Shown piece after piece: positions 1 through 64,000 of a stretch of 64,000 nt of DNA (positions within the stretch are counted from its first letter, which is position 1; each line of letters starts with the position of its first letter). The notes under the pieces are model-generated. The model saw only the letters and a list, made by a program, of their open reading frames with translations, was not told where the DNA came from and did no database searches. The stretch is from NCBI GenBank assembly GCA_964509075.1, contig CAZDWC010000008.1, forward strand, positions 33,331-97,330, written 5' to 3'. The DNA comes from an uncultured Pseudomonadales bacterium. GTDB taxonomy: Bacteria > Pseudomonadota > Gammaproteobacteria > Pseudomonadales > UBA7239. Position numbers and translations under genes: made by a program.

Positions 1-1222
1 TAAATGCATCCAGCAGGTTTTTCAGTTCCTGCACCAGAATCTGGTTGGTGAGCGCAATCGCGGCATAGGAAGCCAGCGCGGTGACCAGCGACTCCACTCG
101 ATCGGAAAAACCGGTCACCTCTCCGGTTTGCAGATCTCGCGCATTGATCAACTGCAGCACACCCACCACATCATTTTCATGATTGAGCAGCGGCACAGCC
201 AGAAAGGAACGCGAGTGATAGCCGGTTTGCTGGTCGAAGGCGCGCGTGCCGGAAAAATCGAATTCCCTGTCCGTGTAGGCATCATCAATATTGATGACCT
301 TGCGTTGCAGTGCTGCGCAAGTCACCACGTTGTGATGATTGTCCCGCCCGTCTTCCAGATACAAGGGCACAGGCGGCAGCGTGACATCCTCGCCACTGGA
401 GCCGCCCATGTTGATATTCAGGGTATCGTTCAGCACGAGTGCAAATTCCAGACGCGGCGCCTGCAAGTCATCTTTGAGCAGGTACAACGTGCCGCCGTCA
501 GCATTCGTCAGCAACTTCGCTTCACGCAGGATGCGCTCAATCAAGGCTCGCGTATTCGGCTCACTGGATAACTCAATCAGCAAATCCTTTTGTTGCTCGG
601 CCAGCATCTGGTTGTCGAGCGCAATCGCCGCAAAAACAGACAGCGCCTGTATCGCAGGTTCCAGCTCGCGCGCAAAGGGCGTGATGTCTCCGCTACGCGG
701 ATCAATGGCATTGATAAGCTGGAATACGCCGACCACACGGCCACTTTCACCAATCAGCGGCACCGCCATGAACGACTGCGAGCGATATCCCGCTTGCTGG
801 TCAAAGGCGCGCGTACCGGAAAAATCAAAACGCTTGTCCGTATAGGCATCTGCAATATTCACCAGACCGCGATGGTGATAGGCCCAGGCCGCAATGTGAT
901 GTTCGTTTGCAGTTCCTGCTTCATCCAGAAAAAGCGGCAATGGCGGGAAAATGGTTTGCTGGCGCGGATGGGTTTCTGCTGCAATGCCCAATGACTTGTT
1001 GCGCACAATCACAAAATCCAGCTGCTGGTCGCGACCATTTTCATTCTGGCGAACCAGATAGAAAGTACCGCCATCTGCACCCGTAATATCCTGCGCTTCC
1101 ATCAGGATAATTTCGCAAAGCCGATATACATCCTTGGCAGCAGTAATTTTCTGCGCTGTGCGCAACAGCCTTCGATACAGTTCGACAGGCATGTCCTTGT
1201 GCAGGGAATCGCGGGTAATCAT
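1..1222 (-). CDS. Tandem GAF-domain protein, probably GAF-GAF-HD-GYP cyclic-dinucleotide phosphodiesterase (3' part beyond window edge)
   Basis: Manual minus-strand translation is open from ATG 1222 (alternatives 1192/1243/1261) to the window edge. It has two similar GAF repeats (NIADAYTDKRFDFSGTRAFDQQAGYRSQSFMAVPL..VVGVFQLINA; NIDDAYTDREFDFSGTRAFDQQTGYHSRSFLAVPLLNHENDVVGVLQLINARD) and ends ..QELKNLLDAF, the linker usually preceding an HD-GYP domain. The HD domain itself is not visible. Confidence 0.7.
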   Translation of the reverse strand, partial: MITRDSLHKDMPVELYRRLLRTAQKITAAKDVYRLCEIILMEAQDITGADGGTFYLVRQNENGRDQQLDFVIVRNKSLGIAAETHPRQQTIFPPLPLFLDEAGTANEHHIAAWAYHHRGLVNIADAYTDKRFDFSGTRAFDQQAGYRSQSFMAVPLIGESGRVVGVFQLINAIDPRSGDITPFARELEPAIQALSVFAAIALDNQMLAEQQKDLLIELSSEPNTRALIERILREAKLLTNADGGTLYLLKDDLQAPRLEFALVLNDTLNINMGGSSGEDVTLPPVPLYLEDGRDNHHNVVTCAALQRKVINIDDAYTDREFDFSGTRAFDQQTGYHSRSFLAVPLLNHENDVVGVLQLINARDLQTGEVTGFSDRVESLVTALASYAAIALTNQILVQELKNLLDAF

Positions 1223-1325
1223 GATCGTCACACAACCAGCCATGGGATAGGTGCGGTCCATTCTAGCAGCTGCCTCGCCTTGCCCCTATACTTCCTCCCT
1301 CCCCTATCTTTCACGTCTTCATACC

Positions 1326-3551
1326 ATGCGCCTGTTCAACCGCAAGAAACTTACAGAAGTCCGCGCGATTATCGCACTGAGCTTGACCCTGACGTTTGTC
1401 ATGGCGTTGACACAATTTTCCAGCGGCAAATCCCAGGAATTGCTGCAGCGGCTGGATCTGTTGATTTACGACCTGCGTTTCAATTTGTTGCTGCCCTACA
1501 ACAAAGCCGCTGAATCGCCACAGCGCATCGTGATTGTTGATATCGACGAACGCAGCCTGAAGGAAATCGGCCACTGGCCCTGGAGTCGCAAAACCGTCGC
1601 GGCACTGGTAGACAAACTGGCTGCAGCCGGCGTGATCAGCGTGACGTTTGATGTGGTCTTTTCAGAACCGGAGCCGAATCAGGCTCTGCTACTGGCAGAC
1701 GCCACCGCAGAAGACACCACACTGGCACCCACGCTGCGCCAACTGGCTCCACAGTTTGATTACGACAACAAACTGGCCACCAGCATCAGCAAGCTGGATG
1801 TCACACTGGGCTATATCTTCCACAGCGAAGAATTTCAATCCGGCGAGCTCCCCGCCAGCAACATCGACCTCCCCTCCGATGCCGTCAACAATCTCTGGGT
1901 CAGCAAGATGTCCGGCTTCAGCACCAACATTCCCGTGTTGCAGCAAGCCGCCAGAGGCACAGGGTTCATCAACGGCCCGCCGGATCCCGATGGCATCGTG
2001 CGGCGCGCACCATTGTTCCTGCGTTATGGTGACAAGCTCTACCCCAGCCTCGCCCTGCAGACAGCCATGACCTATCTGCTGCTGGATTCTGTGAGCCCTA
2101 CTGTTGCTGTCAATCCTACCGGCACCTTTGTACAGGGCCTGCAGCTCGGCGAACACCGCATCCACACCGACGAGCGCGGCCAGATGCTGATTCCCTATCG
2201 CGGCCGCCAGGGCAGCTTCCCGTATATTCCCGCTGTCGACATCCTGAATGGCACTGCGGATCAAACACTCCTGTCAGGCAGCATTGCCATGATCGGCACC
2301 TCCGCCATCGGCCTGGTCGATCTGCGTACCACGCCGGTGGGCGCCATGTATCCCGGAATTGAAAGCCAGGCGACCCTTGTGGACGCTCTGCTGCGCGGTG
2401 AAGCCCCCTACAAACCGGATATTGCCAAGGGTCTCAACTTTATCGGCATCAGTTTGCTGGGGGTACTGCTGGCAGTGTTGATGCCCTTTCTCGGCCCCGC
2501 GCGCATGTCACTGCTCGGCCTTTCCTCACTGGCGATGGTACTGGGCGGCAATTTCTGGCTGTGGCACGCCAAGCATCTGGATCTGCCTGTTTCCAGTGTA
2601 TTGCTTACCGTATTGACGCTGTTCGTCGTCAACATGATCTTCGGCTTTCTTTCAACATCGCGCCAGAAAGACCAGATCAAGGGCATGTTTGGCCAGTATG
2701 TAGCGCCCGCCCACATCGACCGCCTGCTCGATGATCCATCCGCACTGAGCTTCGCCGGCGAGAGCAAGCAGATGACCGTCCTGTTTTCCGACATTCGCAG
2801 CTTTACCAACATGTCGGAAACGCTGTCGGCCAATGATTTGAAAAACCTGCTTAACCGCTATTTCACGCCGATGACCGAAATCATCTTTGAACAACAGGGC
2901 ACCATCGACAAATATGTCGGCGACATGATCATGGCTTTCTGGGGTGCACCACTGCACGATCCCCAGCATGAAAAAAATGCCGTCATGGCGGCATTGCTCA
3001 TGCAGCGACGTCAAGCAGATTTGCGCAAGGAATTTGCCACCATCGGCCTGCCGGAAATCCATACAGGTATCGGCATCAACACCGGCATGATGAATGTTGG
3101 CGACATGGGATCAAGCTATCGCCGCGCCTATACCGTACTGGGCGATGCCGTAAATCTCGGCTCGCGCCTGGAGAGCATCACCAAATTCTACGGCGCAGAA
3201 ATACTGGTCAGCGAGAGCACCCATGCTGCAGTAAAAAACGATTTCATCTGGCGCGAAGTCGATTACATGCAGGTCAAGGGCAAGAAAGAACCCATCCGTG
3301 TCTACGAGCCACTGGCACTACGCGAAGAAGCCGATGAAGCGCTGCTGCATCAGATCGCTCAATACGAACTGGCTCGCAGGGCCTATCTGGCAAGAGAGTG
3401 GACGGAAGCGCACAGCCTGTTTTCCGCGCTGGCCGGCGAGGCGAAAAGTTTCAGCAAACTCTGCGGAATTTATGTAGAGAGAATCGAACACTACAGAAAG
3501 GAAATACTGCCAGACGACTGGTGTGGCGTCTGGCAGCATACGGAGAAGTAG
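1326..3551 (+). CDS. CHASE2-domain class III adenylate/guanylate cyclase (probably adenylate cyclase)
   Basis: N-terminal TM helix; CHASE2 motifs (IVIVDIDERSLKEIGHWPWSR, FDVVFSEP); three TM helices; cyclase core VLFSDIRSFT, IDKYVGDMIMAFW, YTVLGDAVNLGSRLES with the Lys/Thr pair typical of ATP-using bacterial class III cyclases. Start 1326 preferred over 1251. Confidence 0.9.
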   Translation: MRLFNRKKLTEVRAIIALSLTLTFVMALTQFSSGKSQELLQRLDLLIYDLRFNLLLPYNKAAESPQRIVIVDIDERSLKEIGHWPWSRKTVAALVDKLAAAGVISVTFDVVFSEPEPNQALLLADATAEDTTLAPTLRQLAPQFDYDNKLATSISKLDVTLGYIFHSEEFQSGELPASNIDLPSDAVNNLWVSKMSGFSTNIPVLQQAARGTGFINGPPDPDGIVRRAPLFLRYGDKLYPSLALQTAMTYLLLDSVSPTVAVNPTGTFVQGLQLGEHRIHTDERGQMLIPYRGRQGSFPYIPAVDILNGTADQTLLSGSIAMIGTSAIGLVDLRTTPVGAMYPGIESQATLVDALLRGEAPYKPDIAKGLNFIGISLLGVLLAVLMPFLGPARMSLLGLSSLAMVLGGNFWLWHAKHLDLPVSSVLLTVLTLFVVNMIFGFLSTSRQKDQIKGMFGQYVAPAHIDRLLDDPSALSFAGESKQMTVLFSDIRSFTNMSETLSANDLKNLLNRYFTPMTEIIFEQQGTIDKYVGDMIMAFWGAPLHDPQHEKNAVMAALLMQRRQADLRKEFATIGLPEIHTGIGINTGMMNVGDMGSSYRRAYTVLGDAVNLGSRLESITKFYGAEILVSESTHAAVKNDFIWREVDYMQVKGKKEPIRVYEPLALREEADEALLHQIAQYELARRAYLAREWTEAHSLFSALAGEAKSFSKLCGIYVERIEHYRKEILPDDWCGVWQHTEK

Positions 3552-3554
3552 TGA

Positions 3555-4376
3555 TTACCCGCACTGACAGCAGAAATCCAGAGAGCAAGGATCGACAACC
3601 TCTTCAACGGGGGGCTCTCCATCAGCGCTGATGCCTGGCGGCTCCTCGTTGATGATGTTGATGATGTCATCACCCAGATCAAAAATGGCGCCGCCCTTGC
3701 CGTCACTGTGCCAGGTGACATTGTCCGGCAGGTTGGGCAGGATGCCGCGCAGGTAGTCGAGTACATCAGCTGGAGGCGTGGCCGGTTCGGTAGGTGCTGC
3801 ACCGGGTTTGACTATGGTGGCCAGGCCGGCAACATCCAGCCTGCGCTTGGCGCCACCACCACCGACATCAACCGCGCCTTCGCGCAGGATAACCGTGGTC
3901 GTGCCGTCCTTGCCGACGTAGACATCGTAGACCGTACCGCGAATGCCGAGCGTTGCTGTCGGCGTCTCCAGTTTGTAAGTCGACTTGTCAATGTGACCCG
4001 TGATGGTGCGCAAGCCACCCTGCACCAGAGACAACACGGCTTCGTCTTTTTTGTCACCCGATGCTTTTTGCGAATAGGCCTTGATGACAAATTCGGCGTT
4101 CGCCCCCAGCGCCACCACGGCACCGTCTTTCATACGCAGCTGCAGCTGGCTCTCGTTGCCTGTGGTGATGCGATCACCGGCATAGACTGCTGCACGGCGT
4201 GTCAATGAGCGCACGGAGTGATCTGCAGACTGTGCATTCACTGTACCCATGGCGGTGAGTACGATACCGGCTTCCTGGGATGCGGCAAACGCAGCTCGCG
4301 TAGCTGTGAGCATCAGCAACATGCCCACAAAAAGCGCATAGCGATGAAAATGTCTTGCGTACGATTTATTCAACAT
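3555..4376 (-). CDS. Periplasmic FecR-domain protein (paralog 1)
   Basis: Sec-like signal peptide (..ATRAAFA), FecR-domain motifs (GDRITTG..LQLRMKDG, TPTATLGIRGT); GGAG RBS before ATG 4376. Confidence 0.8.
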   Translation of the reverse strand: MLNKSYARHFHRYALFVGMLLMLTATRAAFAASQEAGIVLTAMGTVNAQSADHSVRSLTRRAAVYAGDRITTGNESQLQLRMKDGAVVALGANAEFVIKAYSQKASGDKKDEAVLSLVQGGLRTITGHIDKSTYKLETPTATLGIRGTVYDVYVGKDGTTTVILREGAVDVGGGGAKRRLDVAGLATIVKPGAAPTEPATPPADVLDYLRGILPNLPDNVTWHSDGKGGAIFDLGDDIINIINEEPPGISADGEPPVEEVVDPCSLDFCCQCG

Positions 4377-4398
4377 AAAAGGGTCTCCAGGACTGCGA

Positions 4399-5712
4399 TC
4401 AGAAGCTGTAACGCAGGCTGGTTTGCACCCAGCTCCGCTCATAGGAGTAGTAACCAACATCGCTGTCGTTATGACTGTAAGCGGCTTCGGTGCGCAGGCG
4501 CAGCGGACGCATCAACTGCCAATCCCAGCCCATGCTGGCCTGCTGCAGCGTATCGTCACGGGTTTCGCCAACAAAAAATGGCTCCTGCCCTTTCTGGTCA
4601 GACCACTGTTCGTACAACCGGGCAAACAGTTGATGCTGGCCACTCAACGTGTAACGCACATCGTAGAACAGGCCGCTGAACTGGCGAGCGTTGTAATCGG
4701 CATCACCATTGAGCGCATGCTCGTCACCCGCAGTCACACCCGCCGTGTGCCTGAAATCACCAAACTGGCGTTGTATGCCACCTTTCACGATGTACTGGCG
4801 CACGTCGCGCAGATCATCGTCATAGTTGAGTTCATTGGCATGAACACTGGCAAACAAATCCCAGCCCGCATAATCATGGCCCAGCCAGTCGCCAGAGAGA
4901 CCGTAAAACTGGTGATGATCGGAATCACTGATACGGTAGTCCTGCACCGCCAACGTGCCGCGCAGCATCTGCTGCCCGAGCAGATGATAGAGACTGCCGC
5001 TCATGCGGTAGCTGCTGCTGTCAAAGCGATCCGAACTGAAATTGTCGCGGTTGCCGATGCGCCCGCGCAACTCCATGCCGTTGCTGGCATCAAAAGGATG
5101 GTAGTAATCCACACCTAACTGTTCTGCATGGTACATGTCGGATTGCTTGCGAGCTTCGGGATCAATGGCCAGCGTATCCGGCTGGAAAAAGCCGCCGGCA
5201 TTGGGATTGGGCACGCTGTCATCGGATGTTGCGGAATTGATGTTGTTGTCGTGTCCGAGTGTTGCCTCAACAAAACCCATCAGCCGACCTTCATGCTGCG
5301 GTTCATTACTCATGCGCTGGTTGATTTTGCGCAGGATGTCTGCCGGCGGATTGGCCTGCTTGATCATGTCGTACTGGCGACCGGCACTCTGCTTGTCGCC
5401 AAGCTGGTAATAGGCCTCCGCCAGCGCCACACGGGCCTCTAGGTTGGCAGGATCCGCAATGACAACCCGCTCCAGCGAGAACTGTGCTTCGTTGTATTTT
5501 TTCTGCTGCAGCGCCAGCGTGCCGTACAGATAATCAAACCCGGGATCGGCTTCCCACTGCGAGCGCAACTGCTGCGCCTGTTGCCATGCCGCCTGCGTCT
5601 CGCCACCGGCGATTTTCTGTCTCAAGGATTCAAGGTCATTTTCTGAACCCGCGTATGCCATCGACACCAGCAATGACAACGCCAGCGGCGTCAATTTCGT
5701 CGCCTGTCTCAT
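4399..5712 (-). CDS. TPR-containing outer-membrane beta-barrel protein (DUF560/Slam-like)
   Basis: Signal peptide; TPR-like helices (DPGFDYLYGTLAL..FSLERVVIADPANLEARVALAEAYY); alternating beta-strands; C-terminus NDSDVGYYSYERSWVQTSLRYSF ending in Phe. Confidence 0.8.
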   Translation of the reverse strand: MRQATKLTPLALSLLVSMAYAGSENDLESLRQKIAGGETQAAWQQAQQLRSQWEADPGFDYLYGTLALQQKKYNEAQFSLERVVIADPANLEARVALAEAYYQLGDKQSAGRQYDMIKQANPPADILRKINQRMSNEPQHEGRLMGFVEATLGHDNNINSATSDDSVPNPNAGGFFQPDTLAIDPEARKQSDMYHAEQLGVDYYHPFDASNGMELRGRIGNRDNFSSDRFDSSSYRMSGSLYHLLGQQMLRGTLAVQDYRISDSDHHQFYGLSGDWLGHDYAGWDLFASVHANELNYDDDLRDVRQYIVKGGIQRQFGDFRHTAGVTAGDEHALNGDADYNARQFSGLFYDVRYTLSGQHQLFARLYEQWSDQKGQEPFFVGETRDDTLQQASMGWDWQLMRPLRLRTEAAYSHNDSDVGYYSYERSWVQTSLRYSF

Positions 5713-5755
5713 GCTTATTTCCCCCACAACTGCAAAATTTTGCGAACTATCGCAC

Positions 5756-5782
5756 AAAAAAAAGCCGCGCACTAGGCGCGGC
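5756..5782 (-). terminator. Intrinsic terminator between FecR paralog 2 and the TPR-barrel gene
   Basis: Minus strand GCCGCGC-CTAGT-GCGCGGC followed by an 8-T run. Confidence 0.75.
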
Positions 5783-5802
5783 CCTTACTCTTGCATTGGC
5801 TA

Positions 5803-6516
5803 TCACTGCGGCTCAGGGGAAACACTGCCTCCGGCACCGGCGGTATCGGTAACCACGGTGTCAGTGTTAGGTACGTAAACCGAATCTGCTTCGGTTACTT
5901 CGATTGTAGCAAGTACTGCAGCCAGCTCTGTTGGGTCAGCCGCCACCACCTCAACGCTGCCATCCGCTTTGAACACCAACTTCTGTCCGGCTGCCACAGG
6001 CACTTTCGTGCCATTGGCGAACATCACTTCCACGCTCCCGTCGGCAACGACGATAGCTAATTCCCCTGTCTCGAGAGAAAACTGAACCTGAAAAATCGTG
6101 CCCCGTATACCCAGTGTGGATACCGGCGTTTCCAGTCTGTAGGCCGATTTTTCCATCTCACCAGATATTTGCACCAAGGCGCCTTTTGCCATTTTGAGGA
6201 CAGCTTCGTCCTTGTCGTCACCCGCCGCTTTATGGCTATAGGCCGCCACAGCAAGTTCACTGTTCTCGCCCAACGACAAAACCGCTCCATCTTTCATGCG
6301 CAATTGCGCCTTGCCGTCTGCACCTGTCATCAGGACATCACCGACGTTTACGGCGCCACGGCGCTCAAGAACGCGGACAGTGCCATCCGGCGCCTTGGCA
6401 GACACCGCGCCCTGGGCTGCGAGAACAACGCCGGCATCAGCAAGCGCCAGTGCTTGCAACGGAGCCACCAAAAAAGCAGCCATTACAGCCACCAAACCCA
6501 GAATTTGCCTGCGCAT
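5803..6516 (-). CDS. Periplasmic FecR-domain protein (paralog 2)
   Basis: Signal peptide; VGDVLMTG..AQLRMKDG and TPVSTLGIRGT motifs; clearly similar to paralog 1; AGGAG RBS. Confidence 0.8.
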   Translation of the reverse strand: MRRQILGLVAVMAAFLVAPLQALALADAGVVLAAQGAVSAKAPDGTVRVLERRGAVNVGDVLMTGADGKAQLRMKDGAVLSLGENSELAVAAYSHKAAGDDKDEAVLKMAKGALVQISGEMEKSAYRLETPVSTLGIRGTIFQVQFSLETGELAIVVADGSVEVMFANGTKVPVAAGQKLVFKADGSVEVVAADPTELAAVLATIEVTEADSVYVPNTDTVVTDTAGAGGSVSPEPQ

Positions 6517-6628
6517 GAAACTCTCCTGAACCTACCATTGAAGTGACCTGACAGCTTTCCTGTCCGGATGCTGCCTACTATAAAACATTTTTTGCCGGCC
6601 CGGTCAATATCTGATCATTTTTTATACA

Positions 6629-7402
6629 TCAGTGACCCGCGTTGCCAGCATCGAGAAATGCAGGCTTCTCGCCGCCACCATGCACCATCAGACTGCTGCC
6701 GCTGACATAAGCAGCTATAGGGGAAGCCAGAAACAGGCAGGCATTGCCGATGTCTTCCGGCGTCGCCAGACGGTTGAGCGGCACCGTGGCCTCTACCGCC
6801 GCAATGCCCGCATCGTCACCATAGTGGAGATGCGCCTGCTCGGTGCGTATCATGCCACAGGTGACGCCCACCACACGCACCTTCGGCGCCCATTCCACAG
6901 CCAACGATTTGGTGAGGTTGAGCAAGCCTGCCTTGGCGGCACCATAGGCGGCCGTGCCGGGTGACGGACGCTCGCCAGACACGCTGGCGATGTTGACGAT
7001 CACACCACCTTCAGCCTGCTGCTGCATGACGCGATTGGCCGCCTGCGCAAAATTGAGCGGCGCCAGCAGGTTGAGCGCGATGATCTTCTCGGAGAAGCGC
7101 GGGCTGGCAGTGGCGGCATCGGCATGCGGAGCACCGCCCGCATTGTTGACCAGCACATCCAGACGCCCGAAAGTGCTTTGCGCATAATCCACTACCTTGT
7201 TGATCTGCTCGACCTCACGCACATCGGCAGCCACGAAATGGGCGCGATTGCCATTCACTTCCGGCAGGGAATCCAGCTCGCTGCGGCTGCAAACGATGAC
7301 GTTGGCGCCATGCGCCAGAAAACATTGGGTGATGCCCAGCCCTACGCCCTTGCCGCCGCCAGTGACAATGACCACCTTGCCTTTGAAATCGAGCTCGCTC
7401 AT
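6629..7402 (-). CDS. Short-chain dehydrogenase/reductase (SDR)
   Basis: TGGGKGVG Rossmann motif, NNAG, catalytic YGAAK. Confidence 0.9.
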   Translation of the reverse strand: MSELDFKGKVVIVTGGGKGVGLGITQCFLAHGANVIVCSRSELDSLPEVNGNRAHFVAADVREVEQINKVVDYAQSTFGRLDVLVNNAGGAPHADAATASPRFSEKIIALNLLAPLNFAQAANRVMQQQAEGGVIVNIASVSGERPSPGTAAYGAAKAGLLNLTKSLAVEWAPKVRVVGVTCGMIRTEQAHLHYGDDAGIAAVEATVPLNRLATPEDIGNACLFLASPIAAYVSGSSLMVHGGGEKPAFLDAGNAGH

Positions 7403-7424
7403 AAAACCTCTTATTTACCTGTAA

Positions 7425-8216
7425 CTATTTACCCGTGAACACGGGCGGCCGCTTGGCCAAAAACGCCTGGATACCTTCCTGGCCGTCACAACAGGCGGCG
7501 AGATGGGCAATAGCTTGCCCCTCCAGCGCCATCTGCGCTTCCAGCCCGTTATCGAAACTCACTGCCAGTAATTTTTTCACCGCGCCGATAGCCTGCGTAG
7601 CACTGCTGGCCAGTTGCAGTGCCAGATCCTGCACCTCGGCCATCAGGCCATCGGCGGCGCACACTCGCGTCACCAATCCCCAGTCCAGCGCCTCTTCGGC
7701 AGACAGACGGCGATTGCTGATCATCAACTCCTGCGCGCGGCGCAAGCCGACCAGTCGTGGCAGGAAGTAGCTGGCGCCACCGTCCGGCGACAAACCGGCC
7801 GCCGTGTAAGCCATAGTGAATTTGGCTTTTTCGGAGGCAAACACAAAATCGCCCGCCATGGCCAGACTGAAACCGGCACCGGCAGCCACGCCGTTGACCG
7901 CGACAATCACCGGCACACGCATGCGCGCAAAACGGCTCACCGCTGCGTGCAGGTAAATGGTCAGCTCATGGATACGTTCGCTGATGGCATCGCCATAGCC
8001 AGCAAAGGCTTTCAGGTCGCCACCGGCAGAAAAGAAATTGCCGGCCCCGGTCAGCACAACAACGCGAATGTTTTCGTCCTGATCGCAGCGCAGCGCAACA
8101 TCCATCAATTCACGCCCCATCACCATGTCCATGCCGTTGGCGGCGTCCGGGCGATTGAGGGTAATGCGCGCGATGCCGTCGGTGACATCGAACAGCAGGC
8201 AGGTATAAGTGCTCAT
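7425..8216 (-). CDS. Enoyl-CoA hydratase/isomerase (crotonase family)
   Basis: ITLNRPDAAN, FSAGGDLK, AVNGVAAGAG, GLSPDGG crotonase motifs; start at MSTYT (8216) preferred. Confidence 0.85.
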   Translation of the reverse strand: MSTYTCLLFDVTDGIARITLNRPDAANGMDMVMGRELMDVALRCDQDENIRVVVLTGAGNFFSAGGDLKAFAGYGDAISERIHELTIYLHAAVSRFARMRVPVIVAVNGVAAGAGFSLAMAGDFVFASEKAKFTMAYTAAGLSPDGGASYFLPRLVGLRRAQELMISNRRLSAEEALDWGLVTRVCAADGLMAEVQDLALQLASSATQAIGAVKKLLAVSFDNGLEAQMALEGQAIAHLAACCDGQEGIQAFLAKRPPVFTGK

Positions 8217-8351
8217 GGGAATTACCGGATGGAAGAACGCGGCCATGCTAATGATGCGCCCGCCCGCGATCAAGCGTGATTTGAAGCCCGTGCGATTTGA
8301 AATCCTGCCCACGCCACGTATGCTGCCGACTTACATGTCGATGCGACCTCG

Positions 8352-10418
8352 ATGACTGCTACACACACACCCATCACACAGCTGCACGGGCTGGGCCCGC
8401 AACTCGCCGAAAAACTGGCGCGGCTGGATGTGCACAGCGCCGAAGATCTGCTCTGGCATTTGCCGCTGCGCTATCGCGACCTCACGCGCATCACGCCCAT
8501 CGGCGCACTGAACCTGCACAGCGAAGCGCTGGTGGAAGGCACCATACGCGCCTGCGATGTGACATTCGGGCGCCGTCGCAGCCTGCTGTGCCTGATACAG
8601 GATGGCAGTGGCACACTGGCGCTGCGTTTTTTTCATTTCTCGAAAGCACAGCAACAACAAATGCAAGCGGGCAAGAAAATTCGCGCCTGGGGCGAAGCAC
8701 GGCGCGGCGCCAGCGGACTGGAAATGGTTCACCCGGAATACCGACTGCTCGAACACGGCGAACCGCCCGCGTTGGCTGAGCGACTGACGCCGGTTTATCC
8801 GGCAACTGAAGGTTTGCAGCAAACACGCCTGCGCAAGCTGATCGAACAGGCTCTAGCCAAGCTGCAAGCTGTTACTGATTATCTTCCTGCACACTTGTTG
8901 CCGCAGCGTTTGCACATGAGCTTGCATGATGCACTACGCTACCTGCATCAACCACCAACAGATGCACCGGTTGCACAACTGCAACAAGGCAACCACCCGA
9001 CACAACAGCGCCTCGCATTTGAAGAGATGCTGGCACACCATCTCGGCCTGCTGCGTTTGCGCCAGCAACAAAAACGCGAACCCGGGATTGCCTTGACGAT
9101 CAACCAGACTCTGCACAAACAATTCCTGCAAGCATTGCCCTTTGCATTGACCTCTGCACAACAACGCGTTGTCACAGAGATCTATCGCGATCTCGAACAA
9201 GCCGAACCGATGTTGCGGCTCGTACAGGGCGACGTCGGTTCAGGAAAAACAGTTGTCGCCGCACTCGCCTGCCTGCAAGCAGCCGCGAATGGCAAGCAAG
9301 CCGCAATGATGGCACCAACCGAAATTCTCGCCGAACAACACTTCCTGCAATTCCAGCGCTGGTTTGAGGCGTTGGGTTTTCGCTGCGCGTGGCTGACTGG
9401 CAGCATCAAAAGCAAGTCGCGACGCGAAGCACTCGCAGCACTGGCCGACGGCAGTGCGCAAATCGCTATCGGCACGCACGCCTTGTTTCAAGACGAAGTT
9501 ACGTTTGCCAACCTCGCATTGGTGATTGCCGATGAGCAACATCGCTTTGGTGTGCGCCAGCGGCTGGCACTGCAACAAAAAGCCAACGGCAACGCCATGC
9601 CCCACCAGTTGCTGATGACGGCAACACCCATTCCGCGCACACTGGCGATGAGCGCCTACGCCGATCTCGATTGCTCCGTGATTGATGAGCGTCCACCGGG
9701 ACGCACACCCATACAAACCGTAGTTATCGACAACCAACGCCGGCAGGAAATCATCGAACGCATGCGCATCGCCTGCAGCGAAGGCCGGCAAGCTTACTGG
9801 GTGTGCACATTGATCGAGGAATCAGAAGTCCTGCAATGCCAGGCCGCAGAAGTAACTGCAAAGGAGTTATGTGAAGCACTACCCATGCTGCGCATCGGTC
9901 TCGTGCACGGCAAACTGAAAGCAACGGAAAAAGCCGCAATCATGGATGCGTTCAAACGCGGTGAGATAGACGTGCTGGTAGCCACCACCGTCATTGAAGT
10001 CGGCGTCGATGTTCCCAACGCCAGCCTGATGATTATTGAAAACCCGGAACGCCTTGGCCTGGCACAACTGCACCAGTTGCGCGGCCGCGTCGGCCGCGGC
10101 ACTACTGCCAGCCATTGTGTACTGCTGTACAACACGCCGCTGTCACAACACGCGCGCGAACGCCTGGCTGTCTTGCGCGACAGCGATGACGGCTTTGTGA
10201 TCGCCGAAAAAGACCTGCAATTGCGCGGCCCCGGTGAGCTGCTCGGCACAAGACAAACTGGCGACATCGCCTTTCGCATCGCCGATCTCGCACGCGATGC
10301 ACACTGGATGCCGCAGGTAAAACACTGCGCAGAAATCATGCTGCGCGATTACCCCCAACAAACGGATGCACTCATTCGTCGCTGGCTGCGCGCCGGCGAA
10401 CGCTATGCAAGAACCTGA
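8352..10418 (+). CDS. recG: ATP-dependent DNA helicase RecG
   Basis: LVQGDVGSGKT, DEQHRFG, MTATPIPRT, ATTVIEVGVDVPNAS, HQLRGRVGRG, DLQLRGPGE. Confidence 0.97.
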   Translation: MTATHTPITQLHGLGPQLAEKLARLDVHSAEDLLWHLPLRYRDLTRITPIGALNLHSEALVEGTIRACDVTFGRRRSLLCLIQDGSGTLALRFFHFSKAQQQQMQAGKKIRAWGEARRGASGLEMVHPEYRLLEHGEPPALAERLTPVYPATEGLQQTRLRKLIEQALAKLQAVTDYLPAHLLPQRLHMSLHDALRYLHQPPTDAPVAQLQQGNHPTQQRLAFEEMLAHHLGLLRLRQQQKREPGIALTINQTLHKQFLQALPFALTSAQQRVVTEIYRDLEQAEPMLRLVQGDVGSGKTVVAALACLQAAANGKQAAMMAPTEILAEQHFLQFQRWFEALGFRCAWLTGSIKSKSRREALAALADGSAQIAIGTHALFQDEVTFANLALVIADEQHRFGVRQRLALQQKANGNAMPHQLLMTATPIPRTLAMSAYADLDCSVIDERPPGRTPIQTVVIDNQRRQEIIERMRIACSEGRQAYWVCTLIEESEVLQCQAAEVTAKELCEALPMLRIGLVHGKLKATEKAAIMDAFKRGEIDVLVATTVIEVGVDVPNASLMIIENPERLGLAQLHQLRGRVGRGTTASHCVLLYNTPLSQHARERLAVLRDSDDGFVIAEKDLQLRGPGELLGTRQTGDIAFRIADLARDAHWMPQVKHCAEIMLRDYPQQTDALIRRWLRAGERYART

Positions 10419-10434
10419 CACACAGGAAGCAACT

Positions 10435-11667
10435 ATGTCACTGAATACACGCATTATGCTCGGCGCCATTATCGGCATTGCATTAGGCACAATGTTTGGC
10501 CAAGCCGGCCTCGATTCCACCTTGTCACGACAAGGCCTGTATCTCTGCGCACTAATCAGCGGCATATTTATCGGCTTGCTGAAAATGGTGATGGTGCCAC
10601 TGGTGTTCACCTCGATTGCGGTTGGCGTGGCACAACTGCAATCCCATCATCGCATGCACCATGTCTGGATTATTACGCTGCTGTTTTTCACCCTTACCAC
10701 CAGCATTGCGGTGGCTCTTGGCATTATCGCGATGAAATGGTTTGATCCGGCGGCCGGCTTGCAACTGGACACATTTCGTGAGGCGATGGCTCAACACAAG
10801 ACAAACTCTCTGTCGACACAGGATTTTCTCAGCCAGTTCATTGCTGGACTGTTTGCCAATCCAGTGGCAGCCATGGCACAAGGCAACATCATGGCGGTAT
10901 TGGTATTTGCCCTCTTTACCGGAATTGCACTGGTTACTGCCGGTGAACGCTATCGCCACCTGCAATCCCTGCTGCAGGAGCTGTTCAACCTGATGATGCA
11001 AATGGTGGGCTGGATCATGCACATCGCACCGCTCGGCATCATGGCACTGCTGGCAAAACTGGTTGCCACGCAAAATCTGGCCCTGTTTGCCAGCCTCGGC
11101 CAATTCACAGTCGTAGTCATTGGCAGCACACTGCTGCACGGCATTGTCATTCTGCCCACGCTGCTATGGTTGTTAACGCGCGTATCACCTCTGACATTGT
11201 GGCGAGGTGCGCGTCCGGCGTTGCTGACGGCATTTGCTACCAGCTCCAGCGCAGCGACGCTGCCGATCACGCTCAAATGCCTGGAAGAGGACATGGGGGT
11301 TGATCGTGATATCGCCAATTTTGTCGCGCCGCTCGGTGCTCAAGTAAACATGGATGGCACCGCGCTCTATGAAGCGGCAGCAGCGCTGTTCATTGCCGGA
11401 CTCTGTGGTTTGGAGTTATCGCTGAGCCAGCAGTTGATAGTCTGCTTCACGGCTATGCTGGCGGCAGTCGGCGCACCAGGCATTCCCAGCGCAGGAATGG
11501 TAACGATGGTGATGGTGCTGCAATCGGTGGGGTTGCCGGCTGAAGCTATTGCCATTCTGCTGCCAATTGATCGTGTGCTGGACACGGTACGCACCACCGT
11601 CAATGTTGAAGGCGATTTCATTGGCAGTTTGGTCGTACACAAACATTCCGGCGTTTCGGCGCCATAG
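10435..11667 (+). CDS. Dicarboxylate/amino acid:cation symporter (DAACS/SDF family)
   Basis: Multiple TM helices; AFATSSSAATLP, NMDGTALY, GAPGIP, DRVLDTVRTTVNVEGD. Confidence 0.9.
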   Translation: MSLNTRIMLGAIIGIALGTMFGQAGLDSTLSRQGLYLCALISGIFIGLLKMVMVPLVFTSIAVGVAQLQSHHRMHHVWIITLLFFTLTTSIAVALGIIAMKWFDPAAGLQLDTFREAMAQHKTNSLSTQDFLSQFIAGLFANPVAAMAQGNIMAVLVFALFTGIALVTAGERYRHLQSLLQELFNLMMQMVGWIMHIAPLGIMALLAKLVATQNLALFASLGQFTVVVIGSTLLHGIVILPTLLWLLTRVSPLTLWRGARPALLTAFATSSSAATLPITLKCLEEDMGVDRDIANFVAPLGAQVNMDGTALYEAAAALFIAGLCGLELSLSQQLIVCFTAMLAAVGAPGIPSAGMVTMVMVLQSVGLPAEAIAILLPIDRVLDTVRTTVNVEGDFIGSLVVHKHSGVSAP

Positions 11668-11691
11668 AAAAGGCGACACATGTCGCCTTTT
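11668..11691. terminator. Bidirectional intrinsic terminator between symporter and rpoS
   Basis: AAAAGGCGACA-CA-TGTCGCCTTTT inverted repeat between convergent genes. Confidence 0.8.
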
Positions 11692-11726
11692 CATTGAGCT
11701 ATCATTGATCAGAATTACTGTTCGCT

Positions 11727-12758
11727 TCAGTGAAACATCGCCTCGCTATCCAGGCCTTCTTTTTCCATTAATTCACGCAAACGGCGCAATGCCTCCATCT
11801 GGATCTGACGCACACGCTCACGTGTCAAACCAATTTCGGCACCCACTTCTTCCAGGGTGCTGACTTCATGGCCGTTAAGACCAAAGCGTCGACACAACAC
11901 CTCTTGTTGCTTGTCGGTCAGTTCATTTATCCACTGGTCGAGATGGAATCGCAAGTCACTGTCCTGCAACAACTCGGCAGGATCACTAGGGTGCTCATCG
12001 GCAATGGTATCCAGCAGCGACTTTCCAGAATCGTGACCCAAGGGTGTATCAATCGACGTGATGCGCTCGTTGAGGCTCAGCATGTATTTGACATCGGAAA
12101 CCGGTTTCTGCAGTAATGCCGCGATGTCTTCCGGGGAGGGTTCGTGATCGAGCTTCTGCGCCAACTCTCTTGCCGCACGCAAATAGACATTCAACTCTTT
12201 GACCACATGAATCGGCAAGCGAATGGTACGCGTCTGGTTCATGATGGCGCGCTCAATGGTCTGCCTTATCCACCATGTTGCGTAAGTCGAAAAGCGAAAA
12301 CCGCGCTCGGGATCAAACTTCTCCACCGCGCGGATCAGACCGAGATTGCCCTCTTCAATCAAGTCAAGCAATGGCAGGCCCCGATTCAGGTAGCGGCGTG
12401 AAATTTTCACCACCAGGCGCAGATTGCTTTCAATCATGCGCTTGCGGCCTTTCTCGTCACCCTTGAGTGCCAGGCGCGCAAAATGAACTTCTTCTTCAGC
12501 ACTTAACAGCGGGGAAAAACCGATTTCATTGAGGTAAATCTGGGTGGCATCGGATGCATGTGCAACATCCATTTCTGCATCCAGTTGTGAATGGGGGGAA
12601 AACCGCTGTGGCGCTGGCTGTGCAGCAGACACTTCGTCTACTACATCATCCATGACTTGCTCGTCGGCCGGATCAAATGCCGCCTCCGTGCCAACTACCG
12701 TAAAAAACTCGCTGTTTTCTGACAATTGCCCTGTGATATCCCTTGCCTGGAGTGCCAT
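11727..12758 (-). CDS. rpoS: RNA polymerase sigma factor RpoS
   Basis: [54 protein letters not shown]; downstream of nlpD. Confidence 0.95.
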
Positions 12759-12859
12759 AACAAAAACCTTTTCTGGTTCAGCGCATTGCATGGCGCCGGC
12801 ACACTATCGTGTCAACGCCCACCCTTCCCCGTCCCCATGGCCAATCTGTAAAACCAACT

Positions 12860-13750
12860 TCAGCGCCTGGGCAAGTACAGCAAAGGATCTACCGGCTTAC
12901 CTTCGTAGCGAATTTCAAAATGCAGCTTGTCTCTGTCTGTACCGCTGGAACCTATTTCGGCAATTTTCTGTCCAGCTTTAACTGTTTCGCCTTCCCTGAC
13001 CAATAATTTACTGTTGTGTCCGTATGCACTGAGAAACTGATCGTCATGTTTGATGATGACCAACTGCCCATAGCCTGCCAAACCACTGCCCGCATATACA
13101 ACATTGCCCCCTGCAGCAGCTGAAACAGATTCCCCCAACTTCCCATCGAGATCAATCCCCTTGCGTAGCGGGTCCGCTACAGAAAAACTTGAAATTACAC
13201 GCCCACGACTAGGCCACAGCCATTTGCCTCGTGCTGCTGGCGGCAAGGTAGTAGCCGGTTTCACAACTGGTTCCACCACAGGTTCCACATTTTCAGCAGG
13301 CTTTGCCATTATCGGCGCCGTGACAGGCTTCACAGTTTCCGGTCTATCTACCACCCTGACTTCGCTGACACCCTCTCGCGAATCCGGCACGGCATACACC
13401 TGGGTGCCTGCAGAATCACTCACTACCCCACCACCCCGACTAGGACTACCCGTGCCAAGATTCAACTTCTGGCCGACATGGATGGTGTAGGGAGCAACAA
13501 TATTGTTAATGCCTGCTAACGTGCGATAGTCAATACTGTAGCGCCAGGCTATGGAGTAGAGGGTGTCTCCTTTCGAGACCGTGTGATGATGGATGCGGAT
13601 ATCCGGCGGCTGATCCAGCTGCTCGACAGTAGCCAGATGTCCACTGCTTTTACAGCCCGCCGACACAAAAAATGTCAGCAATAAAAGGACTTGCGCCAGA
13701 AAAATGCCGGCTTTGGTGAGCAGGTATTGTGTTCCACGTTCTGCCCGCAT
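12860..13750 (-). CDS. nlpD: LysM/M23 lipoprotein NlpD
   Basis: Lipobox-like SAGC; LysM (HTVSKGDTLYSIAW); M23 domain (GYGQLVIIKH, SAYGHN, LHFEIR); upstream of rpoS. Confidence 0.9.
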   Translation of the reverse strand: MRAERGTQYLLTKAGIFLAQVLLLLTFFVSAGCKSSGHLATVEQLDQPPDIRIHHHTVSKGDTLYSIAWRYSIDYRTLAGINNIVAPYTIHVGQKLNLGTGSPSRGGGVVSDSAGTQVYAVPDSREGVSEVRVVDRPETVKPVTAPIMAKPAENVEPVVEPVVKPATTLPPAARGKWLWPSRGRVISSFSVADPLRKGIDLDGKLGESVSAAAGGNVVYAGSGLAGYGQLVIIKHDDQFLSAYGHNSKLLVREGETVKAGQKIAEIGSSGTDRDKLHFEIRYEGKPVDPLLYLPRR

Positions 13751-13841
13751 GATGACCCCATTAAAAAACGGAATTACGACATTGTGAGTATGTGAAAAAG
13801 GTCTAAAAAAATCTGCATTTTGTTTCGCAAAATGGACTGTA

Positions 13842-14528
13842 CTAGCGCAGGATTCCGCTGACAAAAGGCACAAACCGCGCAGGCTCGATCTCTTCGCGCT
13901 CGTATTCGCCGCTATCAGGATTGCGATACACCATCACCAGATGCTGCTCATCGCCACCCACCGGCGTCACCAGTACGCCACCCGGCGCCAGCTGCTGCAG
14001 CAATCGAGGCGGAATCTCCACCGGCGCTGCCGCCGAGAGAATACCGTCGAACGGCCCCGCTTCCTCCCAGCCAATCGCTCCATCGGCGTGACGCAAGAAA
14101 ACATTGTCGTGTTTCAGCAAACGCATCCGCTGCCGCGCCTTGGCAAGTAGGGGCTCGATGCGCTCCATGCTGTACACCTTGTCAACCAGCTGCGCGAGCA
14201 CGGCAGTCTGGTATCCGGAGCCCGTACCGATTTCCAGCACCCGCGAGCGCGGCCCACGCGAGAGCAACAGCTCGCTCATGCGCGCCACGGTGTAGGGCTG
14301 GGACAGGGTCTGGTTGTAACCGATAGGCAGGGCATCATCTTCATAAGCACGGTGCGCCAGCGCTTCATCCAGAAAAATATGGCGCGGCGTTTCGCGAATG
14401 GCGTTGATGACCTGGAAATTGCAGATGCCCTGATCCATCAGGCGCTCGATCAGGCGATCGCGCGTGCGCCGCGAAGTCATGCCTATGCCGTCAAGATTGA
14501 TGTGATCACCACGAGAAATTCGATTCAC
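13842..14528 (-). CDS. pcm: Protein-L-isoaspartate O-methyltransferase
   Basis: GIGMTSRRTRDRL, PIGYNQTLSQPY, VLEIGTGSGYQTAVL; GTG start near 14528 is approximate. Confidence 0.93.
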   Translation of the reverse strand: MNRISRGDHINLDGIGMTSRRTRDRLIERLMDQGICNFQVINAIRETPRHIFLDEALAHRAYEDDALPIGYNQTLSQPYTVARMSELLLSRGPRSRVLEIGTGSGYQTAVLAQLVDKVYSMERIEPLLAKARQRMRLLKHDNVFLRHADGAIGWEEAGPFDGILSAAAPVEIPPRLLQQLAPGGVLVTPVGGDEQHLVMVYRNPDSGEYEREEIEPARFVPFVSGILR

Positions 14529-14594
14529 AGCGCCCCCACACTGTTGATTTACTGCATCCGCACAAGCACCCCCGCGCCTGCGCAAACGCGGCCA

Positions 14595-15551
14595 CTATAC
14601 CACAGCCGCCCTGCGCAGGCCGATCAACTCACGCAACACACTGGTGGCATAGGTACCTGGCGGCAAGGCGAATTGCAGCTCCCAGGTATTGCCTTCCCAA
14701 CGCTGCTCACAGCACAGCGGCAGCAACAGTAACGCGCGGCGCTCCTGCTGCAATCCCACATGCTCAAGCTTGTCACGCCACGCAGCAAAGGGTTCAAGCA
14801 GCTGTTTTTCGAGCGCAGCCGCAGCACCCTGTGACGCCTCACGCCCACGCCCCCACAATGGCGCCGACGGGTAAGCCAGCGGCTCACCGTCCAGCAGCTG
14901 CTGCCAGCCAGTGTCGACAACGCGCGCCGCCAGCACCAGGTTGAACAGCCAGGCACGCACAGCAGAAACTACAAACTGGTTTTTGCGCTCGCGCCAGATC
15001 CGCGCATGCACGTCTCGCATGCCTTGTGCCCGTTGCAGATTGCTGCCATCAATACCGAAACGCTGCTCGCCGAAATAATTGGGCACACCGGCTGTCGCGA
15101 CATGCGCAAAACGCTCAGTCAGCTGCTGCTGATCGCCGTCCACATTACGCAAGCGAATGACAAAGCGGTTGGCCTGGTGCATACCTGGTCGCAATTTCTT
15201 GTCGTGCCGTGATACGGACAGAATTGTGCAGCCCTCAATCGCCAACGCACGCCAGTCGGGTTCAGGTTTCTTGCCCAGATACAGACTGAACCATTGGCGC
15301 GTTACCGCATGGCGATCTTTCAGTCCGCAATAACCGACATCCATCTGCTGAATATCGGCCCACGCCGCCAATTGCTTTGCCACCCACACCGTATTCTGCT
15401 CGCGCTTTTCAATGTGCAGGCACAGATGCTCACCGCTGCCGGACAAGTCAAAACCCAGCTGTTCATCGACAAAAAAATCTTCAGGCTTTGCGCGAAAATC
15501 AGCTGATGCAGAAAATGCGGGATACGCTCGCGGAAAATCCAGATCAAACAT
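14595..15551 (-). CDS. truD: tRNA pseudouridine(13) synthase TruD
   Basis: PEDFFVDE, GLKDRHAVTRQ, GVPNYFGEQRFG, LPPGTYATSVLREL. Confidence 0.95.
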   Translation of the reverse strand: MFDLDFPRAYPAFSASADFRAKPEDFFVDEQLGFDLSGSGEHLCLHIEKREQNTVWVAKQLAAWADIQQMDVGYCGLKDRHAVTRQWFSLYLGKKPEPDWRALAIEGCTILSVSRHDKKLRPGMHQANRFVIRLRNVDGDQQQLTERFAHVATAGVPNYFGEQRFGIDGSNLQRAQGMRDVHARIWRERKNQFVVSAVRAWLFNLVLAARVVDTGWQQLLDGEPLAYPSAPLWGRGREASQGAAAALEKQLLEPFAAWRDKLEHVGLQQERRALLLLPLCCEQRWEGNTWELQFALPPGTYATSVLRELIGLRRAAVV

Positions 15552-15558
15552 GATGTGA

Positions 15559-16047
15559 TCAACTTCCCGCTTTTTCGAGCAATGTGATGGCTTGTGCAGC
15601 GATGCCTTCCTGCCTGCCTTCGAACCCGAGTTTTTCCGTAGTGGTGGCTTTTACGCTGATTTTTTCGACAGCAACTTGCATAACGTCAGCCAGGCGCAGG
15701 CGCATCGCCTCGCGATGCGGCAACACCTTGGGTGCTTGCGCGATGATGGTGACGTCCGCATTACCCAACTGCCAGCCACTGTTGCGCAATAACTGACAAA
15801 CATGCGCCAACAACGCGCAACTGTCTGCACCTTTGTAAGCAGCATCAGTATCTGGAAAATGTTGGCCGATATCACCCAATGCCAAGGCACCGAGCAAGGC
15901 ATCACATAAAGCATGAATCGCGACATCACCATCGGAGTGCGCAATTACGCCACAGACATGTGGCACACGCACACCACACAGCATGATGTGATCACCGCTG
16001 TCACTGAAACGATGTACGTCATAACCCTGGCCGATACGGAATGTCAT
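15559..16047 (-). CDS. ispF: 2-C-methyl-D-erythritol 2,4-cyclodiphosphate synthase
   Basis: [40 protein letters not shown]. Confidence 0.97.
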
Positions 16048-16757
16048 GTCGTCTGCTCCAGATAAAACTGTTCCAGATAAAAACTGGCCAGCGCCAGATC
16101 CTGCGCGTAAGTAATCTTGATATTGCTGCGCGAACCCTCGACTACTCTCACTGCATGTCCGTCAGCTTCTACCGCAGAGGCTTCGTCGGTAATCTCCATC
16201 CGGCTTTGTTGTGCATGCAGCAAGCAATGTTGCAACAAGCCAAAACGAAACATTTGCGGTGTCTGCGCCTGCCAGATCACTGAGCGATCGACGGTTGCAG
16301 CGATGGCACCGTGAACAACCTGTTTGAGCGTATCAATGGCAGGCACTGCGAGAATGCCGCCGACAGCATCATCACGCAATACTGCGATAAGTTTTTGCAA
16401 ATCTTCCGTTCTCAGACAAGGGCGTGCAGCATCGTGCACCAGCACCCAATCCGTTGACTGTGCGCATGATTGCAGCGCTCGCAAGCCGCATACCACTGAA
16501 TCCGCACGCGTAGCACCGCCGACCACAAACTGTATACGAGCATCCTGCAAGCCCGCCAAGGTTGCAGCCGTAACATCGTCAGAGTGCAATGCGATGACGA
16601 TCTTTTCAATCTGCGCATTGCTCAACAGCGTCTGCACACTACGCTCAAGCACCGTAATACCACTGAGCTGCGCATATTGCTTGGAGACGCCATTACCGAA
16701 GCGGCTGCCAATGCCGGCAGCCGGAATCACCGCCCAGTAGCGCACAGAATTCGTCAC
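16044..16757 (-). CDS. ispD: 2-C-methyl-D-erythritol 4-phosphate cytidylyltransferase
   Basis: [37 protein letters not shown]. Confidence 0.95.
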
Positions 16758-17059
16758 GGTTTCTTTGCCTTGGAAGCCGCAGGCTTGTCCTTGTCATCGA
16801 CAATCAGCACAAACGTTTCATCCTTGCGGATCATGCCCATGTCGCGGCGCGCGCGGTCTTCTATGCTGCTGCCATTTTTCAGCGCTTCAATTTCCTGCGC
16901 CAATGCCTGGTTGCGCGCGCGCAGATGTGCGTTATCCAGTTGTTGTTTTTCAATTTCGCGTTTGAGTTCGGCGATATGCGCCAGGCTACCTTCCCCTACC
17001 CACAACCGGTATTGCAGCAAGCCCAGCAAAACAATCAGAACCAGCACGATCCATTTCAT
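16754..17059 (-). CDS. ftsB: Cell division protein FtsB
   Basis: TM helix LQYRLWVGEGS, coiled coil, ARRDMGMIRKDETF; between eno and ispD. Confidence 0.9.
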   Translation of the reverse strand: MKWIVLVLIVLLGLLQYRLWVGEGSLAHIAELKREIEKQQLDNAHLRARNQALAQEIEALKNGSSIEDRARRDMGMIRKDETFVLIVDDKDKPAASKAKKP

Positions 17060-17082
17060 CGCATCACCTGACTGTGTGCGAG

Positions 17083-17183
17083 GCGATGGCATGAGCAGCT
17101 GCGAAACCATCTGCGGCAGGAAGCCGCAGTTGAGCCTACAGGGATGTATTCACGGCGTGTTTCGCGGGTGTTCATGCCATCGC
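17083..17183. repeat. Nested inverted-repeat element in the eno-ftsB spacer (REP/MITE-like)
   Basis: Perfect 12-bp IR (17083-94/17172-83), 7-bp IR (17101-07/17159-65) and internal hairpin CTGCGGC-AGGAA-GCCGCAG (17121-39). Confidence 0.6.
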
Positions 17184-17205
17184 TACAGGATGCCTGTGGC
17201 CGCTA

Positions 17206-18507
<1,302 letters not shown>

Positions 18508-18543
18508 TCAATTGTCTGTTGTTTGCGTGCTTTTCGTATGCAA

Positions 18544-21053
<2,510 letters not shown>

Positions 21054-21235
21054 CTATATAAAATTCGTACGCCTCCGCACCCGGTCGGGGCAGAGAGGAT
21101 TGTGCATGCATCAAAACTGTTTGAACGGGCGCCGTACAGCAGGGTGTAACGGGCTGCGCGGATCGCCTCAGGGACGGGACGCCAGCCTACCAGAAAGGGG
21201 CTTTTCAGACAATGAAACGCAGGGGGGCTGCGCAA

Positions 21236-22896
21236 TCAAAACAAGGTATTGTCACCCTCGCCGTTGCCGGCAAACTTGAAGTAGCTGACCTCTTTGCGGA
21301 CTGCCTGTGCTACTTGATCAAGATTAACCGCCGAAGCGGATATGCCCAGTGCTGCATCAGCATTCAGGCGGCTCATGTCGGCAATATCAGCGATCTTGCC
21401 GGCAATATCCTGCATGGCCTGCTGCTGTTCCTGCAAGGCGTAACTGATCACCCCGATCTGCGCGCCCGCCAGCAGTGAATCACTGCGGATGCCCTGCATG
21501 GCAGTCTGCGCCTCCTGCGACAGCGACATCCCGCTTTCGACATGCTGCGCATTGTCCTGGATTGCCTGCACAATCAGGTCTGTGGTCTGGCGGATGTCGC
21601 CAATAATACCGGCGATGGACGCCGTGGCCTGTGTCGTGTTGCTCGCCAGTTTGCGCACCTCATCTGCCACCACGGCAAACCCGCGCCCGGACTCACCAGC
21701 CCGCGCTGCCTCGATGGCGGCGTTCAGAGCCAGAAGATTGGTCTGCCCGGATACATCCTTGATGGCCGCGCGATGAGACCTTCGATTTCCTCCACACAGC
21801 GATTCAGCGCCGTCACCAATGAAACGGAGGCATTGACGGATGTCTGCGCGATACCGAGTTCGACAACCATATTTTCGATAAGCCGGTTGCCTTGCTGCGC
21901 ACTTTCACTGCTGCGTTGTGCCTGAGCATTGGCATCTGCGGCACGCGCTGCAATTTGCTGCGCGCCACTGTTCACTTGCTCCACCGAGCCCAGAATACTG
22001 AGCGTGGCTTCGTTCTGCTCACCGCAATTGACAGACATCGTCCGAGCCTGATCGCGCAGCTGACCGAATGCGTTGAGCATCAACCACACTTGCCCGTTGA
22101 GACTGGTAGCCACATCCGTCCAGCGCGCCCGCATGCTGGCCAGATGCGCCATCAGGCTGCGGGTGTCGCCCGGCGCAACAGTGACCACCTGAGCCAGATC
22201 ACCTTGCGACAGCTTTTCGGCGAGCGATACACCATCCGCCGGCTCGCCGCCCAGTTGCCGAAAAACCTGCTGATAGAGATGACGACCACCGAACAAGATG
22301 CTGACGGCGATCAGAATCGATAACCCGACAGTGATGATGCGTGTCAACCGCAACAGTTTTTCAACGCGCCCCACGGTCTCGGTCTGCTGCTGATTGATCT
22401 TACCCTCCAGCAGTGTCAGCGCATCCTGCAAACTGTCACTGCTGTCATCAAACCCGCCCTTGCGTTTCATGATCACATTGCCGGCCGCCTGGCTCTGCTT
22501 ATATGCAGCCACCATCTCCATACCCGTATCGAACAACTGCTGTGCCTTTGCTGATAGCGCCTGCGTATCATCCGCCAATGTCGGATCGATTTCGGTGATG
22601 CGGGCTAATGCTTGATTGACTTGTTCCAGAGCTTTTTTGCCGTCATCAATACCATCTTGTTCACCTGTGGCACTGGCATCCGTCAGGTATTGCTGGATCT
22701 GGATCACCTCCCGCCGGGCCCATCCCACATTTTCCACCAACAAATCGGTTACGTTATGTTCGTGCTCGCTGGTCTTCTGTACTTCAAACAACATGACCGA
22801 CACCGACACTGCAATAACAGCCGTCATCAATACCGACAGCAGTACAAAACCGGTCAGGAAAGGCTTGAGACGCAAGCTGTTATTTTGGCCAGACAC
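21236..22896 (-). pseudogene. Methyl-accepting chemotaxis protein, frameshifted at about 21767-21772
   Basis: TM1, periplasmic helical sensor, TM2, LGGEP HAMP-like segment. The signalling hairpin ([40 protein letters not shown]) lies in a different frame after ATC-GCG-CG-GCC; removing one CG gives a continuous MCP. GTG start at 22896 inferred. A sequencing error cannot be excluded. Confidence 0.8.
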
Positions 22897-22973
22897 ACAC
22901 TCACCATCACATCGCTGCCCGCAGCAGCCCATGATGTGAGTGTAGTTGGCATTTACCACACAACCAGAAAGGT

Positions 22974-24062
22974 CTATTCGGGTCGGTGCTCGCGCGCCAG
23001 ATAGTCGTGAGACTGCATCTCCAGCAGGCGGCTCTGCGTGCGCTGGAATTCGAAGGTGAGTTTGCCACCGCTGTAGAGCTGCTCCAGTGGCTTGTCTGCC
23101 GAAATCACCATCTTGACGTTGCGGTCGTAGAACTCGTCCACCAGATTGATGAAGCGCCGCACCTGATCGTCGATCCCCCGATGCAGGGCCGGCACGTTGG
23201 ACAGCAGCACCGTGTGGTACTCGCGCGCCAGCTCGATGTAATCGTTTTGCGAGCGCGGGCCGTCGCACAAGGCCGTGAAATCGAACCAGGCGACATCATC
23301 GGCTACCTTGCGCGCCCGTATCGTGCGCCCTTCGATTTCCAGATCGACATTTTCTTCCCCCGGCACAGCGGACAGCGCGGCAAAGCTGCGGGACAAGCTG
23401 GCCTCCGCTTCCGCATCCAACGGTTCATGGTACAACTCGGCCTGCTCCAGCGTGCGCAGGCGGTAATCGGTGCCGCCATCTACATTCAACACCTCGACAT
23501 GCGCCTTCAGCACTGCAATCGCCGGCAGGAAGCGCTCGCGTTGCAGGCCGTTCTCGTAGAGGCGATCCGGCACGATATTGGAGGTAGCCACCAGGCTGAC
23601 GCCGCGCGCAAACAGCTTTTCCATCAAATTGCCGAGGATCATGGCGTCGGCGATATCGGAGACGAAGAACTCGTCAAAGCACAGCACCCGCCCTTCGGCG
23701 GCAATACGGTCGGCCACGATGTCGAGCGGGTTTTTCTGGTCTTTCAGTGTGCGGATTTCCTGATGCACGCGGCGCATGAAGCGGTGAAAGTGCAGGCGCA
23801 GCTTGTTATCGAACGGCAGCGATTCGAAGAAAGTGTCCATCAGGTAGGTCTTGCCACGGCCGACACCACCCCAGAAATACAGCCCCTTGCACGGCGTCTT
23901 GTTGCGGCGCAACAGCCCGGCAAACAAACCGCTGCCAGCGGGGCGCGCGAGCAGGTCATCGTAGAGGCGCTGCAGGTTCTCGACCGCCATTTTCTGGGCC
24001 GGGTCGGCGACAAAATCCGGCCGAAGCAAGTCCTGCTGGTAGCGTTGCAGTGGAGTCATCAT
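22974..24062 (-). CDS. zapE: Cell division ATPase ZapE (AFG1 family)
   Basis: GLYFWGGVGRGKTYLMD, CFDEFFVSDIADAM, ATSNIVPDRLYENGLQR, RRFINLVDEFYD, FQRTQSRLLEMQS. Confidence 0.93.
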   Translation of the reverse strand: MMTPLQRYQQDLLRPDFVADPAQKMAVENLQRLYDDLLARPAGSGLFAGLLRRNKTPCKGLYFWGGVGRGKTYLMDTFFESLPFDNKLRLHFHRFMRRVHQEIRTLKDQKNPLDIVADRIAAEGRVLCFDEFFVSDIADAMILGNLMEKLFARGVSLVATSNIVPDRLYENGLQRERFLPAIAVLKAHVEVLNVDGGTDYRLRTLEQAELYHEPLDAEAEASLSRSFAALSAVPGEENVDLEIEGRTIRARKVADDVAWFDFTALCDGPRSQNDYIELAREYHTVLLSNVPALHRGIDDQVRRFINLVDEFYDRNVKMVISADKPLEQLYSGGKLTFEFQRTQSRLLEMQSHDYLAREHRPE

Positions 24063-24121
24063 GGGAAAAGCCACGAAACGGAAAGCGGCGCCACTCTAGC
24101 CAGCGGCCTCCGTTTTGGCAA

Positions 24122-25339
24122 TCAGGGATGCACTTGCTCCTGAACGCTGCTGCCGCGATATATGGCGTTCAGACTGAAAACCGGCATTCCGGTAATTGTC
24201 GGGAATGCGTCCAGCCCGTCGGGAACGCCATCGCCATCGGTGTCACGCGCCTGGGCCAATGTCAGACCAGTTATCTGTGCCGCATAGGATTCGGCATAGA
24301 ACTCGTCGAGATTGCGCGAACCGTCACCGTCGGCATCCTGCACGGCATCCGCCGCATCAAAACGATCCAGACCCCAGAAATTTTCAAACCAGTCCGGCAT
24401 GCCGTCGGCGTCCGTGTCATCGGAAAACTTCGGCAACTGCGCAGCGATATTGTTGATGGCCAGCACCGCATCGGCGCCATTGCTCAAGCTGCTGTCCACA
24501 CCGCAGGCCTTGGCTATCCCCAGCAAACCGACACAGGCCTGCGTTGCAGAAGAAAGCCGCGACAGCGCGATGGCATTGCCATACAGCGCCACCTGCTGTG
24601 ACATGTGATGCGCCATCACATCCACAAAGTCATTGGCCACGCCATAACCGGATGCATAGGCATACGCTTTACCGGCGTTGGCCTCACCCGTGGCCAAGCG
24701 TGAATGCACCACTCCCATCAAATGACCCAGCTCGTGCACCAGCACGTCGTTGGCGCAATTGACGGACACGTGCGCATAGGCGTAGCCGCCCAGCGCCCAG
24801 TAATTGAGTGCGGGATTATTGATATCCCCCAGAAAATACGCCTTGCCGCAAAGGCCGTCGCTCTTGTAGGGACGCAGCAGCACCACAAAATCCGCCTGTG
24901 CCTGCATACGCACACGGTTGATACCCGCAAACGCATAGTGCGTCTTGTTGGCAAGATGCGCGAAAGCGGTGGCGGTGCTGTTGTTGTTGTCATACTGCGC
25001 CAGCGTTTGCCCGGCCACACTCAACTGCAGATTGACTCCGCTGCTGCTGTAAACCGTGTTGGCCGTGTTAAGCAACACATTGATGCGATTGCCGACCGCC
25101 GATTCACTGCCATACAGGCGCACAACATCCGGCGTGTAGACAAACAATACAGTTATCGGATTCGCAGTGCTTGCATCCAGCGTTTCCATTGCCATCAGGT
25201 TCATACGCTGGACGGATGCGTCAGCCGGCACCGGCGGCAGAAACGGCGGCTCCGCAGTGTCGAGCTCGTCTGCTGCACCCATCCCGACCAGCAACATCAG
25301 CCACAAGCCGACACAAGCGATAATCTTGTTGTTGTTCAT
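24122..25339 (-). CDS. Secreted metzincin (reprolysin/M12B-like) metallopeptidase with C-terminal DxDxDG Ca-binding repeats
   Basis: Signal peptide; HELGHLMGVVH zinc motif; candidate Met-turn (DVMA); DTDADGMPD, DADGDG and DTDGDGVPD repeats. Confidence 0.85.
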   Translation of the reverse strand: MNNNKIIACVGLWLMLLVGMGAADELDTAEPPFLPPVPADASVQRMNLMAMETLDASTANPITVLFVYTPDVVRLYGSESAVGNRINVLLNTANTVYSSSGVNLQLSVAGQTLAQYDNNNSTATAFAHLANKTHYAFAGINRVRMQAQADFVVLLRPYKSDGLCGKAYFLGDINNPALNYWALGGYAYAHVSVNCANDVLVHELGHLMGVVHSRLATGEANAGKAYAYASGYGVANDFVDVMAHHMSQQVALYGNAIALSRLSSATQACVGLLGIAKACGVDSSLSNGADAVLAINNIAAQLPKFSDDTDADGMPDWFENFWGLDRFDAADAVQDADGDGSRNLDEFYAESYAAQITGLTLAQARDTDGDGVPDGLDAFPTITGMPVFSLNAIYRGSSVQEQVHP

Positions 25340-25385
25340 GATCGCACCCGAAAGGAAAGCCCCCTCATGCTAGCCGGTCGCCGCC

Positions 25386-25413
25386 AAAAGAAAAGGCCCC
25401 TTGCGGAGCCTTT
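25386..25413 (-). terminator. Intrinsic terminator of porin/PBP cassette 2
   Basis: Minus strand AGGCTCC-GCAA-GGGGCCT then TTTCTTTT. Confidence 0.8.
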
Positions 25414-25439
25414 CCCGATACTGCCTGTTAACGGATGGA

Positions 25440-25874
25440 TCAAGGCACTTTCAGCAGCACCTTTACATCACCGGTGACGGCAGATGCATCCACATACCCT
25501 ATGACATTGGGATTGGCGGCCACCATTGCGATCACTTCAGCATTCCCAGACAGCTTTTTCGGTGGCTCTCCCTTGCCGGTGAAGATCAGGCGCGACCAGT
25601 AGGCATCGAGCTGATCGGCATCTTTCCTGACGATTTTTTCATTGAACTCGGCGCGTACAGGCTGATCATCCTTCTGATCTACGGGCAGCATTTTTACGCC
25701 ATTCGGCAGTGTATCAGTCTTGGCCAGAAACAAACTTGCCATCTCATCCTGGCTGATCGCGTCCAGCGCAACAGACGGATGCACGACAACCGCCACTTCA
25801 GCGCGCACCCACTGCGACACACCCAACAGAGTCATCAATAAAAACAGAACATGCTTGTGATGTATGTTTTTCAT
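25440..25874 (-). CDS. Small periplasmic PBP-like protein (family usually annotated phosphate ABC substrate-binding), copy 2
   Basis: Signal peptide; YWSRLIFTGKGEPPK and VAANPNVIGYVD; GGAGG RBS before ATG 25874. About 144 aa, i.e. about one PBP lobe. Confidence 0.75.
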   Translation of the reverse strand: MKNIHHKHVLFLLMTLLGVSQWVRAEVAVVVHPSVALDAISQDEMASLFLAKTDTLPNGVKMLPVDQKDDQPVRAEFNEKIVRKDADQLDAYWSRLIFTGKGEPPKKLSGNAEVIAMVAANPNVIGYVDASAVTGDVKVLLKVP

Positions 25875-25884
25875 CATCGCCTCC

Positions 25885-27087
25885 TCAAAATACCGCATCA
25901 AGAGCGATGGTGAAAACGTTGATGGGATCACCGTCGTAACTGGCATCCTTGACCACAAACAGCGGCGCAGAATCATCGTCCGGATCAATTTGCTGCCACT
26001 CGAATTTGAGTGCAGTGTGGCGCGCCACATTCCAGCGCAACCCGGCAGTAATCGAATCCTGATTCACCGTGTTGTCATGAACAAACTGCATCGTGCCGCC
26101 GGCCAGCATTCCCGGCATGAGCGCAGCCGCAGCCACTTCATCGTCATAATTCTCATCGGTTTTCAGTTTTGAAAATGTGAGGTGCGGTGTCAACTTGTGA
26201 TACTGATAGGCTACCGTGGCATACCAGCCGGTGGTGTTGGCCATCAAACCATCGGTGCCGCGCTTGGTGTATTCACTGATAAAGCGCCAGTTATCCAGAT
26301 TGGCATCCAGCCCTACACCATCAAACGTGCCATGCCTGTCCGTGATGCCAAACTTGTCTGCCACGGATGGAAAGCCAGCCATTTCCAACCCGCCGAGAAA
26401 ACCGTCAAGCGCATCAATGCCTTTGATGTCAAAATCACCTTCGGTGTGACCCGCGTGCAGCGTCAGCCAGTCATTGCTTGCAGATGCATGGATGCCCCAC
26501 AAATTTGTCACTTCCAGTTTGCCGTCCTGGCCAGGCATGATCACCCTGTTATCCGTTTTGCCAAAAAACGGTTGCACATTGACCTGCATCGACGATACAG
26601 GCACGGAATAAAGCAGATCGGCACCGTCAAAGCGACTGAAGCCCAACTGCCCATAAACATCCACCGGCGGTCTTACCCATGGATAGCTGTAACCCACTTC
26701 CAGCGAATCGGAAAACATGAAAAACGGAATTCGCAAACGCCCTACTCGCACATCAAGGTTGTTGACCATTTCGTAGGTCAAAAACAACCATTCCAGATGG
26801 GGATCGTAATCGTCATCATAGCCTCGTGACACCAACTGCGCCGTCACATCCAGATCCGTGAGCAGCGGAGCCTTCACCTGCAATCCGGCAACGGAATCCG
26901 TGTTCCAGTTCACGCCATCATTCGCCTCATAAAAGGCAATGTCCTTGTTGTCGTTGTATACGGCAGCCAGCGTGAGAAAACCATCCACTTTGACCGCAGT
27001 ACCCGTATCCAGTGCATGAGAAGCAGCACCCGGCAACAACCATGTTGCTGCCAGCAACACCTTGTACGCTTGCAAGAGTTTTTTCAT
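25885..27087 (-). CDS. Outer-membrane porin, copy 2
   Basis: Signal peptide; GRLRIPFFMFSDSLEVGYSYPWVRPPVDVY; C-terminal FTIALDAVF. Confidence 0.8.
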   Translation of the reverse strand: MKKLLQAYKVLLAATWLLPGAASHALDTGTAVKVDGFLTLAAVYNDNKDIAFYEANDGVNWNTDSVAGLQVKAPLLTDLDVTAQLVSRGYDDDYDPHLEWLFLTYEMVNNLDVRVGRLRIPFFMFSDSLEVGYSYPWVRPPVDVYGQLGFSRFDGADLLYSVPVSSMQVNVQPFFGKTDNRVIMPGQDGKLEVTNLWGIHASASNDWLTLHAGHTEGDFDIKGIDALDGFLGGLEMAGFPSVADKFGITDRHGTFDGVGLDANLDNWRFISEYTKRGTDGLMANTTGWYATVAYQYHKLTPHLTFSKLKTDENYDDEVAAAALMPGMLAGGTMQFVHDNTVNQDSITAGLRWNVARHTALKFEWQQIDPDDDSAPLFVVKDASYDGDPINVFTIALDAVF

Positions 27088-27164
27088 AGGTTCCAGACTC
27101 CAGAAATGTTCCATGCGTTTCTGAGCCTAGATCAGCATTTGTAACTCGTCCACCAGCCTATACA

Positions 27165-27192
27165 AAAAGAAAAGGCCCCTTACGGAGCCTTT
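27165..27192 (-). terminator. Intrinsic terminator of porin/PBP cassette 1
   Basis: Minus strand AGGCTCC-GTAA-GGGGCCT then TTTCTTTT; near copy of 25386-25413. Confidence 0.8.
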
Positions 27193-27218
27193 TCGGATGT
27201 TGCCTGTTGCTGGATGGA

Positions 27219-27647
27219 TCAAGGCACTTTCAACAACACCTTGACGCCACCGGTGACCGCAGAGGCATCCACATAGCCGATGATGTTCGGGTTGGCGGAT
27301 ACCAGCGCGACCACTTCAGCATTGTCAGCCACTTTTTTCGGCGGCTCACCTTTGCCGGTGAAGATCAGGCGCGACCAGTAGGCGTTCAGCTGCGCGGCAT
27401 CCTTCTTCACCACTTTGCTGTAGAACTCTTCACGCGCTTTCTGGCTGTCTTCCTGATCGATCGGCACCATCTTGGTGCCGTCCGGCAATGCACTGACCTT
27501 GCTCAGGAAAATATCCGCTGCCGCATCAGCACTGATGTCTGCTACGCCAACACTGCTGTTGACGATAACCGCGACTTCAGCCTGCGCTGCTGCTGCACCC
27601 AGTGCGATAGCCGATGCGAGTAGTGTTTTTGTGAGTATCTTTTTCAT
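27219..27647 (-). CDS. Small periplasmic PBP-like protein, copy 1
   Basis: Signal peptide (AAAQA|EVAV); YWSRLIFTGKGEPPK and VSANPNIIGYVD; AGGAG RBS before ATG 27647. Confidence 0.75.
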   Translation of the reverse strand: MKKILTKTLLASAIALGAAAAQAEVAVIVNSSVGVADISADAAADIFLSKVSALPDGTKMVPIDQEDSQKAREEFYSKVVKKDAAQLNAYWSRLIFTGKGEPPKKVADNAEVVALVSANPNIIGYVDASAVTGGVKVLLKVP

Positions 27648-27662
27648 GATGTCCACTCCTTA

Positions 27663-29132
27663 TCAAAACACGGCATCGAGTGCGAAGGTGTAGGCGTTGG
27701 ATTCATCGCCTGGACTATCTTCATCGCTAAATCCGCCATGGTTTTCCATGTCGTAGAAGTGATCCCATTGCAGTTTGGCAGACAAGCTGTTGCTCAACTC
27801 GCGGCGCAGACCGAGTGACACCGACTTGCGTGCAACAGGTACCGCATTATTGGCAGCCAACACAGAGCTCTTCTCATCGTCATAAGTCATTGCATATGTC
27901 GCATAAGGCGTCCATTGGTTGATGCGATAGCCACCCGTTACATACGCCGCAACACTGTCACTGAACAAAGCTGCGCGCTTGGTATCCAGCTGCGCCACTT
28001 CAGATATCATGAACAGGCTGCCGTCATCATACTGCGCGCCCAAGGCATAGTAATCAAACGTATCACTACCTGACTTATGCAGATAACCGCCGGGCGTGCA
28101 GTAAGCTCCAGCTGCATCCGTGTCACACGAGTCAAAGCCCGTCAGGGCCAGAACCGCAGCAGCAGGATCACTCAGCGCAGGGATATACATGTCCAATGTA
28201 CCAGGCAAGGGCGCTGGAGCAGGTATGGCTGAATAAGCAGAGTCAGTTGTGGCCAACACCGATCCAGACCGGACGTCAATCGTGCCATCAATCGACAAGG
28301 TTGCAATCATAGCTCTGGCCGTCCATGAGCCCCAGTTTGACGTCAGGTTGATGCCATACACGTCCTGCAACGCAACATCTGTCTTGATGTCCTGAGATCC
28401 ATCGGCATGATCAGTATTGGAAGAGCCGCCGGCGAAAAGCTGCAGCGTGTTGTTGGTTGGCCCTGCATTGAATTTGTAAAGCGCATCTGCACCATTAAAC
28501 GACGTAATAGCCGTTGTATACATTTCGGTTGGTGGACGCACCCATGGATAGCTGTAGCCAACGTCCAGCGTCTCGGAGTACATGTAGAACGGCACGCGCA
28601 GGCGACCCATGCGCAATTTCAGATCATCCGTCATCTTGTAACCGATATAAGCCCATTCTGCAGACGTCTGCCATGAGCTGGAAGAATTGCCGAGACCCTG
28701 GCCACGGCTGCGGCCGATCAGCTGCACAGTAGCATCGACCTTTTCGTCCATTTTGTAATTGAATTGCAGACCCATTTTCGCATCACCTGCGAAATTCGTG
28801 GTGTCATCAAGCTCGTAAGTCCCCAGCTTGTTGTCGCTTTTGGAAACTGCCGCCGTCATGAAACCGTTCATCTTGAACTTCTCGGCATCGGAATCCATCT
28901 TCGCCTTGATGTCATCAATCTGCTTGGCATTGCGCTTGTTCTGCTTCTCCAGATCCTGCACATAGACCACGCCGCCGTTGCTTTTCAGATCCTTGACTTC
29001 GGATTGCAGCGCCTTGATCTGGGCTTCGTATTTCTGGAAGCGCGCCTCGACCTCTTTGTCGCTCATGGCGTGCACAGCGGGCGTTGCCACCGTGGCCGCA
29101 ATCAGCGTGGCCAGTAGTTTTTTCTTATCCAT
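27663..29132 (-). CDS. Outer-membrane porin with N-terminal coiled coil, copy 1
   Basis: Signal peptide; about 60-aa heptad-like segment; GRLRVPFYMYSETLDVGYSYPWVRPPTEMY; C-terminal YTFALDAVF. Confidence 0.8.
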   Translation of the reverse strand: MDKKKLLATLIAATVATPAVHAMSDKEVEARFQKYEAQIKALQSEVKDLKSNGGVVYVQDLEKQNKRNAKQIDDIKAKMDSDAEKFKMNGFMTAAVSKSDNKLGTYELDDTTNFAGDAKMGLQFNYKMDEKVDATVQLIGRSRGQGLGNSSSSWQTSAEWAYIGYKMTDDLKLRMGRLRVPFYMYSETLDVGYSYPWVRPPTEMYTTAITSFNGADALYKFNAGPTNNTLQLFAGGSSNTDHADGSQDIKTDVALQDVYGINLTSNWGSWTARAMIATLSIDGTIDVRSGSVLATTDSAYSAIPAPAPLPGTLDMYIPALSDPAAAVLALTGFDSCDTDAAGAYCTPGGYLHKSGSDTFDYYALGAQYDDGSLFMISEVAQLDTKRAALFSDSVAAYVTGGYRINQWTPYATYAMTYDDEKSSVLAANNAVPVARKSVSLGLRRELSNSLSAKLQWDHFYDMENHGGFSDEDSPGDESNAYTFALDAVF

Positions 29133-29230
29133 GCGTCATCTCTCTCTGCCGTTACGGGAAACCGACGCTACCGATAAACCTGATACAGAAAACCGGTATC
29201 TGCGTGCGGGTTTACCAAGACTAGCCAAGC

Positions 29231-29246
29231 GCACAGGTTTTGCCAG
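29231..29246 (-). promoter_or_regulatory. Candidate sigma54 (-24/-12) promoter of the porin/PBP cassettes
   Basis: Minus strand CTGGCAAAACCTGTGC has exact GG-N10-GC spacing, preceded by an A/T tract; about 100 nt upstream of the porin ATG. Confidence 0.4.
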
Positions 29247-29313
29247 CAGAAAATTTACATTTTTTTGACAATTACCGAATTAACCGGCTTGTTTTTGATT
29301 CTTAATGGTTATT

Positions 29314-29338
29314 AAAAGCCGATATTGATCGCTTTTTA
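29314..29338 (-). terminator. Probable lipA terminator
   Basis: Minus strand AAAAGCGAT-CAAT-ATC(G)GCTTTT overlapping the lipA stop. Confidence 0.5.
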
Positions 29339-30319
29339 ACCAACGACCGTTCCTTGCGCCTGCAGATCGGCGTGGTAGGACGAGCGCACCATCGGCCCAC
29401 TGGCCACCTGCTCGAAACCCAGTTCACGCGCCACCGCTGCCAATTGCGCAAACTCGTCCGGCTGTACAAAACGTTGCACCGGCAAATGTGCCTTGGTCGG
29501 CTGCAGGTACTGACCCAGAGTCAGCATGCGCACACCGTGGGTGCGCAAGTCACGCAAGACCTCGACCACTTCATCGAAGGTTTCTCCCAGACCCAGCATC
29601 AGGCCGGATTTGGTTGGCACCGCCGGCAGCCTGGCAGCAAAAGCCTGCATCAGCTGCAGCGAATGACTGTAGATGGCGCCCGGTCTCACTTCTTTATATA
29701 GGCGCGGCACCGTTTCCAGATTGTGATTGAGGATATCGGGTGGCTGCGTGGCAAGGATATCGAGCGCCACTGCCAGCTGGCCGCGAAAATCCGGCACCAG
29801 TGTCTCGATGGTGATGGCCGGGCTCAGGGCACGCGTCTCGCGTATACAGGCGGCAAAGTGTGCGGCGCCGCCGTCGGCCAGATCATCGCGATCCACCGAG
29901 GTGATCACCACATAGCGCAGACCAAGCTCGGCAATCGCTTCCGCCAACTGGCGCGGCTCGTCGGCATCCAGCGGCTTGGGGCGGCCGTGGGCCACGTCGC
30001 AGAACGGGCAGCGACGCGTGCAAATTTCGCCCATGATCATGAAGGTCGCCGTGCCGCCGCTGAAACATTCACCCAGATTGGGACAAGAAGCTTCTTCACA
30101 CACTGTGGCGAGTTTGCGTTCGCGCAGTATGTTGCGCACGCGTTGCACATTGGCGCCAGACGGAATGCGTGCGCGTATCCACGTCGGCTTGCGCAATGTG
30201 TTGTCACTGGCAATCAGGTTGTCTTCAGCGTGACGCACCTTATCGGCCGCACGCAATTTCTCGCCGACGGCCGGCGTTTTACGCCGTGTATTCACGGCTT
30301 CATCACGGGTATCAGACAC
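29336..30319 (-). CDS. lipA: Lipoyl synthase
   Basis: [44 protein letters not shown]. Confidence 0.97.
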
Positions 30320-30977
30320 TGAGGGCTTCGCTCCACTCTATAGAACCGTAGTGTAGCCGGCTGGCCAGCTGCGTAGCGATGTTTTGTTGCAGTTGCATGT
30401 GTGTTGGCAGCGTAGTGGCGCAATCAGCAAGACTTGTCACCGCCATGCCCGCATAACCACAGGGGTTGATACCGGTAAACGGCACCAGATCACAATCCAC
30501 ATTGAGAGAAGCGCCGTGATAACAACCGTTTTTTTTCACGCGCAAACCCAGCGCCGCTATCTTGGCTTCACCTTGCCCGGCGCGCATCACATACACACCG
30601 GGCGCATCGCGTCGCGCATAGGCTTTCACACCATAATCGTCGAGCACGGCAATCAGCACCTGTTCCAGCAATTCCACGAGTGCACGCGCTCCCAGGTTGA
30701 GACGTTTGCAATCCAGCAAGGTGTAACACATCAATTGACCGGGGCCGTGATACGTCACCTGCCCGCCGCGATCCGTCTGTACAACCGGAATAGTGTCCGC
30801 GTGCAATACATGCTCTGCCTTGCCGGCCTGCCCCTGCGTGTACACCGGCTCATGTTGCATGAACCAGATTTCATCCGCTGTATCTGCCGTGCGATTGGCG
30901 GTGAAAGCCTGCATCGCGCGCCATACCGGTTCATAGGGCTGCAAGCCCGCAAACCGTCGCGCGATCACCACAGGCAT
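30312..30977 (-). CDS. lipB: Octanoyltransferase LipB
   Basis: [36 protein letters not shown]. Confidence 0.96.
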
Positions 30978-31243
30978 TACAAGACCATCCGCACCAGAGG
31001 ATGCGTTTTCAGATCAGCAAAAATCGCTTCGAGCTGCTCCACGCCCGTCGCGGTAATCGTCACCGTTACCGCCTCGTAATTACCGCCATTGCTGGCGCGG
31101 ATGCTGATGTCGGTTTCCGTAATCACACCGGCATGTCTTTCAAACACGGTGAGTGTGGCGCTGCGAAATTCTTCACCGGCCACACCCATCACCTTCACCG
31201 GGTAACGGCAGGGAAATTCAATTCTTGGCGGTTCCTGGGTCAT
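30977..31243 (-). CDS. ybeD: DUF493/YbeD family protein
   Basis: [35 protein letters not shown]; between dacA and lipB. Confidence 0.88.
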
Positions 31244-31257
31244 GTTGCTCACCATTG

Positions 31258-31296
31258 AAAAATGGGGTCAGAGTCAAAAGCGCTGACCCCATTTTT
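31258..31296 (-). terminator. Hairpin/terminator after dacA
   Basis: AAAAATGGGGTCAG-N11-CTGACCCCATTTTT. Confidence 0.7.
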
Positions 31297-31297
31297 C

Positions 31298-32479
31298 TTA
31301 AACTTTAAGACCGAACAATTTTGAAAACAGCAGGCTGATGCTATCCCACAGCACACCGAAAAAACCGGCGCGCGGCACTTCTTCTTTCGCAATAGCATCG
31401 ACGGTGTAGACCACCTGATCACCATTTTTCACCACAATCTGGCCCACTTTCTGTCCTGCAGATATGGGGGCGATCAGCGGCGATTCAATCTGTACTTCCG
31501 ACACAAGGTTGGCTGCAACATTGCGCGCCACCGTCAGGGCCACCGCCTGCGCGGGCACCACCGTGATCTGATTGCCTTTGCCCTTCCACACGCGCGGCGT
31601 GCCGAGTACGGCATCTGCCGCGTACAGGCTCACGGACTGGAAGAAGCGGAAACCGTAATTGAGCAAGGCCGAAGAATCCGCCTCGCGCTCCTTGATACTC
31701 GGCGCACCCAGCACCACGGAAATCAGGCGCGTGCCATCACGCAGCGCCGACGCCACCAGACAGTAACCAGCGCCGCTGGTGTGACCAGTTTTCAGACCGT
31801 CAACGCTCGAGTCCGTCCACAGCAAACCGTTGCGGTTCTGTTGCTTGATGCCGTTGTAGGTGAATTCTCTTTCCTTGTGCAAGGGATAGTCTTTTGTCTG
31901 GACTATGGCGCGCGCCAGTGTCGCCAGATCGCGCGCGCTCGAATAATGTTCAGGTGTGTCCAGACCGTGCGTGTTGACGTAATGGGTATTGGTCATGCCC
32001 AGCTTCTGCGCGTGCTGGTTCATCATGTCGACAAATGCCGCCTCGGTGCCGGCAAGATATTCGGCAACAGCCACCGTCGCATCATTGCCGGAAGAAATGA
32101 CAATGCCGCGATGCAATTCCAGCAGCGATACCGGCTTGTCCGGCGCAATAAACATCAGCGATGAGCCGTTGTTCTTCGCATCAAACTCAGGGCTCTGTGC
32201 CCAGGCACGCGGGCTGACCGGCACCATATCCTCATTGCGCACGCGGCCGGTTTCGATTTCCGCAGACAACACATAGCTGGTCATCAACTTGGTCAAGCTC
32301 GCTGGCGGCAACTTCTGGTCGGCATTGTTTTCCAGCAACACCGAGCCGGTAGCGGCATCCATCAGGATCCAGGCCTTGGCATCGAATTGGGGCGGCGCCG
32401 GCACCGGCTCCGCCGCGCGGGCAACGCTGGCCAACAACAACACAGACAAGAACGCAACAACACGCGGAAAACGAGCCAT
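31298..32479 (-). CDS. dacA: D-alanyl-D-alanine carboxypeptidase (PBP5/6 family)
   Basis: SxxK (ASLTKLM), SxN (SGN), KTG (LKTGHT); signal peptide. The dacA versus dacC assignment rests on position before ybeD-lipB-lipA. Confidence 0.88.
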   Translation of the reverse strand: MARFPRVVAFLSVLLLASVARAAEPVPAPPQFDAKAWILMDAATGSVLLENNADQKLPPASLTKLMTSYVLSAEIETGRVRNEDMVPVSPRAWAQSPEFDAKNNGSSLMFIAPDKPVSLLELHRGIVISSGNDATVAVAEYLAGTEAAFVDMMNQHAQKLGMTNTHYVNTHGLDTPEHYSSARDLATLARAIVQTKDYPLHKEREFTYNGIKQQNRNGLLWTDSSVDGLKTGHTSGAGYCLVASALRDGTRLISVVLGAPSIKEREADSSALLNYGFRFFQSVSLYAADAVLGTPRVWKGKGNQITVVPAQAVALTVARNVAANLVSEVQIESPLIAPISAGQKVGQIVVKNGDQVVYTVDAIAKEEVPRAGFFGVLWDSISLLFSKLFGLKV

Positions 32480-32636
32480 CAAACCACCACCGGACAGTCA
32501 AGAGGAAAACGGCGGCCATTGTACCGAATGCCCGCAACAGATGCGCACACAATCCGGACATGCTGGCTGAATCCAGAGGCGCTTACACAATTCAAACTGC
32601 TAGAATGCGCGCCCAGCCGTTACCTGTTCGCCCGCC

Positions 32637-34676
32637 ATGAGCACCCTGCCCGGCCTCAATCCCCGTCAACGCGAAGCCGTGCGCTATATAGACGGCCCCC
32701 TGCTGGTGCTGGCCGGTGCCGGCAGCGGCAAGACGCGGGTGATCACCGAAAAGATTGCCTACCTGATACGCGAGTGCGGCTACAAAGCCAACCACATTGC
32801 CGCTGTCACCTTCACCAACAAGGCCGCCAAGGAGATGAAGGAACGTGTGGGCAAACTGATGGGCGGTGAAGCGCGCGGCCTGCAGGTTTCCACCTTTCAC
32901 TCACTGGGCCTCGACATCATTCGCCGCGAGCTGAAAGCACTGGGCTACAAAAGCGGCTTCTCGATTTTTGACCAGCAGGACGCACAGGCACTGATACGCG
33001 AATTGCTGCTGAAGACCGGCGATGTCGACAGCGACTACGTCGAACTTGCGCAGGCCAGCATTTCCAACTGGAAAAACGATTTGCAACTGCCGGCGGACCT
33101 GATCAGTCGCGCAGCCACGCCGGGCGAATTGAATCTGGCCATGTTGTATGAACGCTACCAGCGTTCGCTGAAAGCCTATAACGCGGTAGATTTCGACGAT
33201 CTGATTGCCCTGCCGGTGCAGTTGTTCGATACACAACCGGACGTGCTGGCGCGTTGGCATGGCCGCATTCGCTATTTGTTGGTAGACGAATACCAGGACA
33301 CCAACTCCGGCCAGTATCGACTCGTGCAACAGCTGATCGGCAATCGCAGTGGTTTGACCGTCGTCGGTGACGATGACCAATCCATCTACGCCTGGCGCGG
33401 CGCGCGACCGGAAAATCTGTCGCTGTTGAAAACCGATTTCCCGGCGTTGAAACTGATCAAACTCGAGCAGAACTACCGCTCCTGTGGCCGCATCCTGAAA
33501 GCCGCCAACCAGCTGATCGCCAACAATCCGCACGAATTTGAAAAGCAGTTGTGGAGTGAAATGGGCTACGGTGACCCGATCCGCATTTTGCACTGTGCCA
33601 ATGAGGAGGCAGAATCCGAACGTATCGCCACCGAAATTCTCGCGCAGAGACTTCAGCGTCGCGAACAGTTTCGCGATTTTGCCGTGCTCTATCGCAGCAA
33701 TCACCAGGCACGCATGCTGGAAGTGCATTTGCAGCAATTGCAGATTCCCTACAACATTACCGGCGGCACCTCGTTTTTTTCGCGCGCGGAAATCAAGGAC
33801 ATCATGGCCTACCTGCGCCTGCTGGTGAACCCGGAAGACGACAACGCCTTCCTGCGCATCATCAATGTGCCGCGCCGGAAAATCGGTCCCGGCACGCTGG
33901 AAAAACTCGGGCTGTACGCGCAGACACGCGACAACAGCCTGTTCAATGTCATCAACGAAATCGGCATTGAATCTGTCATTACCGGCGAATCGCTGCAGCA
34001 TTTGCGCAACTTTGCGCGCTGGCTCACCGGCATCCGCGAGCGTTGCGCCAGTGAAAACCCCATCACCGTGATCAATGAAATGGTCGATGATATCGGCTAC
34101 GAAGCCTGGCTGCACCAGAACGCCTCCAGTGCCAATATCGCCGAGCGTCGTTTTGAAAACGTGCGCTATCTGGTAGAAACCCTAGGCCGCTCACTGACCA
34201 TCAGCGAAGAGGAAGACACAGACAGCGCGCGCGACAACAACGATTATCTGGAAGATGCCATCAAGAAACTGATCCTGCGCGATCTGCTGGAGCGCCAGGA
34301 AGAAGCCGAAGACCTGGACCGTGTGCAACTGTTGACACTGCATGCAGCGAAAGGACTCGAATTTCCGCACGTGTTCATCATGGGCTGGGAAGAGGAACTG
34401 CTGCCGCATCGCAACAGTATTGAAACCAACCAGATTGAAGAGGAGCGCCGTCTCGCCTACGTAGGCATCACTCGTGCGCAGCGCACACTGACACTGACAC
34501 TCGCACAAAAACGCAAACAATATGGCCAGGTGAGCGAACCCACTCCCAGCCGCTTTCTTGATGAACTGCCACCGGAAGACTTACAGCGCGAAGGCGGCGG
34601 CCATGCATTGTCTGCCGAGCAGCAGGAGAAAAAAGCGCGCGACACGATGGCGAGCCTGAAGAGTCTTTTTGAGTGA
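32637..34676 (+). CDS. rep: ATP-dependent DNA helicase Rep
   Basis: LAGAGSGKTRVIT, VDEYQDTN, VGDDDQSIYAWRGA, LEQNYRS, TLHAAKGLEF, EERRLAYVGITRAQ; Rep-type C-terminus lacking the UvrD tail. Confidence 0.92.
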   Translation: MSTLPGLNPRQREAVRYIDGPLLVLAGAGSGKTRVITEKIAYLIRECGYKANHIAAVTFTNKAAKEMKERVGKLMGGEARGLQVSTFHSLGLDIIRRELKALGYKSGFSIFDQQDAQALIRELLLKTGDVDSDYVELAQASISNWKNDLQLPADLISRAATPGELNLAMLYERYQRSLKAYNAVDFDDLIALPVQLFDTQPDVLARWHGRIRYLLVDEYQDTNSGQYRLVQQLIGNRSGLTVVGDDDQSIYAWRGARPENLSLLKTDFPALKLIKLEQNYRSCGRILKAANQLIANNPHEFEKQLWSEMGYGDPIRILHCANEEAESERIATEILAQRLQRREQFRDFAVLYRSNHQARMLEVHLQQLQIPYNITGGTSFFSRAEIKDIMAYLRLLVNPEDDNAFLRIINVPRRKIGPGTLEKLGLYAQTRDNSLFNVINEIGIESVITGESLQHLRNFARWLTGIRERCASENPITVINEMVDDIGYEAWLHQNASSANIAERRFENVRYLVETLGRSLTISEEEDTDSARDNNDYLEDAIKKLILRDLLERQEEAEDLDRVQLLTLHAAKGLEFPHVFIMGWEEELLPHRNSIETNQIEEERRLAYVGITRAQRTLTLTLAQKRKQYGQVSEPTPSRFLDELPPEDLQREGGGHALSAEQQEKKARDTMASLKSLFE

Positions 34677-34680
34677 AAGT

Positions 34681-36504
34681 ATGCGGCACACCGAAAACAT
34701 CCTGACTGATTTCTTCCGCACGCACTGGCGCGCCTATGCCAGCGCGCTGTTGATGCTGGCAGCTATTGCACTGATGAATCTTTCGATCCCGTGGATTACC
34801 GGCAAAACGGTAGATGCCATTGTCGATGGCAGCTTGCAAAGCCCGACACTGCTGCATGCAATTTTGCTATTGCTCGGGATAGGCATTGCCGTATATGGCT
34901 TGCGCTATTGCTGGCGCGTCGTGCTTTACGGTGCGTCTTATTATTTCGGCGTGCAATTACGCGCTCGCTACTATACACGCCTGATGCGCATGGGCCCGGC
35001 GTTCTATCAGCGCCACAACACCGGCGACCTGATGGCGCGCGCAACCAATGATATCGACGCCGTGGAAATGGCAGTCGGCGAAGGCGTACTGTCCGGTTTT
35101 GACGGTCTGATGATACTGGTCCTTGTACTGATCATGATGTTTGTGATGATCGACTGGCGTCTTGCTGCCGTGGTGTTGCTGCCTTTCCCTGTCATGATGT
35201 GGCTGTTCAAGCGTATTTCCGCTGCCATGCAAAAACAGTTTGATGTCGCACTGCAGAAATTTTCCGCGCTCAATGACAGAACCCAGGAGGCCTTGTCCGG
35301 CATACGCCTGATGAAAGCCATGGGACGCGAGCAGCATGAAGTTGCTGCATTCAATCGTATTGCCGATGAGGCGGCAGCGGCAAACTTTCGCGTGCAAAAA
35401 ATTGAAGCGCAATATGATCCGGTTATTTTTCTGGTACTAGCCACTGCGCTGCTGCTAACACTTGGCTGCGGAGGCTGGCTGGTGAGTCGCGGCGAACTCA
35501 CTGTCGGCAAGCTCACCAGCTTCACCATGTACCTCGGCCAATTGGTATGGCCAATGTTTGCACTGGGCTGGCTGATGAACATTGTGCAACGCGGCCGCGT
35601 GGCCTTGCGGCGCGTCAATGAGATACTGGACGAAGCTGATGACTTGCCTGATAACGGCTCCGCCACTTTGCCGATTGAACGCGACCTGCATGTTGCCATA
35701 TCTGCATTTACCTATCCCGGCCAGGCACAAGCTGCTTTGCACAATATTGTGCTGGATATTCCTGCCGGTAAAACCCTTGGCATTGTCGGCCCTACCGGTA
35801 GCGGCAAAAGCACGCTGCTGCATGTATTGATGCGACATTACGATTGCAGCACGGCAAATATCCGCATTCACGACACACCACTGCATGAACTGCCGTTGCA
35901 ACAAATGCGCAGCGTATTTGCCTGGGTGCCGCAAGATGCGTTTCTGTTCAGCGCCACACTGGCAGAAAACATCGCACTGGCCGCACCACATGCCAGCGAG
36001 ATTGAGATTGCCAATGCCGCACGCCTCGCGTCACTGGACGATGACATTCGCAGACTGCCGCACGGCTTTGCAACGCTGATTGGTGAGCGCGGTATCACGC
36101 TGTCTGGCGGTCAACGCCAGCGCGTGGCGATTGCACGCGCACTTTTACAGACGCAAGATAACACGCAGCATTCGCACCTTCAGGGCAACGCCATTCTCGT
36201 GCTGGACGATGCACTCTCTGCCGTGGATGTGCAAACCGAAAAAAATATCCTCCAGCATTTGCGTCAATCCCGCCATCAGCGCAGCTGCATCATTGTCAGC
36301 CATCGACTTTCGGCAGTGGCAGATGCTGACGAAATCGTCGTATTGTCGCACGGCACCGTTCGCGAGCGCGGTACGCATGCCGAGCTGCTTGCTGAACAGG
36401 GATGGTATGCGCGCATGTGGGCTTACCAGCAACTGGAGTCCGAACTCGAAGCAGAAATGCATCCAGAAAATAATACAGCGGGTGATGCGCATGCCGGACA
36501 TTGA
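34681..36504 (+). CDS. ABC exporter ATPase/permease, MdlA-like half
   Basis: TMD (TGDLMARATNDI), Walker A GPTGSGKS, LSGGQRQR, degenerate Walker B LDD. Confidence 0.85.
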   Translation: MRHTENILTDFFRTHWRAYASALLMLAAIALMNLSIPWITGKTVDAIVDGSLQSPTLLHAILLLLGIGIAVYGLRYCWRVVLYGASYYFGVQLRARYYTRLMRMGPAFYQRHNTGDLMARATNDIDAVEMAVGEGVLSGFDGLMILVLVLIMMFVMIDWRLAAVVLLPFPVMMWLFKRISAAMQKQFDVALQKFSALNDRTQEALSGIRLMKAMGREQHEVAAFNRIADEAAAANFRVQKIEAQYDPVIFLVLATALLLTLGCGGWLVSRGELTVGKLTSFTMYLGQLVWPMFALGWLMNIVQRGRVALRRVNEILDEADDLPDNGSATLPIERDLHVAISAFTYPGQAQAALHNIVLDIPAGKTLGIVGPTGSGKSTLLHVLMRHYDCSTANIRIHDTPLHELPLQQMRSVFAWVPQDAFLFSATLAENIALAAPHASEIEIANAARLASLDDDIRRLPHGFATLIGERGITLSGGQRQRVAIARALLQTQDNTQHSHLQGNAILVLDDALSAVDVQTEKNILQHLRQSRHQRSCIIVSHRLSAVADADEIVVLSHGTVRERGTHAELLAEQGWYARMWAYQQLESELEAEMHPENNTAGDAHAGH

Positions 36505-38287
36505 CATGGCGCTCCCTCACACAAAGACCCAGCGCAATGCATTCCGACTGTTGACGCGTTACATCCTGCAGCAGAAAACCCTGGTTGTTTCAGCCACAAT
36601 CTGGCTGGCTTTGGCCACTGCGCTCGATATGGCGGGCCCCATGTTGGCCAAGTATTTTATTGATGACTACCTGACACCACGCCACTTTGTCACGCGCGAT
36701 CTTTTGATATTGCTATGCGCTTATATCGGCACGCAAGTACTCGCCAGCGCCTTGCGCTACGTTCAGACACTGCGCTTTTCACAGCTGGCCTTGCATGCGG
36801 TTAGCGATATTCGCCAGCGTGTATTCCGCCATGTCATGCACTTGCCCATGGCATATCATGATCGCGCCATTACCGGACAGCTGGTGAGCCGCATCACCAA
36901 TGACACCGAGGCACTCAAGGATTTGTATGTGCAATTCCTGTCTGCTGTCGTCGGCAATGTCGTGTTCCTGATCGGCATATTGATTGCGATGGCACTGCTC
37001 GATTTCAAATTGATGCTGGTGGCGCTGATGCTGATTCCGATGGTGGCCGTGATCATTTACTACTACCAACGCCTGAGCGGCAAAGCGGTCAGTGAAGTGC
37101 GGCAACTGCGCTCGGATATTAATGCACAGCTGAGTGAATCCATACAGGGCGCACGCATTATCCAGGCCATGGGACAATCGCAACGTTTTGCAGAAACATT
37201 CCAGACAGTTAATGAAGCACAATATCATGCGCGTTTGCGGATGACGCGCATTGGCGCGCTGTTGCTGCGCCCCGCTCTGGACTTCATAGGATTGGTAATC
37301 CTTTGCGGCGTGCTCTACGTCTATGGCAGTGAAGCGATTGGCAATACGGTAGAAGTTGGTGTGTTGTACGCCTTCATTAATTACCTGAGCCGTTATACCG
37401 AACCGCTCAGTGAAATCACACAGCGTTTCAATCTGTATCAGCAAGCCATGGTTTCCGGTACGCGCCTGGCCGCATTGCTGGAAGAACCCTTAGCCGGACA
37501 GGAACACGCCAGCACCCAACACAGCAAGCCCCTGTTACACGGCAACATGCGCTTTGAACATGTCAGCTTCAGTTATGACGGCAAGCACACCGTATTGCAC
37601 GATATTGATTTTCACGTAGGTGATGGTGAGTTTATCGGCATCGTTGGCCACACAGGCTCCGGCAAGAGCACACTGATCAATCTGCTGTTGCGTTTCTATC
37701 ACCCGCAACAGGGCCGCGTTGCCATTGACGGCATTGATTTGCGTCGCCTGTCCACAGAACATTTGCAGCATTTCATCAGTCTTGTGCCGCAAGAACCGTT
37801 TGTGCTGGCCGGCACCTTGCGTGACAACATAGTACTGGAACGCAATGTGAGTACCGAGCAGATTGCGCGCGCAGTGCATCTGGCACAACTGGATGAACTG
37901 GTAGCGCGGCTGCCGCAAGGACTGGACACGCTGCTGGGTGAACGCGGTACGCGCCTGTCCAGTGGCGAGCGGCAACTTCTGGCGCTGGCTCGCGCACTCC
38001 TGCTGTCGCCACGCATCCTGTTGCTTGATGAGGCAACAGCCAGTATCGACAGCGAAACAGAGCAGAAAGTGCAACGCGCACTGGATGCCTTGCGTGGAGA
38101 GGTGACCGTTGTGGCCATCGCCCATCGTCTTTCCACCATTCGCAGCGCCGACAATATTATCGTGCTGCGACACGGGCACATCATTGAACGCGGCTCACAC
38201 ATGGCACTGATGGAGAATGCCGACGGCTATTATCGCCGCATGGTCATGCTGCAAAGCCAGCGCGAAGCGCTGGCGGCGCTGGACTAA
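36491..38287 (+). CDS. ABC exporter ATPase/permease, MdlB-like half
   Basis: TMD (TGQLVSRITNDTE), Walker A GHTGSGKS, degenerate signature LSSGERQ, LLDEATASID. Start MPDIDM at 36491, not the ORF-track 36080. Confidence 0.85.
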   Translation: MPDIDMALPHTKTQRNAFRLLTRYILQQKTLVVSATIWLALATALDMAGPMLAKYFIDDYLTPRHFVTRDLLILLCAYIGTQVLASALRYVQTLRFSQLALHAVSDIRQRVFRHVMHLPMAYHDRAITGQLVSRITNDTEALKDLYVQFLSAVVGNVVFLIGILIAMALLDFKLMLVALMLIPMVAVIIYYYQRLSGKAVSEVRQLRSDINAQLSESIQGARIIQAMGQSQRFAETFQTVNEAQYHARLRMTRIGALLLRPALDFIGLVILCGVLYVYGSEAIGNTVEVGVLYAFINYLSRYTEPLSEITQRFNLYQQAMVSGTRLAALLEEPLAGQEHASTQHSKPLLHGNMRFEHVSFSYDGKHTVLHDIDFHVGDGEFIGIVGHTGSGKSTLINLLLRFYHPQQGRVAIDGIDLRRLSTEHLQHFISLVPQEPFVLAGTLRDNIVLERNVSTEQIARAVHLAQLDELVARLPQGLDTLLGERGTRLSSGERQLLALARALLLSPRILLLDEATASIDSETEQKVQRALDALRGEVTVVAIAHRLSTIRSADNIIVLRHGHIIERGSHMALMENADGYYRRMVMLQSQREALAALD

Positions 38288-38304
38288 AGGAAAATTTTTC
38301 GCAT

Positions 38305-38342
38305 AAAAAAGCCCGGACACGGGGAAATGTCCGGGCTTTTTT
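38305..38342. terminator. Bidirectional terminator between the ABC pair and ftsZ
   Basis: AAAAAAGCCCGGACA-N8-TGTCCGGGCTTTTTT. Confidence 0.85.
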
Positions 38343-38362
38343 GTTGATGCCTGTTACCGGTA

Positions 38363-39619
38363 TCAGTCAGCCTGACGACGCAGGAATGCAGGAATATCCA
38401 GGTAATCCAGATCTTCCTCCCTGTCCGTGCGCGGGCTGGCCACCGGGGCTGCACGCTCGACCGCAGATTGCGCAACCGCATGAGCCTGCGAACCGTAGCT
38501 GCCGCCGTAATGGCCGCCCTGCTGATAATGGTTGCCGCCGCGCATGACTGCGGGACGATCCAGCTGCGAGTAGTCCGGCGCACCGGCTGCCACCTGTGCT
38601 GCCATGCGCGATGGCGCGGTGTTGTCGACCACTTTGGTCGGCTTCACTTCAACGGCAACAGGTTTCTGGCCGAGACCGGTTGCCACGACGGTGACACGCA
38701 GCTCGCCGTTCATGTCCGGATCCAGCACGGTACCGACAACCACGGTGGCATTGTCGGAAGCGAATTCGTGAATGGCATTGCCCACTTCCTCAAACTCGCC
38801 CATGGTGAGATCAAAGCCGGCGGTGATATTGACGAGGATGCCGCGAGCACCTTGCAGATCGACATTGTCGAGCAGCGGGCAACGGATAGCCGCTTCGGCA
38901 GCAGCGCGGGCGCGGTTTTCACCGGACGCAGCACCAGTACCCATCATCGCCACACCCATCTCCGACATGACGGTGCGCACATCGGCGAAGTCGACGTTGA
39001 TCATACCTTCACGAATGATCAGGTGTGCAATGCCCTGCACCGCACCGAGCAACACGTCGTTGGCCGCCTTGAATGCATCCAGCAGCGACGTGTTCTTGTC
39101 CATCGTCGTCAGCAGCTTTTCATTGGGAATGGTGATCAGTGAATCGACATTCTCGGCCAGTTCGCGCAAGCCTTCATGTGCAATGGCCATGCGTTTCTTG
39201 CCTTCAAACGGAAATGGCTTGGTGACAACCGCCACCGTCAATATGCCCATTTCACGCGCAACCTGCGCAACGATAGGCGCGGCGCCGGTTCCTGTACCAC
39301 CACCCATGCCGGCAGTGATGAACACCATATCTGCGCCTTTCAGTACTTCGGCGATGCGTTCACGATCTTCAAGTGCCGCCTGGCGACCGACATCCGGATT
39401 GGCACCAGCGCCCAGACCCTTGGTAACACCGCCACCAATTTTCAGGACAGTGCCATTGGCCAGATCTTTCAGCGCCTGCGCATCGGTATTGGCACAGATG
39501 AATTCAACGCCCTCAACATCATTGGCGACCATGTGGCGAACTGCGTTGCCGCCGCCGCCGCCGACACCAATAACCTTGATGACTGCATTTTGTGCTACGT
39601 TCTCAATAAACTCGAACAT
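38363..39619 (-). CDS. ftsZ: Cell division protein FtsZ
   Basis: [31 protein letters not shown]-terminal [13 protein letters not shown]. Confidence 0.99.
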
Positions 39620-39641
39620 GGTTTCCCCCACCCTTGCCCAG

Positions 39642-40871
39642 TTAGAAATTTTCCTTGAACCAGCGTTTCATCTTGTCGACGACACTGATTACATCCGTTT
39701 CACTCTCCACAGGTGCCTTGCCTTCCCTTTGTTGTCTCAATCCGTAGTGAAGCAATCCGACACCTGTGGAATAAACCGGATTCTTTACAATATCGCCCAG
39801 CCCTTTGACATTTACCGGCGCCCCCACGCGTACCGGCATATGAAAGATCTCCTCGGCCAGTTCAACTGCTCCTTCGATTCTGGCAGTGCCGCCTGTCAAA
39901 ACAATGCCGGCTGCCACCAGATCTTCATACCCACTGCGGCGCAATTCTGCCTGTATCAGTGTAAAGAGTTCATCGTACCGTGGTTCAACAACTTCTGCCA
40001 GTGCTTGTCGCGATAATTCGCGAGAAATTCGCTCACCAACACCAGGAACTTTAATAATTTCATCGGCGCGTGCAAGTTGCGTCAACGCACAGGCATATTT
40101 GATTTTGATTTCTTCCGCGAATGGCGTCGGCGTGCGCAATGCCATCGCAATATCGTTTGTCACCTGATCACCGGCAATCGGAATCACGGCCGTGTGTTTG
40201 ATTGAACCTTCGGTGAAAACCGCAATGTCCGTTGTGCCGCCACCGATATCGACCAGACACACGCCCAGCTCTTTTTCATCATCCGTCAGCACGGCATAAC
40301 TTGACGCCAGTTGTTCCAGAATAATGTCTTCAACCTCCAGACCACAGCGGCGAATGCACTTCTCGATATTCTGTACAGCATTCACGGCGCAGGTAACCAG
40401 ATGCACCTTGGCTTCCAGACGCACACCCGACATACCCAGAGGCTCTCGCACCCCTTCCTGATTGTCGATAATGTAGTCCTGCGGCAGGATATGAAGCACT
40501 TTCTGGTCTGCAGGAATCGCCACCGCCTGTGCCGCATCAATCACGCGTTCAACATCCGCCGGCTGCACTTCACGATCGCGAATGGCGACAATGCCGTGTG
40601 AATTCAGGCTGCGGATATGGCTGCCGGCAATACCGGCATAGACAGAATGAATCTGGCAACCGGCCATAAGCTCAGCTTCTTCAATGGCGCGCTGTATGGA
40701 TTGCACGGTCGACTCGATATTGACCACCACACCTTTCTTCAATCCCGAAGATTTGTGGGAACCGATGCCGATGATTTCCAGATTGCCATCCGCATCCAGC
40801 TCTCCAACCAGCGCCACCACTTTCGATGTACCGATATCCAGTCCCACAATGCGATTTTTATCCGCGCCCAT
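39642..40871 (-). CDS. ftsA: Cell division protein FtsA
   Basis: [37 protein letters not shown]-terminal WFKENF. Confidence 0.97.
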
Positions 40872-41730
40872 TGTCTTTCCCCTTGAGGATTGCGCCACTG
40901 TCTGAAGAATTTATGCTCATCGGCACCCAGCGAATCGAAGCGCCGTGTTGATAACGCATGTCCACCACCAGCGCCTGCCGCTGCGCCGGCAACACCACCT
41001 GCTGGTAAACGCTGATGAAATGACTCATGTTGCCCGCCGGATCGGTGCGATCCAACACGACCTGCAAACCGTTATCCAGCGTCAGTCGCCAGTCGCCCTG
41101 CACACTCTGGCTGATGGCCTGCAACTTCAGGCTGACCGGATGCAGCTGGCTTTCAAAAATCTGGTAATGATTCATGGCCTCTGCCGGCGCACCCAGTTCA
41201 CTCCACAAACGCGGCAACGGCTGGTTCTGGAACAAACCGCGATGCTCGAAAATGCGCCCCTTGGCATTCACCATCGCCTTGTCGCCCCAATAGGCGATGG
41301 GCACCTGCTCGGCAATATCTATTTCCACTGTGTCCGGCCAGCGCCGGCGCGCGCGCGCATGGGCCACCCATGGCTGCGCTTCCAGGCGATCTACCAGCGC
41401 ATCAAGATCAATATCAAGAAAGCTGTCGGTATCGTAAATCGCAACAGCTTCCATCACCGCCTGCTGGTCGAGTGCTTTCAAATCACCACTGACCACCACG
41501 CGCGCAATCGGCTTGTCGAAGGCAAGTTTCAACCATGGCAACGAAAAATAACCACCGGCAATCAACAGGCAGACCAACAAGGTCTGTGCCGCGAACAGCA
41601 ACAAGCCGTGCAACACGCCGCGGTCGACAGCCGCCGCCACTTCAGTCGCGCGGCGCGATGTTGCACCGCGCACCGCCGGTTTGCGCGTGCGCTCGGCAAC
41701 AATGCGATCGCTGGCGTCGAGCTGCATCAC
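40858..41730 (-). CDS. ftsQ: Cell division protein FtsQ
   Basis: TM helix, POTRA (PWVAHARARRRWPD), DMRYQHG; between ddl and ftsA. Confidence 0.9.
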   Translation of the reverse strand: MMQLDASDRIVAERTRKPAVRGATSRRATEVAAAVDRGVLHGLLLFAAQTLLVCLLIAGGYFSLPWLKLAFDKPIARVVVSGDLKALDQQAVMEAVAIYDTDSFLDIDLDALVDRLEAQPWVAHARARRRWPDTVEIDIAEQVPIAYWGDKAMVNAKGRIFEHRGLFQNQPLPRLWSELGAPAEAMNHYQIFESQLHPVSLKLQAISQSVQGDWRLTLDNGLQVVLDRTDPAGNMSHFISVYQQVVLPAQRQALVVDMRYQHGASIRWVPMSINSSDSGAILKGKDNGRG

Positions 41731-42695
41731 GCAAGCCCCTCGGCAACAAACTGATTTTTTGTCGCGGCCGGCAGCGTATCGGCCAGTACCGCCAGCACCA
41801 GAGCGTCAAAATCCATACCTGCAGCCTTGGCCGCCATTGGCACCAGACTGTGATCCGTCATGCCCGGCACCGTGTTCACTTCGAGCAGAAAAAAATCACC
41901 GCCTGCATTCTGCATCACGTCAACACGACCCCAGCCCTTGCAGCCCACTGCATGGAAAGCCTGCAAGGCCAGCGCCTTCAACTCGCTTTCCTTGTCTTGG
42001 GACAAACCACAAGGACACAGGTAACGCGTGGTATTGGAAATATATTTGGCTTCAAAATCGTAGAAATCGCGATCCGATTGCAAACGAATCGGCGGCAGCG
42101 CCTCACCATCCAGTATCGCCACCGTGAATTCCGCGCCATTGATCCAGGTTTCTGCCAATACAGCCCCTGCGTACTGGCTCGCATAATGGAAAGCTTCACG
42201 CAATTGTTCGGCATTATCGACCTTGCGCATGCCGATACTCGAGCCTTCACACGCCGGTTTTACAAATGCGACACCACCGAGCGCAGACAACGCCTCCTGC
42301 CAGTCACAATTGTCATCCAGCAAACGATAAGCAGGCGTAGGCAAGCTTTGCGCCTGCCACAGTTGTTTGGTGCGCCATTTGTCCATGCCCAATGCAGATG
42401 CCAGCACACCACTGCCGGTATAGGGAATACCCGCCATCTGTAAAACGGCCTGCATTACACCGTCTTCACCACCGACACCATGCAGCACGATAAAAGCGCG
42501 ATCCCACCCAGACTGGCCAATTTTCGCCAGAAAATTTGCATCGACATCCACCAGTTCGATATCAACGCCCTGGCGCAGCAGGGCATCTGCCACGGCACGA
42601 CCACTCTTCAATGAAATCTCGCGCTCTGATGACATGCCGCCATACAACACTGCGACCTTCCCAAAAAACTTTTTGTTCATGCTACTCATGCTCAT
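41727..42695 (-). CDS. ddl: D-alanine--D-alanine ligase
   Basis: [47 protein letters not shown]. Confidence 0.96.
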
Positions 42696-44131
42696 GCACC
42701 TGCCAGACGAAGACGACCGAGCGTCACTGCCAGTGAACCGACATTGCCAGCACCCTGCGTCACCACAATGTCTCCCGCTTGCAGCATCGGCGCCAGCAGC
42801 ACAGGCACTGCATCAATGCTTTCCGCAAATACCGGATCAACCTGACCGCGCTGGCGGATACTGCGCGCCAGTGCACGACTGTCGGCACCGGCGATAAAAG
42901 TCTCTCCCGCCGCGTAAACATCCAGCAGGATCAGCACATCCACTGTTGACAACACCTGTACGAAGTCTTCATACAGATCACGTGTACGTGTATAGCGATG
43001 CGGCTGGTAAATCATCACCAGTCGACGCTCCGGCCAGCCCTTGCGCACCGCTTTGATGACCGCCTCCACTTCGCGCGGATGATGGCCGTAATCATCCACC
43101 AGCATGGCCTTGCCATTGGCGACATCGTATTCGCCGTAAACCTGGAAACGTCGGCCAACACCCTGGAATTTTTCCAGCGCGCGCACAATGGCAGCATCGG
43201 CAATACCTTCATCCGTTGCCACCGCCACGGCTGCCGTGGCGTTCTGCACATTGTGCAGACCGGGCAAGTTGATGGTCAGCGCTAGCGGTGCGTGCTCCGG
43301 ACGTAGCACGGTAAACGTGCTTTTCATTTTGTCCTGCTGCACATCGACAATACGAAAATCGGCATCATCACTGAAACCGTAAGTAATGGTCGGCCTGCCA
43401 ATGTCGACAAGAATCTCGCGTACAGGTTTGTCATCAATGCAGACAACGGCAACACCATAAAACGGCAGGTTGTGCAGAAACTGCACGTAAGTCTGCTGCA
43501 GCTTGCGGAAATCACCGCCATAGGTTTCCAGGTGATCCGCGTCGATATTGGTTACCACGGACACCATGGGCTGCAAGTGCAGGAATGAGGCATCACTTTC
43601 ATCAGCTTCAGCTACCAGATAACGACTGGCACCCAGACCGGCATTGCTGCCCGAGCTATTCAACAAACCACCGATCACATAGGTGGGATCCAGACCACCT
43701 TCTGCCAACACCGAGGCAATAAGACTGGTGGTGGTAGTTTTTCCATGCGCACCGGCCACGGCAATGCCATGACGGTAGCGCATGATTTCAGCGAGCATTT
43801 CCGCGCGCCGCACAACGGGAATACGCAAATGACGCGCCGCCAGCAGTTCAGGATTTTGTGGATCAATGGCTGTTGATACAACAACGACATCGGCGCCGGC
43901 AATGTTTTCTGCCGAATGGCCAATGGCAACCGCTGCACCCAGACTGCGCAGCCGCGCGACAACCGCGCCCTCTCGCAAATCGGAACCGGAAATGACATAA
44001 CCCTGATTCAGCAGCACTTCGGCAATGCCACACATGCCCGCACCACCGATACCAATAAAATGAATGCGACGGATGCGGCGCATTTCGGGTATGGCTTGCT
44101 GCGAAATCGACAAAGGGCCGGCTTTAGGCAC
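42692..44131 (-). CDS. murC: UDP-N-acetylmuramate--L-alanine ligase
   Basis: [41 protein letters not shown]; GTG start 44131 inferred. Confidence 0.96.
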
Positions 44132-45254
44132 GATGCGCCTCCTTCTGATGATTTTTTCTGCGCCCGGCTGCGAGCGCTTCACAAATATCGGCCACGCGTT
44201 CTGCCGCGCGTGGATTGGCAAGCTTGCGCATGGCAACCGCCATATCCTGCAGCGGCTGCGCTTTTTCAATCAGCTCTCGCAATTGCTGCGACAACAACTC
44301 TGCCGTCAACGTGGACTGCGGCAACAGACGCGCAGCGCCGGCCTGCACCAGCCATTGCGCATTTGCCGTTTGATGATCATCAATCGCATGCGGGAACGGC
44401 ACCAGCAATGCAGGTAATTGCGCACAAGTCAGCTCCGCCACCGTCATGGCTCCCGCGCGACACACCACCAGATCTGCCGCGCGATACACTGACGCCATGT
44501 TCTCGACGAATGGCTCAATGCGCGCATCCACACCACTTTCCGCATAAGCTGCGCGTGTTTCATCCAGCAAATTGCCACCAGCCTGATGAAAAACCTGCGG
44601 CCGCAAAACAGGCGCCAACAATGCAAGCGCTTGCGGTACCAGCAAATTCAAGGCGCGCGCACCCTGACTGCCGCCTAGCACCAACAGATGCAGCGACCTG
44701 TCGGTGACGCCGGTCATGCGTATGCCATCCGCCAGTTGCGCAATATCCGCGCGCACGGGATTACCCACACATTCCGCGCCGCGCAAAACATTCGGGAATG
44801 CCGACAACACGCGCGTTGCCAATCTGGTCAACAGGCGATTGGTCGTGCCAGCGATCGCATTTTGTTCATGAATAACCAATGGCACGCGCAACAGGAATGC
44901 CGACAGCCCGCCGGGCGCTGATGCAAATCCACCCATGCCCAGCACCACATCCGGTTTCACGCGGATGAAAATGCGCAGCGATTGCCACAGTGCTCGCAGC
45001 AAATGAAAAGGTGCAACCAGCAACTTGCGCAAGCCTTTGCCGCGCAATCCGACTGCAGAAATGCAGTTGAGCGGAATATCGCTCGCCGGCACGACACGCG
45101 CCTCTATGCCAACTTGCGTTCCCAGCCACTCGATGTGCCAGCCGCGCGCGCGCAGAATATTGGCCACCGCCAGCGCCGGAAAAACATGCCCACCGGTGCC
45201 ACCCGCCATAATCAGGGCGACCGGTTTTTTTACGGGTGTCATCTGCTGATTCAT
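44124..45254 (-). CDS. murG: Undecaprenyldiphospho-muramoylpentapeptide GlcNAc transferase
   Basis: [42 protein letters not shown]. Confidence 0.97.
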
Positions 45255-46453
45255 GCCTGCACCTCATTTTTTGCCGGCACAAACCGATTTTCAAAACTGA
45301 GACGCAATACCATTGCCGACATGGCTGCACTGACCATGAGACTACTGCCGCCGTAACTGATAAAAGGCAGGGTCAAACCTTTGGTTGGCAGCAAACCGGA
45401 AGCAACACCCATGTTGATGAAAGCCTGGAATCCCACCAGCAGCGCCATGCCGGTTGCCACCAAAGCACCAAACTGCTCGTCGCGCGCAGCAGCAATCTGC
45501 GCAACATGGAACATGCGCCATATCATCACTGCAAACAGACCAACCACTACCACACAACCAGCCAGCCCTGATTCTTCCGCCCAGATACTGAAAACAAAAT
45601 CCGTGTGCGCCTCCGGCAAATAAAACAGTTTTTGTACGCTGTTACCCAGACCAACGCCCAGCCATTCACCTCGGCCAATTGCAATCAGTGATTGTGTGAG
45701 CTGATAACCACTGCCATACATCACCGCTTCGTCCCAGGGATTCACAAACGCCAACAAACGCGCCATGCGATACGACTCCGTCACCGCAAGAAACCCTGCG
45801 GCTCCCAGACATGCAGCCATCAACAGCAGAAAACGCACCAGCGGTGCACCAGCAAGAAACAGCAGTGCCATGGTTGACGCACCGATAACCACCGTCGCTC
45901 CGAAATCCGGCTCAGCCAGCAGCAAACCTGCTAGCGCACCCAACACCAGAAACGGTTTGCAGAATCCCCACATACTATTGCGCATGTCTTCACGGCGACG
46001 CACCAGATAACCGGAAAAGAAAACCATGCTCGCCCACTTAGCTATTTCCGAAACCTGTATGGTCATGAAGCCCAGCCCCACCCAACGCTGGCTGCCGTTG
46101 ACGCGCCGGCCGATACCCGGCACCAGCACCACAACCAACAGGACAATAGCGAAAGCGAGAAAATACCCATCAATGCGCCGCCAGCGAGAATAGGGCACTG
46201 TCAGCACAGCACCACCAGCTAGCAGCGACATCAACACATAAATACCGTGACGCTTGCTGAAATAAAATGCATCACCAGTTGTCTGGAATGCGTAATCGAT
46301 GGAGGCCGAACTCACCATCACCCACCCCAGACACAACATGGTCACTGTCGCCACCAGCAGCGGCATATCCATACACCACACAAGATTGCCACGGAAGTTT
46401 CCATGGATCGGATACGACGGTGCGCGCATGACCGGCAACATCGCAGCAGTCAT
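45251..46453 (-). CDS. ftsW: Peptidoglycan polymerase FtsW
   Basis: VNGSQRW, IQVSEIAK, EPDFG, GYQLTQSL, LPEAHTDF, TLPFISYGGSS. Confidence 0.95.
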   Translation of the reverse strand: MTAAMLPVMRAPSYPIHGNFRGNLVWCMDMPLLVATVTMLCLGWVMVSSASIDYAFQTTGDAFYFSKRHGIYVLMSLLAGGAVLTVPYSRWRRIDGYFLAFAIVLLVVVLVPGIGRRVNGSQRWVGLGFMTIQVSEIAKWASMVFFSGYLVRRREDMRNSMWGFCKPFLVLGALAGLLLAEPDFGATVVIGASTMALLFLAGAPLVRFLLLMAACLGAAGFLAVTESYRMARLLAFVNPWDEAVMYGSGYQLTQSLIAIGRGEWLGVGLGNSVQKLFYLPEAHTDFVFSIWAEESGLAGCVVVVGLFAVMIWRMFHVAQIAAARDEQFGALVATGMALLVGFQAFINMGVASGLLPTKGLTLPFISYGGSSLMVSAAMSAMVLRLSFENRFVPAKNEVQA

Positions 46454-47799
46454 GACAGCGCCTCCACTGCTGCACAAAACTGTCTGCCTCTGTCATCGTA
46501 ACCGTTGAACATGTCGAAACTGGCACAGGCGGGAGACAACAACACTACATCGCCCGCAACTGCTGCTGACGCAGCCTGCTTGACAGCCTCCGACATTGAA
46601 GCTGCATTGACTTGCGCAACACCGCTGCATGCAGCAGCAATCAGCGCAGCATCACGCCCGATCAACACCAGCAACTTTACGTGTGCATTCACCGTTGGCA
46701 TGAGTTGTGAAAAGTCTGCACCCTTGCCTTCACCACCAGCAATCAGCACGATATTTTTTTGCTGCCCGGCAGCCAATCCTTCAATCGCGGCGAGGGTAGC
46801 GCCAACATTAGTGCCTTTGGAATCATTGTAGAAACGCACACCCTGTTTCTCTGCAACCCACTGGCAACGGTGCGCAAGCCCACTGAAATGGCGAACAGCA
46901 TCGGCACATTTTTCCAGATCCCAGTCAGCCGCTGCCGCCAGTGCAAACGCAGCAGCGACATTGGCAAGGTTGTGTTTACCAGCAATACGGATATCTGCAA
47001 CGCGCATCAAGGACACGTCTGCGCCCAGCATCAGCCACGGCTCACCGTTCAAAACGTCAACCCCGATGTCATGGTCATTTTTGGCAACATCTATACCAAA
47101 GGACCAGATCTTTCCTTTGGGTAGTGACTGCGAAGAGGTTGCAGCATCCGCGCGGTTACAGACGACATTTTCTGCATGCCGGTATATCACCTGCTTCACT
47201 GCGGCATAGTCAGCAACACCTTCATAACGATCGAGATGATCATCACTGATATTCAACACCGTTGCAGCAAGCGCCCGAAGACCTTGTGTCGTTTCCAACT
47301 GAAAACTCGACAACTCCAGCACATAGCAATCTGTCTGCGCATCGTCCGCCAGCATATCCAGCACCGGCGTGCCCAGATTGCCACCTACGCCCGCACGCAG
47401 TCCGCAGGCTTTTGCCATGTCGCCAACCAGCGTCGTCACCGTGCTTTTCGCATTCGAACCGGTAATGGCAATGATCGGCTTGTGCGTAGCGCGCACGAAC
47501 AACTCGATATCACCCACCAGGGACACACCAGCCTCACCGGCTGCACGCAATGCAGATTCGCGAACCGAAACACCCGGGCTGACAATAATTTCACTGGCAT
47601 CGCTCAACATGCCCGCATCCAGCGGACCGCAGAGAAAATCCACACCGGGAAACTCGCCCTGCATCACGCTTAATTGCGGCGGATCGTGCCGGGTATCACA
47701 CCAGACAAACGACTCGCCCTGCGTCCGCAAAAAACGCGCACAGGACAGGCCGGTTTTGCCCATCCCGATAATTGCGCGCTTTTTTACTGACTGCACCAT
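46450..47799 (-). CDS. murD: UDP-MurNAc-L-Ala--D-glutamate ligase
   Basis: ITGSNAKSTVT, LELSSFQLE, YNDSKGTN, LSPACASFDMF. Confidence 0.96.
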   Translation of the reverse strand: MVQSVKKRAIIGMGKTGLSCARFLRTQGESFVWCDTRHDPPQLSVMQGEFPGVDFLCGPLDAGMLSDASEIIVSPGVSVRESALRAAGEAGVSLVGDIELFVRATHKPIIAITGSNAKSTVTTLVGDMAKACGLRAGVGGNLGTPVLDMLADDAQTDCYVLELSSFQLETTQGLRALAATVLNISDDHLDRYEGVADYAAVKQVIYRHAENVVCNRADAATSSQSLPKGKIWSFGIDVAKNDHDIGVDVLNGEPWLMLGADVSLMRVADIRIAGKHNLANVAAAFALAAAADWDLEKCADAVRHFSGLAHRCQWVAEKQGVRFYNDSKGTNVGATLAAIEGLAAGQQKNIVLIAGGEGKGADFSQLMPTVNAHVKLLVLIGRDAALIAAACSGVAQVNAASMSEAVKQAASAAVAGDVVLLSPACASFDMFNGYDDRGRQFCAAVEALS

Positions 47800-47807
47800 T
47801 GCGAATC

Positions 47808-48890
47808 CTAACGAAGTTTGAGCGTTGCCAACCCGATCAACACCAGAATGACGGTGATGATCCAGAAGCGCACGATAACGCGCGGCTCCGGCCAGCCCTT
47901 CAATTCAAAGTGATGATGAATAGGCGCCATACGGAAAATGCGCTTTCCAGTCAGCTTGAAGGAAGCCACCTGCAAGATCACCGAAACAGTTTCCATCACG
48001 AACACACCACTCATGATGAAAAACACAATCTCATGGCGAACAATGACCGCTATCAGACCCAAAGCTGCGCCGAGAGCCAGCGCGCCGACATCGCCCATGA
48101 AAACCTGTGCCGGGTAGGTGTTGAACCAGAGAAAACCCAGACCTGCGCCGATGAACGCCGCACAGAAAACCATCAACTCACCGCTGCCGGGCACATAAGG
48201 AATATTGAGGTAACTGGCAAATTTCACGTTGCCCGTCAGATACGCGATAACTGCCAGCGCCGCAGCAATCATCACCGAAGGCATGATGGCCAGACCATCC
48301 AGTCCATCCGTCAGGTTCACGGCGTTACTGGAACCGACAATCACAAAGTAGACCAGCGGCACATACAGCCAGCCGAGATTGATCATGACATCCTTGAAAA
48401 AAGGCACATACAACTGCAATTCCACCGGGCTCACGGCAGACTTGTAGAGAAACCATGCCGCACCAAGCCCGAACACTGACTGCCAGAAATATTTCCAGCG
48501 CGACGGCAGACCGCGTGAATTCTTTTCCACCACCTTGCGCCAGTCATCCACCCAGCCAACCGCAGCGAACAGAATGGTTGTCAGCAACACCACCCAGATA
48601 TAGCGACTGTCCAGCCTTGCCCACAGCAAGGTACTTGCACAAATGGACAGCAGGATCAGCACGCCACCCATAGTCGGTGTGCCGGATTTGCCGAGATGCG
48701 ACTGCGGGCCATCCGTGCGCACGGATTGGCCGATTTTCAAACGCTGCAGATAGGCAATCACGCCTGGCCCCAGCCACAGCGACACAGTAAGCGCTGTCAG
48801 CACACTCATGATGGCGCGAAACGTCAGGTAGTTCACTACACCGAAAGCACTGTGGTATTCGGCAAGATATTTTGCCAACCAGATCAACAT
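47808..48890 (-). CDS. mraY: Phospho-MurNAc-pentapeptide transferase
   Basis: [32 protein letters not shown]. Confidence 0.98.
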
Positions 48891-50266
48891 GTTTTTTTCT
48901 CCGGATTGCCTGTTTCAGCTTCCAGCAAAACCTGCACAACACGCTCCATGCCAGTGCTGCGTGAGCCCTTCACGAGAAACACTGCCTGCGCATTTGCGAA
49001 GTGACGACAATGTGCTGCCAGCTCTTCCCAATCGGAAAAATGCCGGGCACCTGAACCAAAACCTTCTACAGTTGCCCGTGACAGCACACCAACCGCAAAC
49101 AGATTTTGCAAACCTGCGCGTTTGGCATAAATACCAATTTCACGATGACGATTTTCCGCATCACCACCCAGCTCGCCCATATCACCGAGCACCAGATACT
49201 TCTCACCACTGGCGTTGAGCAAGGTGTTGATAGCCATTTGCACGGATGCAGGATTGGCGTTGTAGGTATCATCAATGACACGACAACCATGCACGCCGGT
49301 CTTGATCTGCAATCGTCCCTTGTAGGGGCGAGCCTGCTGCAGACCCGCAACAACATCGTCAAAACCGACCCCTGCTGCAAGGCAGCACGCTGCTGCTGCA
49401 ACTGCATTGCCTACATTGTGTTCGCCGAGGAATGCCAACTCGAGATCAGCTTCGCGTTCACCGGCATGCAACCGGAATTGCATGCCTTGTCCAGAATGCA
49501 CAATATTGCTGCCATAGACATCGGCAACTGTGCGCGCTGAACAGCACAGTACGCTGTGTCGATTCGACAAGACACCGCGATATGCAGCTGTATAGATATT
49601 ATCGAGATTGATAACAGCAACACCTTTAGGTGACAACCCGTCAAAAATTTCTGCTTTGCCCTGCGCAACATTCTCAATACTGCCAAAGCCTTCGATATGC
49701 GCTGCAGCCACATTGGTGACCAGTGCCACATCCGGCTTCACCAGCCCCGTCAGATAACGGATTTCTCCCAGCGCACTCGCGCCCATTTCAACTACTGCGC
49801 AGTCGTGTTCTGCAGCGAGACGCAACAAGGTCAAGGGCACGCCGAGGTGATTGTTGAGATTACCTTCCGTCACCAGCGGTCTGCCACTTTGCGACAGGAT
49901 TGCAGCAATCATTTCCTTGGTGGTTGTCTTGCCGGCACTCCCCGTAAGCCCGATGACGCGACCTGAAAACAATTGGCGGTTGAGTGTTGCGACAATACCC
50001 AATGCCTGCACCGCATCGGCAACCTGCAACTGAGGCAAAGGCACGTCAGGATTGATACGCTCAACCAGTGCAGCAGCAACACCTGCCGCATGCACGTCCG
50101 CCAGAAAATCATGTCCGTCAAAACGCTCACCGCGTATTGCCACAAACAGATCGCCCGCATTCGCCTTGCGACTGTCGATCGACACAGCGCCACAATGCAC
50201 GTCCGCCTGCTGCCAGACCGCACCACAGGCTTCCGCAATTTCCCGTAATGACAGCGCCCGCATCAT
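48884..50266 (-). CDS. murF: UDP-MurNAc-tripeptide--D-Ala-D-Ala ligase
   Basis: [44 protein letters not shown]. Confidence 0.96.
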
Positions 50267-51753
50267 GACGGCATTCCCGATAATTGCGCAGCATCACGAC
50301 GTCGCTGCAAAGCTTGCTGCGCGCATAGCACATCCGAAAAAGGCTGCCGCACACCGGCAATCTCCTGATACTCCTCGTGACCCTTGCCTGCCAGCAGCAC
50401 AACATCACCAGCATGCGCGGCAACAATTGCCATATTGATGGCTTCAGCACGATCTACAACAACCTGGTGACGGTCACGCCACTGAAAACCGGCAACGATA
50501 TCACCAATAATTTTTTGCGGCGCTTCATGACGCGGATTATCGGAAGTGACCACCACAGCATCCGCCAATGCCTCTGCCGCTGTTGCCATTTGCGGACGTT
50601 TACCGCTGTCGCGGTCACCACCACAACCAAACACGCAATACAGCTTGCCTTTGCATTGCTCACGCAGAGCCGTGAGAATTTTTTCCAGCGCATCTGGCGT
50701 GTGCGCGTAATCCACGACCACGAGAATATCATCACTATCACTGCTTACCATTTGCGTGCGTCCCGGCACGGCCTGCAACTGTTCCATTGCCCCCAGAACA
50801 GAATGCAGACTCATGCCGTGAGCACACAGGGTGCCAACCACTGCCAATACATTGAGCAGGTTATATCCCCCCGGAAACCTGCTCTGCAGTGCACCCTTCC
50901 CCCAGGGCGTACGGATACTGGCGGCAATACCTCGCCCAGTTACCTCGCAACGCTCCACTCCGAGATCGGCTGTTTGATCATGTATTGCATAAGACAGCAA
51001 CTGCACGCCGCTACGCTCAACACGTTCACACAATACTTTTCCAAATGCATCATCGCGATTGATGACAGCTATTTTCAATTCTTCACGCTCGAACAGCCGC
51101 GCCTTGGCCGCCGCGTAATTGTCCATGTCACCGTGATAATCCAGATGATCGCGCGACAGGTTGGTAAATACGGCAGTATCAAAAACAATGGCGTCGACGC
51201 GCCCCTGATCGAGGGCATGCGAGGATACTTCCATCATTACTGCTTGCGCGCCCTGCTCATACAAAGCTGCCAGCAACCGATGATTGCTGAGCACATCCGC
51301 CGTTGTCAGGCCTGTTTGCGACACAGCCTCGTCGCCCATCAACCCACAACCCAGCGTACCCATAAAACCTGCCGGCCCTGCCAGTTGTCGCCAGGCCTGC
51401 GCCAACCAGTGACTGCACGACGTTTTACCATTGGTTCCTGTCACACCGACTACTTTGCATTTCTCAGATGGGGATCCATAGAAACGGTGCGCGATTGCAC
51501 CCAGATCGGCACGCAAATTATTTACCGTCACCACTGGAACTGTCAGATCGGTTACAGCACTGCGCTGCCGCTCATCCACCACTACCGCTGCAGCACCGCG
51601 CGCACAGGCTTCGGCAACATGCTGCTGCAGATTTTCCGAAAGCGCAAAAAAAACATCGCCCGCTTCAACACAACGGCTGTCCAGACGCAGATCGCGCACA
51701 GAAACATCCGCTACATTGCCGCCAAATGCCATGCACAGGGAACGCACCGTCAT
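50263..51753 (-). CDS. murE: UDP-MurNAc-dipeptide--meso-DAP ligase
   Basis: VTGTNGKTS, MEVSSH, TNLSRDHLDYH, DYAHTPDAL, DNPR, AGKGHE. Confidence 0.96.
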   Translation of the reverse strand: MTVRSLCMAFGGNVADVSVRDLRLDSRCVEAGDVFFALSENLQQHVAEACARGAAAVVVDERQRSAVTDLTVPVVTVNNLRADLGAIAHRFYGSPSEKCKVVGVTGTNGKTSCSHWLAQAWRQLAGPAGFMGTLGCGLMGDEAVSQTGLTTADVLSNHRLLAALYEQGAQAVMMEVSSHALDQGRVDAIVFDTAVFTNLSRDHLDYHGDMDNYAAAKARLFEREELKIAVINRDDAFGKVLCERVERSGVQLLSYAIHDQTADLGVERCEVTGRGIAASIRTPWGKGALQSRFPGGYNLLNVLAVVGTLCAHGMSLHSVLGAMEQLQAVPGRTQMVSSDSDDILVVVDYAHTPDALEKILTALREQCKGKLYCVFGCGGDRDSGKRPQMATAAEALADAVVVTSDNPRHEAPQKIIGDIVAGFQWRDRHQVVVDRAEAINMAIVAAHAGDVVLLAGKGHEEYQEIAGVRQPFSDVLCAQQALQRRRDAAQLSGMPS

Positions 51754-53621
51754 GCCGCCCTCCCTTGCACAACAGGCTTTTCTGCCTGCACAGTCTTGCC
51801 ATTGTTCTGCGGCTGTGGATTTTTCTGGCCTGCCGCAGCGGGAACCGCTGTTGCGGGCTGCAAATCATCAGGTACTACACCCATCAATTGCAGAACACCC
51901 TGCATCAATTGCGCAAATACTGGCGCCGCCACTTCACCACCGTAGTATTTTCCTGCGTGCGGTTCGTCGATCATGACCGCGATGACGTAGCGTGGATCAC
52001 TGACCGGCGCCAGACCGGCAAACATCGCCATGTAACGATCAGGTTCGTAACCGTTGGCTCCCAATTTATGCACTGTTCCGGTTTTTCCTGCCACCCGGAA
52101 CGACGGCACGCGCGCGCGTGTGCCGGTACCGCCCGGTTGCGTAACCGCTTCCATCATCGGCAGAATCTGGCTGACAATCTCGGCAGACAGCACCTGCTCG
52201 GCAGACTTCGGCTCATCCTGACGCAATAGCGACGGCTGCTTGCGCACACCGTAATTTGCAAAAACACTATAAGCTTCCGCGAGCTGCAGCGTAGTCACCG
52301 ACACACCATGACCAAACGCCAACGTAGCGCGGTCCAGATCACGCCAGCGCTGATAACTGGGCAGCACACCGGCGCTCTCGCCAGGAAAGCCGCTACCGCT
52401 CAGCTGGCCCAATCCAAAACGATGAAACATGTTGCGCACGGCATTGGGTTCCAGCGACAGTGCAATTTTCACAGTGCCAACCTGGCTGGATTTGGCGATG
52501 ACGCGTGTCAGGTCAATGACGCCATAATTATTGTGATCCTTCAAAACCTTGTCTTGTACGACGATGGATCCAGGATTGGTATCAATCTGCATCTCGGGTC
52601 GCCACTTGCCACTTTCCAGCGCTGCCGACATTGTCAGCAACTTCATGGTTGAACCCGGCTCGAAAACATCGACAAGTGCACGGTTGCGCATCTGCGCAGG
52701 TTTGACGCCAACACGATTATTCGGATTGAATGTTGGCGAATTGACCATCGCCAGCACTTCTCCGGTTTGCACATCCAGCACAACGGCTGAGCCACCAATT
52801 GCCTGAAATTCCGTAACAATATTTTTCAAGATCGTGTGTGCAAAATACTGGACGCGTAAATCAATGCTGAGCGCCAGATCCATGCCATTCTGTTCCGGCC
52901 TCACCATGCCGAGATCCTTGACGGTGCGACCCTTCAAGTCCTTGACCACGCGCTTTTTGCCTTCACGTCCTTTCAGCCAGCTGTCATAGGCCAGCTCAAT
53001 ACCTTCCTGTCCGCTGTCGTCAATATTGTTGAAACCGACAACATGGGCTGTCACTTCGCCTGCGGGATAAAAACGCTTGTACTCACGCAGCGCGAATACG
53101 CCCTCCACCTTGCTGGCCATGATGCGCTCGGCTTCTGCCGGAGCGATCTGGCGTTTCAGATACATGAATTCCTTGCCGGCATACTGCGCCATTTTTTCCT
53201 GCAGTTCCTTGTCACTCCACGCCATCAGCCTGCCAACTGACCGCCAGTTATCGACATCACTGCCGAGCACTTCGGGATTTGCCCACAGCGTCACTACCGG
53301 CGTGCTTACAGCCAGCGGCTCACCATTGCGATCAGTAATCATGCCGCGATGCGCAGGAATTCCCTCTGTGCGCACAGTACGTGCGTCGCCCTGTTTTTCC
53401 AGAAATGCGTGGCCGCCCAGCACCTGATGATCGGCAATACGCCAGACCAACAGCGCAGCCAGCATCACCATGAATCCACCAATTACCTTGAAACGCCAGA
53501 CAGCAACACCGAGACCATTAACCTGCAGGGCACCGCGGTTTTTCTGCGGCGCGCCTTTAAGGCTTTCAGGCAGCATCCCTGCCGCATTGTCTTTCACAGA
53601 CTTGCCATCAGACCTTGCCAT
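51750..53621 (-). CDS. ftsI: Peptidoglycan transpeptidase FtsI (PBP3)
   Basis: RGMITDRNG, FEPGSTMK (SxxK), KSSQVG, AGKTGT; start MARSDG at 53621. Confidence 0.95.
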   Translation of the reverse strand: MARSDGKSVKDNAAGMLPESLKGAPQKNRGALQVNGLGVAVWRFKVIGGFMVMLAALLVWRIADHQVLGGHAFLEKQGDARTVRTEGIPAHRGMITDRNGEPLAVSTPVVTLWANPEVLGSDVDNWRSVGRLMAWSDKELQEKMAQYAGKEFMYLKRQIAPAEAERIMASKVEGVFALREYKRFYPAGEVTAHVVGFNNIDDSGQEGIELAYDSWLKGREGKKRVVKDLKGRTVKDLGMVRPEQNGMDLALSIDLRVQYFAHTILKNIVTEFQAIGGSAVVLDVQTGEVLAMVNSPTFNPNNRVGVKPAQMRNRALVDVFEPGSTMKLLTMSAALESGKWRPEMQIDTNPGSIVVQDKVLKDHNNYGVIDLTRVIAKSSQVGTVKIALSLEPNAVRNMFHRFGLGQLSGSGFPGESAGVLPSYQRWRDLDRATLAFGHGVSVTTLQLAEAYSVFANYGVRKQPSLLRQDEPKSAEQVLSAEIVSQILPMMEAVTQPGGTGTRARVPSFRVAGKTGTVHKLGANGYEPDRYMAMFAGLAPVSDPRYVIAVMIDEPHAGKYYGGEVAAPVFAQLMQGVLQLMGVVPDDLQPATAVPAAAGQKNPQPQNNGKTVQAEKPVVQGRAA

Positions 53622-53932
53622 CAGCGCACCTTGACGATGATTGTCTGGTCTGGCTGCGGCGGCTGCATATCCAGTGCCTGCCGTGCAATCTCGTGTACGC
53701 GACCATAACCGGCCCACGTACTCTTCTCGACCAGGTACTGCCCCCACAGCACCTGCATATCGCGCGCATCTGCTTGTAGGGATTCCAGTTCACCGAGATG
53801 GCGACGACTTTCAAACGTGGTGATCACCACACCGAGCGCAGTTCCCATCACCGACAACAGCAGCAAGACAAAGCAGAACAGCACGAAAGCACTGGTTTCC
53901 GGCATTTTTGATGGCTGCGACATGTCACTCAT
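53621..53932 (-). CDS. ftsL: Cell division protein FtsL
   Basis: TM helix, coiled coil, WGQYLVEKSTW, ALDMQPP; between rsmH and ftsI. Confidence 0.88.
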   Translation of the reverse strand: MSDMSQPSKMPETSAFVLFCFVLLLLSVMGTALGVVITTFESRRHLGELESLQADARDMQVLWGQYLVEKSTWAGYGRVHEIARQALDMQPPQPDQTIIVKVR

Positions 53933-54879
53933 CTAGCCACACCCGCAGCTGGCAATTTTTCCGCCACACGCAAAACAGCGCTGCGCGCACGCGGATTGAC
54001 AGCCAGTTCGTCATCGCCCGGTTTTATCGCCTTGCCAATCAACCGCAAGGTCTGCCCCTCGGGAGCGCCGGTAACCGGAATATGGCGCGGCAAAACGCGT
54101 CCGCGACTCTGATCGCGCATGAAGTTCTTGACGATGCGATCTTCCAGCGAATGGAAACTGATCACCGCCAGACGACCGCCGACTGCCAAAACATCAATCG
54201 TGTCAGCCAATGCCGCCTGCAACTCACCCAATTCATCGTTGATATGAATGCGAATGGCCTGAAAAACCCGTGTCGCAGGATGCTTGTGTTTTTCCCAAGC
54301 AGGATTGGCCGCGCTCACCACCTCGGCCAGTTGCACGGTGCGCACAAACGGCTGCTCGACACGCGCAGCAGCGATTGCCTGCGCAATGCGTTTTGCGTGA
54401 CGCTCTTCGCCGTAGTTGCGAAATACACCCGTCATGTCTTCAACCGATGCGCTGTTGATCCACTGCGCAGCACTGATGCCGGCTTCAGGATTCATGCGCA
54501 TGTCAAGCGGACCATCGTTCATAAAACTGAAACCACGCCCGGCATCATCCAGCTGCGGCGACGACACGCCGATATCCAGCAATATTCCGTCGACCTTTCC
54601 GCACCAGCCTTTTGCATGCGCAACGCTGCGCAGATTCGCAAAATTGCTCTGAACAATTTCAAAACGCTCATCTTGTGCATGCTGCGCACGAGCGTGGGCA
54701 ACCGCCACCGGATCACGATCCAGCGCCAGCAACTTTCCGCCGGGTGACAAGCGCTGAAGCAGCGCACTGCTGTGCCCGCCACGCCCGTATGTGCCATCCA
54801 TGTAGATACCATCAGCGTTCTGCATCAGTGCATCCACCGCTTCGCGCAACAAAACGGCTGTGTGGGTGAAGCCAGTCAT
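53929..54879 (-). CDS. rsmH: 16S rRNA m4C1402 methyltransferase
   Basis: HTAVLL, DGTYGRGGHS, DIGVSSPQLD, FHSLEDRIVK, NPRARSA. Confidence 0.97.
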   Translation of the reverse strand: MTGFTHTAVLLREAVDALMQNADGIYMDGTYGRGGHSSALLQRLSPGGKLLALDRDPVAVAHARAQHAQDERFEIVQSNFANLRSVAHAKGWCGKVDGILLDIGVSSPQLDDAGRGFSFMNDGPLDMRMNPEAGISAAQWINSASVEDMTGVFRNYGEERHAKRIAQAIAAARVEQPFVRTVQLAEVVSAANPAWEKHKHPATRVFQAIRIHINDELGELQAALADTIDVLAVGGRLAVISFHSLEDRIVKNFMRDQSRGRVLPRHIPVTGAPEGQTLRLIGKAIKPGDDELAVNPRARSAVLRVAEKLPAAGVAR

Positions 54880-54887
54880 GACATCAC

Positions 54888-55334
54888 CTAGAAGGAAATC
54901 GTGGCGATTTCATCCGGCAGCTCGAACTCACCGCTGACGGCGGCATCGAGACATTGCTGCCAGTTCTCTTCGCTCCACAGTTCGAATTTCTTGCCCTGTC
55001 CAACCAGAATCAGTTTCTTGTCGAGCTGCGCGTATTTGCGCAGCGACGGTGGCAACAGGATGCGGCCATTGCCGTCCAGCTCCAGCTCGCTGGCATACCC
55101 GAGCAGCAGGCGCTGGATTCGCCGCACGCCTGGGTTGGTGCTCGGCAGGGCTTCCAGCTGCGCCTCGAGTGTCTGCCAGACCGGCAGGGGATAAATACGC
55201 AGGCAGGTGTCCTGGATGTCGATAGTCGCCACCAGCTGGCCACGACACAGCTCAGCCAGTACCTCACGGTACTTGGCCGGGATCGCCAATCGACCTTTGG
55301 GGTCGAGATGGATTTCCGCTATGCCTCTGAACAT
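54888..55334 (-). CDS. mraZ: Transcriptional regulator MraZ
   Basis: MFRG..LDPKGRLAIP, LDGNGRILLP, VGQGKKFELW. Confidence 0.95.
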   Translation of the reverse strand: MFRGIAEIHLDPKGRLAIPAKYREVLAELCRGQLVATIDIQDTCLRIYPLPVWQTLEAQLEALPSTNPGVRRIQRLLLGYASELELDGNGRILLPPSLRKYAQLDKKLILVGQGKKFELWSEENWQQCLDAAVSGEFELPDEIATISF

Positions 55335-55368
55335 GCCCGCCTGTTGCTCCACCGTGAACCGCAGCGAA

Positions 55369-55438
55369 CCCAATATTCACCACTTTGGCCCACTTTCCAC
55401 CACGAAGGCACACTATAGACGCAGAAAATCCTTGTCAA
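55369..55438 (-). promoter_or_regulatory. dcw (Pmra) promoter with MraZ-type direct repeats
   Basis: Minus strand TTGACA-N15-TATAGT (short spacer), followed by GTGG-type repeats at 10-nt period (GTGGTGGAAA GTGGGCCAAA GTGGTGAATA TTGGG), the known arrangement of MraZ operators. Confidence 0.7.
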
Positions 55439-55641
55439 GCGAGACGATCACACTTTGCAGGCATATCCCGGCAAAGTGCGGGAAGATGTCGACAACATGC
55501 TGACATCTTCCAATTTGACAAAAACCATTCAAATCATGGAAATGCAAGCCAAACCTAAAGTAAAACCTTAGGTTTGGCTGCTTTGAGGCTATGTTGCAGG
55601 AGGGAAATGAGAGAAAAAGTTCTAACGAGGCAGAAAAAAGA

Positions 55642-55990
<349 letters not shown>

Positions 55991-56071
55991 GGCAGCAAGG
56001 TTAACGATATTGCCCGCGATGAACAAGTTTTACCCGCTGGCAACCTGCGCACAACCAGACGAATCGGTAAA

Positions 56072-56659
56072 ATGCCCGCCTTATCTCTACTCGGGGTATC
56101 CCGTTTGCCCGCAACCCAGCTCCACCCTTGGTTCAGTGAAGACCAGCTGTCCTACGCCCATTGCCCCTTGCCGTGGCGGATGTGGCTCTTCGACCGCAGC
56201 TCGCTGACCTTGCGGCTGCAGAGACACAGCAACGGCCAGTTCTCGGTGCAGCGCCTGCGACAGGGCTGGCAACGCCCACGACTGGATGAAGCCAAGGCCC
56301 TGGACATAGCGCCCCACCAACTCGCCCTGATTCGCGAAGTACTGCTCTGCGGCCACGGCCAGCCGTGGGTTTATGCCCGCAGCGTGCTGCCACTCGCCAC
56401 GTTGAGCGGTTCACTGCGACACCTGCGCCGGCTAGACAACCGTCCACTCGGGCAACTGCTGTTCAGCAATCCCGACATTACGCGCGGTCCTATCGCTGCT
56501 GCGCGCTGGCCCGTTGACATGCTGCCTGCCAACTTGCGCAGGGAAACAGGCTCACCGCTCTGGGCCCGCCGCTCGGTCTTTCAACATCGGCAGGGCGGCA
56601 TACTGGTCACTGAGGTATTCCTGCACGCCATGTTTCAGCATTCTGCACAGCAGAAATAA
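56072..56659 (+). CDS. ubiC: Chorismate--pyruvate lyase
   Basis: WLFDRSSLT.RL, REVLLCGHGQPWVYARSVLP, PLGQLLF, LWARRSVF, ILVTEVFL; start at 56072, since the ORF-track extension overlaps rnpB. Confidence 0.88.
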   Translation: MPALSLLGVSRLPATQLHPWFSEDQLSYAHCPLPWRMWLFDRSSLTLRLQRHSNGQFSVQRLRQGWQRPRLDEAKALDIAPHQLALIREVLLCGHGQPWVYARSVLPLATLSGSLRHLRRLDNRPLGQLLFSNPDITRGPIAAARWPVDMLPANLRRETGSPLWARRSVFQHRQGGILVTEVFLHAMFQHSAQQK

Positions 56660-56667
56660 CGCGCAAT

Positions 56668-56695
56668 AAAAAAGAGCGCCGAGGCGCTCTTTTTT
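56668..56695. terminator. Bidirectional terminator between ubiC and the P450 gene
   Basis: AAAAAAGAGCGCC-GA-GGCGCTCTTTTTT. Confidence 0.85.
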
Positions 56696-56722
56696 ACATC
56701 AACTTTCGTTCAGGACACGCAC

Positions 56723-57937
56723 TCAAGCATGCGGTTTGAACTTGATGGTGACCTTGCCCCAACCGGACAAATGCTCGCCATAAAGACGCTCGCACTGTTC
56801 TTCCACGGTGTCGAAATCGCCTACTGCCTTGAGAATTTCTTCAACCAGAATGCAGCCCATCATCACACCCAGGTGCATGCCAAGACATTTGTGGCCACCG
56901 TGACCGAACATCAGGGATTTTTCGGTGGGCTGGCGATACATATCGAACTGATCCGGATTGGTATAAACCGTTTCATCACGCTCGGCTGATGCATAGATGA
57001 ACAACAACGGCTGGCCGGCCTTGACCTGAGCACCATTCAGATCAAAATCTTTCTTGGCCACACGCGCCAGCATATTGGTCGGTTGATCATAGCGTGCTGT
57101 TTCCAGAAAAGCCTTGCGCGCCAGATCGAACTTGCCTTCGGCCACTTCTTTCAAAACGGCGGCTTTCTGCTCGGGGTTGTGCTGCAGGTTCCAAAAAGTT
57201 CCCGCCACCGTGATCGGCGTCGTTTCCGAACCAACCACCAACAACGAAAACAGATAGAACATCATTTCTTCATCGCTCAGCGAACGACCATCAACGCTCG
57301 CCTCAAGAAAAATCTTGGTGTAGCGCTGCGCAAGAGCGGGATTGGTGCGCAATTCATGTACATATTGACCAAAATACCCGAACAGCTGGCCGGCCGCCGC
57401 CTGATTGCGTTCGGAACCGCCACCCACCTGACCTTCTTCGCGGTGCAACATGTCATCAATCAGAGCACGCCATTTTTCTGCATCTTCACGCGGCAGCCCC
57501 AAGTTATAACCCGCATTGATACAGGTAACGCGGTTTGACAAATCACTGTACACATCGAACTGACCTTTTTTCAGCAGCGGCGCCAATAATTCGCGCGTCA
57601 ATTCACGTAAGCGCTGCTCACTCTCCCGCACACCTTCGGGAGTGAATTCGTGACGAATCAAGCCGCGCCATTTACGGTGCTCAGGTGCATCCATGGTCAT
57701 AAACGTGGCTGGCACAGGCTCACCCAGCAATACCTGACCTGGCGTCTGGCCTTTGGTGAACGTACAGTTCTCATCCACCTTGGCACTGGCATCCCAGATA
57801 TCCTGAAAACGTGCCAGTGCCCAGGCGTTGTATTTCGGAATGAAATGCGGCTTGCCTTCCTTGCGCATGGCGGCGTACATCGGGTACGGATCCTTCATGG
57901 CTGCATGTGAATAGGGATCGTAGTCAATCGTGCTCAT
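56723..57937 (-). CDS. Cytochrome P450
   Basis: DPYPMY, DAPEHRKWR, I-helix VVGSETT, ExxR (ETAR), heme motif FGHGGHKCLG; start MSTIDY. Confidence 0.93.
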   Translation of the reverse strand: MSTIDYDPYSHAAMKDPYPMYAAMRKEGKPHFIPKYNAWALARFQDIWDASAKVDENCTFTKGQTPGQVLLGEPVPATFMTMDAPEHRKWRGLIRHEFTPEGVRESEQRLRELTRELLAPLLKKGQFDVYSDLSNRVTCINAGYNLGLPREDAEKWRALIDDMLHREEGQVGGGSERNQAAAGQLFGYFGQYVHELRTNPALAQRYTKIFLEASVDGRSLSDEEMMFYLFSLLVVGSETTPITVAGTFWNLQHNPEQKAAVLKEVAEGKFDLARKAFLETARYDQPTNMLARVAKKDFDLNGAQVKAGQPLLFIYASAERDETVYTNPDQFDMYRQPTEKSLMFGHGGHKCLGMHLGVMMGCILVEEILKAVGDFDTVEEQCERLYGEHLSGWGKVTIKFKPHA

Positions 57938-58228
57938 GCTGAGTCTCCGCTGGGTAAAGACATGTTTGAATGATGGTGTCTGCCATCGCCGGCGCATTGT
58001 GCCCCAACTGTATGCACTCGGCCATACCGCAAGGCCTGCATTCAACTACTGTCAGTAGATCTTTTGTCGCAAGTCAAACTTACAGCGCCAGAAGGTGATG
58101 ACGGCAGCTGTTGCGACATGCGACACAGACGAGCCAACAAAGCCGGGAATATACTTCGCTTCCAAACCTGCCTAGACTACGCGGATTGAACAGCCACCGT
58201 GCGAACCGGCAGGGATCAAGGACACGCA

Positions 58229-59611
58229 ATGAGCAAGATGGTAACGCGCTGCCCGCAGTGCCAGACCTCTTTCAAGGTCACTGAAGAACACCTGAAAATT
58301 GCCAACGGCGCCGTGCGCTGCGGCTCCTGCCTGCATGTGTTTCAGGCGCGTCAACACTGGGTCAACCCCGACCAGCCAACCACCCCGCCCGCCAGCACCG
58401 CACTGCAAGCAGCATTGACCGGACAAACCAAGGCAGCACCGCCTGCCGAAACACCGAAAGCCACTGGCAAATTCGTGTTCGACCAGTCCGCCATCGACAA
58501 CAGTTCCGCCGAGCAGCTGCTGGAGACACCGGATGAGCGCATTCCGGAAACCACCCTGACACGCGCCCACCAGAAAAAAATTGATGATATCGGCGATGAA
58601 GATCGCATCAGCGACGATTTGTATTTTGACGACGATGAACCGGCCATCCAGCCGGCGGCAAAGCCTGCCGAGAGCGAATTCGGCGACCCCGACGACGATT
58701 ACAGCGCCTTGTTTGATGAAGTGGCCAGCAGTGGCGAAAGCGAAGACTTTGATGCCCTGCTCAATGGCGATTTCAACGATCTCGACAATCTGGACAATTT
58801 CAATCTGCCGGGCGAGAACAATGCGCCCTCGGATGAATCCTGGGCCAAGGAACTTCTCTCTGCACTTGAAAAAGAAGAAGCTCCGCCCGAAGTCGATCTC
58901 AGCCAGGTAGAAGACGGTCGCGAACTGCTGATGGACTTCACCAATCCGGTGGATGTCGACGCCGCACGCCGTGATCTTGGTCTGGACAAGGCCGATCCGT
59001 TTGCTGCACGCGAACTGACTGCAACCGGACGGCAACGCGCCGTGAGCAGCCAACGTGCCGACATGATTGCGCATATAGAACCCGCGCCCGTCGAGCTGCT
59101 GGCACCGCAATACCAGCGCAATACAGACTGGAAGTCACAACTGGTGTGGGCTGGCAGTGCCTGCGCGCTTGTTCTTCTGGCGCTGGCACAACACGTCTTT
59201 TTTCACTTCGAGCAGCTAGCGCAATCGGAAAGCACACGGCCTGCACTGCAAACCTTGTGCGGCATTGTCCGCTGCCAATTACCTGCAGCAGAAGACTGGC
59301 GCCATATCAAGATTTCCAACCTGGTCGTTCGCCAGCACCCCAAAACACCCGATGGACTGGCGGTAGATGCCATCCTCTTCAACCCGACCAACCGCGAGCT
59401 GCCCTTTCCGAAACTGGAGCTGTATTTCAACGATATGGAGCAGCTGCCCATCGCCAGTCGCCGCTTTCCGCCTGCCGAATATCTGGCTGGCGAGCTGACA
59501 GGTAAAACCCTGATGCCACCCGGCCGCCCGGTTCACATCGCCTTTGAAATCGTCAATCCAGGCGATGCCGCCGTCAACTGGAGCCTTCAGGTGGCTCGCC
59601 AGGCAGAGTAA
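58229..59611 (+). CDS. Zinc-ribbon (MJ0042-type) + DUF3426 membrane protein
   Basis: CPQC..VRCGSC finger, acidic linker, TM helix, LCGIVRCQLP, FPKLELYF..P.EYL; upstream of dusB. Confidence 0.85.
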   Translation: MSKMVTRCPQCQTSFKVTEEHLKIANGAVRCGSCLHVFQARQHWVNPDQPTTPPASTALQAALTGQTKAAPPAETPKATGKFVFDQSAIDNSSAEQLLETPDERIPETTLTRAHQKKIDDIGDEDRISDDLYFDDDEPAIQPAAKPAESEFGDPDDDYSALFDEVASSGESEDFDALLNGDFNDLDNLDNFNLPGENNAPSDESWAKELLSALEKEEAPPEVDLSQVEDGRELLMDFTNPVDVDAARRDLGLDKADPFAARELTATGRQRAVSSQRADMIAHIEPAPVELLAPQYQRNTDWKSQLVWAGSACALVLLALAQHVFFHFEQLAQSESTRPALQTLCGIVRCQLPAAEDWRHIKISNLVVRQHPKTPDGLAVDAILFNPTNRELPFPKLELYFNDMEQLPIASRRFPPAEYLAGELTGKTLMPPGRPVHIAFEIVNPGDAAVNWSLQVARQAE

Positions 59612-59618
59612 CTGCGGT

Positions 59619-60629
59619 ATGTGGCAGATTGGTCCACACGCCATGACGTCCCGCGTACTGCTGGCACCCATGGCCGGTGTCAGTGACCTGCCGTTTCGCC
59701 AGTTATGCCGACAGTTTGGCGCTGCATTGACGACAGGCGAAATGGTGACGGCCCAGCAGCAACTCTGGAGCAGCCGCAAGAGCGGCTTGCGTCTTTCCGG
59801 CCTGCACGCCGAAACCGAGCCGCGATCCGTTCAGATTGCCGGCAGCGAGCCGGCCTTGATGGCCGATGCCGCACGCGCCTGCGTCGAGCGCGGCGCTCAA
59901 ATCATTGACATCAACATGGGCTGCCCGGCCAAGAAAGTTTGCCGAAAGGCAGCGGGATCCGCCTTGCTGCGCGATGAACCTCTGGTAGCTGCCATTCTCT
60001 CCGCCGTGACCCGAGCGGTGGACGTGCCGGTTACCCTGAAAATTCGCACTGGCTGGTGTCCGGATACGCGCAACGCCGTGCAGGTTGCGCGCATGGCCGA
60101 AGATTGCGGCATACAGGCGCTGGCTGTTCACGGCCGCACGCGTGCCTGCGGATACCACCAGCCAGCGGAATACGCTACCATTGCCGACCTTGTTTCGCGG
60201 GTGCGCATCCCGGTAATTGCCAACGGCGATATCACCTCGGCAGAACAGGCACTGCATGTGCTGCGCCAGACTGGCGCCTGCGCTGTCATGATAGGCCGCG
60301 CGGCACATGGTCAGCCCTGGCTGCTACGGGAAGTCGCCCGCACACTGGCCGGCGAACCGCATACGCCAATGAGCACACGCGAACAGGCAGAGATTGTCTT
60401 GCAACACCTGCACGCCATTCACACGTTCTACGGAGCAGGTGACGGCGTTAAGATGGCGCGCAAACACATGGTCTGGTATGGCCAGCAACTGGGCATACCG
60501 TCCAGCTGGCGCGGCCAGTTCAACCAGTTGCCGGAGGCACAGCAACAAATTGACGCCACGCGCGCCCTGTTTGCTGTACACCGTTACACCGGCAACTACA
60601 CGAATACTGTCGAGGAAAGGGCTGCATGA
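59619..60629 (+). CDS. dusB: tRNA-dihydrouridine synthase B
   Basis: [38 protein letters not shown]; upstream of fis. Confidence 0.93.
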
Positions 60630-60937
60630 GCGCACCAGACACTGCACTGCGGGTTGTGACACCACAAACGGTGATTGCACAGGATCGCACTGACAGCCAG
60701 TTGTCCGGCCAGCAGACCATACGCGATTGCGTGGAACGCGCCATGCGCAATTATTTCAGCCACCTTGACGGCCATGATGTAAAGGACGTCTACCAGATGG
60801 TGCTGGCCGAAGTAGAGACACCGCTACTGGAAGTTGTGCTGGAATACACGCGCAACAACCAGTCACGCGCAGCCGAAGTGCTGGGACTGAACCGCGGCAC
60901 CCTGCGCAAGAAATTGAAACAGTACGGCATGCTGTAA
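60626..60937 (+). CDS. fis: DNA-binding regulator Fis
   Basis: [41 protein letters not shown]. Confidence 0.95.
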
Positions 60938-60956
60938 TGCAGCAGCAGGCAATCAG

Positions 60957-60978
60957 GGAGGCGAAGGCCTCCTTTTTT
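60957..60978 (+). terminator. fis terminator
   Basis: GGAGGC-GAAG-GCCTCC-TTTTTT. Confidence 0.8.
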
Positions 60979-61055
60979 GTTTAATCGCATTTTTATTTAA
61001 TCGAAAGTGATCCCGTCATACGTCTTGTCCACCTGAAGCAGTAAAGAGAGCCACC

Positions 61056-62627
61056 ATGTCCAGTATCACCCCCGTTCGCCGCGCCCTGATTTCCGTTTCC
61101 GACAAAACCGGCATTGTCGAATTTGCCCGCGCACTGACATTGCGTGACGTGGAGTTGCTCTCCACCGGCGGCACCTACAAATTGCTGCGCGACAACGGCA
61201 TCGCAGTGATCGAAGTCTCCGAACACACCGGTTTTCCGGAAATGATGGATGGCCGCGTCAAAACACTGCACCCGAAAATCCACGGCGGCATTCTCGGCCG
61301 TCGTGGTCAGGATGATGCCGTGATGTCAGAACACGGCATCGCACCGATTGATCTGATCATCGTCAATCTGTATCCCTTTGCAGCCACGGTCGCCAAACCG
61401 GGCTGCTCACTGGAAGATGCCATTGAAAATATCGACATCGGCGGCCCGACCATGGTGCGCGCTGCCGCAAAGAATCACGAACACGTTGCCATTGTTGTCA
61501 ACACCAGTGATTACGGCCGCGTACTGGAAACTCTCGACAACGAGCAGGGGCTGCCGCACAGCCTGCGTTTCGATCTCGCCGTGAAAGCCTTCGAACACAC
61601 AGCACAATACGATGGCATGATCGCCAATTATCTCGGTGCACGCCTCGGCGACAGCACGGAAAAATTTCCACGCACCTTCAATTCACAACTGATCAAGGCA
61701 CAGGATCTGCGCTATGGCGAGAACCCTCACCAGAGCGCAGCATTTTATGTAGAGGCCAATCCACGCGAAGTCAGCATTGCCACAGCAAAACAATTGCAAG
61801 GCAAGGAGCTCTCCTACAACAATATTGCCGACACTGACGCGGCTCTGGAATGCGTGAAAAGCTTTGTCAAACCGGCATGCGTGATCGTCAAACACGCCAA
61901 CCCTTGTGGCGTTGCGGTTTCGCTGGACGGCATCCGCACAGCATACGATCTCGCCTACGCCACCGATCCGGAATCCGCGTTCGGCGGCATCATCGCCTTC
62001 AACCGCGAACTGGATGAATCCACGGCACAAGCCATTATTGATCGCCAGTTTGTGGAAGTGATCATTGCGCCAAAAGTATCCGATGTTGCGCTCGAGATCC
62101 TGTCCGCCAAGCAGAACATCCGCGTGCTGGAATGTGGCGAGTGGAGTGAAAACCGCATCGCACAACTGGACTGGAAACGCGTCAACGGCGGCCTGCTGGT
62201 GCAGGATCTCGACACCGGCATGATCAAGGACAGCGACCTCAAGGTAGTGACCAAACGCGCACCCACCGAAGCGGAAATCCACGACCTGATCTTTGCCTGG
62301 AAAGTGGCGAAATACGTCAAGTCCAATGCGATCGTCTATGCCAGAAATCGCCAGACTATCGGTGTCGGCGCAGGACAGATGAGTCGCGTCAATTCTGCGC
62401 GCATCGCCGCTATCAAGGCCGAGCATGCCGGTTTGCAAGTCGCTGGCTCAGTGATGGCCTCCGACGCGTTCTTCCCGTTCCGCGATGGCATCGACAACGC
62501 GGCAAAAGTCGGCATTCAATGCGTGATTCAACCCGGTGGCTCGATGCGCGATGAAGAAGTGATCGCCGCCGCCGACGAACACGGCATGGCGATGGTGTTT
62601 ACCGGCATGCGGCATTTCCGTCACTGA
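61056..62627 (+). CDS. purH: Bifunctional AICAR transformylase/IMP cyclohydrolase
   Basis: [53 protein letters not shown]. Confidence 0.99.
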
Positions 62628-62628
62628 T

Positions 62629-62676
62629 CCCCTCACCCGGCGCTTTGCGCCACCCTGTCCCGCCAGCGGGATAGGG
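62629..62676. repeat. Two-hairpin intergenic element (CCCTCxxCC-type repeat-like)
   Basis: CCCCTCACCC-GGCGC-TTT-GCGCC-A-CCCTGTCCCGC-CA-GCGGGATAGGG between purH and purD. Confidence 0.55.
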
Positions 62677-62704
62677 AATGCAAAAATACACAGGAGGCAA
62701 GCAC

Positions 62705-63985
62705 ATGAATATCCTCATCCTCGGCTCCGGTGGCCGCGAACACGCACTGGCGTGGAAATGCGCACAAGATAATCGCGTAGGAAAAATCTTTGTCGCACCC
62801 GGCAATGCCGGTACGGCGACGGAAGCGAAATGTGAAAACGTCGCGCTGGATATTCTCGACAATGCTGCGCTGATCGCGTTTGCGCGCGACAACGTCACGC
62901 TGACCATAGTCGGCCCGGAGGCACCGCTGGTGAATGGCGTGGTGGATGCGTTCACCGCTGCCGGCCTGAAAATTTTCGGCCCAAAACAATACGCGGCCCA
63001 GCTCGAAGGTTCGAAAGCCTTCGCAAAAGATTTTCTGGCTCGCCACAACATTCCCACCGCGTTTTATTCCGTGTTTACCGACACGGATCAGGCTCTGGCC
63101 TATGTGCGCCAAAAAGGCGCGCCGATTGTCATCAAGGCTGACGGCCTTGCAGCCGGCAAAGGTGTGATCGTGGCAATGACACTGACGGAAGCCGAAGACG
63201 CCGTGCGCGACATGCTCGCCGGCAACAAATTCGGTTCAGCAGGCTCGCGCGTAGTGATCGAGGAATTTCTCGATGGCGAAGAAGCAAGTTTCATCGTGAT
63301 GGTGGACGGCAAAACGGCGTTGCCGATGGCGACCAGCCAGGATCACAAACGCGTCGGCGACGGCGACACCGGCCCCAACACCGGTGGCATGGGCGCCTAC
63401 TCGCCCGCGCCCGTGGTCACGCCGGACGTGCACGCACGCGTGATGCGCGAGGTGATCGAGCCGACCGTACGCGCGATGGCCGCTGAGGGCCACCCATACA
63501 CCGGTTTTCTCTACGCCGGCCTGATGATCGACGCCAGCGGTGCACCGAAAGTCATCGAATTCAACTGCCGCTTTGGCGACCCGGAAACCCAGCCCATCAT
63601 GCTGCGCTTGCAAACCTCGCTGGTGGCCTTGGTCGAACAGGCATTGGCCGGCGCACTCGAGCAGACAGAAGCCGTGTGGGACCCGCGCCCTGCCGTGGGC
63701 GTGGTGTTGGCCGCCGAGGGCTACCCTGGCGACATCCGCAAGGGCGATGCAATCACCGGCCTCCCGGCCGCTACTGCGACAGGCAAAGTCTTCCATGCCG
63801 GCACCGCACTGAAAGACGAGCAGGTGGTCACCAGCGGCGGGCGCGTGCTCTGCGCCACTGCACTGGGTGAATCCGTAGCGACTGCGCAGCAAGAGGCTTA
63901 CCGACTGGCTGATCAAATCCGTTGGAATGGCCTGTTCATGCGCCGTGACATCGGCTGGCGCGCCATTGCCCGCGAACAGGTTTAA
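62705..63985 (+). CDS. purD: Phosphoribosylamine--glycine ligase
   Basis: ILGSGGREHALAW, IKADGLAAGKGV, QDHKR, GPNTGGMGAYSP, EFNCRFGDPE, TSGGRVL. Confidence 0.98.
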   Translation: MNILILGSGGREHALAWKCAQDNRVGKIFVAPGNAGTATEAKCENVALDILDNAALIAFARDNVTLTIVGPEAPLVNGVVDAFTAAGLKIFGPKQYAAQLEGSKAFAKDFLARHNIPTAFYSVFTDTDQALAYVRQKGAPIVIKADGLAAGKGVIVAMTLTEAEDAVRDMLAGNKFGSAGSRVVIEEFLDGEEASFIVMVDGKTALPMATSQDHKRVGDGDTGPNTGGMGAYSPAPVVTPDVHARVMREVIEPTVRAMAAEGHPYTGFLYAGLMIDASGAPKVIEFNCRFGDPETQPIMLRLQTSLVALVEQALAGALEQTEAVWDPRPAVGVVLAAEGYPGDIRKGDAITGLPAATATGKVFHAGTALKDEQVVTSGGRVLCATALGESVATAQQEAYRLADQIRWNGLFMRRDIGWRAIAREQV

Positions 63986-64000
63986 GATAAACGAACCGGT

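Follow-up and report, generated by a model that had tools for sequence, protein, structure and literature searches.

The question raised by this locus is whether five neighboring genes, encoding a TPR/beta-barrel outer-membrane protein, two FecR-domain proteins, a CHASE2 cyclase and a GAF/HD-GYP protein, make up a single signaling unit of the cell envelope. The genes lie at positions 1-6516 of the 64,000-nucleotide stretch of DNA analyzed here (the window), which comes from an uncultured, marine-type member of the Pseudomonadales. Using an open reading frame and Pfam profile scan of 1-6516, we found all five genes of the initial annotation in place and matching its description. The features are as follows.

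1..1261, minus strand: 5' part (420 codons) of a tandem-GAF and HD-GYP phosphodiesterase gene (Pfam GAF x2, HD_5)
1262..1325, no strand: divergent intergenic region between the GAF-HD-GYP and cyclase genes (sequence reading)
1326..3551, plus strand: CHASE2 and Guanylate_cyc receptor adenylate cyclase, 741 aa from ATG 1326 (Pfam, alignment)
3555..4376, minus strand: FecR-B, 273 aa (Pfam FecR 4e-15, AF2 model)
4399..5712, minus strand: TPR and barrel outer-membrane protein, 437 aa (AF2 model, remote homology)
5750..5786, minus strand: strong intrinsic-terminator-like hairpin between the FecR-A and barrel genes (11-bp stem and T-run)
5803..6516, minus strand: FecR-A, 237 aa (Pfam FecR 1.3e-13; NCBIfam retention module 45.6 bits)

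Gene layout and genomic context

The block is separately transcribed in three or four units. The GAF-HD-GYP and cyclase genes diverge, and a simple scan of the 1262..1325 region between them revealed no promoter consensus. No Crp-type site stood out. The cyclase and FecR-B genes converge with their stop codons 3 nt apart, and FecR-B starts 22 nt past the barrel stop. Since the hairpin, at 5760-5786, covers the GTG at 5772, the barrel start is most likely ATG 5712. Given the divergent and convergent genes and the terminator after FecR-A, reading the block as one operon is not borne out. The absence of a nearby TonB-dependent receptor or ECF sigma, on the other hand, holds as claimed: a contig-wide search found no ECF-type sigma, no TonB receptor was found near the cluster, and the nearest Plug domain on the contig is more than 120 kb away. 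FecR-A and FecR-B carry the only FecR domains of the whole genome, which is 99% complete, and these sole two adjoin a CHASE2 cyclase.

The cyclase and the phosphodiesterase

The cyclase gene, whose reading frame is open from 1251, encodes a protein that matches CHASE2 (E 1.4e-59) and Guanylate_cyc (E 3.8e-22) in Pfam. A first transmembrane segment leads into a periplasmic CHASE2 domain, which is followed by three transmembrane segments, a class IIIb catalytic domain and a helical tail of ~80 aa. All six catalytic positions (both metal Asp residues, Lys, Thr, Asn and Arg) align with those of Pseudomonas aeruginosa CyaB (3R5G), in agreement with the intact catalytic set noted initially. The protein is an intact class IIIb adenylate cyclase, and its Lys/Thr class IIIb residues predict cAMP as the product, as the initial annotation had proposed.

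The divergently encoded protein is 749 aa long, with its first 420 residues inside the window and the remainder encoded upstream (G000:C8:32342-34591); its gene overlaps the polA start by 4 nt. In Pfam, the full protein taken from the genome has the architecture GAF-GAF-HD_5 (HD-GYP type), which confirms the tandem-GAF protein and places an HD-GYP domain at its C-terminus. The protein contains the motifs LHDCGK and HHEKMDGSGFP. The nearest solved relatives are PmGH (4MCW), V-cGAP3 (5Z7C) and PA4781 (4R8Z), and the GAF domains most resemble those of PDE5 and CyaB2, which bind cNMPs.

The barrel protein is related to type 11 secretors

The barrel protein has a signal peptide without a lipobox, three TPR repeats and a 14-strand beta-barrel (AF2, pLDDT 80), and its C-terminus reads ...RYSF. 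The best fold matches of the model are OmpG, CymA and BcsC. Its description as a DUF560-like barrel does not stand as a direct Pfam match, the window barrel falling below the threshold for DUF560 (PF04575); it does stand at the level of remote homology and of the 14-strand model. Barrel relatives at 26% identity pass PF04575, and the barrel family aligns over its full length (profile match 99.5%) with a Slam-like protein of the same genome whose neighbor bears a TbpB-type cargo domain. By profile and model, the barrel protein demonstrably belongs, if remotely, to the DUF560/Slam (type 11 secretion) superfamily.

The likeness to type 11 secretion systems (Slam1/Slam2, HrpB and other DUF560/SlipAM proteins, with TbpB, LbpB and hemophilin-type cargo) extends to an N-terminal TPR region joined to a 14-strand barrel, to homology traced through profiles and intermediates, and to a partner gene directly downstream, whose product in most lineages ends in a TbpB-type 8-strand barrel. 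The window system differs in that its barrel lies below the PF04575 threshold and both of its partners lack the cargo barrel. The FecR head is not among the cargo domains listed in the type 11 secretion literature that we searched.

One alternative, then, is that the barrel and the FecR proteins serve type 11 (Slam-like) secretion or surface display and nothing more. FecR-B, and possibly also FecR-A, would pass through the barrel to the surface or the medium with no relay at the protein level, and the cyclase and GAF-HD-GYP protein would at most regulate expression. The superfamily membership favors this reading, as does the TbpB-type barrel, which defines type 11 cargo (bioRxiv 10.1101/2023.03.15.532718). 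It is opposed by the lack, in the window FecR proteins, of the C-terminal barrel required for recognition of all known cargo, and we consider it rather unlikely.

Two FecR-headed proteins without a cargo tag

FecR-A and FecR-B are paralogues (41% identity). Both have an N-terminal Sec signal peptide without a lipobox and a FecR/PupR-like head, so that the claim of two secreted FecR-domain proteins is upheld, and a TbpB-type C-terminal barrel was found in neither. In FecR-B, the conserved barrel partner of which every relative has an orthologue, the head is followed by a Pro-rich hinge, a short conserved segment and a Cys-rich C-terminus; the head of its AF2 model (pLDDT 73) matches 4M0N, PupR (6OVK) and 5IX9. 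FecR-A ends in a short low-complexity tail. It is limited to a subclade, occupying the same position in metagenome relatives, and none of the other 11 species representatives of the genus has it.

The head is folded like the periplasmic domain found in FecR-type anti-sigma factors (4M0N, 6OVK), such as those of FecA-FecR-FecI and PupB-PupR, where this domain binds the periplasmic side of an outer-membrane protein. Unlike those regulators, the window FecR proteins have neither a cytoplasmic anti-sigma domain nor a membrane anchor, and what they have instead is a cleavable signal peptide. Neither an ECF sigma nor a TonB-dependent transducer is near the cluster, and the proposed output is a cyclic nucleotide.

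These heads also bear on a second alternative, in which the flow is inside-out, as for Lap adhesins: levels of cAMP or c-di-GMP, set by the cyclase and HD-GYP enzyme, would decide whether FecR-headed surface proteins are retained or released, with the FecR head anchoring them in the barrel as a periplasmic stopper. The heads match the NCBIfam LapA retention module with 45.6 (FecR-A) and 31.4 bits, although both scores are under the family cut-off of 50 bits. In the FecR-B model, the N-terminal region matches the anchoring domain of a Marinomonas ice-binding adhesin (5IX9, TM 0.80 on target), the cluster encodes a predicted HD-GYP c-di-GMP phosphodiesterase, and partner proteins in other lineages are giant and adhesin-like, reaching 2691 aa. 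However, the window FecR tails are only ~80 aa, no LapD/LapG-like transducer or protease was found in the cluster, and a CHASE2 protein, with its sensor outside and its enzyme inside, fits outside-in flow. We regard this arrangement as improbable.

Conservation and co-occurrence of the block

Conservation of the neighborhood had been set beforehand as one of the points on which the initial proposal could fail. Of the 12 species in the genus, 11 keep the block of barrel-FecR, CHASE2 cyclase and GAF-HD-GYP genes, as does a sister genus, and the block recurs rearranged in other families. Within the genus, conservation is a single phylogenetic event that takes in unrelated neighbors (ECH, SDR, polA), the entire stretch ECH-SDR-barrel-FecR-cyclase-GAF/HD-GYP-polA being collinear throughout. 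This collinearity, together with the separate transcription units and the terminator within the block, is what would be expected of inherited synteny among genes that share no function, the five co-traveling in the clade as ECH, SDR and polA do. Pseudohongiella has its GAF-HD-GYP and barrel genes 4 kb apart and no cyclase, and thus inherited synteny may account for part of the linkage. As an explanation of the whole it is very improbable, because the association of barrel-FecR with CHASE2 recurs, rearranged, in distant families, is reported in Campylobacterota and occurs as a fusion beside cyaK in Rhizobiaceae. At L039, in another family, the four genes are reordered and reoriented, with barrel and FecR followed by co-directional cyclase and GAF-HD-GYP genes, and CHASE2 also adjoins barrel-FecR at G040, G025, L096 and L121. 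This adjacency in several families, with gene order changed, also argues against a plain secretion pair.

A FecR-headed protein follows the barrel directly in 72 of 75 assessable loci, and 55 of the partners, in most lineages, end in a TbpB-type 8-strand barrel. No CHASE2 gene lies within 9 kb at ~85% of barrel-FecR loci, indicating that the pair also functions independently of CHASE2. Since it mostly occurs without CHASE2, and since the FecR partner is mostly built as canonical type 11 cargo, the pair is, judged from its sequences, a secretor-cargo pair at root. All of this favors the secretion-pair reading. Among 12 lineages with a partner devoid of the cargo barrel, 4 have an adjacent CHASE2 gene, versus 2 of 55 pairs that do have the cargo barrel (Fisher p ~0.007, from small counts collapsed by hand).

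Comparison with NsrA-CyaK and other CHASE2 systems

In Sinorhizobium meliloti, NsrA is encoded on pSymB directly upstream of cyaK and holds FecR, TPR and barrel in one chain of 1200 aa. CyaK depends on NsrA for signal-dependent cAMP synthesis (PMC7529298, PMC13001267). The statement that NsrA signals through a CHASE2 cyclase was therefore right, and the case is stronger than had been stated; these genetics, which connect a FecR-TPR-barrel protein with a CHASE2 cyclase, weigh against the barrel and FecR-B being secretion machinery alone. As in NsrA-CyaK (with CyaD1/CyaD2), a CHASE2 class III cyclase gene adjoins FecR/TPR/beta-barrel outer-membrane machinery. The window differs in having the parts in two or three genes and in having a GAF-HD-GYP enzyme and no Clr-type regulator; moreover, the NsrA barrel is ~600 aa and is called a TonB-dependent receptor in some sources. 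Because NsrA holds all three parts in one chain, the term "split-gene" fits at the level of parts. It does not extend to orthology: the NsrA barrel gave no alignment with the 14-strand barrel of the window, the last TPR repeat alone aligning, and on this sequence comparison NsrA is an analogue and not a split orthologue.

A cluster of CHASE2 adenylate cyclase, phosphodiesterase, FecR-domain and TPR protein genes in Campylobacterota has been proposed to form a single pathway that spread horizontally (mBio 2022, PMC9239204). The same four kinds of gene are clustered there, a likeness drawn by domain names alone. That cluster belongs to another phylum, PMC9239204 makes no link to type 11 secretion, and the window has a second FecR gene. 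In BiofilmReg operons of Burkholderia and Pseudomonas (PA4035-PA4036 type), a LysM-FecR protein is encoded with a CHASE2 histidine kinase (PMC5192318). Here too the gene for a secreted FecR-domain protein stands beside that for a CHASE2 sensor; those systems signal through a histidine kinase, their FecR-domain protein has LysM, and they involve no outer-membrane barrel. Since these operons also pair the two, FecR heads may, by analogy, be general partners of CHASE2 domains.

A candidate envelope-spanning sensing module

We propose that the cluster is a single module for cyclic-nucleotide sensing across the envelope, in which a type 11 secretion pair has been put to new use, a reading to which we give about even chances. 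In its favor are the confirmed domain set with intact catalytic residues, the block's conservation and rearranged recurrence, the excess of CHASE2 genes beside tag-less partners, the position of the genome's sole FecR domains beside a CHASE2 cyclase, the PupR-like head of FecR-B, the NsrA and Campylobacterota parallels and the cNMP-type GAF domains. In this module, the TPR/14-strand barrel protein and the translationally linked FecR-B would form a complex, with FecR-A as an accessory paralogue in the subclade. Because the TbpB-type cargo tag is missing, the FecR head probably remains periplasmic and bound to the TPR/barrel protein. Its target would be the CHASE2 domain that the neighboring class IIIb cyclase exposes to the periplasm, a step modeled on the FecR/PupR heads that couple outer-membrane receptors to inner-membrane partners and on the NsrA requirement for CyaK activation. 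The HD-GYP phosphodiesterase would sense the resulting cAMP with its tandem GAF domains of cNMP type, which would connect the signal with turnover of c-di-GMP (or cGAMP); the Crp-family proteins of the genome may be alternative or additional readers. The analysis shows the domains and folds, the catalytic residues, the barrel's homology to Slam proteins, the missing cargo tag and the conserved neighborhood; the protein-protein contacts, the direction of flow, the signal and the HD-GYP substrate we infer, and the barrel-to-FecR-to-CHASE2 relay is proposed from gene neighborhood and analogy only.

Counting against the module are its three separately transcribed units, with the cyclase gene converging on that of FecR-B, the secretors that are the barrel's relatives, and the possible export of FecR by another mode of recognition. 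The many barrel-FecR loci without CHASE2, the failure of the NsrA barrel to align, the share of the linkage that may be inherited and the lack of a conspicuous Crp-type site also speak against it.

Of the initial interpretation, the conserved neighborhood, the parallel with NsrA and the predicted cAMP stand, whereas split orthology with NsrA does not and the type of cluster is not new. It was described in Campylobacterota in 2022, and its kind has been noticed elsewhere but never worked out. What is new is the pairing of barrel and FecR over ~75 loci, the TbpB-type tag that partners carry in most lineages and that the window's FecR proteins have lost, the preferential position of CHASE2 genes beside tag-less partners, and the composition of NsrA as FecR, TPR and barrel in one chain.

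The five genes and their transcription units

The ORF list and profile scans confirm that the five adjacent genes described in the initial annotation are present. They are arranged as follows in the window, which spans positions 33331-97330 of contig C8.

1-1261, minus strand: tandem-GAF protein, first 420 codons (ORF list and profile scans)
1326-3551, plus strand: CHASE2 and class III cyclase gene (ORF list and profile scans)
3555-4376, minus strand: FecR-B, an exported FecR-domain protein (PF04773, E 4e-15)
4399-5712, minus strand: TPR and barrel protein (ORF list and profile scans)
5803-6516, minus strand: FecR-A, an exported FecR-domain protein (PF04773, E 1.3e-13)

The FecR-B, barrel and FecR-A genes converge on the cyclase gene, and farther along the strand of FecR-A lie SDR and enoyl-CoA hydratase genes, followed by recG. 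Given that a strong terminator hairpin lies between the FecR-A and barrel genes and that 3 nt separate the stop codons of the cyclase and FecR-B genes, the five genes make up three or four transcription units. Reading of the protein sequences shows that the barrel protein, FecR-A and FecR-B each start with a signal peptide without a lipobox cysteine, and that the barrel protein ends in RYSF. A Crp-box scan of the window produced 21 matches against 32 expected, and thus no signal. As initially annotated, no TonB-dependent receptor or ECF sigma factor is nearby: no ECF-type sigma factor is found on the contig, and no Plug domain occurs within 120 kb on it. The window does contain, at 11727-12791 on the minus strand, a sigma-70 family gene whose 354-aa product has regions 1.2, 2, 3 and 4; this protein is of RpoS- or RpoH-like size and is not of the ECF type.

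The cyclase and the GAF-HD-GYP protein

The best alignment of the cyclase domain is to P. aeruginosa CyaB (3R5G; E 7.6e-36), which the stretches FSDIRSFT, IDKYVGDMIMA and YTVLGDAVNLGSRLES match residue for residue. Both metal Asp residues, the substrate Lys and Thr, and the transition-state Asn and Arg (the class IIIb set) are kept in a single chain, so that the intact catalytic set attributed to this protein holds at all six positions aligned with CyaB. In class IIIb cyclases, the Lys and Thr specify ATP. Since the catalytic site is complete in one chain, cAMP is the likely product. The same genome encodes a second CHASE2 adenylate cyclase of 617 aa (contig C1, 428108-431319; locus L131, 6109-9320, minus strand), whose gene overlaps that of a secreted SH3_3 protein and is followed by an M48 peptidase gene. 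No FecR or barrel gene lies beside this second cyclase gene, and the shorter 617-aa type recurs within the genus.

The tandem-GAF protein extends beyond the window edge and, read from the genome, is a 749-aa protein of GAF-GAF-HD_5 (HD-GYP) architecture. Its closest structures are the GAF-HD-GYP enzyme PmGH (4MCW), the 3'3'-cGAMP phosphodiesterase V-cGAP3 (5Z7C) and PA4781 (4R8Z), and its GAF domains are nearest to those of PDE5 and CyaB2, which bind cNMPs. The HD-GYP motifs LHDCGK and HHEKMDGSGFP are present, with GYP reading GFP. Compared with PmGH, the HD-GYP domain is interrupted at residues ~500-604, outside the window, by an insertion ~105 residues long. The stop codon of this gene overlaps the polA start codon (ATGA; locus L003, 14012-14015) just upstream of the window, an arrangement also found in a relative (G010, locus L047), which suggests that a GAF-HD-GYP signalling gene is co-transcribed with the gene for DNA polymerase I. 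There are 13 matches to cNMP-binding domains in the genome.

The barrel protein and its remote relation to DUF560

The AF2 model of the 437-aa barrel protein (18 homologues, pLDDT 80) shows three TPR repeats, with seven helices and 14 long strands in all. It thus shows the periplasmic N-terminal TPR and 14-strand outer-membrane barrel that are a feature of DUF560/SlipAM proteins. Among solved structures, its fold comes closest to those of OmpG and CymA, both with 14 strands, and of the TPR-barrel protein BcsC; no Slam structure was among the fold-search matches, and a PDB sequence search with the barrel profile returned TPR proteins only. Pfam and NCBIfam yielded TPR matches and weak BBP2_2, DUF2860 and EpsL matches, and a direct family assignment from these databases was therefore rejected. 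PF04575 does not match the barrel at E <= 1, and a whole-genome PF04575 scan also misses it. However, two homologues that match the barrel at 26% identity, P0018 (E 3e-29) and a protein of genome G028 (E 3e-27), pass PF04575 over the full model at 35 and 39 bits, respectively, against a cut-off of 22 bits. In addition, the barrel family profile aligns from the TPR to the last strand with residues 63-441 of a Slam-like protein encoded on contig C5 of the same genome (99.5%, E 2.5e-23). Given these relatives and this profile match, the earlier description of the barrel as DUF560-like is right, as remote homology.

The C5 protein is the second TPR-barrel protein of the genome, with weak TPR_Slam and PF04575 matches. 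Its downstream neighbor is 424 aa long and has a C-terminal TbpB_B_D match of 25.9 bits against a cut-off of 26; from their sequences, the two (C5, 36578-39276; L132, 6579-7910 and 8003-9277) look like a canonical type 11 secretion (Slam-cargo) pair. The pair adjoins genes for Mrp/Nuo-type antiporter subunits.

FecR-A and FecR-B

FecR-A and FecR-B are paralogues that are 41% identical; no other FecR domain occurs in the genome, which is 99% complete. The remaining species representatives of the genus lack FecR-A, closer metagenome relatives carry it at the same place, and the idea that it is unique to this genome was rejected for that reason. The FecR-B model (pLDDT 73) has a beta-rich head, beyond which lie a hinge rich in proline, a single helix and a disordered tail. 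The head matches the periplasmic domain of a Bacteroidales anti-sigma factor (4M0N) and the PupR signalling domain (6OVK), with a TM of ~0.5 on the target and an rmsd of 3 A. Both FecR proteins thus resemble FecIRA components in carrying the periplasmic FecR-domain fold (PF04773). Unlike FecIRA, however, they have no membrane anchor and no N-terminal cytoplasmic anti-sigma domain, both starting with a cleavable signal peptide, and there is no ECF sigma or TonB-dependent transducer alongside.

The FecR-B tail ends in a cysteine motif that is conserved across the genus (window 3555-3640), reading CSLDFCCQCG here and C..C.C[RK].NPY[GQ]C in the rest of the genus, and this C-terminus probably forms a disulfide knot. 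The C-terminal 8-strand barrel of the TbpBBD/lipoprotein C type is absent from the FecR-B model. Neither FecR protein matches the cargo-barrel profile, and a hidden TbpB-type barrel in their tails was rejected on that ground; a jackhmmer search started from this genome's TbpB-like cargo likewise found nothing.

The first part of the FecR-B head matches the anchoring domain of the Marinomonas ice-binding adhesin MpIBP (5IX9). The LapA retention module NF033682 scores 45.6 bits with FecR-A and 31.4 bits with FecR-B, both below the cut-off of 50. As a reading of the whole cluster, we regard Lap-like inside-out control of a barrel-anchored protein as quite improbable.

Conservation of the neighborhood and the wider family of barrel-FecR pairs

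The proposed check of neighborhood co-occurrence found the cluster conserved. Of the 12 species of the genus, 11 share the order ECH-SDR-barrel-FecR-B / cyclase / GAF-HD-GYP-polA, and a sister genus has the same order without ECH-SDR. The block is rearranged in other families; locus L039, from one of these, has the same four genes with the cyclase and GAF-HD-GYP genes co-directional. A CHASE2 gene also adjoins a barrel-FecR pair in G040, G025, L096 and L121, and the nearest named relatives are uncultured Pseudomonadales/Cellvibrionales genomes. That the genes are neighbors through mere synteny seems to us very improbable indeed.

We surveyed barrel-partner pairs at 80 loci from other species, 75 of which were assessable. 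At 72 of these 75 loci, the next gene downstream of the barrel, in the same orientation, encodes a FecR-headed protein. The partners range from ~200 to 2691 aa, and Pfam finds no other domain in them. In the PDB, a profile built from the C-terminal 170 residues of the long partners matches TbpB (E 7.7e-11), LbpB, hemophilin and GNA2132, and the 8-strand TbpB-type barrel defines type 11 secretion cargo (bioRxiv 10.1101/2023.03.15.532718). This cargo barrel is present in 55 partners (tagged); it is missing from both FecR proteins of the window and from roughly a dozen further lineages (tag-less). The occurrence of barrel-FecR pairs across the family, with mostly tagged partners, argues at the level of sequence that the pair is at root a secretor-cargo pair. 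A literature search found no paper in which proteins with a FecR head are linked, as cargo, with type 11 secretion.

A plain secretion pair, with the cyclase and GAF-HD-GYP genes as unrelated or merely regulatory neighbors, would accord with this ancestry. The window's own FecR proteins are among the tag-less ones. Of 12 tag-less lineages (collapsed by hand), 4 have a CHASE2 gene no more than 9 kb away, versus 2 of 55 tagged pairs (Fisher p ~0.007, on small counts). CHASE2-linked pairs thus tend to be those in which the "cargo" is no longer recognizable in the known way, and we consider a plain secretion pair fairly unlikely here.

Several other arrangements were observed in the survey. Giant FecR-headed proteins of 1600-2700 aa follow a Slam-type barrel at L063 (10142-17800) and other Pseudohongiella-type loci (L058-L077); they have a TbpB-type C-terminal barrel and no other Pfam domain, and may be surface proteins that form a new cargo class. 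A Gallionella MAG (L102, 60-9551) carries three barrel-FecR pairs in tandem on one strand. At L042 (7248-9290; genome G024), a single 681-aa ORF has matches to both the FecR head and the TPR segment of the barrel protein; this possible FecR-TPR fusion would stand midway between the split genes and NsrA of S. meliloti.

Comparison with known CHASE2 systems

In S. meliloti, cyaK is located on pSymB with the NsrA gene directly upstream, and CyaK-dependent cAMP signalling needs NsrA, whose C-terminal region is placed in the outer membrane (PMC7529298). From pSymB we derived an NsrA architecture of FecR (85-179), TPR (~400-606) and a C-terminal region of ~600 aa. Both systems therefore have FecR, TPR and barrel parts beside a CHASE2 class III cyclase, in one chain in NsrA and in separate genes in the window. 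However, profile-profile alignment with NsrA covers 71 columns of the last TPR repeat only (78%, E 1.8e-5) and nothing in the barrel. As the barrels cannot be aligned, we rejected the NsrA barrel as a member of the same family as the window's 14-strand barrel.

A Campylobacterota cluster described in 2022 likewise groups a CHASE2 adenylate cyclase, a phosphodiesterase, a FecR-domain protein and a TPR protein, for which one pathway was proposed (PMC9239204), and operons of a LysM-FecR protein and a CHASE2 kinase occur in Burkholderia and Pseudomonas (PMC5192318). This type of cluster is thus already noted in the literature, its mechanism being unstudied, and the window holds a variant of it.

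A proposed envelope relay and its meaning

The initial annotation interpreted the cluster as a split-gene relay from barrel to FecR to CHASE2 with cAMP as output. The parts list, the conservation and the remote DUF560-likeness speak for this interpretation, while the parallel to NsrA does not extend to the barrel sequence. An envelope relay remains our best reading, held with evenly balanced confidence. The Slam-type barrel and a tag-less FecR head would assemble, at the outer membrane and in the periplasm, into a complex that acts as a modulator of the CHASE2 cyclase. The resulting cAMP would be sensed by the GAF-HD-GYP enzyme and perhaps by other cNMP-binding proteins of the genome as well. 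More specifically, and more doubtfully, a type 11 pair may have been turned into a signal transducer, the FecR "cargo" being kept periplasmic on the Slam-type barrel through loss of its export barrel and serving as the protein ligand of CHASE2.

CHASE2 is a widespread extracytoplasmic sensor domain whose input is stated as not known (PMC5192318), and the sole functional lead is NsrA-CyaK in S. meliloti. If the more specific reading, with FecR as ligand, is true, the input of CHASE2 sensors would be a FecR-head partner protein that reports outer-membrane events. The comparative data yield three testable ideas: that FecR heads partner CHASE2 domains, that the outer-membrane component descended from type 11 secretion proteins, and that a change of role, from export to signalling, is marked by loss of the cargo tag. 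In addition, the gene set hints at a cAMP-to-c-di-GMP route via a cNMP-type GAF-HD-GYP enzyme. The cluster is a compact split-gene version in which each part could be separately deleted, expressed or purified, and it matters mainly because it would offer a clean split system for testing what CHASE2 domains sense.

Follow-up and report, generated by a model that had tools for sequence, protein, structure and literature searches.

Two outer membrane porins in tandem, each followed by a small secreted relative of lobe II of the phosphate-binding protein PstS, raise the question of what such a pair does at a locus where no ABC permease or ATPase is found beside it in the window (the whole stretch of 64,000 nucleotides analysed here). 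An earlier note on this DNA had already remarked on the missing transporter, and the gene order that it read is borne out as well: on the minus strand, porin A, PBP-A and a terminator are followed by porin B, PBP-B and a hairpin that resembles a terminator. The pairing of a porin with a one-lobe PBP is widespread and unstudied, and our literature search found no paper describing the family.

Tandem cassettes and the porin barrel

Cassette A opens with porin A (27663-29132, minus strand), an ORF of 489 aa with a signal peptide, a predicted periplasmic N-terminal coiled-coil segment and a beta-barrel ending ALDAVF, and continues with PBP-A (27219-27647, minus strand), an ORF of 142 aa for a secreted single-lobe relative of PstS lobe II; an AAGGAG lies 8 nt 5′ of the chosen ATG of PBP-A, and an alternative GTG start at 27656 would give 145 aa. 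In cassette B, porin B (25885-27087, minus strand), an ORF of 400 aa (409 aa from an alternative ATG further upstream at 27114) with a predicted 16-stranded barrel and L3 constriction loop, precedes PBP-B (25440-25874, minus strand), an ORF of 144 aa and likewise a secreted single-lobe PstS-lobe-II relative. The porin and PBP genes are separated by 15 nt in cassette A and by 10 nt in cassette B. A strong intrinsic terminator (27169-27194, minus strand), with an 11-bp stem containing 6 GC pairs and then a T-run, follows PBP-A, and a nearly identical terminator-like hairpin (about 25391-25414, minus strand) follows PBP-B, its T-tract being only 4 long (T4), so that it was not called by the terminator scan. 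The cassette pair is flanked on one side by lipA/lipB/ybeD/dacA and on the other by genes for a metzincin protease, a ZapE-like ATPase and an MCP. The MCP nearest to the cassettes is split into two frames.

The family motif noticed earlier (GRLR.PF.M.S..L.VGYSYPWVRPP) and the ALDAVF end are indeed present in both porins, which are otherwise divergent (29% identity, E 6e-38). In porin B the motif (GRLRIPFFMFSDSLEVGYSYPWVRPP, 26665-26742, minus strand) covers the end of strand 5 and loop L3, and its counterpart in porin A (GRLRVPFYMYSETLDVGYSYPWVRPP, 28530-28607, minus strand) is assigned to the same elements by alignment to porin B, from whose model the topology is taken. The AlphaFold2 model of porin B (pLDDT 90) predicts 16 strands, a 32-residue L3 folded inward and a C-terminal ALDAVF with its aromatic end residue, the features of a general porin, and Foldseek matched it to V. 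cholerae OmpT, Omp32, OmpF and chitoporin at target-normalised TM-scores of about 0.60-0.69, with E of 1e-12 to 1e-14 for OmpT, Omp32 and OmpF. By sequence family, neither porin has a Pfam or NCBIfam match above threshold: Porin_4 on porin A stays below it (18.4 bits vs a gathering score of 27) and porin B matches nothing in Pfam, while some porin homologues carry precomputed PF13609 or PF13505 matches. The orthologues of porin A (430-506 aa) are all annotated as 'hypothetical protein', and porin B has a 65%-identical orthologue that takes the corresponding place in the tandem of a relative.

The earlier proposal that variable porins are the source of ligand specificity is not supported, since in an alignment of 38 porin sequences the strand 5 and L3 constriction is best conserved (0.65 each), and the variation lies in the surface loops L5, L7 and L8 (0.23-0.30). 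Because the constriction loop is the most conserved part of the porin, passage through the pore appears to matter.

The one-lobe protein and the phosphate site

Both PBPs carry a signal peptide and have a mature length of about 120 aa. The AlphaFold2 model of PBP-A (pLDDT 88) consists of one lobe only, and its best Foldseek matches are the PstS structures 4exl, 1twy and 4gd5, which align over the query (TMq 0.63) but over no more than roughly a third to a half of each target (TMt 0.35). The PstS lobe II motifs IF.GK, GKG and IGYV are recognisable in the small protein. Neither PBP has a match in Pfam, and their TIGR02136 scores of 23.9 and 12.1 bits fall far below the cut-off of 206.6, the weak match of PBP-A spanning positions 118-225 of 295.

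In PstS (E. coli numbering), phosphate is held by Thr10, Phe11, Ser38 and Asp56 of lobe I and by Arg135 and Ser139-Gly140-Thr141 of lobe II. Lobe I, and with it half of the phosphate site, is absent from the PBPs according to the model and the Foldseek matches. In a profile alignment to PstS 4q8r/4exl, R..GSGT matches DQ..G..., DQ replacing S/N-R, so that the Arg135 equivalent is Gln and the SGT positions are not conserved; a GS/T-A-S/T-R loop resembling GSGTR is kept in some family members. The model and the alignments indicate that the small protein is PstS lobe II without lobe I, derived secondarily from PstS.

Do the PBPs nevertheless serve a Pst transporter as phosphate-binding proteins, in company with a phosphate porin? 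The public label 'phosphate ABC transporter substrate-binding protein' and the weak TIGR02136 match speak for such a role, but the score is far from the cut-off, half of the site is missing and the lobe II ligands are replaced. Moreover, the genome has an entire pstSCAB-phoU operon elsewhere, on contig C4, that includes a full-length PstS, and this true pstS has a perfect Pho box (14/14), whereas upstream of porin A the best site scores 9/14, which is chance level (12,666 such sites in the genome), and upstream of porin B there is none. We therefore consider a phosphate role extremely improbable, and the misfit of the PstS annotation suspected in the earlier note is confirmed. Identity of the PBPs as PstS itself was ruled out by their size, the missing lobe I, the loss of ligands, the sub-cut-off score and the lack of a pst operon or Pho box.

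The PBP family comprises 529 clusters at 50% identity (E below 1e-30), and PBP-A and PBP-B fall into one well-supported clade of its tree (SH-aLRT 97). Tandem-doubled lobes occur in the family, and in a BlaR1/M56 fusion two PBP lobes occupy the sensor position; no fusion of a porin with a PBP was found among the homologues searched. The strong likeness of PBP-A and PBP-B noted earlier stands as a measurement (60% identity, with YWSRLIFTGKGEPPK identical), but it is not purely functional constraint, as it partly reflects a gene-conversion tract that reaches into the non-coding terminator. The tract comprises the 3′ part of the PBP gene, the 3′UTR and the terminator in copy A (27165-27389, minus strand) and in copy B (25386-25610, minus strand). 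Between the two copies, DNA identity is 83% within the coding stretch of the tract and 85% within its non-coding stretch, against 59% in the 5′ part of the PBP gene and 36% beyond the terminator. The two PBP genes have thus been partly homogenised by gene conversion.

Linkage of the pair and its signalling neighbours

The porin and the PBP are found together far beyond chance: 78 related loci contain 63 porin>PBP pairs lying side by side on one strand, and the two genes, separated by 11 nt at the median, keep a spacing of 3-18 nt that resembles translational coupling. Tandem copies are common among these loci, one relative having the same arrangement, lipA-porin-PBP-porin-PBP, and the cassette is present in 9/12 genomes of the genus, including 7/7 of those at least 90% complete. 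Such near-obligate adjacency would suit a one-lobe protein that lies beneath the porin trimer, serving as plug, chaperone or cell-wall tether and taking no part in signalling, as would the correlation between porin and PBP pairwise identities (Pearson r 0.89). This correlation, however, is confounded by shared ancestry, and a paralogue congruence test, at 4 against 1, was uninformative. An accessory subunit is also hard to reconcile with the doubled lobes in the sensor position of the BlaR1-type protein and with the PBPs that do without a porin in two lineages, one standing alone after lipA (loci L010/L011) and the other, a nested subclade of the family tree (L015-L028), having lost the porin and kept the PBP between two GGDEF genes. 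We consider this role very unlikely.

Counting the genes beside the cassette, which the earlier note had suggested, revealed an enrichment of GGDEF/EAL proteins, class III cyclases and MCPs. A signalling gene stands at position -1 in 34% of loci and at +1 in 14%, vs about 7% at other positions, and an adjacent signalling gene is present in 16/54 distinct contexts and absent from 38/54, these counts resting on crude ORF calls in phylogenetically related loci. Where checked, the neighbouring cyclases, MCPs and 765-aa GGDEF proteins have a TM-periplasmic loop-TM layout. Because their periplasmic domains, when compared, showed no homology to each other, there is no docking domain common to them. 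In a sister clade the association is hard-wired: the order is PBP>porin in 18/20 loci, and a dCache_3-(PAS)-GGDEF-EAL gene comes next in 10/10 tested. The genome studied here carries a third, distant copy of this sister-clade type on contig C1, as a PBP>porin>dCache_3-PAS-GGDEF-EAL operon. In the window, no signalling gene directly adjoins the two cassettes, the nearest being the split MCP.

The three layers of the sister clade, an outer membrane protein, a small periplasmic protein and an inner-membrane GGDEF-EAL protein, recall a sequestration sensor of envelope state in the manner of YfiB-YfiR-YfiN, in which the one-lobe protein would normally hold an inner-membrane sensor and, upon a change of the outer membrane, be captured by the porin through its periplasmic face, its coiled coil or its unassembled form, with no need of a small ligand. 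The loss of the canonical ligand residues and the coupling-like spacing of the pair are consistent with it, and so are the N-terminal extensions of the porins. In porin A a coiled-coil-like extension, recognised in the sequence and predicted to be periplasmic, covers residues about 23-86 (28875-29066, minus strand); in 17 of 65 family porins the barrel is preceded by 70 residues or more, and in about 30 by more than the length of a signal peptide, most of the long extensions listed being heptad-like and charged. On the other hand, porin B has no coiled coil, the pore constriction loop and not the periplasmic turns is the most conserved element, and Pfam and NCBIfam gave no match linking the cassette proteins to YfiB or YfiR. 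Sequestration of this kind is, in our judgement, quite unlikely.

Nutrient scavenging is a further alternative, in which a substrate-specific porin and a periplasmic binder would raise the flux of a solute, for example an oxyanion, towards a transporter encoded elsewhere. Porin and small protein alike come from families of the uptake type, the latter from PstS lobe II; Omp32, which is anion-selective, ranks high among the structural matches of the porin, some family members keep the GSGTR-like loop, and the cassette is kept in the small, streamlined genomes of the genus. Porin_O_P (PF07396) does not match porins A and B, but recurs weakly in 5 of 11 sister-clade porins (the C1 copy of the genome and 10 others), twice above the 20.9-bit cut-off. 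OprP and OprO themselves, whose pores bear an arginine ladder and a lysine cluster, are only mid-list structural matches of porin B, the ladder residues not being reliably alignable, and no sequence match of family porins to OprP/OprO was found among the solved structures of the PDB. Against scavenging, no permease, ATPase or catabolic gene recurs beside the pair across the 78 loci, the cassettes have no Pho box, and PBPs lie beside GGDEF genes in porin-less subclades. Furthermore, a single lobe can neither close on a ligand nor dock on an ABC permease as a two-lobed binding protein does. Scavenging hence appears fairly unlikely.

A proposed envelope input module and its known counterparts

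Based on these findings, we favour the reading, with a confidence that falls slightly short of an even chance, that the cassette encodes a dedicated pore and a periplasmic one-lobe co-receptor which act in signalling instead of importing. The cassette would be a two-gene operon in which a trimer-type 16-stranded diffusion porin is joined to a translationally coupled secreted PstS lobe II, the pair forming an envelope input module. The porin would serve as the dedicated pore, with its constriction loop conserved family-wide, and we infer that the one-lobe protein, probably as a dimer, could bind in the periplasm either the solute admitted by the pore or the pore itself. It would then relay to signalling proteins of the inner membrane whose sensor domains lie in the periplasm, for instance c-di-GMP enzymes, class III cyclases and chemoreceptors, and would not deliver to an ABC importer. 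As the cassettes of the window stand alone, their receiver must on this reading be encoded elsewhere. The two porins may share a pore core under different surfaces, while the two PBPs would be kept alike by gene conversion.

A broader reading, possible but doubtful in our view, combines a portable input device for several transducers with split-binding-protein dimers and a phosphate-uptake ancestry of both parts. The porin and one-lobe pair may be a modular, portable device for input from the outer membrane to the periplasm, which evolution would have plugged into at least four transducers (dCache_3-GGDEF-EAL, 7TMR-DISM or PAS GGDEF, class III cyclases and chemoreceptors), and some copies may operate on their own. 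Homo- or heterodimers of the one-lobe protein would rebuild the two-lobed clamp as a natural split binding protein, and the ancestors would be an OprO/P-like porin and PstS, parts of phosphate uptake re-purposed for sensing.

Little attention has been given to the route by which signals get across the outer membrane to c-di-GMP, cNMP and chemotaxis receptors. If the favoured pore and co-receptor reading is true, many Proteobacteria of marine and fresh waters would possess a pore and a mini-receptor dedicated to gating what arrives at their periplasmic sensors, the family would supply a natural single-lobe binding protein as a test case for the lobe duplication-and-fusion model, and the label 'phosphate ABC transporter substrate-binding protein' would be wrong for hundreds of protein clusters. 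Since some carriers can be cultivated, among them the oil degraders Thalassolituus, Oleispira and strain HdN1, the idea is directly testable.

Among known systems, PstS shares with the small protein the lobe II fold and sequence motifs, but has two hinged lobes (about 250-340 aa) instead of one of about 120 aa, and the cassette PBP has as its neighbour a porin or a signalling gene, with no pst operon and no Pho box. In YfiB-YfiR-YfiN (TpbB), an outer membrane protein, a small periplasmic protein and an inner-membrane c-di-GMP enzyme are encoded together; the three-layer logic is alike but the proteins are unrelated, YfiB being an OmpA-like lipoprotein and not a porin, and YfiR not being PBP-like. 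LamB-MalE and OprP/OprO-PstS also combine an outer-membrane channel and a periplasmic binder of one pathway, but these pairs are not adjacent two-gene operons, serve ABC importers and have two-lobed binders. With OmpF, Omp32, V. cholerae OmpT and chitoporin, the family porin shares the predicted 16-strand barrel, the internal L3 and the C-terminal Phe, yet it has only 11-15% sequence identity to these general porins, is larger and bears helical inserts in L5 and L7; unlike the general trimeric 16-stranded porins, many family members have an N-terminal coiled coil, a feature described for DcaP-type porins. Comparable signalling systems are NspS-MbaA and similarly ScrB-ScrC, LuxP-LuxQ and TorT-TorS, in which a periplasmic binding protein is the co-receptor of an inner-membrane signalling enzyme. 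In Vibrio cholerae, the gene for NspS, a binding-protein relative, lies beside that for MbaA, a membrane-bound GGDEF-EAL protein whose sensor domain is periplasmic, with no transporter (PMC8079147). The sister clade, the C1 copy and several cassette relatives match this layout, whereas the two cassettes of the window have no adjacent sensor gene; moreover, proteins of the NspS, ScrB, LuxP and TorT types are two-lobed and have no dedicated porin, while here a single lobe has a porin as its constant partner. An isolated PBP lobe is able to fold alone, and shortened forms do occur in nature, although rarely (PMC10601554); compared with such engineered or truncated single-lobe PBPs, the proteins described here constitute a large natural family with a fixed genomic partner.

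Tandem cassettes and their conserved linkage

The two cassettes lie on the minus strand of the window, flanked upstream by dacA, ybeD, lipB and lipA and downstream by genes for a secreted metzincin protease, a ZapE-like ATPase and an MCP. In unit A, porin A (27663-29132; 489 aa) is followed after 15 nt by PBP-A (27219-27647; 142 aa), a secreted single-lobe relative of PstS lobe II, and by a strong terminator (27194-27169); in unit B, porin B (25885-27087; 400 aa) is followed after 10 nt by the one-lobe protein PBP-B (25440-25874; 144 aa) and by a hairpin with a short T-tail (about 25414-25391), which is a near-copy of the unit A terminator. Identity between the two porins is 29% (E 6e-38), with a common motif and C-terminal ALDAVF, and the PBPs share 60% protein identity. 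No ABC permease or ATPase was found at the cassettes' flanks in the window, and the description in the earlier note, namely porin-PBP-terminator twice over, a shared porin motif, ALDAVF ends and no adjacent permease or ATPase, was confirmed as written from the ORFs and alignments. A riboswitch or structured leader was rejected, as Rfam gave no relevant match and the 203-nt leader folded no better than its shuffles (z -0.36).

The metzincin protease directly after cassette B (24122-25339, minus strand) is Reprolysin-like, with Mep72 as its best NCBIfam match and Asp-rich calcium-binding-type repeats at the C-terminus (DTDADGMPD, DADGDGSRN and DTDGDGVPD), and is not a conserved neighbour among relatives. 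The MCP, three genes downstream of the cassettes (21236-23268, minus strand), is broken near 21700 into two reading frames; one ORF encodes the HAMP domain and the opening part of the signalling domain, another the remainder (VADEVRKLA...). The break marks either a pseudogene or an assembly frameshift.

A survey of one genome per species yielded 381 loci with a relative of the small protein, of which 78 were kept for neighbourhood analysis. These contain 63 same-strand porin>PBP pairs, with a median gap of 11 nt and nearly all gaps of 3-18 nt; about 10 loci carry two or three such cassettes in tandem, and five further loci (one genome counted twice) have the order porin>PBP>PBP. In L063, L066, L068/L069 and L083, two one-lobe genes that differ from each other come after a single porin; in L068/L069 and L083, the second of them sits on a long branch. 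The arrangement hints at heterodimers. The tandem of the window is conserved and not a recent accident, because a relative's metagenome contig has the same tandem after lipA, in the order dacA-ybeD-lipB-lipA-porin(461)-PBP(143)-porin(396)-PBP(143), its second porin being 65% identical to porin B. The conserved porin-PBP linkage proposed in the earlier note is thus upheld, both by the tight pairs and by the tandem kept in the relative. The porin and PBP trees were congruent for paralogues in four of only five informative quartets and incongruent in one.

Within the window's genus, the gene is present in 9 of 12 genomes, including all seven with at least 90% completeness, and in one other genome two copies lie 1.9 kb from each other. 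At 50% identity (E below 1e-30), the small-protein family falls into 529 clusters, nearly all of about 140 aa. Its carriers in the one-genome-per-species survey are mostly marine Pseudomonadales in the wide sense, including Thalassolituus, Oleispira, Bacterioplanoides, Ketobacter, strain HdN1, Oceanobacter, Spongiibacteraceae and Pseudohongiella, together with some Methylococcales, a Gallionella and one alphaproteobacterial contig.

PBP-A and PBP-B group with their closest relatives in a single, well-supported clade (SH-aLRT 97), although the accompanying porins are so divergent. At the DNA level, the two PBP genes are 59% identical over the first 260 nt and 83% over the last 170 nt; identity is 85% over the 54 non-coding nt through the terminator and drops to 36% beyond it. 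The 3′ PBP region through the terminator is a gene-conversion tract, and therefore the strong likeness of the two PBPs, as first noticed, is in part concerted evolution. The invariance of the segment W-x-R-x-x-F-T/S-G-x-G-x-P-P across the family is real. In the relative with the same tandem, the two PBPs likewise share lineage-specific residues with each other at the protein level and not with their positional orthologues, and the family tree shows within-genome PBP clustering also in HdN1, L085, L127 and L008, but not in Oleispira.

The one-lobe protein and its phosphate label

Neither the porins nor the small proteins had a Pfam match above threshold. The AlphaFold2 model of PBP-A (pLDDT 88) is predicted to form one alpha/beta lobe, whose best PDB matches are all PstS, covering the whole query and only about one-third to one-half of each target. 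Profile alignment places the small protein on PstS lobe II, where the PstS stretch S/N-R-x-x-G-S-G-T-R has become D-Q-x-x-G-x-x-x-R, so that Gln takes the place of Arg135 and conservation is lost at the S-G-T positions. PstS lobe I supplies the other half of the phosphate site, and this lobe is absent from the small protein. The remaining GKG and IGYV elements we take to be PstS inheritance, not a new anion site. Doubled small proteins also exist, with two lobes per chain and no linker. P0222 (L137 452-2686), a membrane protein of the Peptidase_M56 (BlaR1-like) type, has two tandem one-lobe domains at its C-terminus, where BlaR1/M56-type proteins have their sensor domain. These forms fit a role in binding a ligand or a partner through two cooperating lobes.

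True phosphate binding, for which the public label and a 24-bit NCBIfam match to positions 118-225 of the 295-position PstS model (cut-off 207 bits) would speak, is highly improbable given the missing lobe, the altered Arg135 position, the lack of a Pho box and a complete pst operon elsewhere. This operon, pstS-pstC-pstA-pstB-phoU, lies on a separate contig (C4) of the window's genome. When scanned with the consensus CTGTCATNNNNCTGTCAT, the pstS upstream region (C4:55340-55560), the positive control, yielded three phased boxes, the perfect CTGTCATATAACTGTCAT (14/14) and two weaker ones (12/14 and 10/14). The best score upstream of porin A was 9/14, a level reached by 12,666 sites genome-wide, and the scan found no Pho box upstream of porin B. 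With a perfect pstS site and cassette sites not above chance, Pho regulation and phosphate/Pst involvement of the cassettes were rejected. Judged from sequence, the public label 'phosphate ABC transporter substrate-binding protein' is an annotation transferred from weak similarity, and the misfit of the PstS name suspected at first reading is borne out.

Pore core and surface loops of the porins

The porin B model (pLDDT 90) predicts a barrel of 16 strands, in which loop L3 is 32 residues long and L5 and L7 contain helical inserts. It resembles general trimeric porins, among them V. cholerae OmpT, Omp32, OmpF and chitoporin, with target-normalised TM-scores of about 0.60-0.69 and 11-15% sequence identity; by sequence, the porin profile found no solved porin in the PDB. 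The family motif corresponds to the end of strand 5 and L3, the two most conserved segments of the alignment (0.65 each), and conservation is lowest in the surface loops L5, L7 and L8 (0.23-0.30). The earlier proposal that variable porins provide ligand specificity therefore finds no support, as the pore core is conserved and the variation lies in the surface loops; the same core under different surfaces in porins A and B is more suggestive of diversified surfaces, perhaps in response to phages or grazers, than of differing ligand specificity. Porin A also has an N-terminal coiled-coil segment, predicted to be periplasmic; at least 70 residues precede the barrel in 17 of 65 family porins, and more than a signal peptide's length in about 30. 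The 'specialised porin' TOL_3188 of Thalassolituus (PMC6304351), which adjoins an MMPL/LolA-like gene, is a different system.

Signalling neighbours and a possible role of the cassette

The neighbour count called for in the earlier note returned inner-membrane signalling proteins (cyclases, MCPs and GGDEF/EAL proteins) as the recurring neighbours. In 12 Oceanospirillales-type loci, the gene immediately upstream of the porin encodes a class III cyclase, MCPs adjoin the cassette in several unrelated contexts, and GGDEF/EAL proteins, including 7TMR-DISM, dCache and response-regulator types, occur within 8 kb in 38 of the 78 loci. With other gene positions in the same loci as control, signalling genes are found at position -1 in 34% of loci and at +1 in 14%, compared with about 7% elsewhere. 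In the adjacent cyclases, MCPs and 765-aa GGDEF proteins that were checked, a periplasmic loop lies between TM segments. Uptake served by an unlinked transporter is an unlikely reading, as no recurring transporter or catabolic gene was found beside the cassette in the 78 loci.

A third, distant copy in the window's genome belongs to a sister clade and is ordered PBP>porin>dCache_3-PAS-GGDEF-EAL (contig C1:130463-135005, minus strand; L007 4464-9006), with 10 nt between porin and enzyme; its porin passes the Pfam Porin_O_P cut-off marginally (22.1 vs 20.9 bits), and its PBP as query matched in 45 of 300 genomes of the class. The PBP>porin order recurs in 18 of the 20 sister-clade loci fetched, and a same-strand gene of 800-980 aa comes next in 11 of the 20 and in the C1 copy itself, all ten tested being dCache_3-(PAS)-GGDEF-EAL proteins. 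The family tree places this clade (support 99) beside the porin>PBP clade as its sister. Nested within the porin>PBP clade are a group that has lost the porin, its PBP between two GGDEF genes, and two related genomes with the PBP alone directly after lipA (L010 5262-5687 and L011 7827-8423). The former arrangement is seen in the Ketobacter-type loci L017 (6260-10767), L024, L025 and L028, where PAS-PAS-GGDEF and TM-periplasmic-TM-PAS3-GGDEF genes flank the one-lobe gene; in L010 and L011, the PBP sits at the window's chromosomal site and the porin has been lost there. Therefore, the small protein can outlive the porin, and where it does so, it remains beside c-di-GMP enzymes. A purely structural or gating porin subunit is a distinctly improbable role for it.

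We tentatively propose, at somewhat less than an even chance, that the cassette is a dedicated pore with a periplasmic one-lobe co-receptor reporting to inner-membrane signalling proteins, and not to an importer. Each cassette would make its own outer-membrane pore; the one-lobe protein, probably as a dimer, could report passage through the pore, or events at it, to signalling proteins in the inner membrane, and in the window's genome the receiver would be encoded elsewhere. Several observations count against this model: the window has no adjacent sensor and its nearby MCP is split; most distinct contexts (38 of 54, identical ones collapsed) lack an immediately adjacent signalling gene, which 16 have; the periplasmic domains of neighbouring sensors are non-homologous; and neither the best 150 PBP-like representatives nor the porin A/B homologues included a porin-PBP fusion. 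A docking domain common to the neighbouring cyclases, MCPs and GGDEF proteins was rejected, as profile-profile comparison of their periplasmic loops gave probabilities below 1%, and a search with the periplasmic domain of the window's MCP for a link to the cassettes gave one weak match only. A sequestration sensor of envelope state, resembling YfiBNR, is a rather unlikely alternative to the pore-reporting co-receptor.

Full-text literature searches found no description of a porin paired with a one-lobe protein. YfiBNR, LamB-MalE and OprP-PstS are among the nearest systems by logic, and to our knowledge a one-lobe protein tied to a porin occurs in none of them. NspS-MbaA (PMC8079147) is similarly near by logic, but without such a porin-tied partner. 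The literature mentions natural single-lobe binding proteins only as rarities whose function is unclear (PMC10601554). On the proposed reading, the pairing would be a form of binding-protein-assisted envelope sensing.
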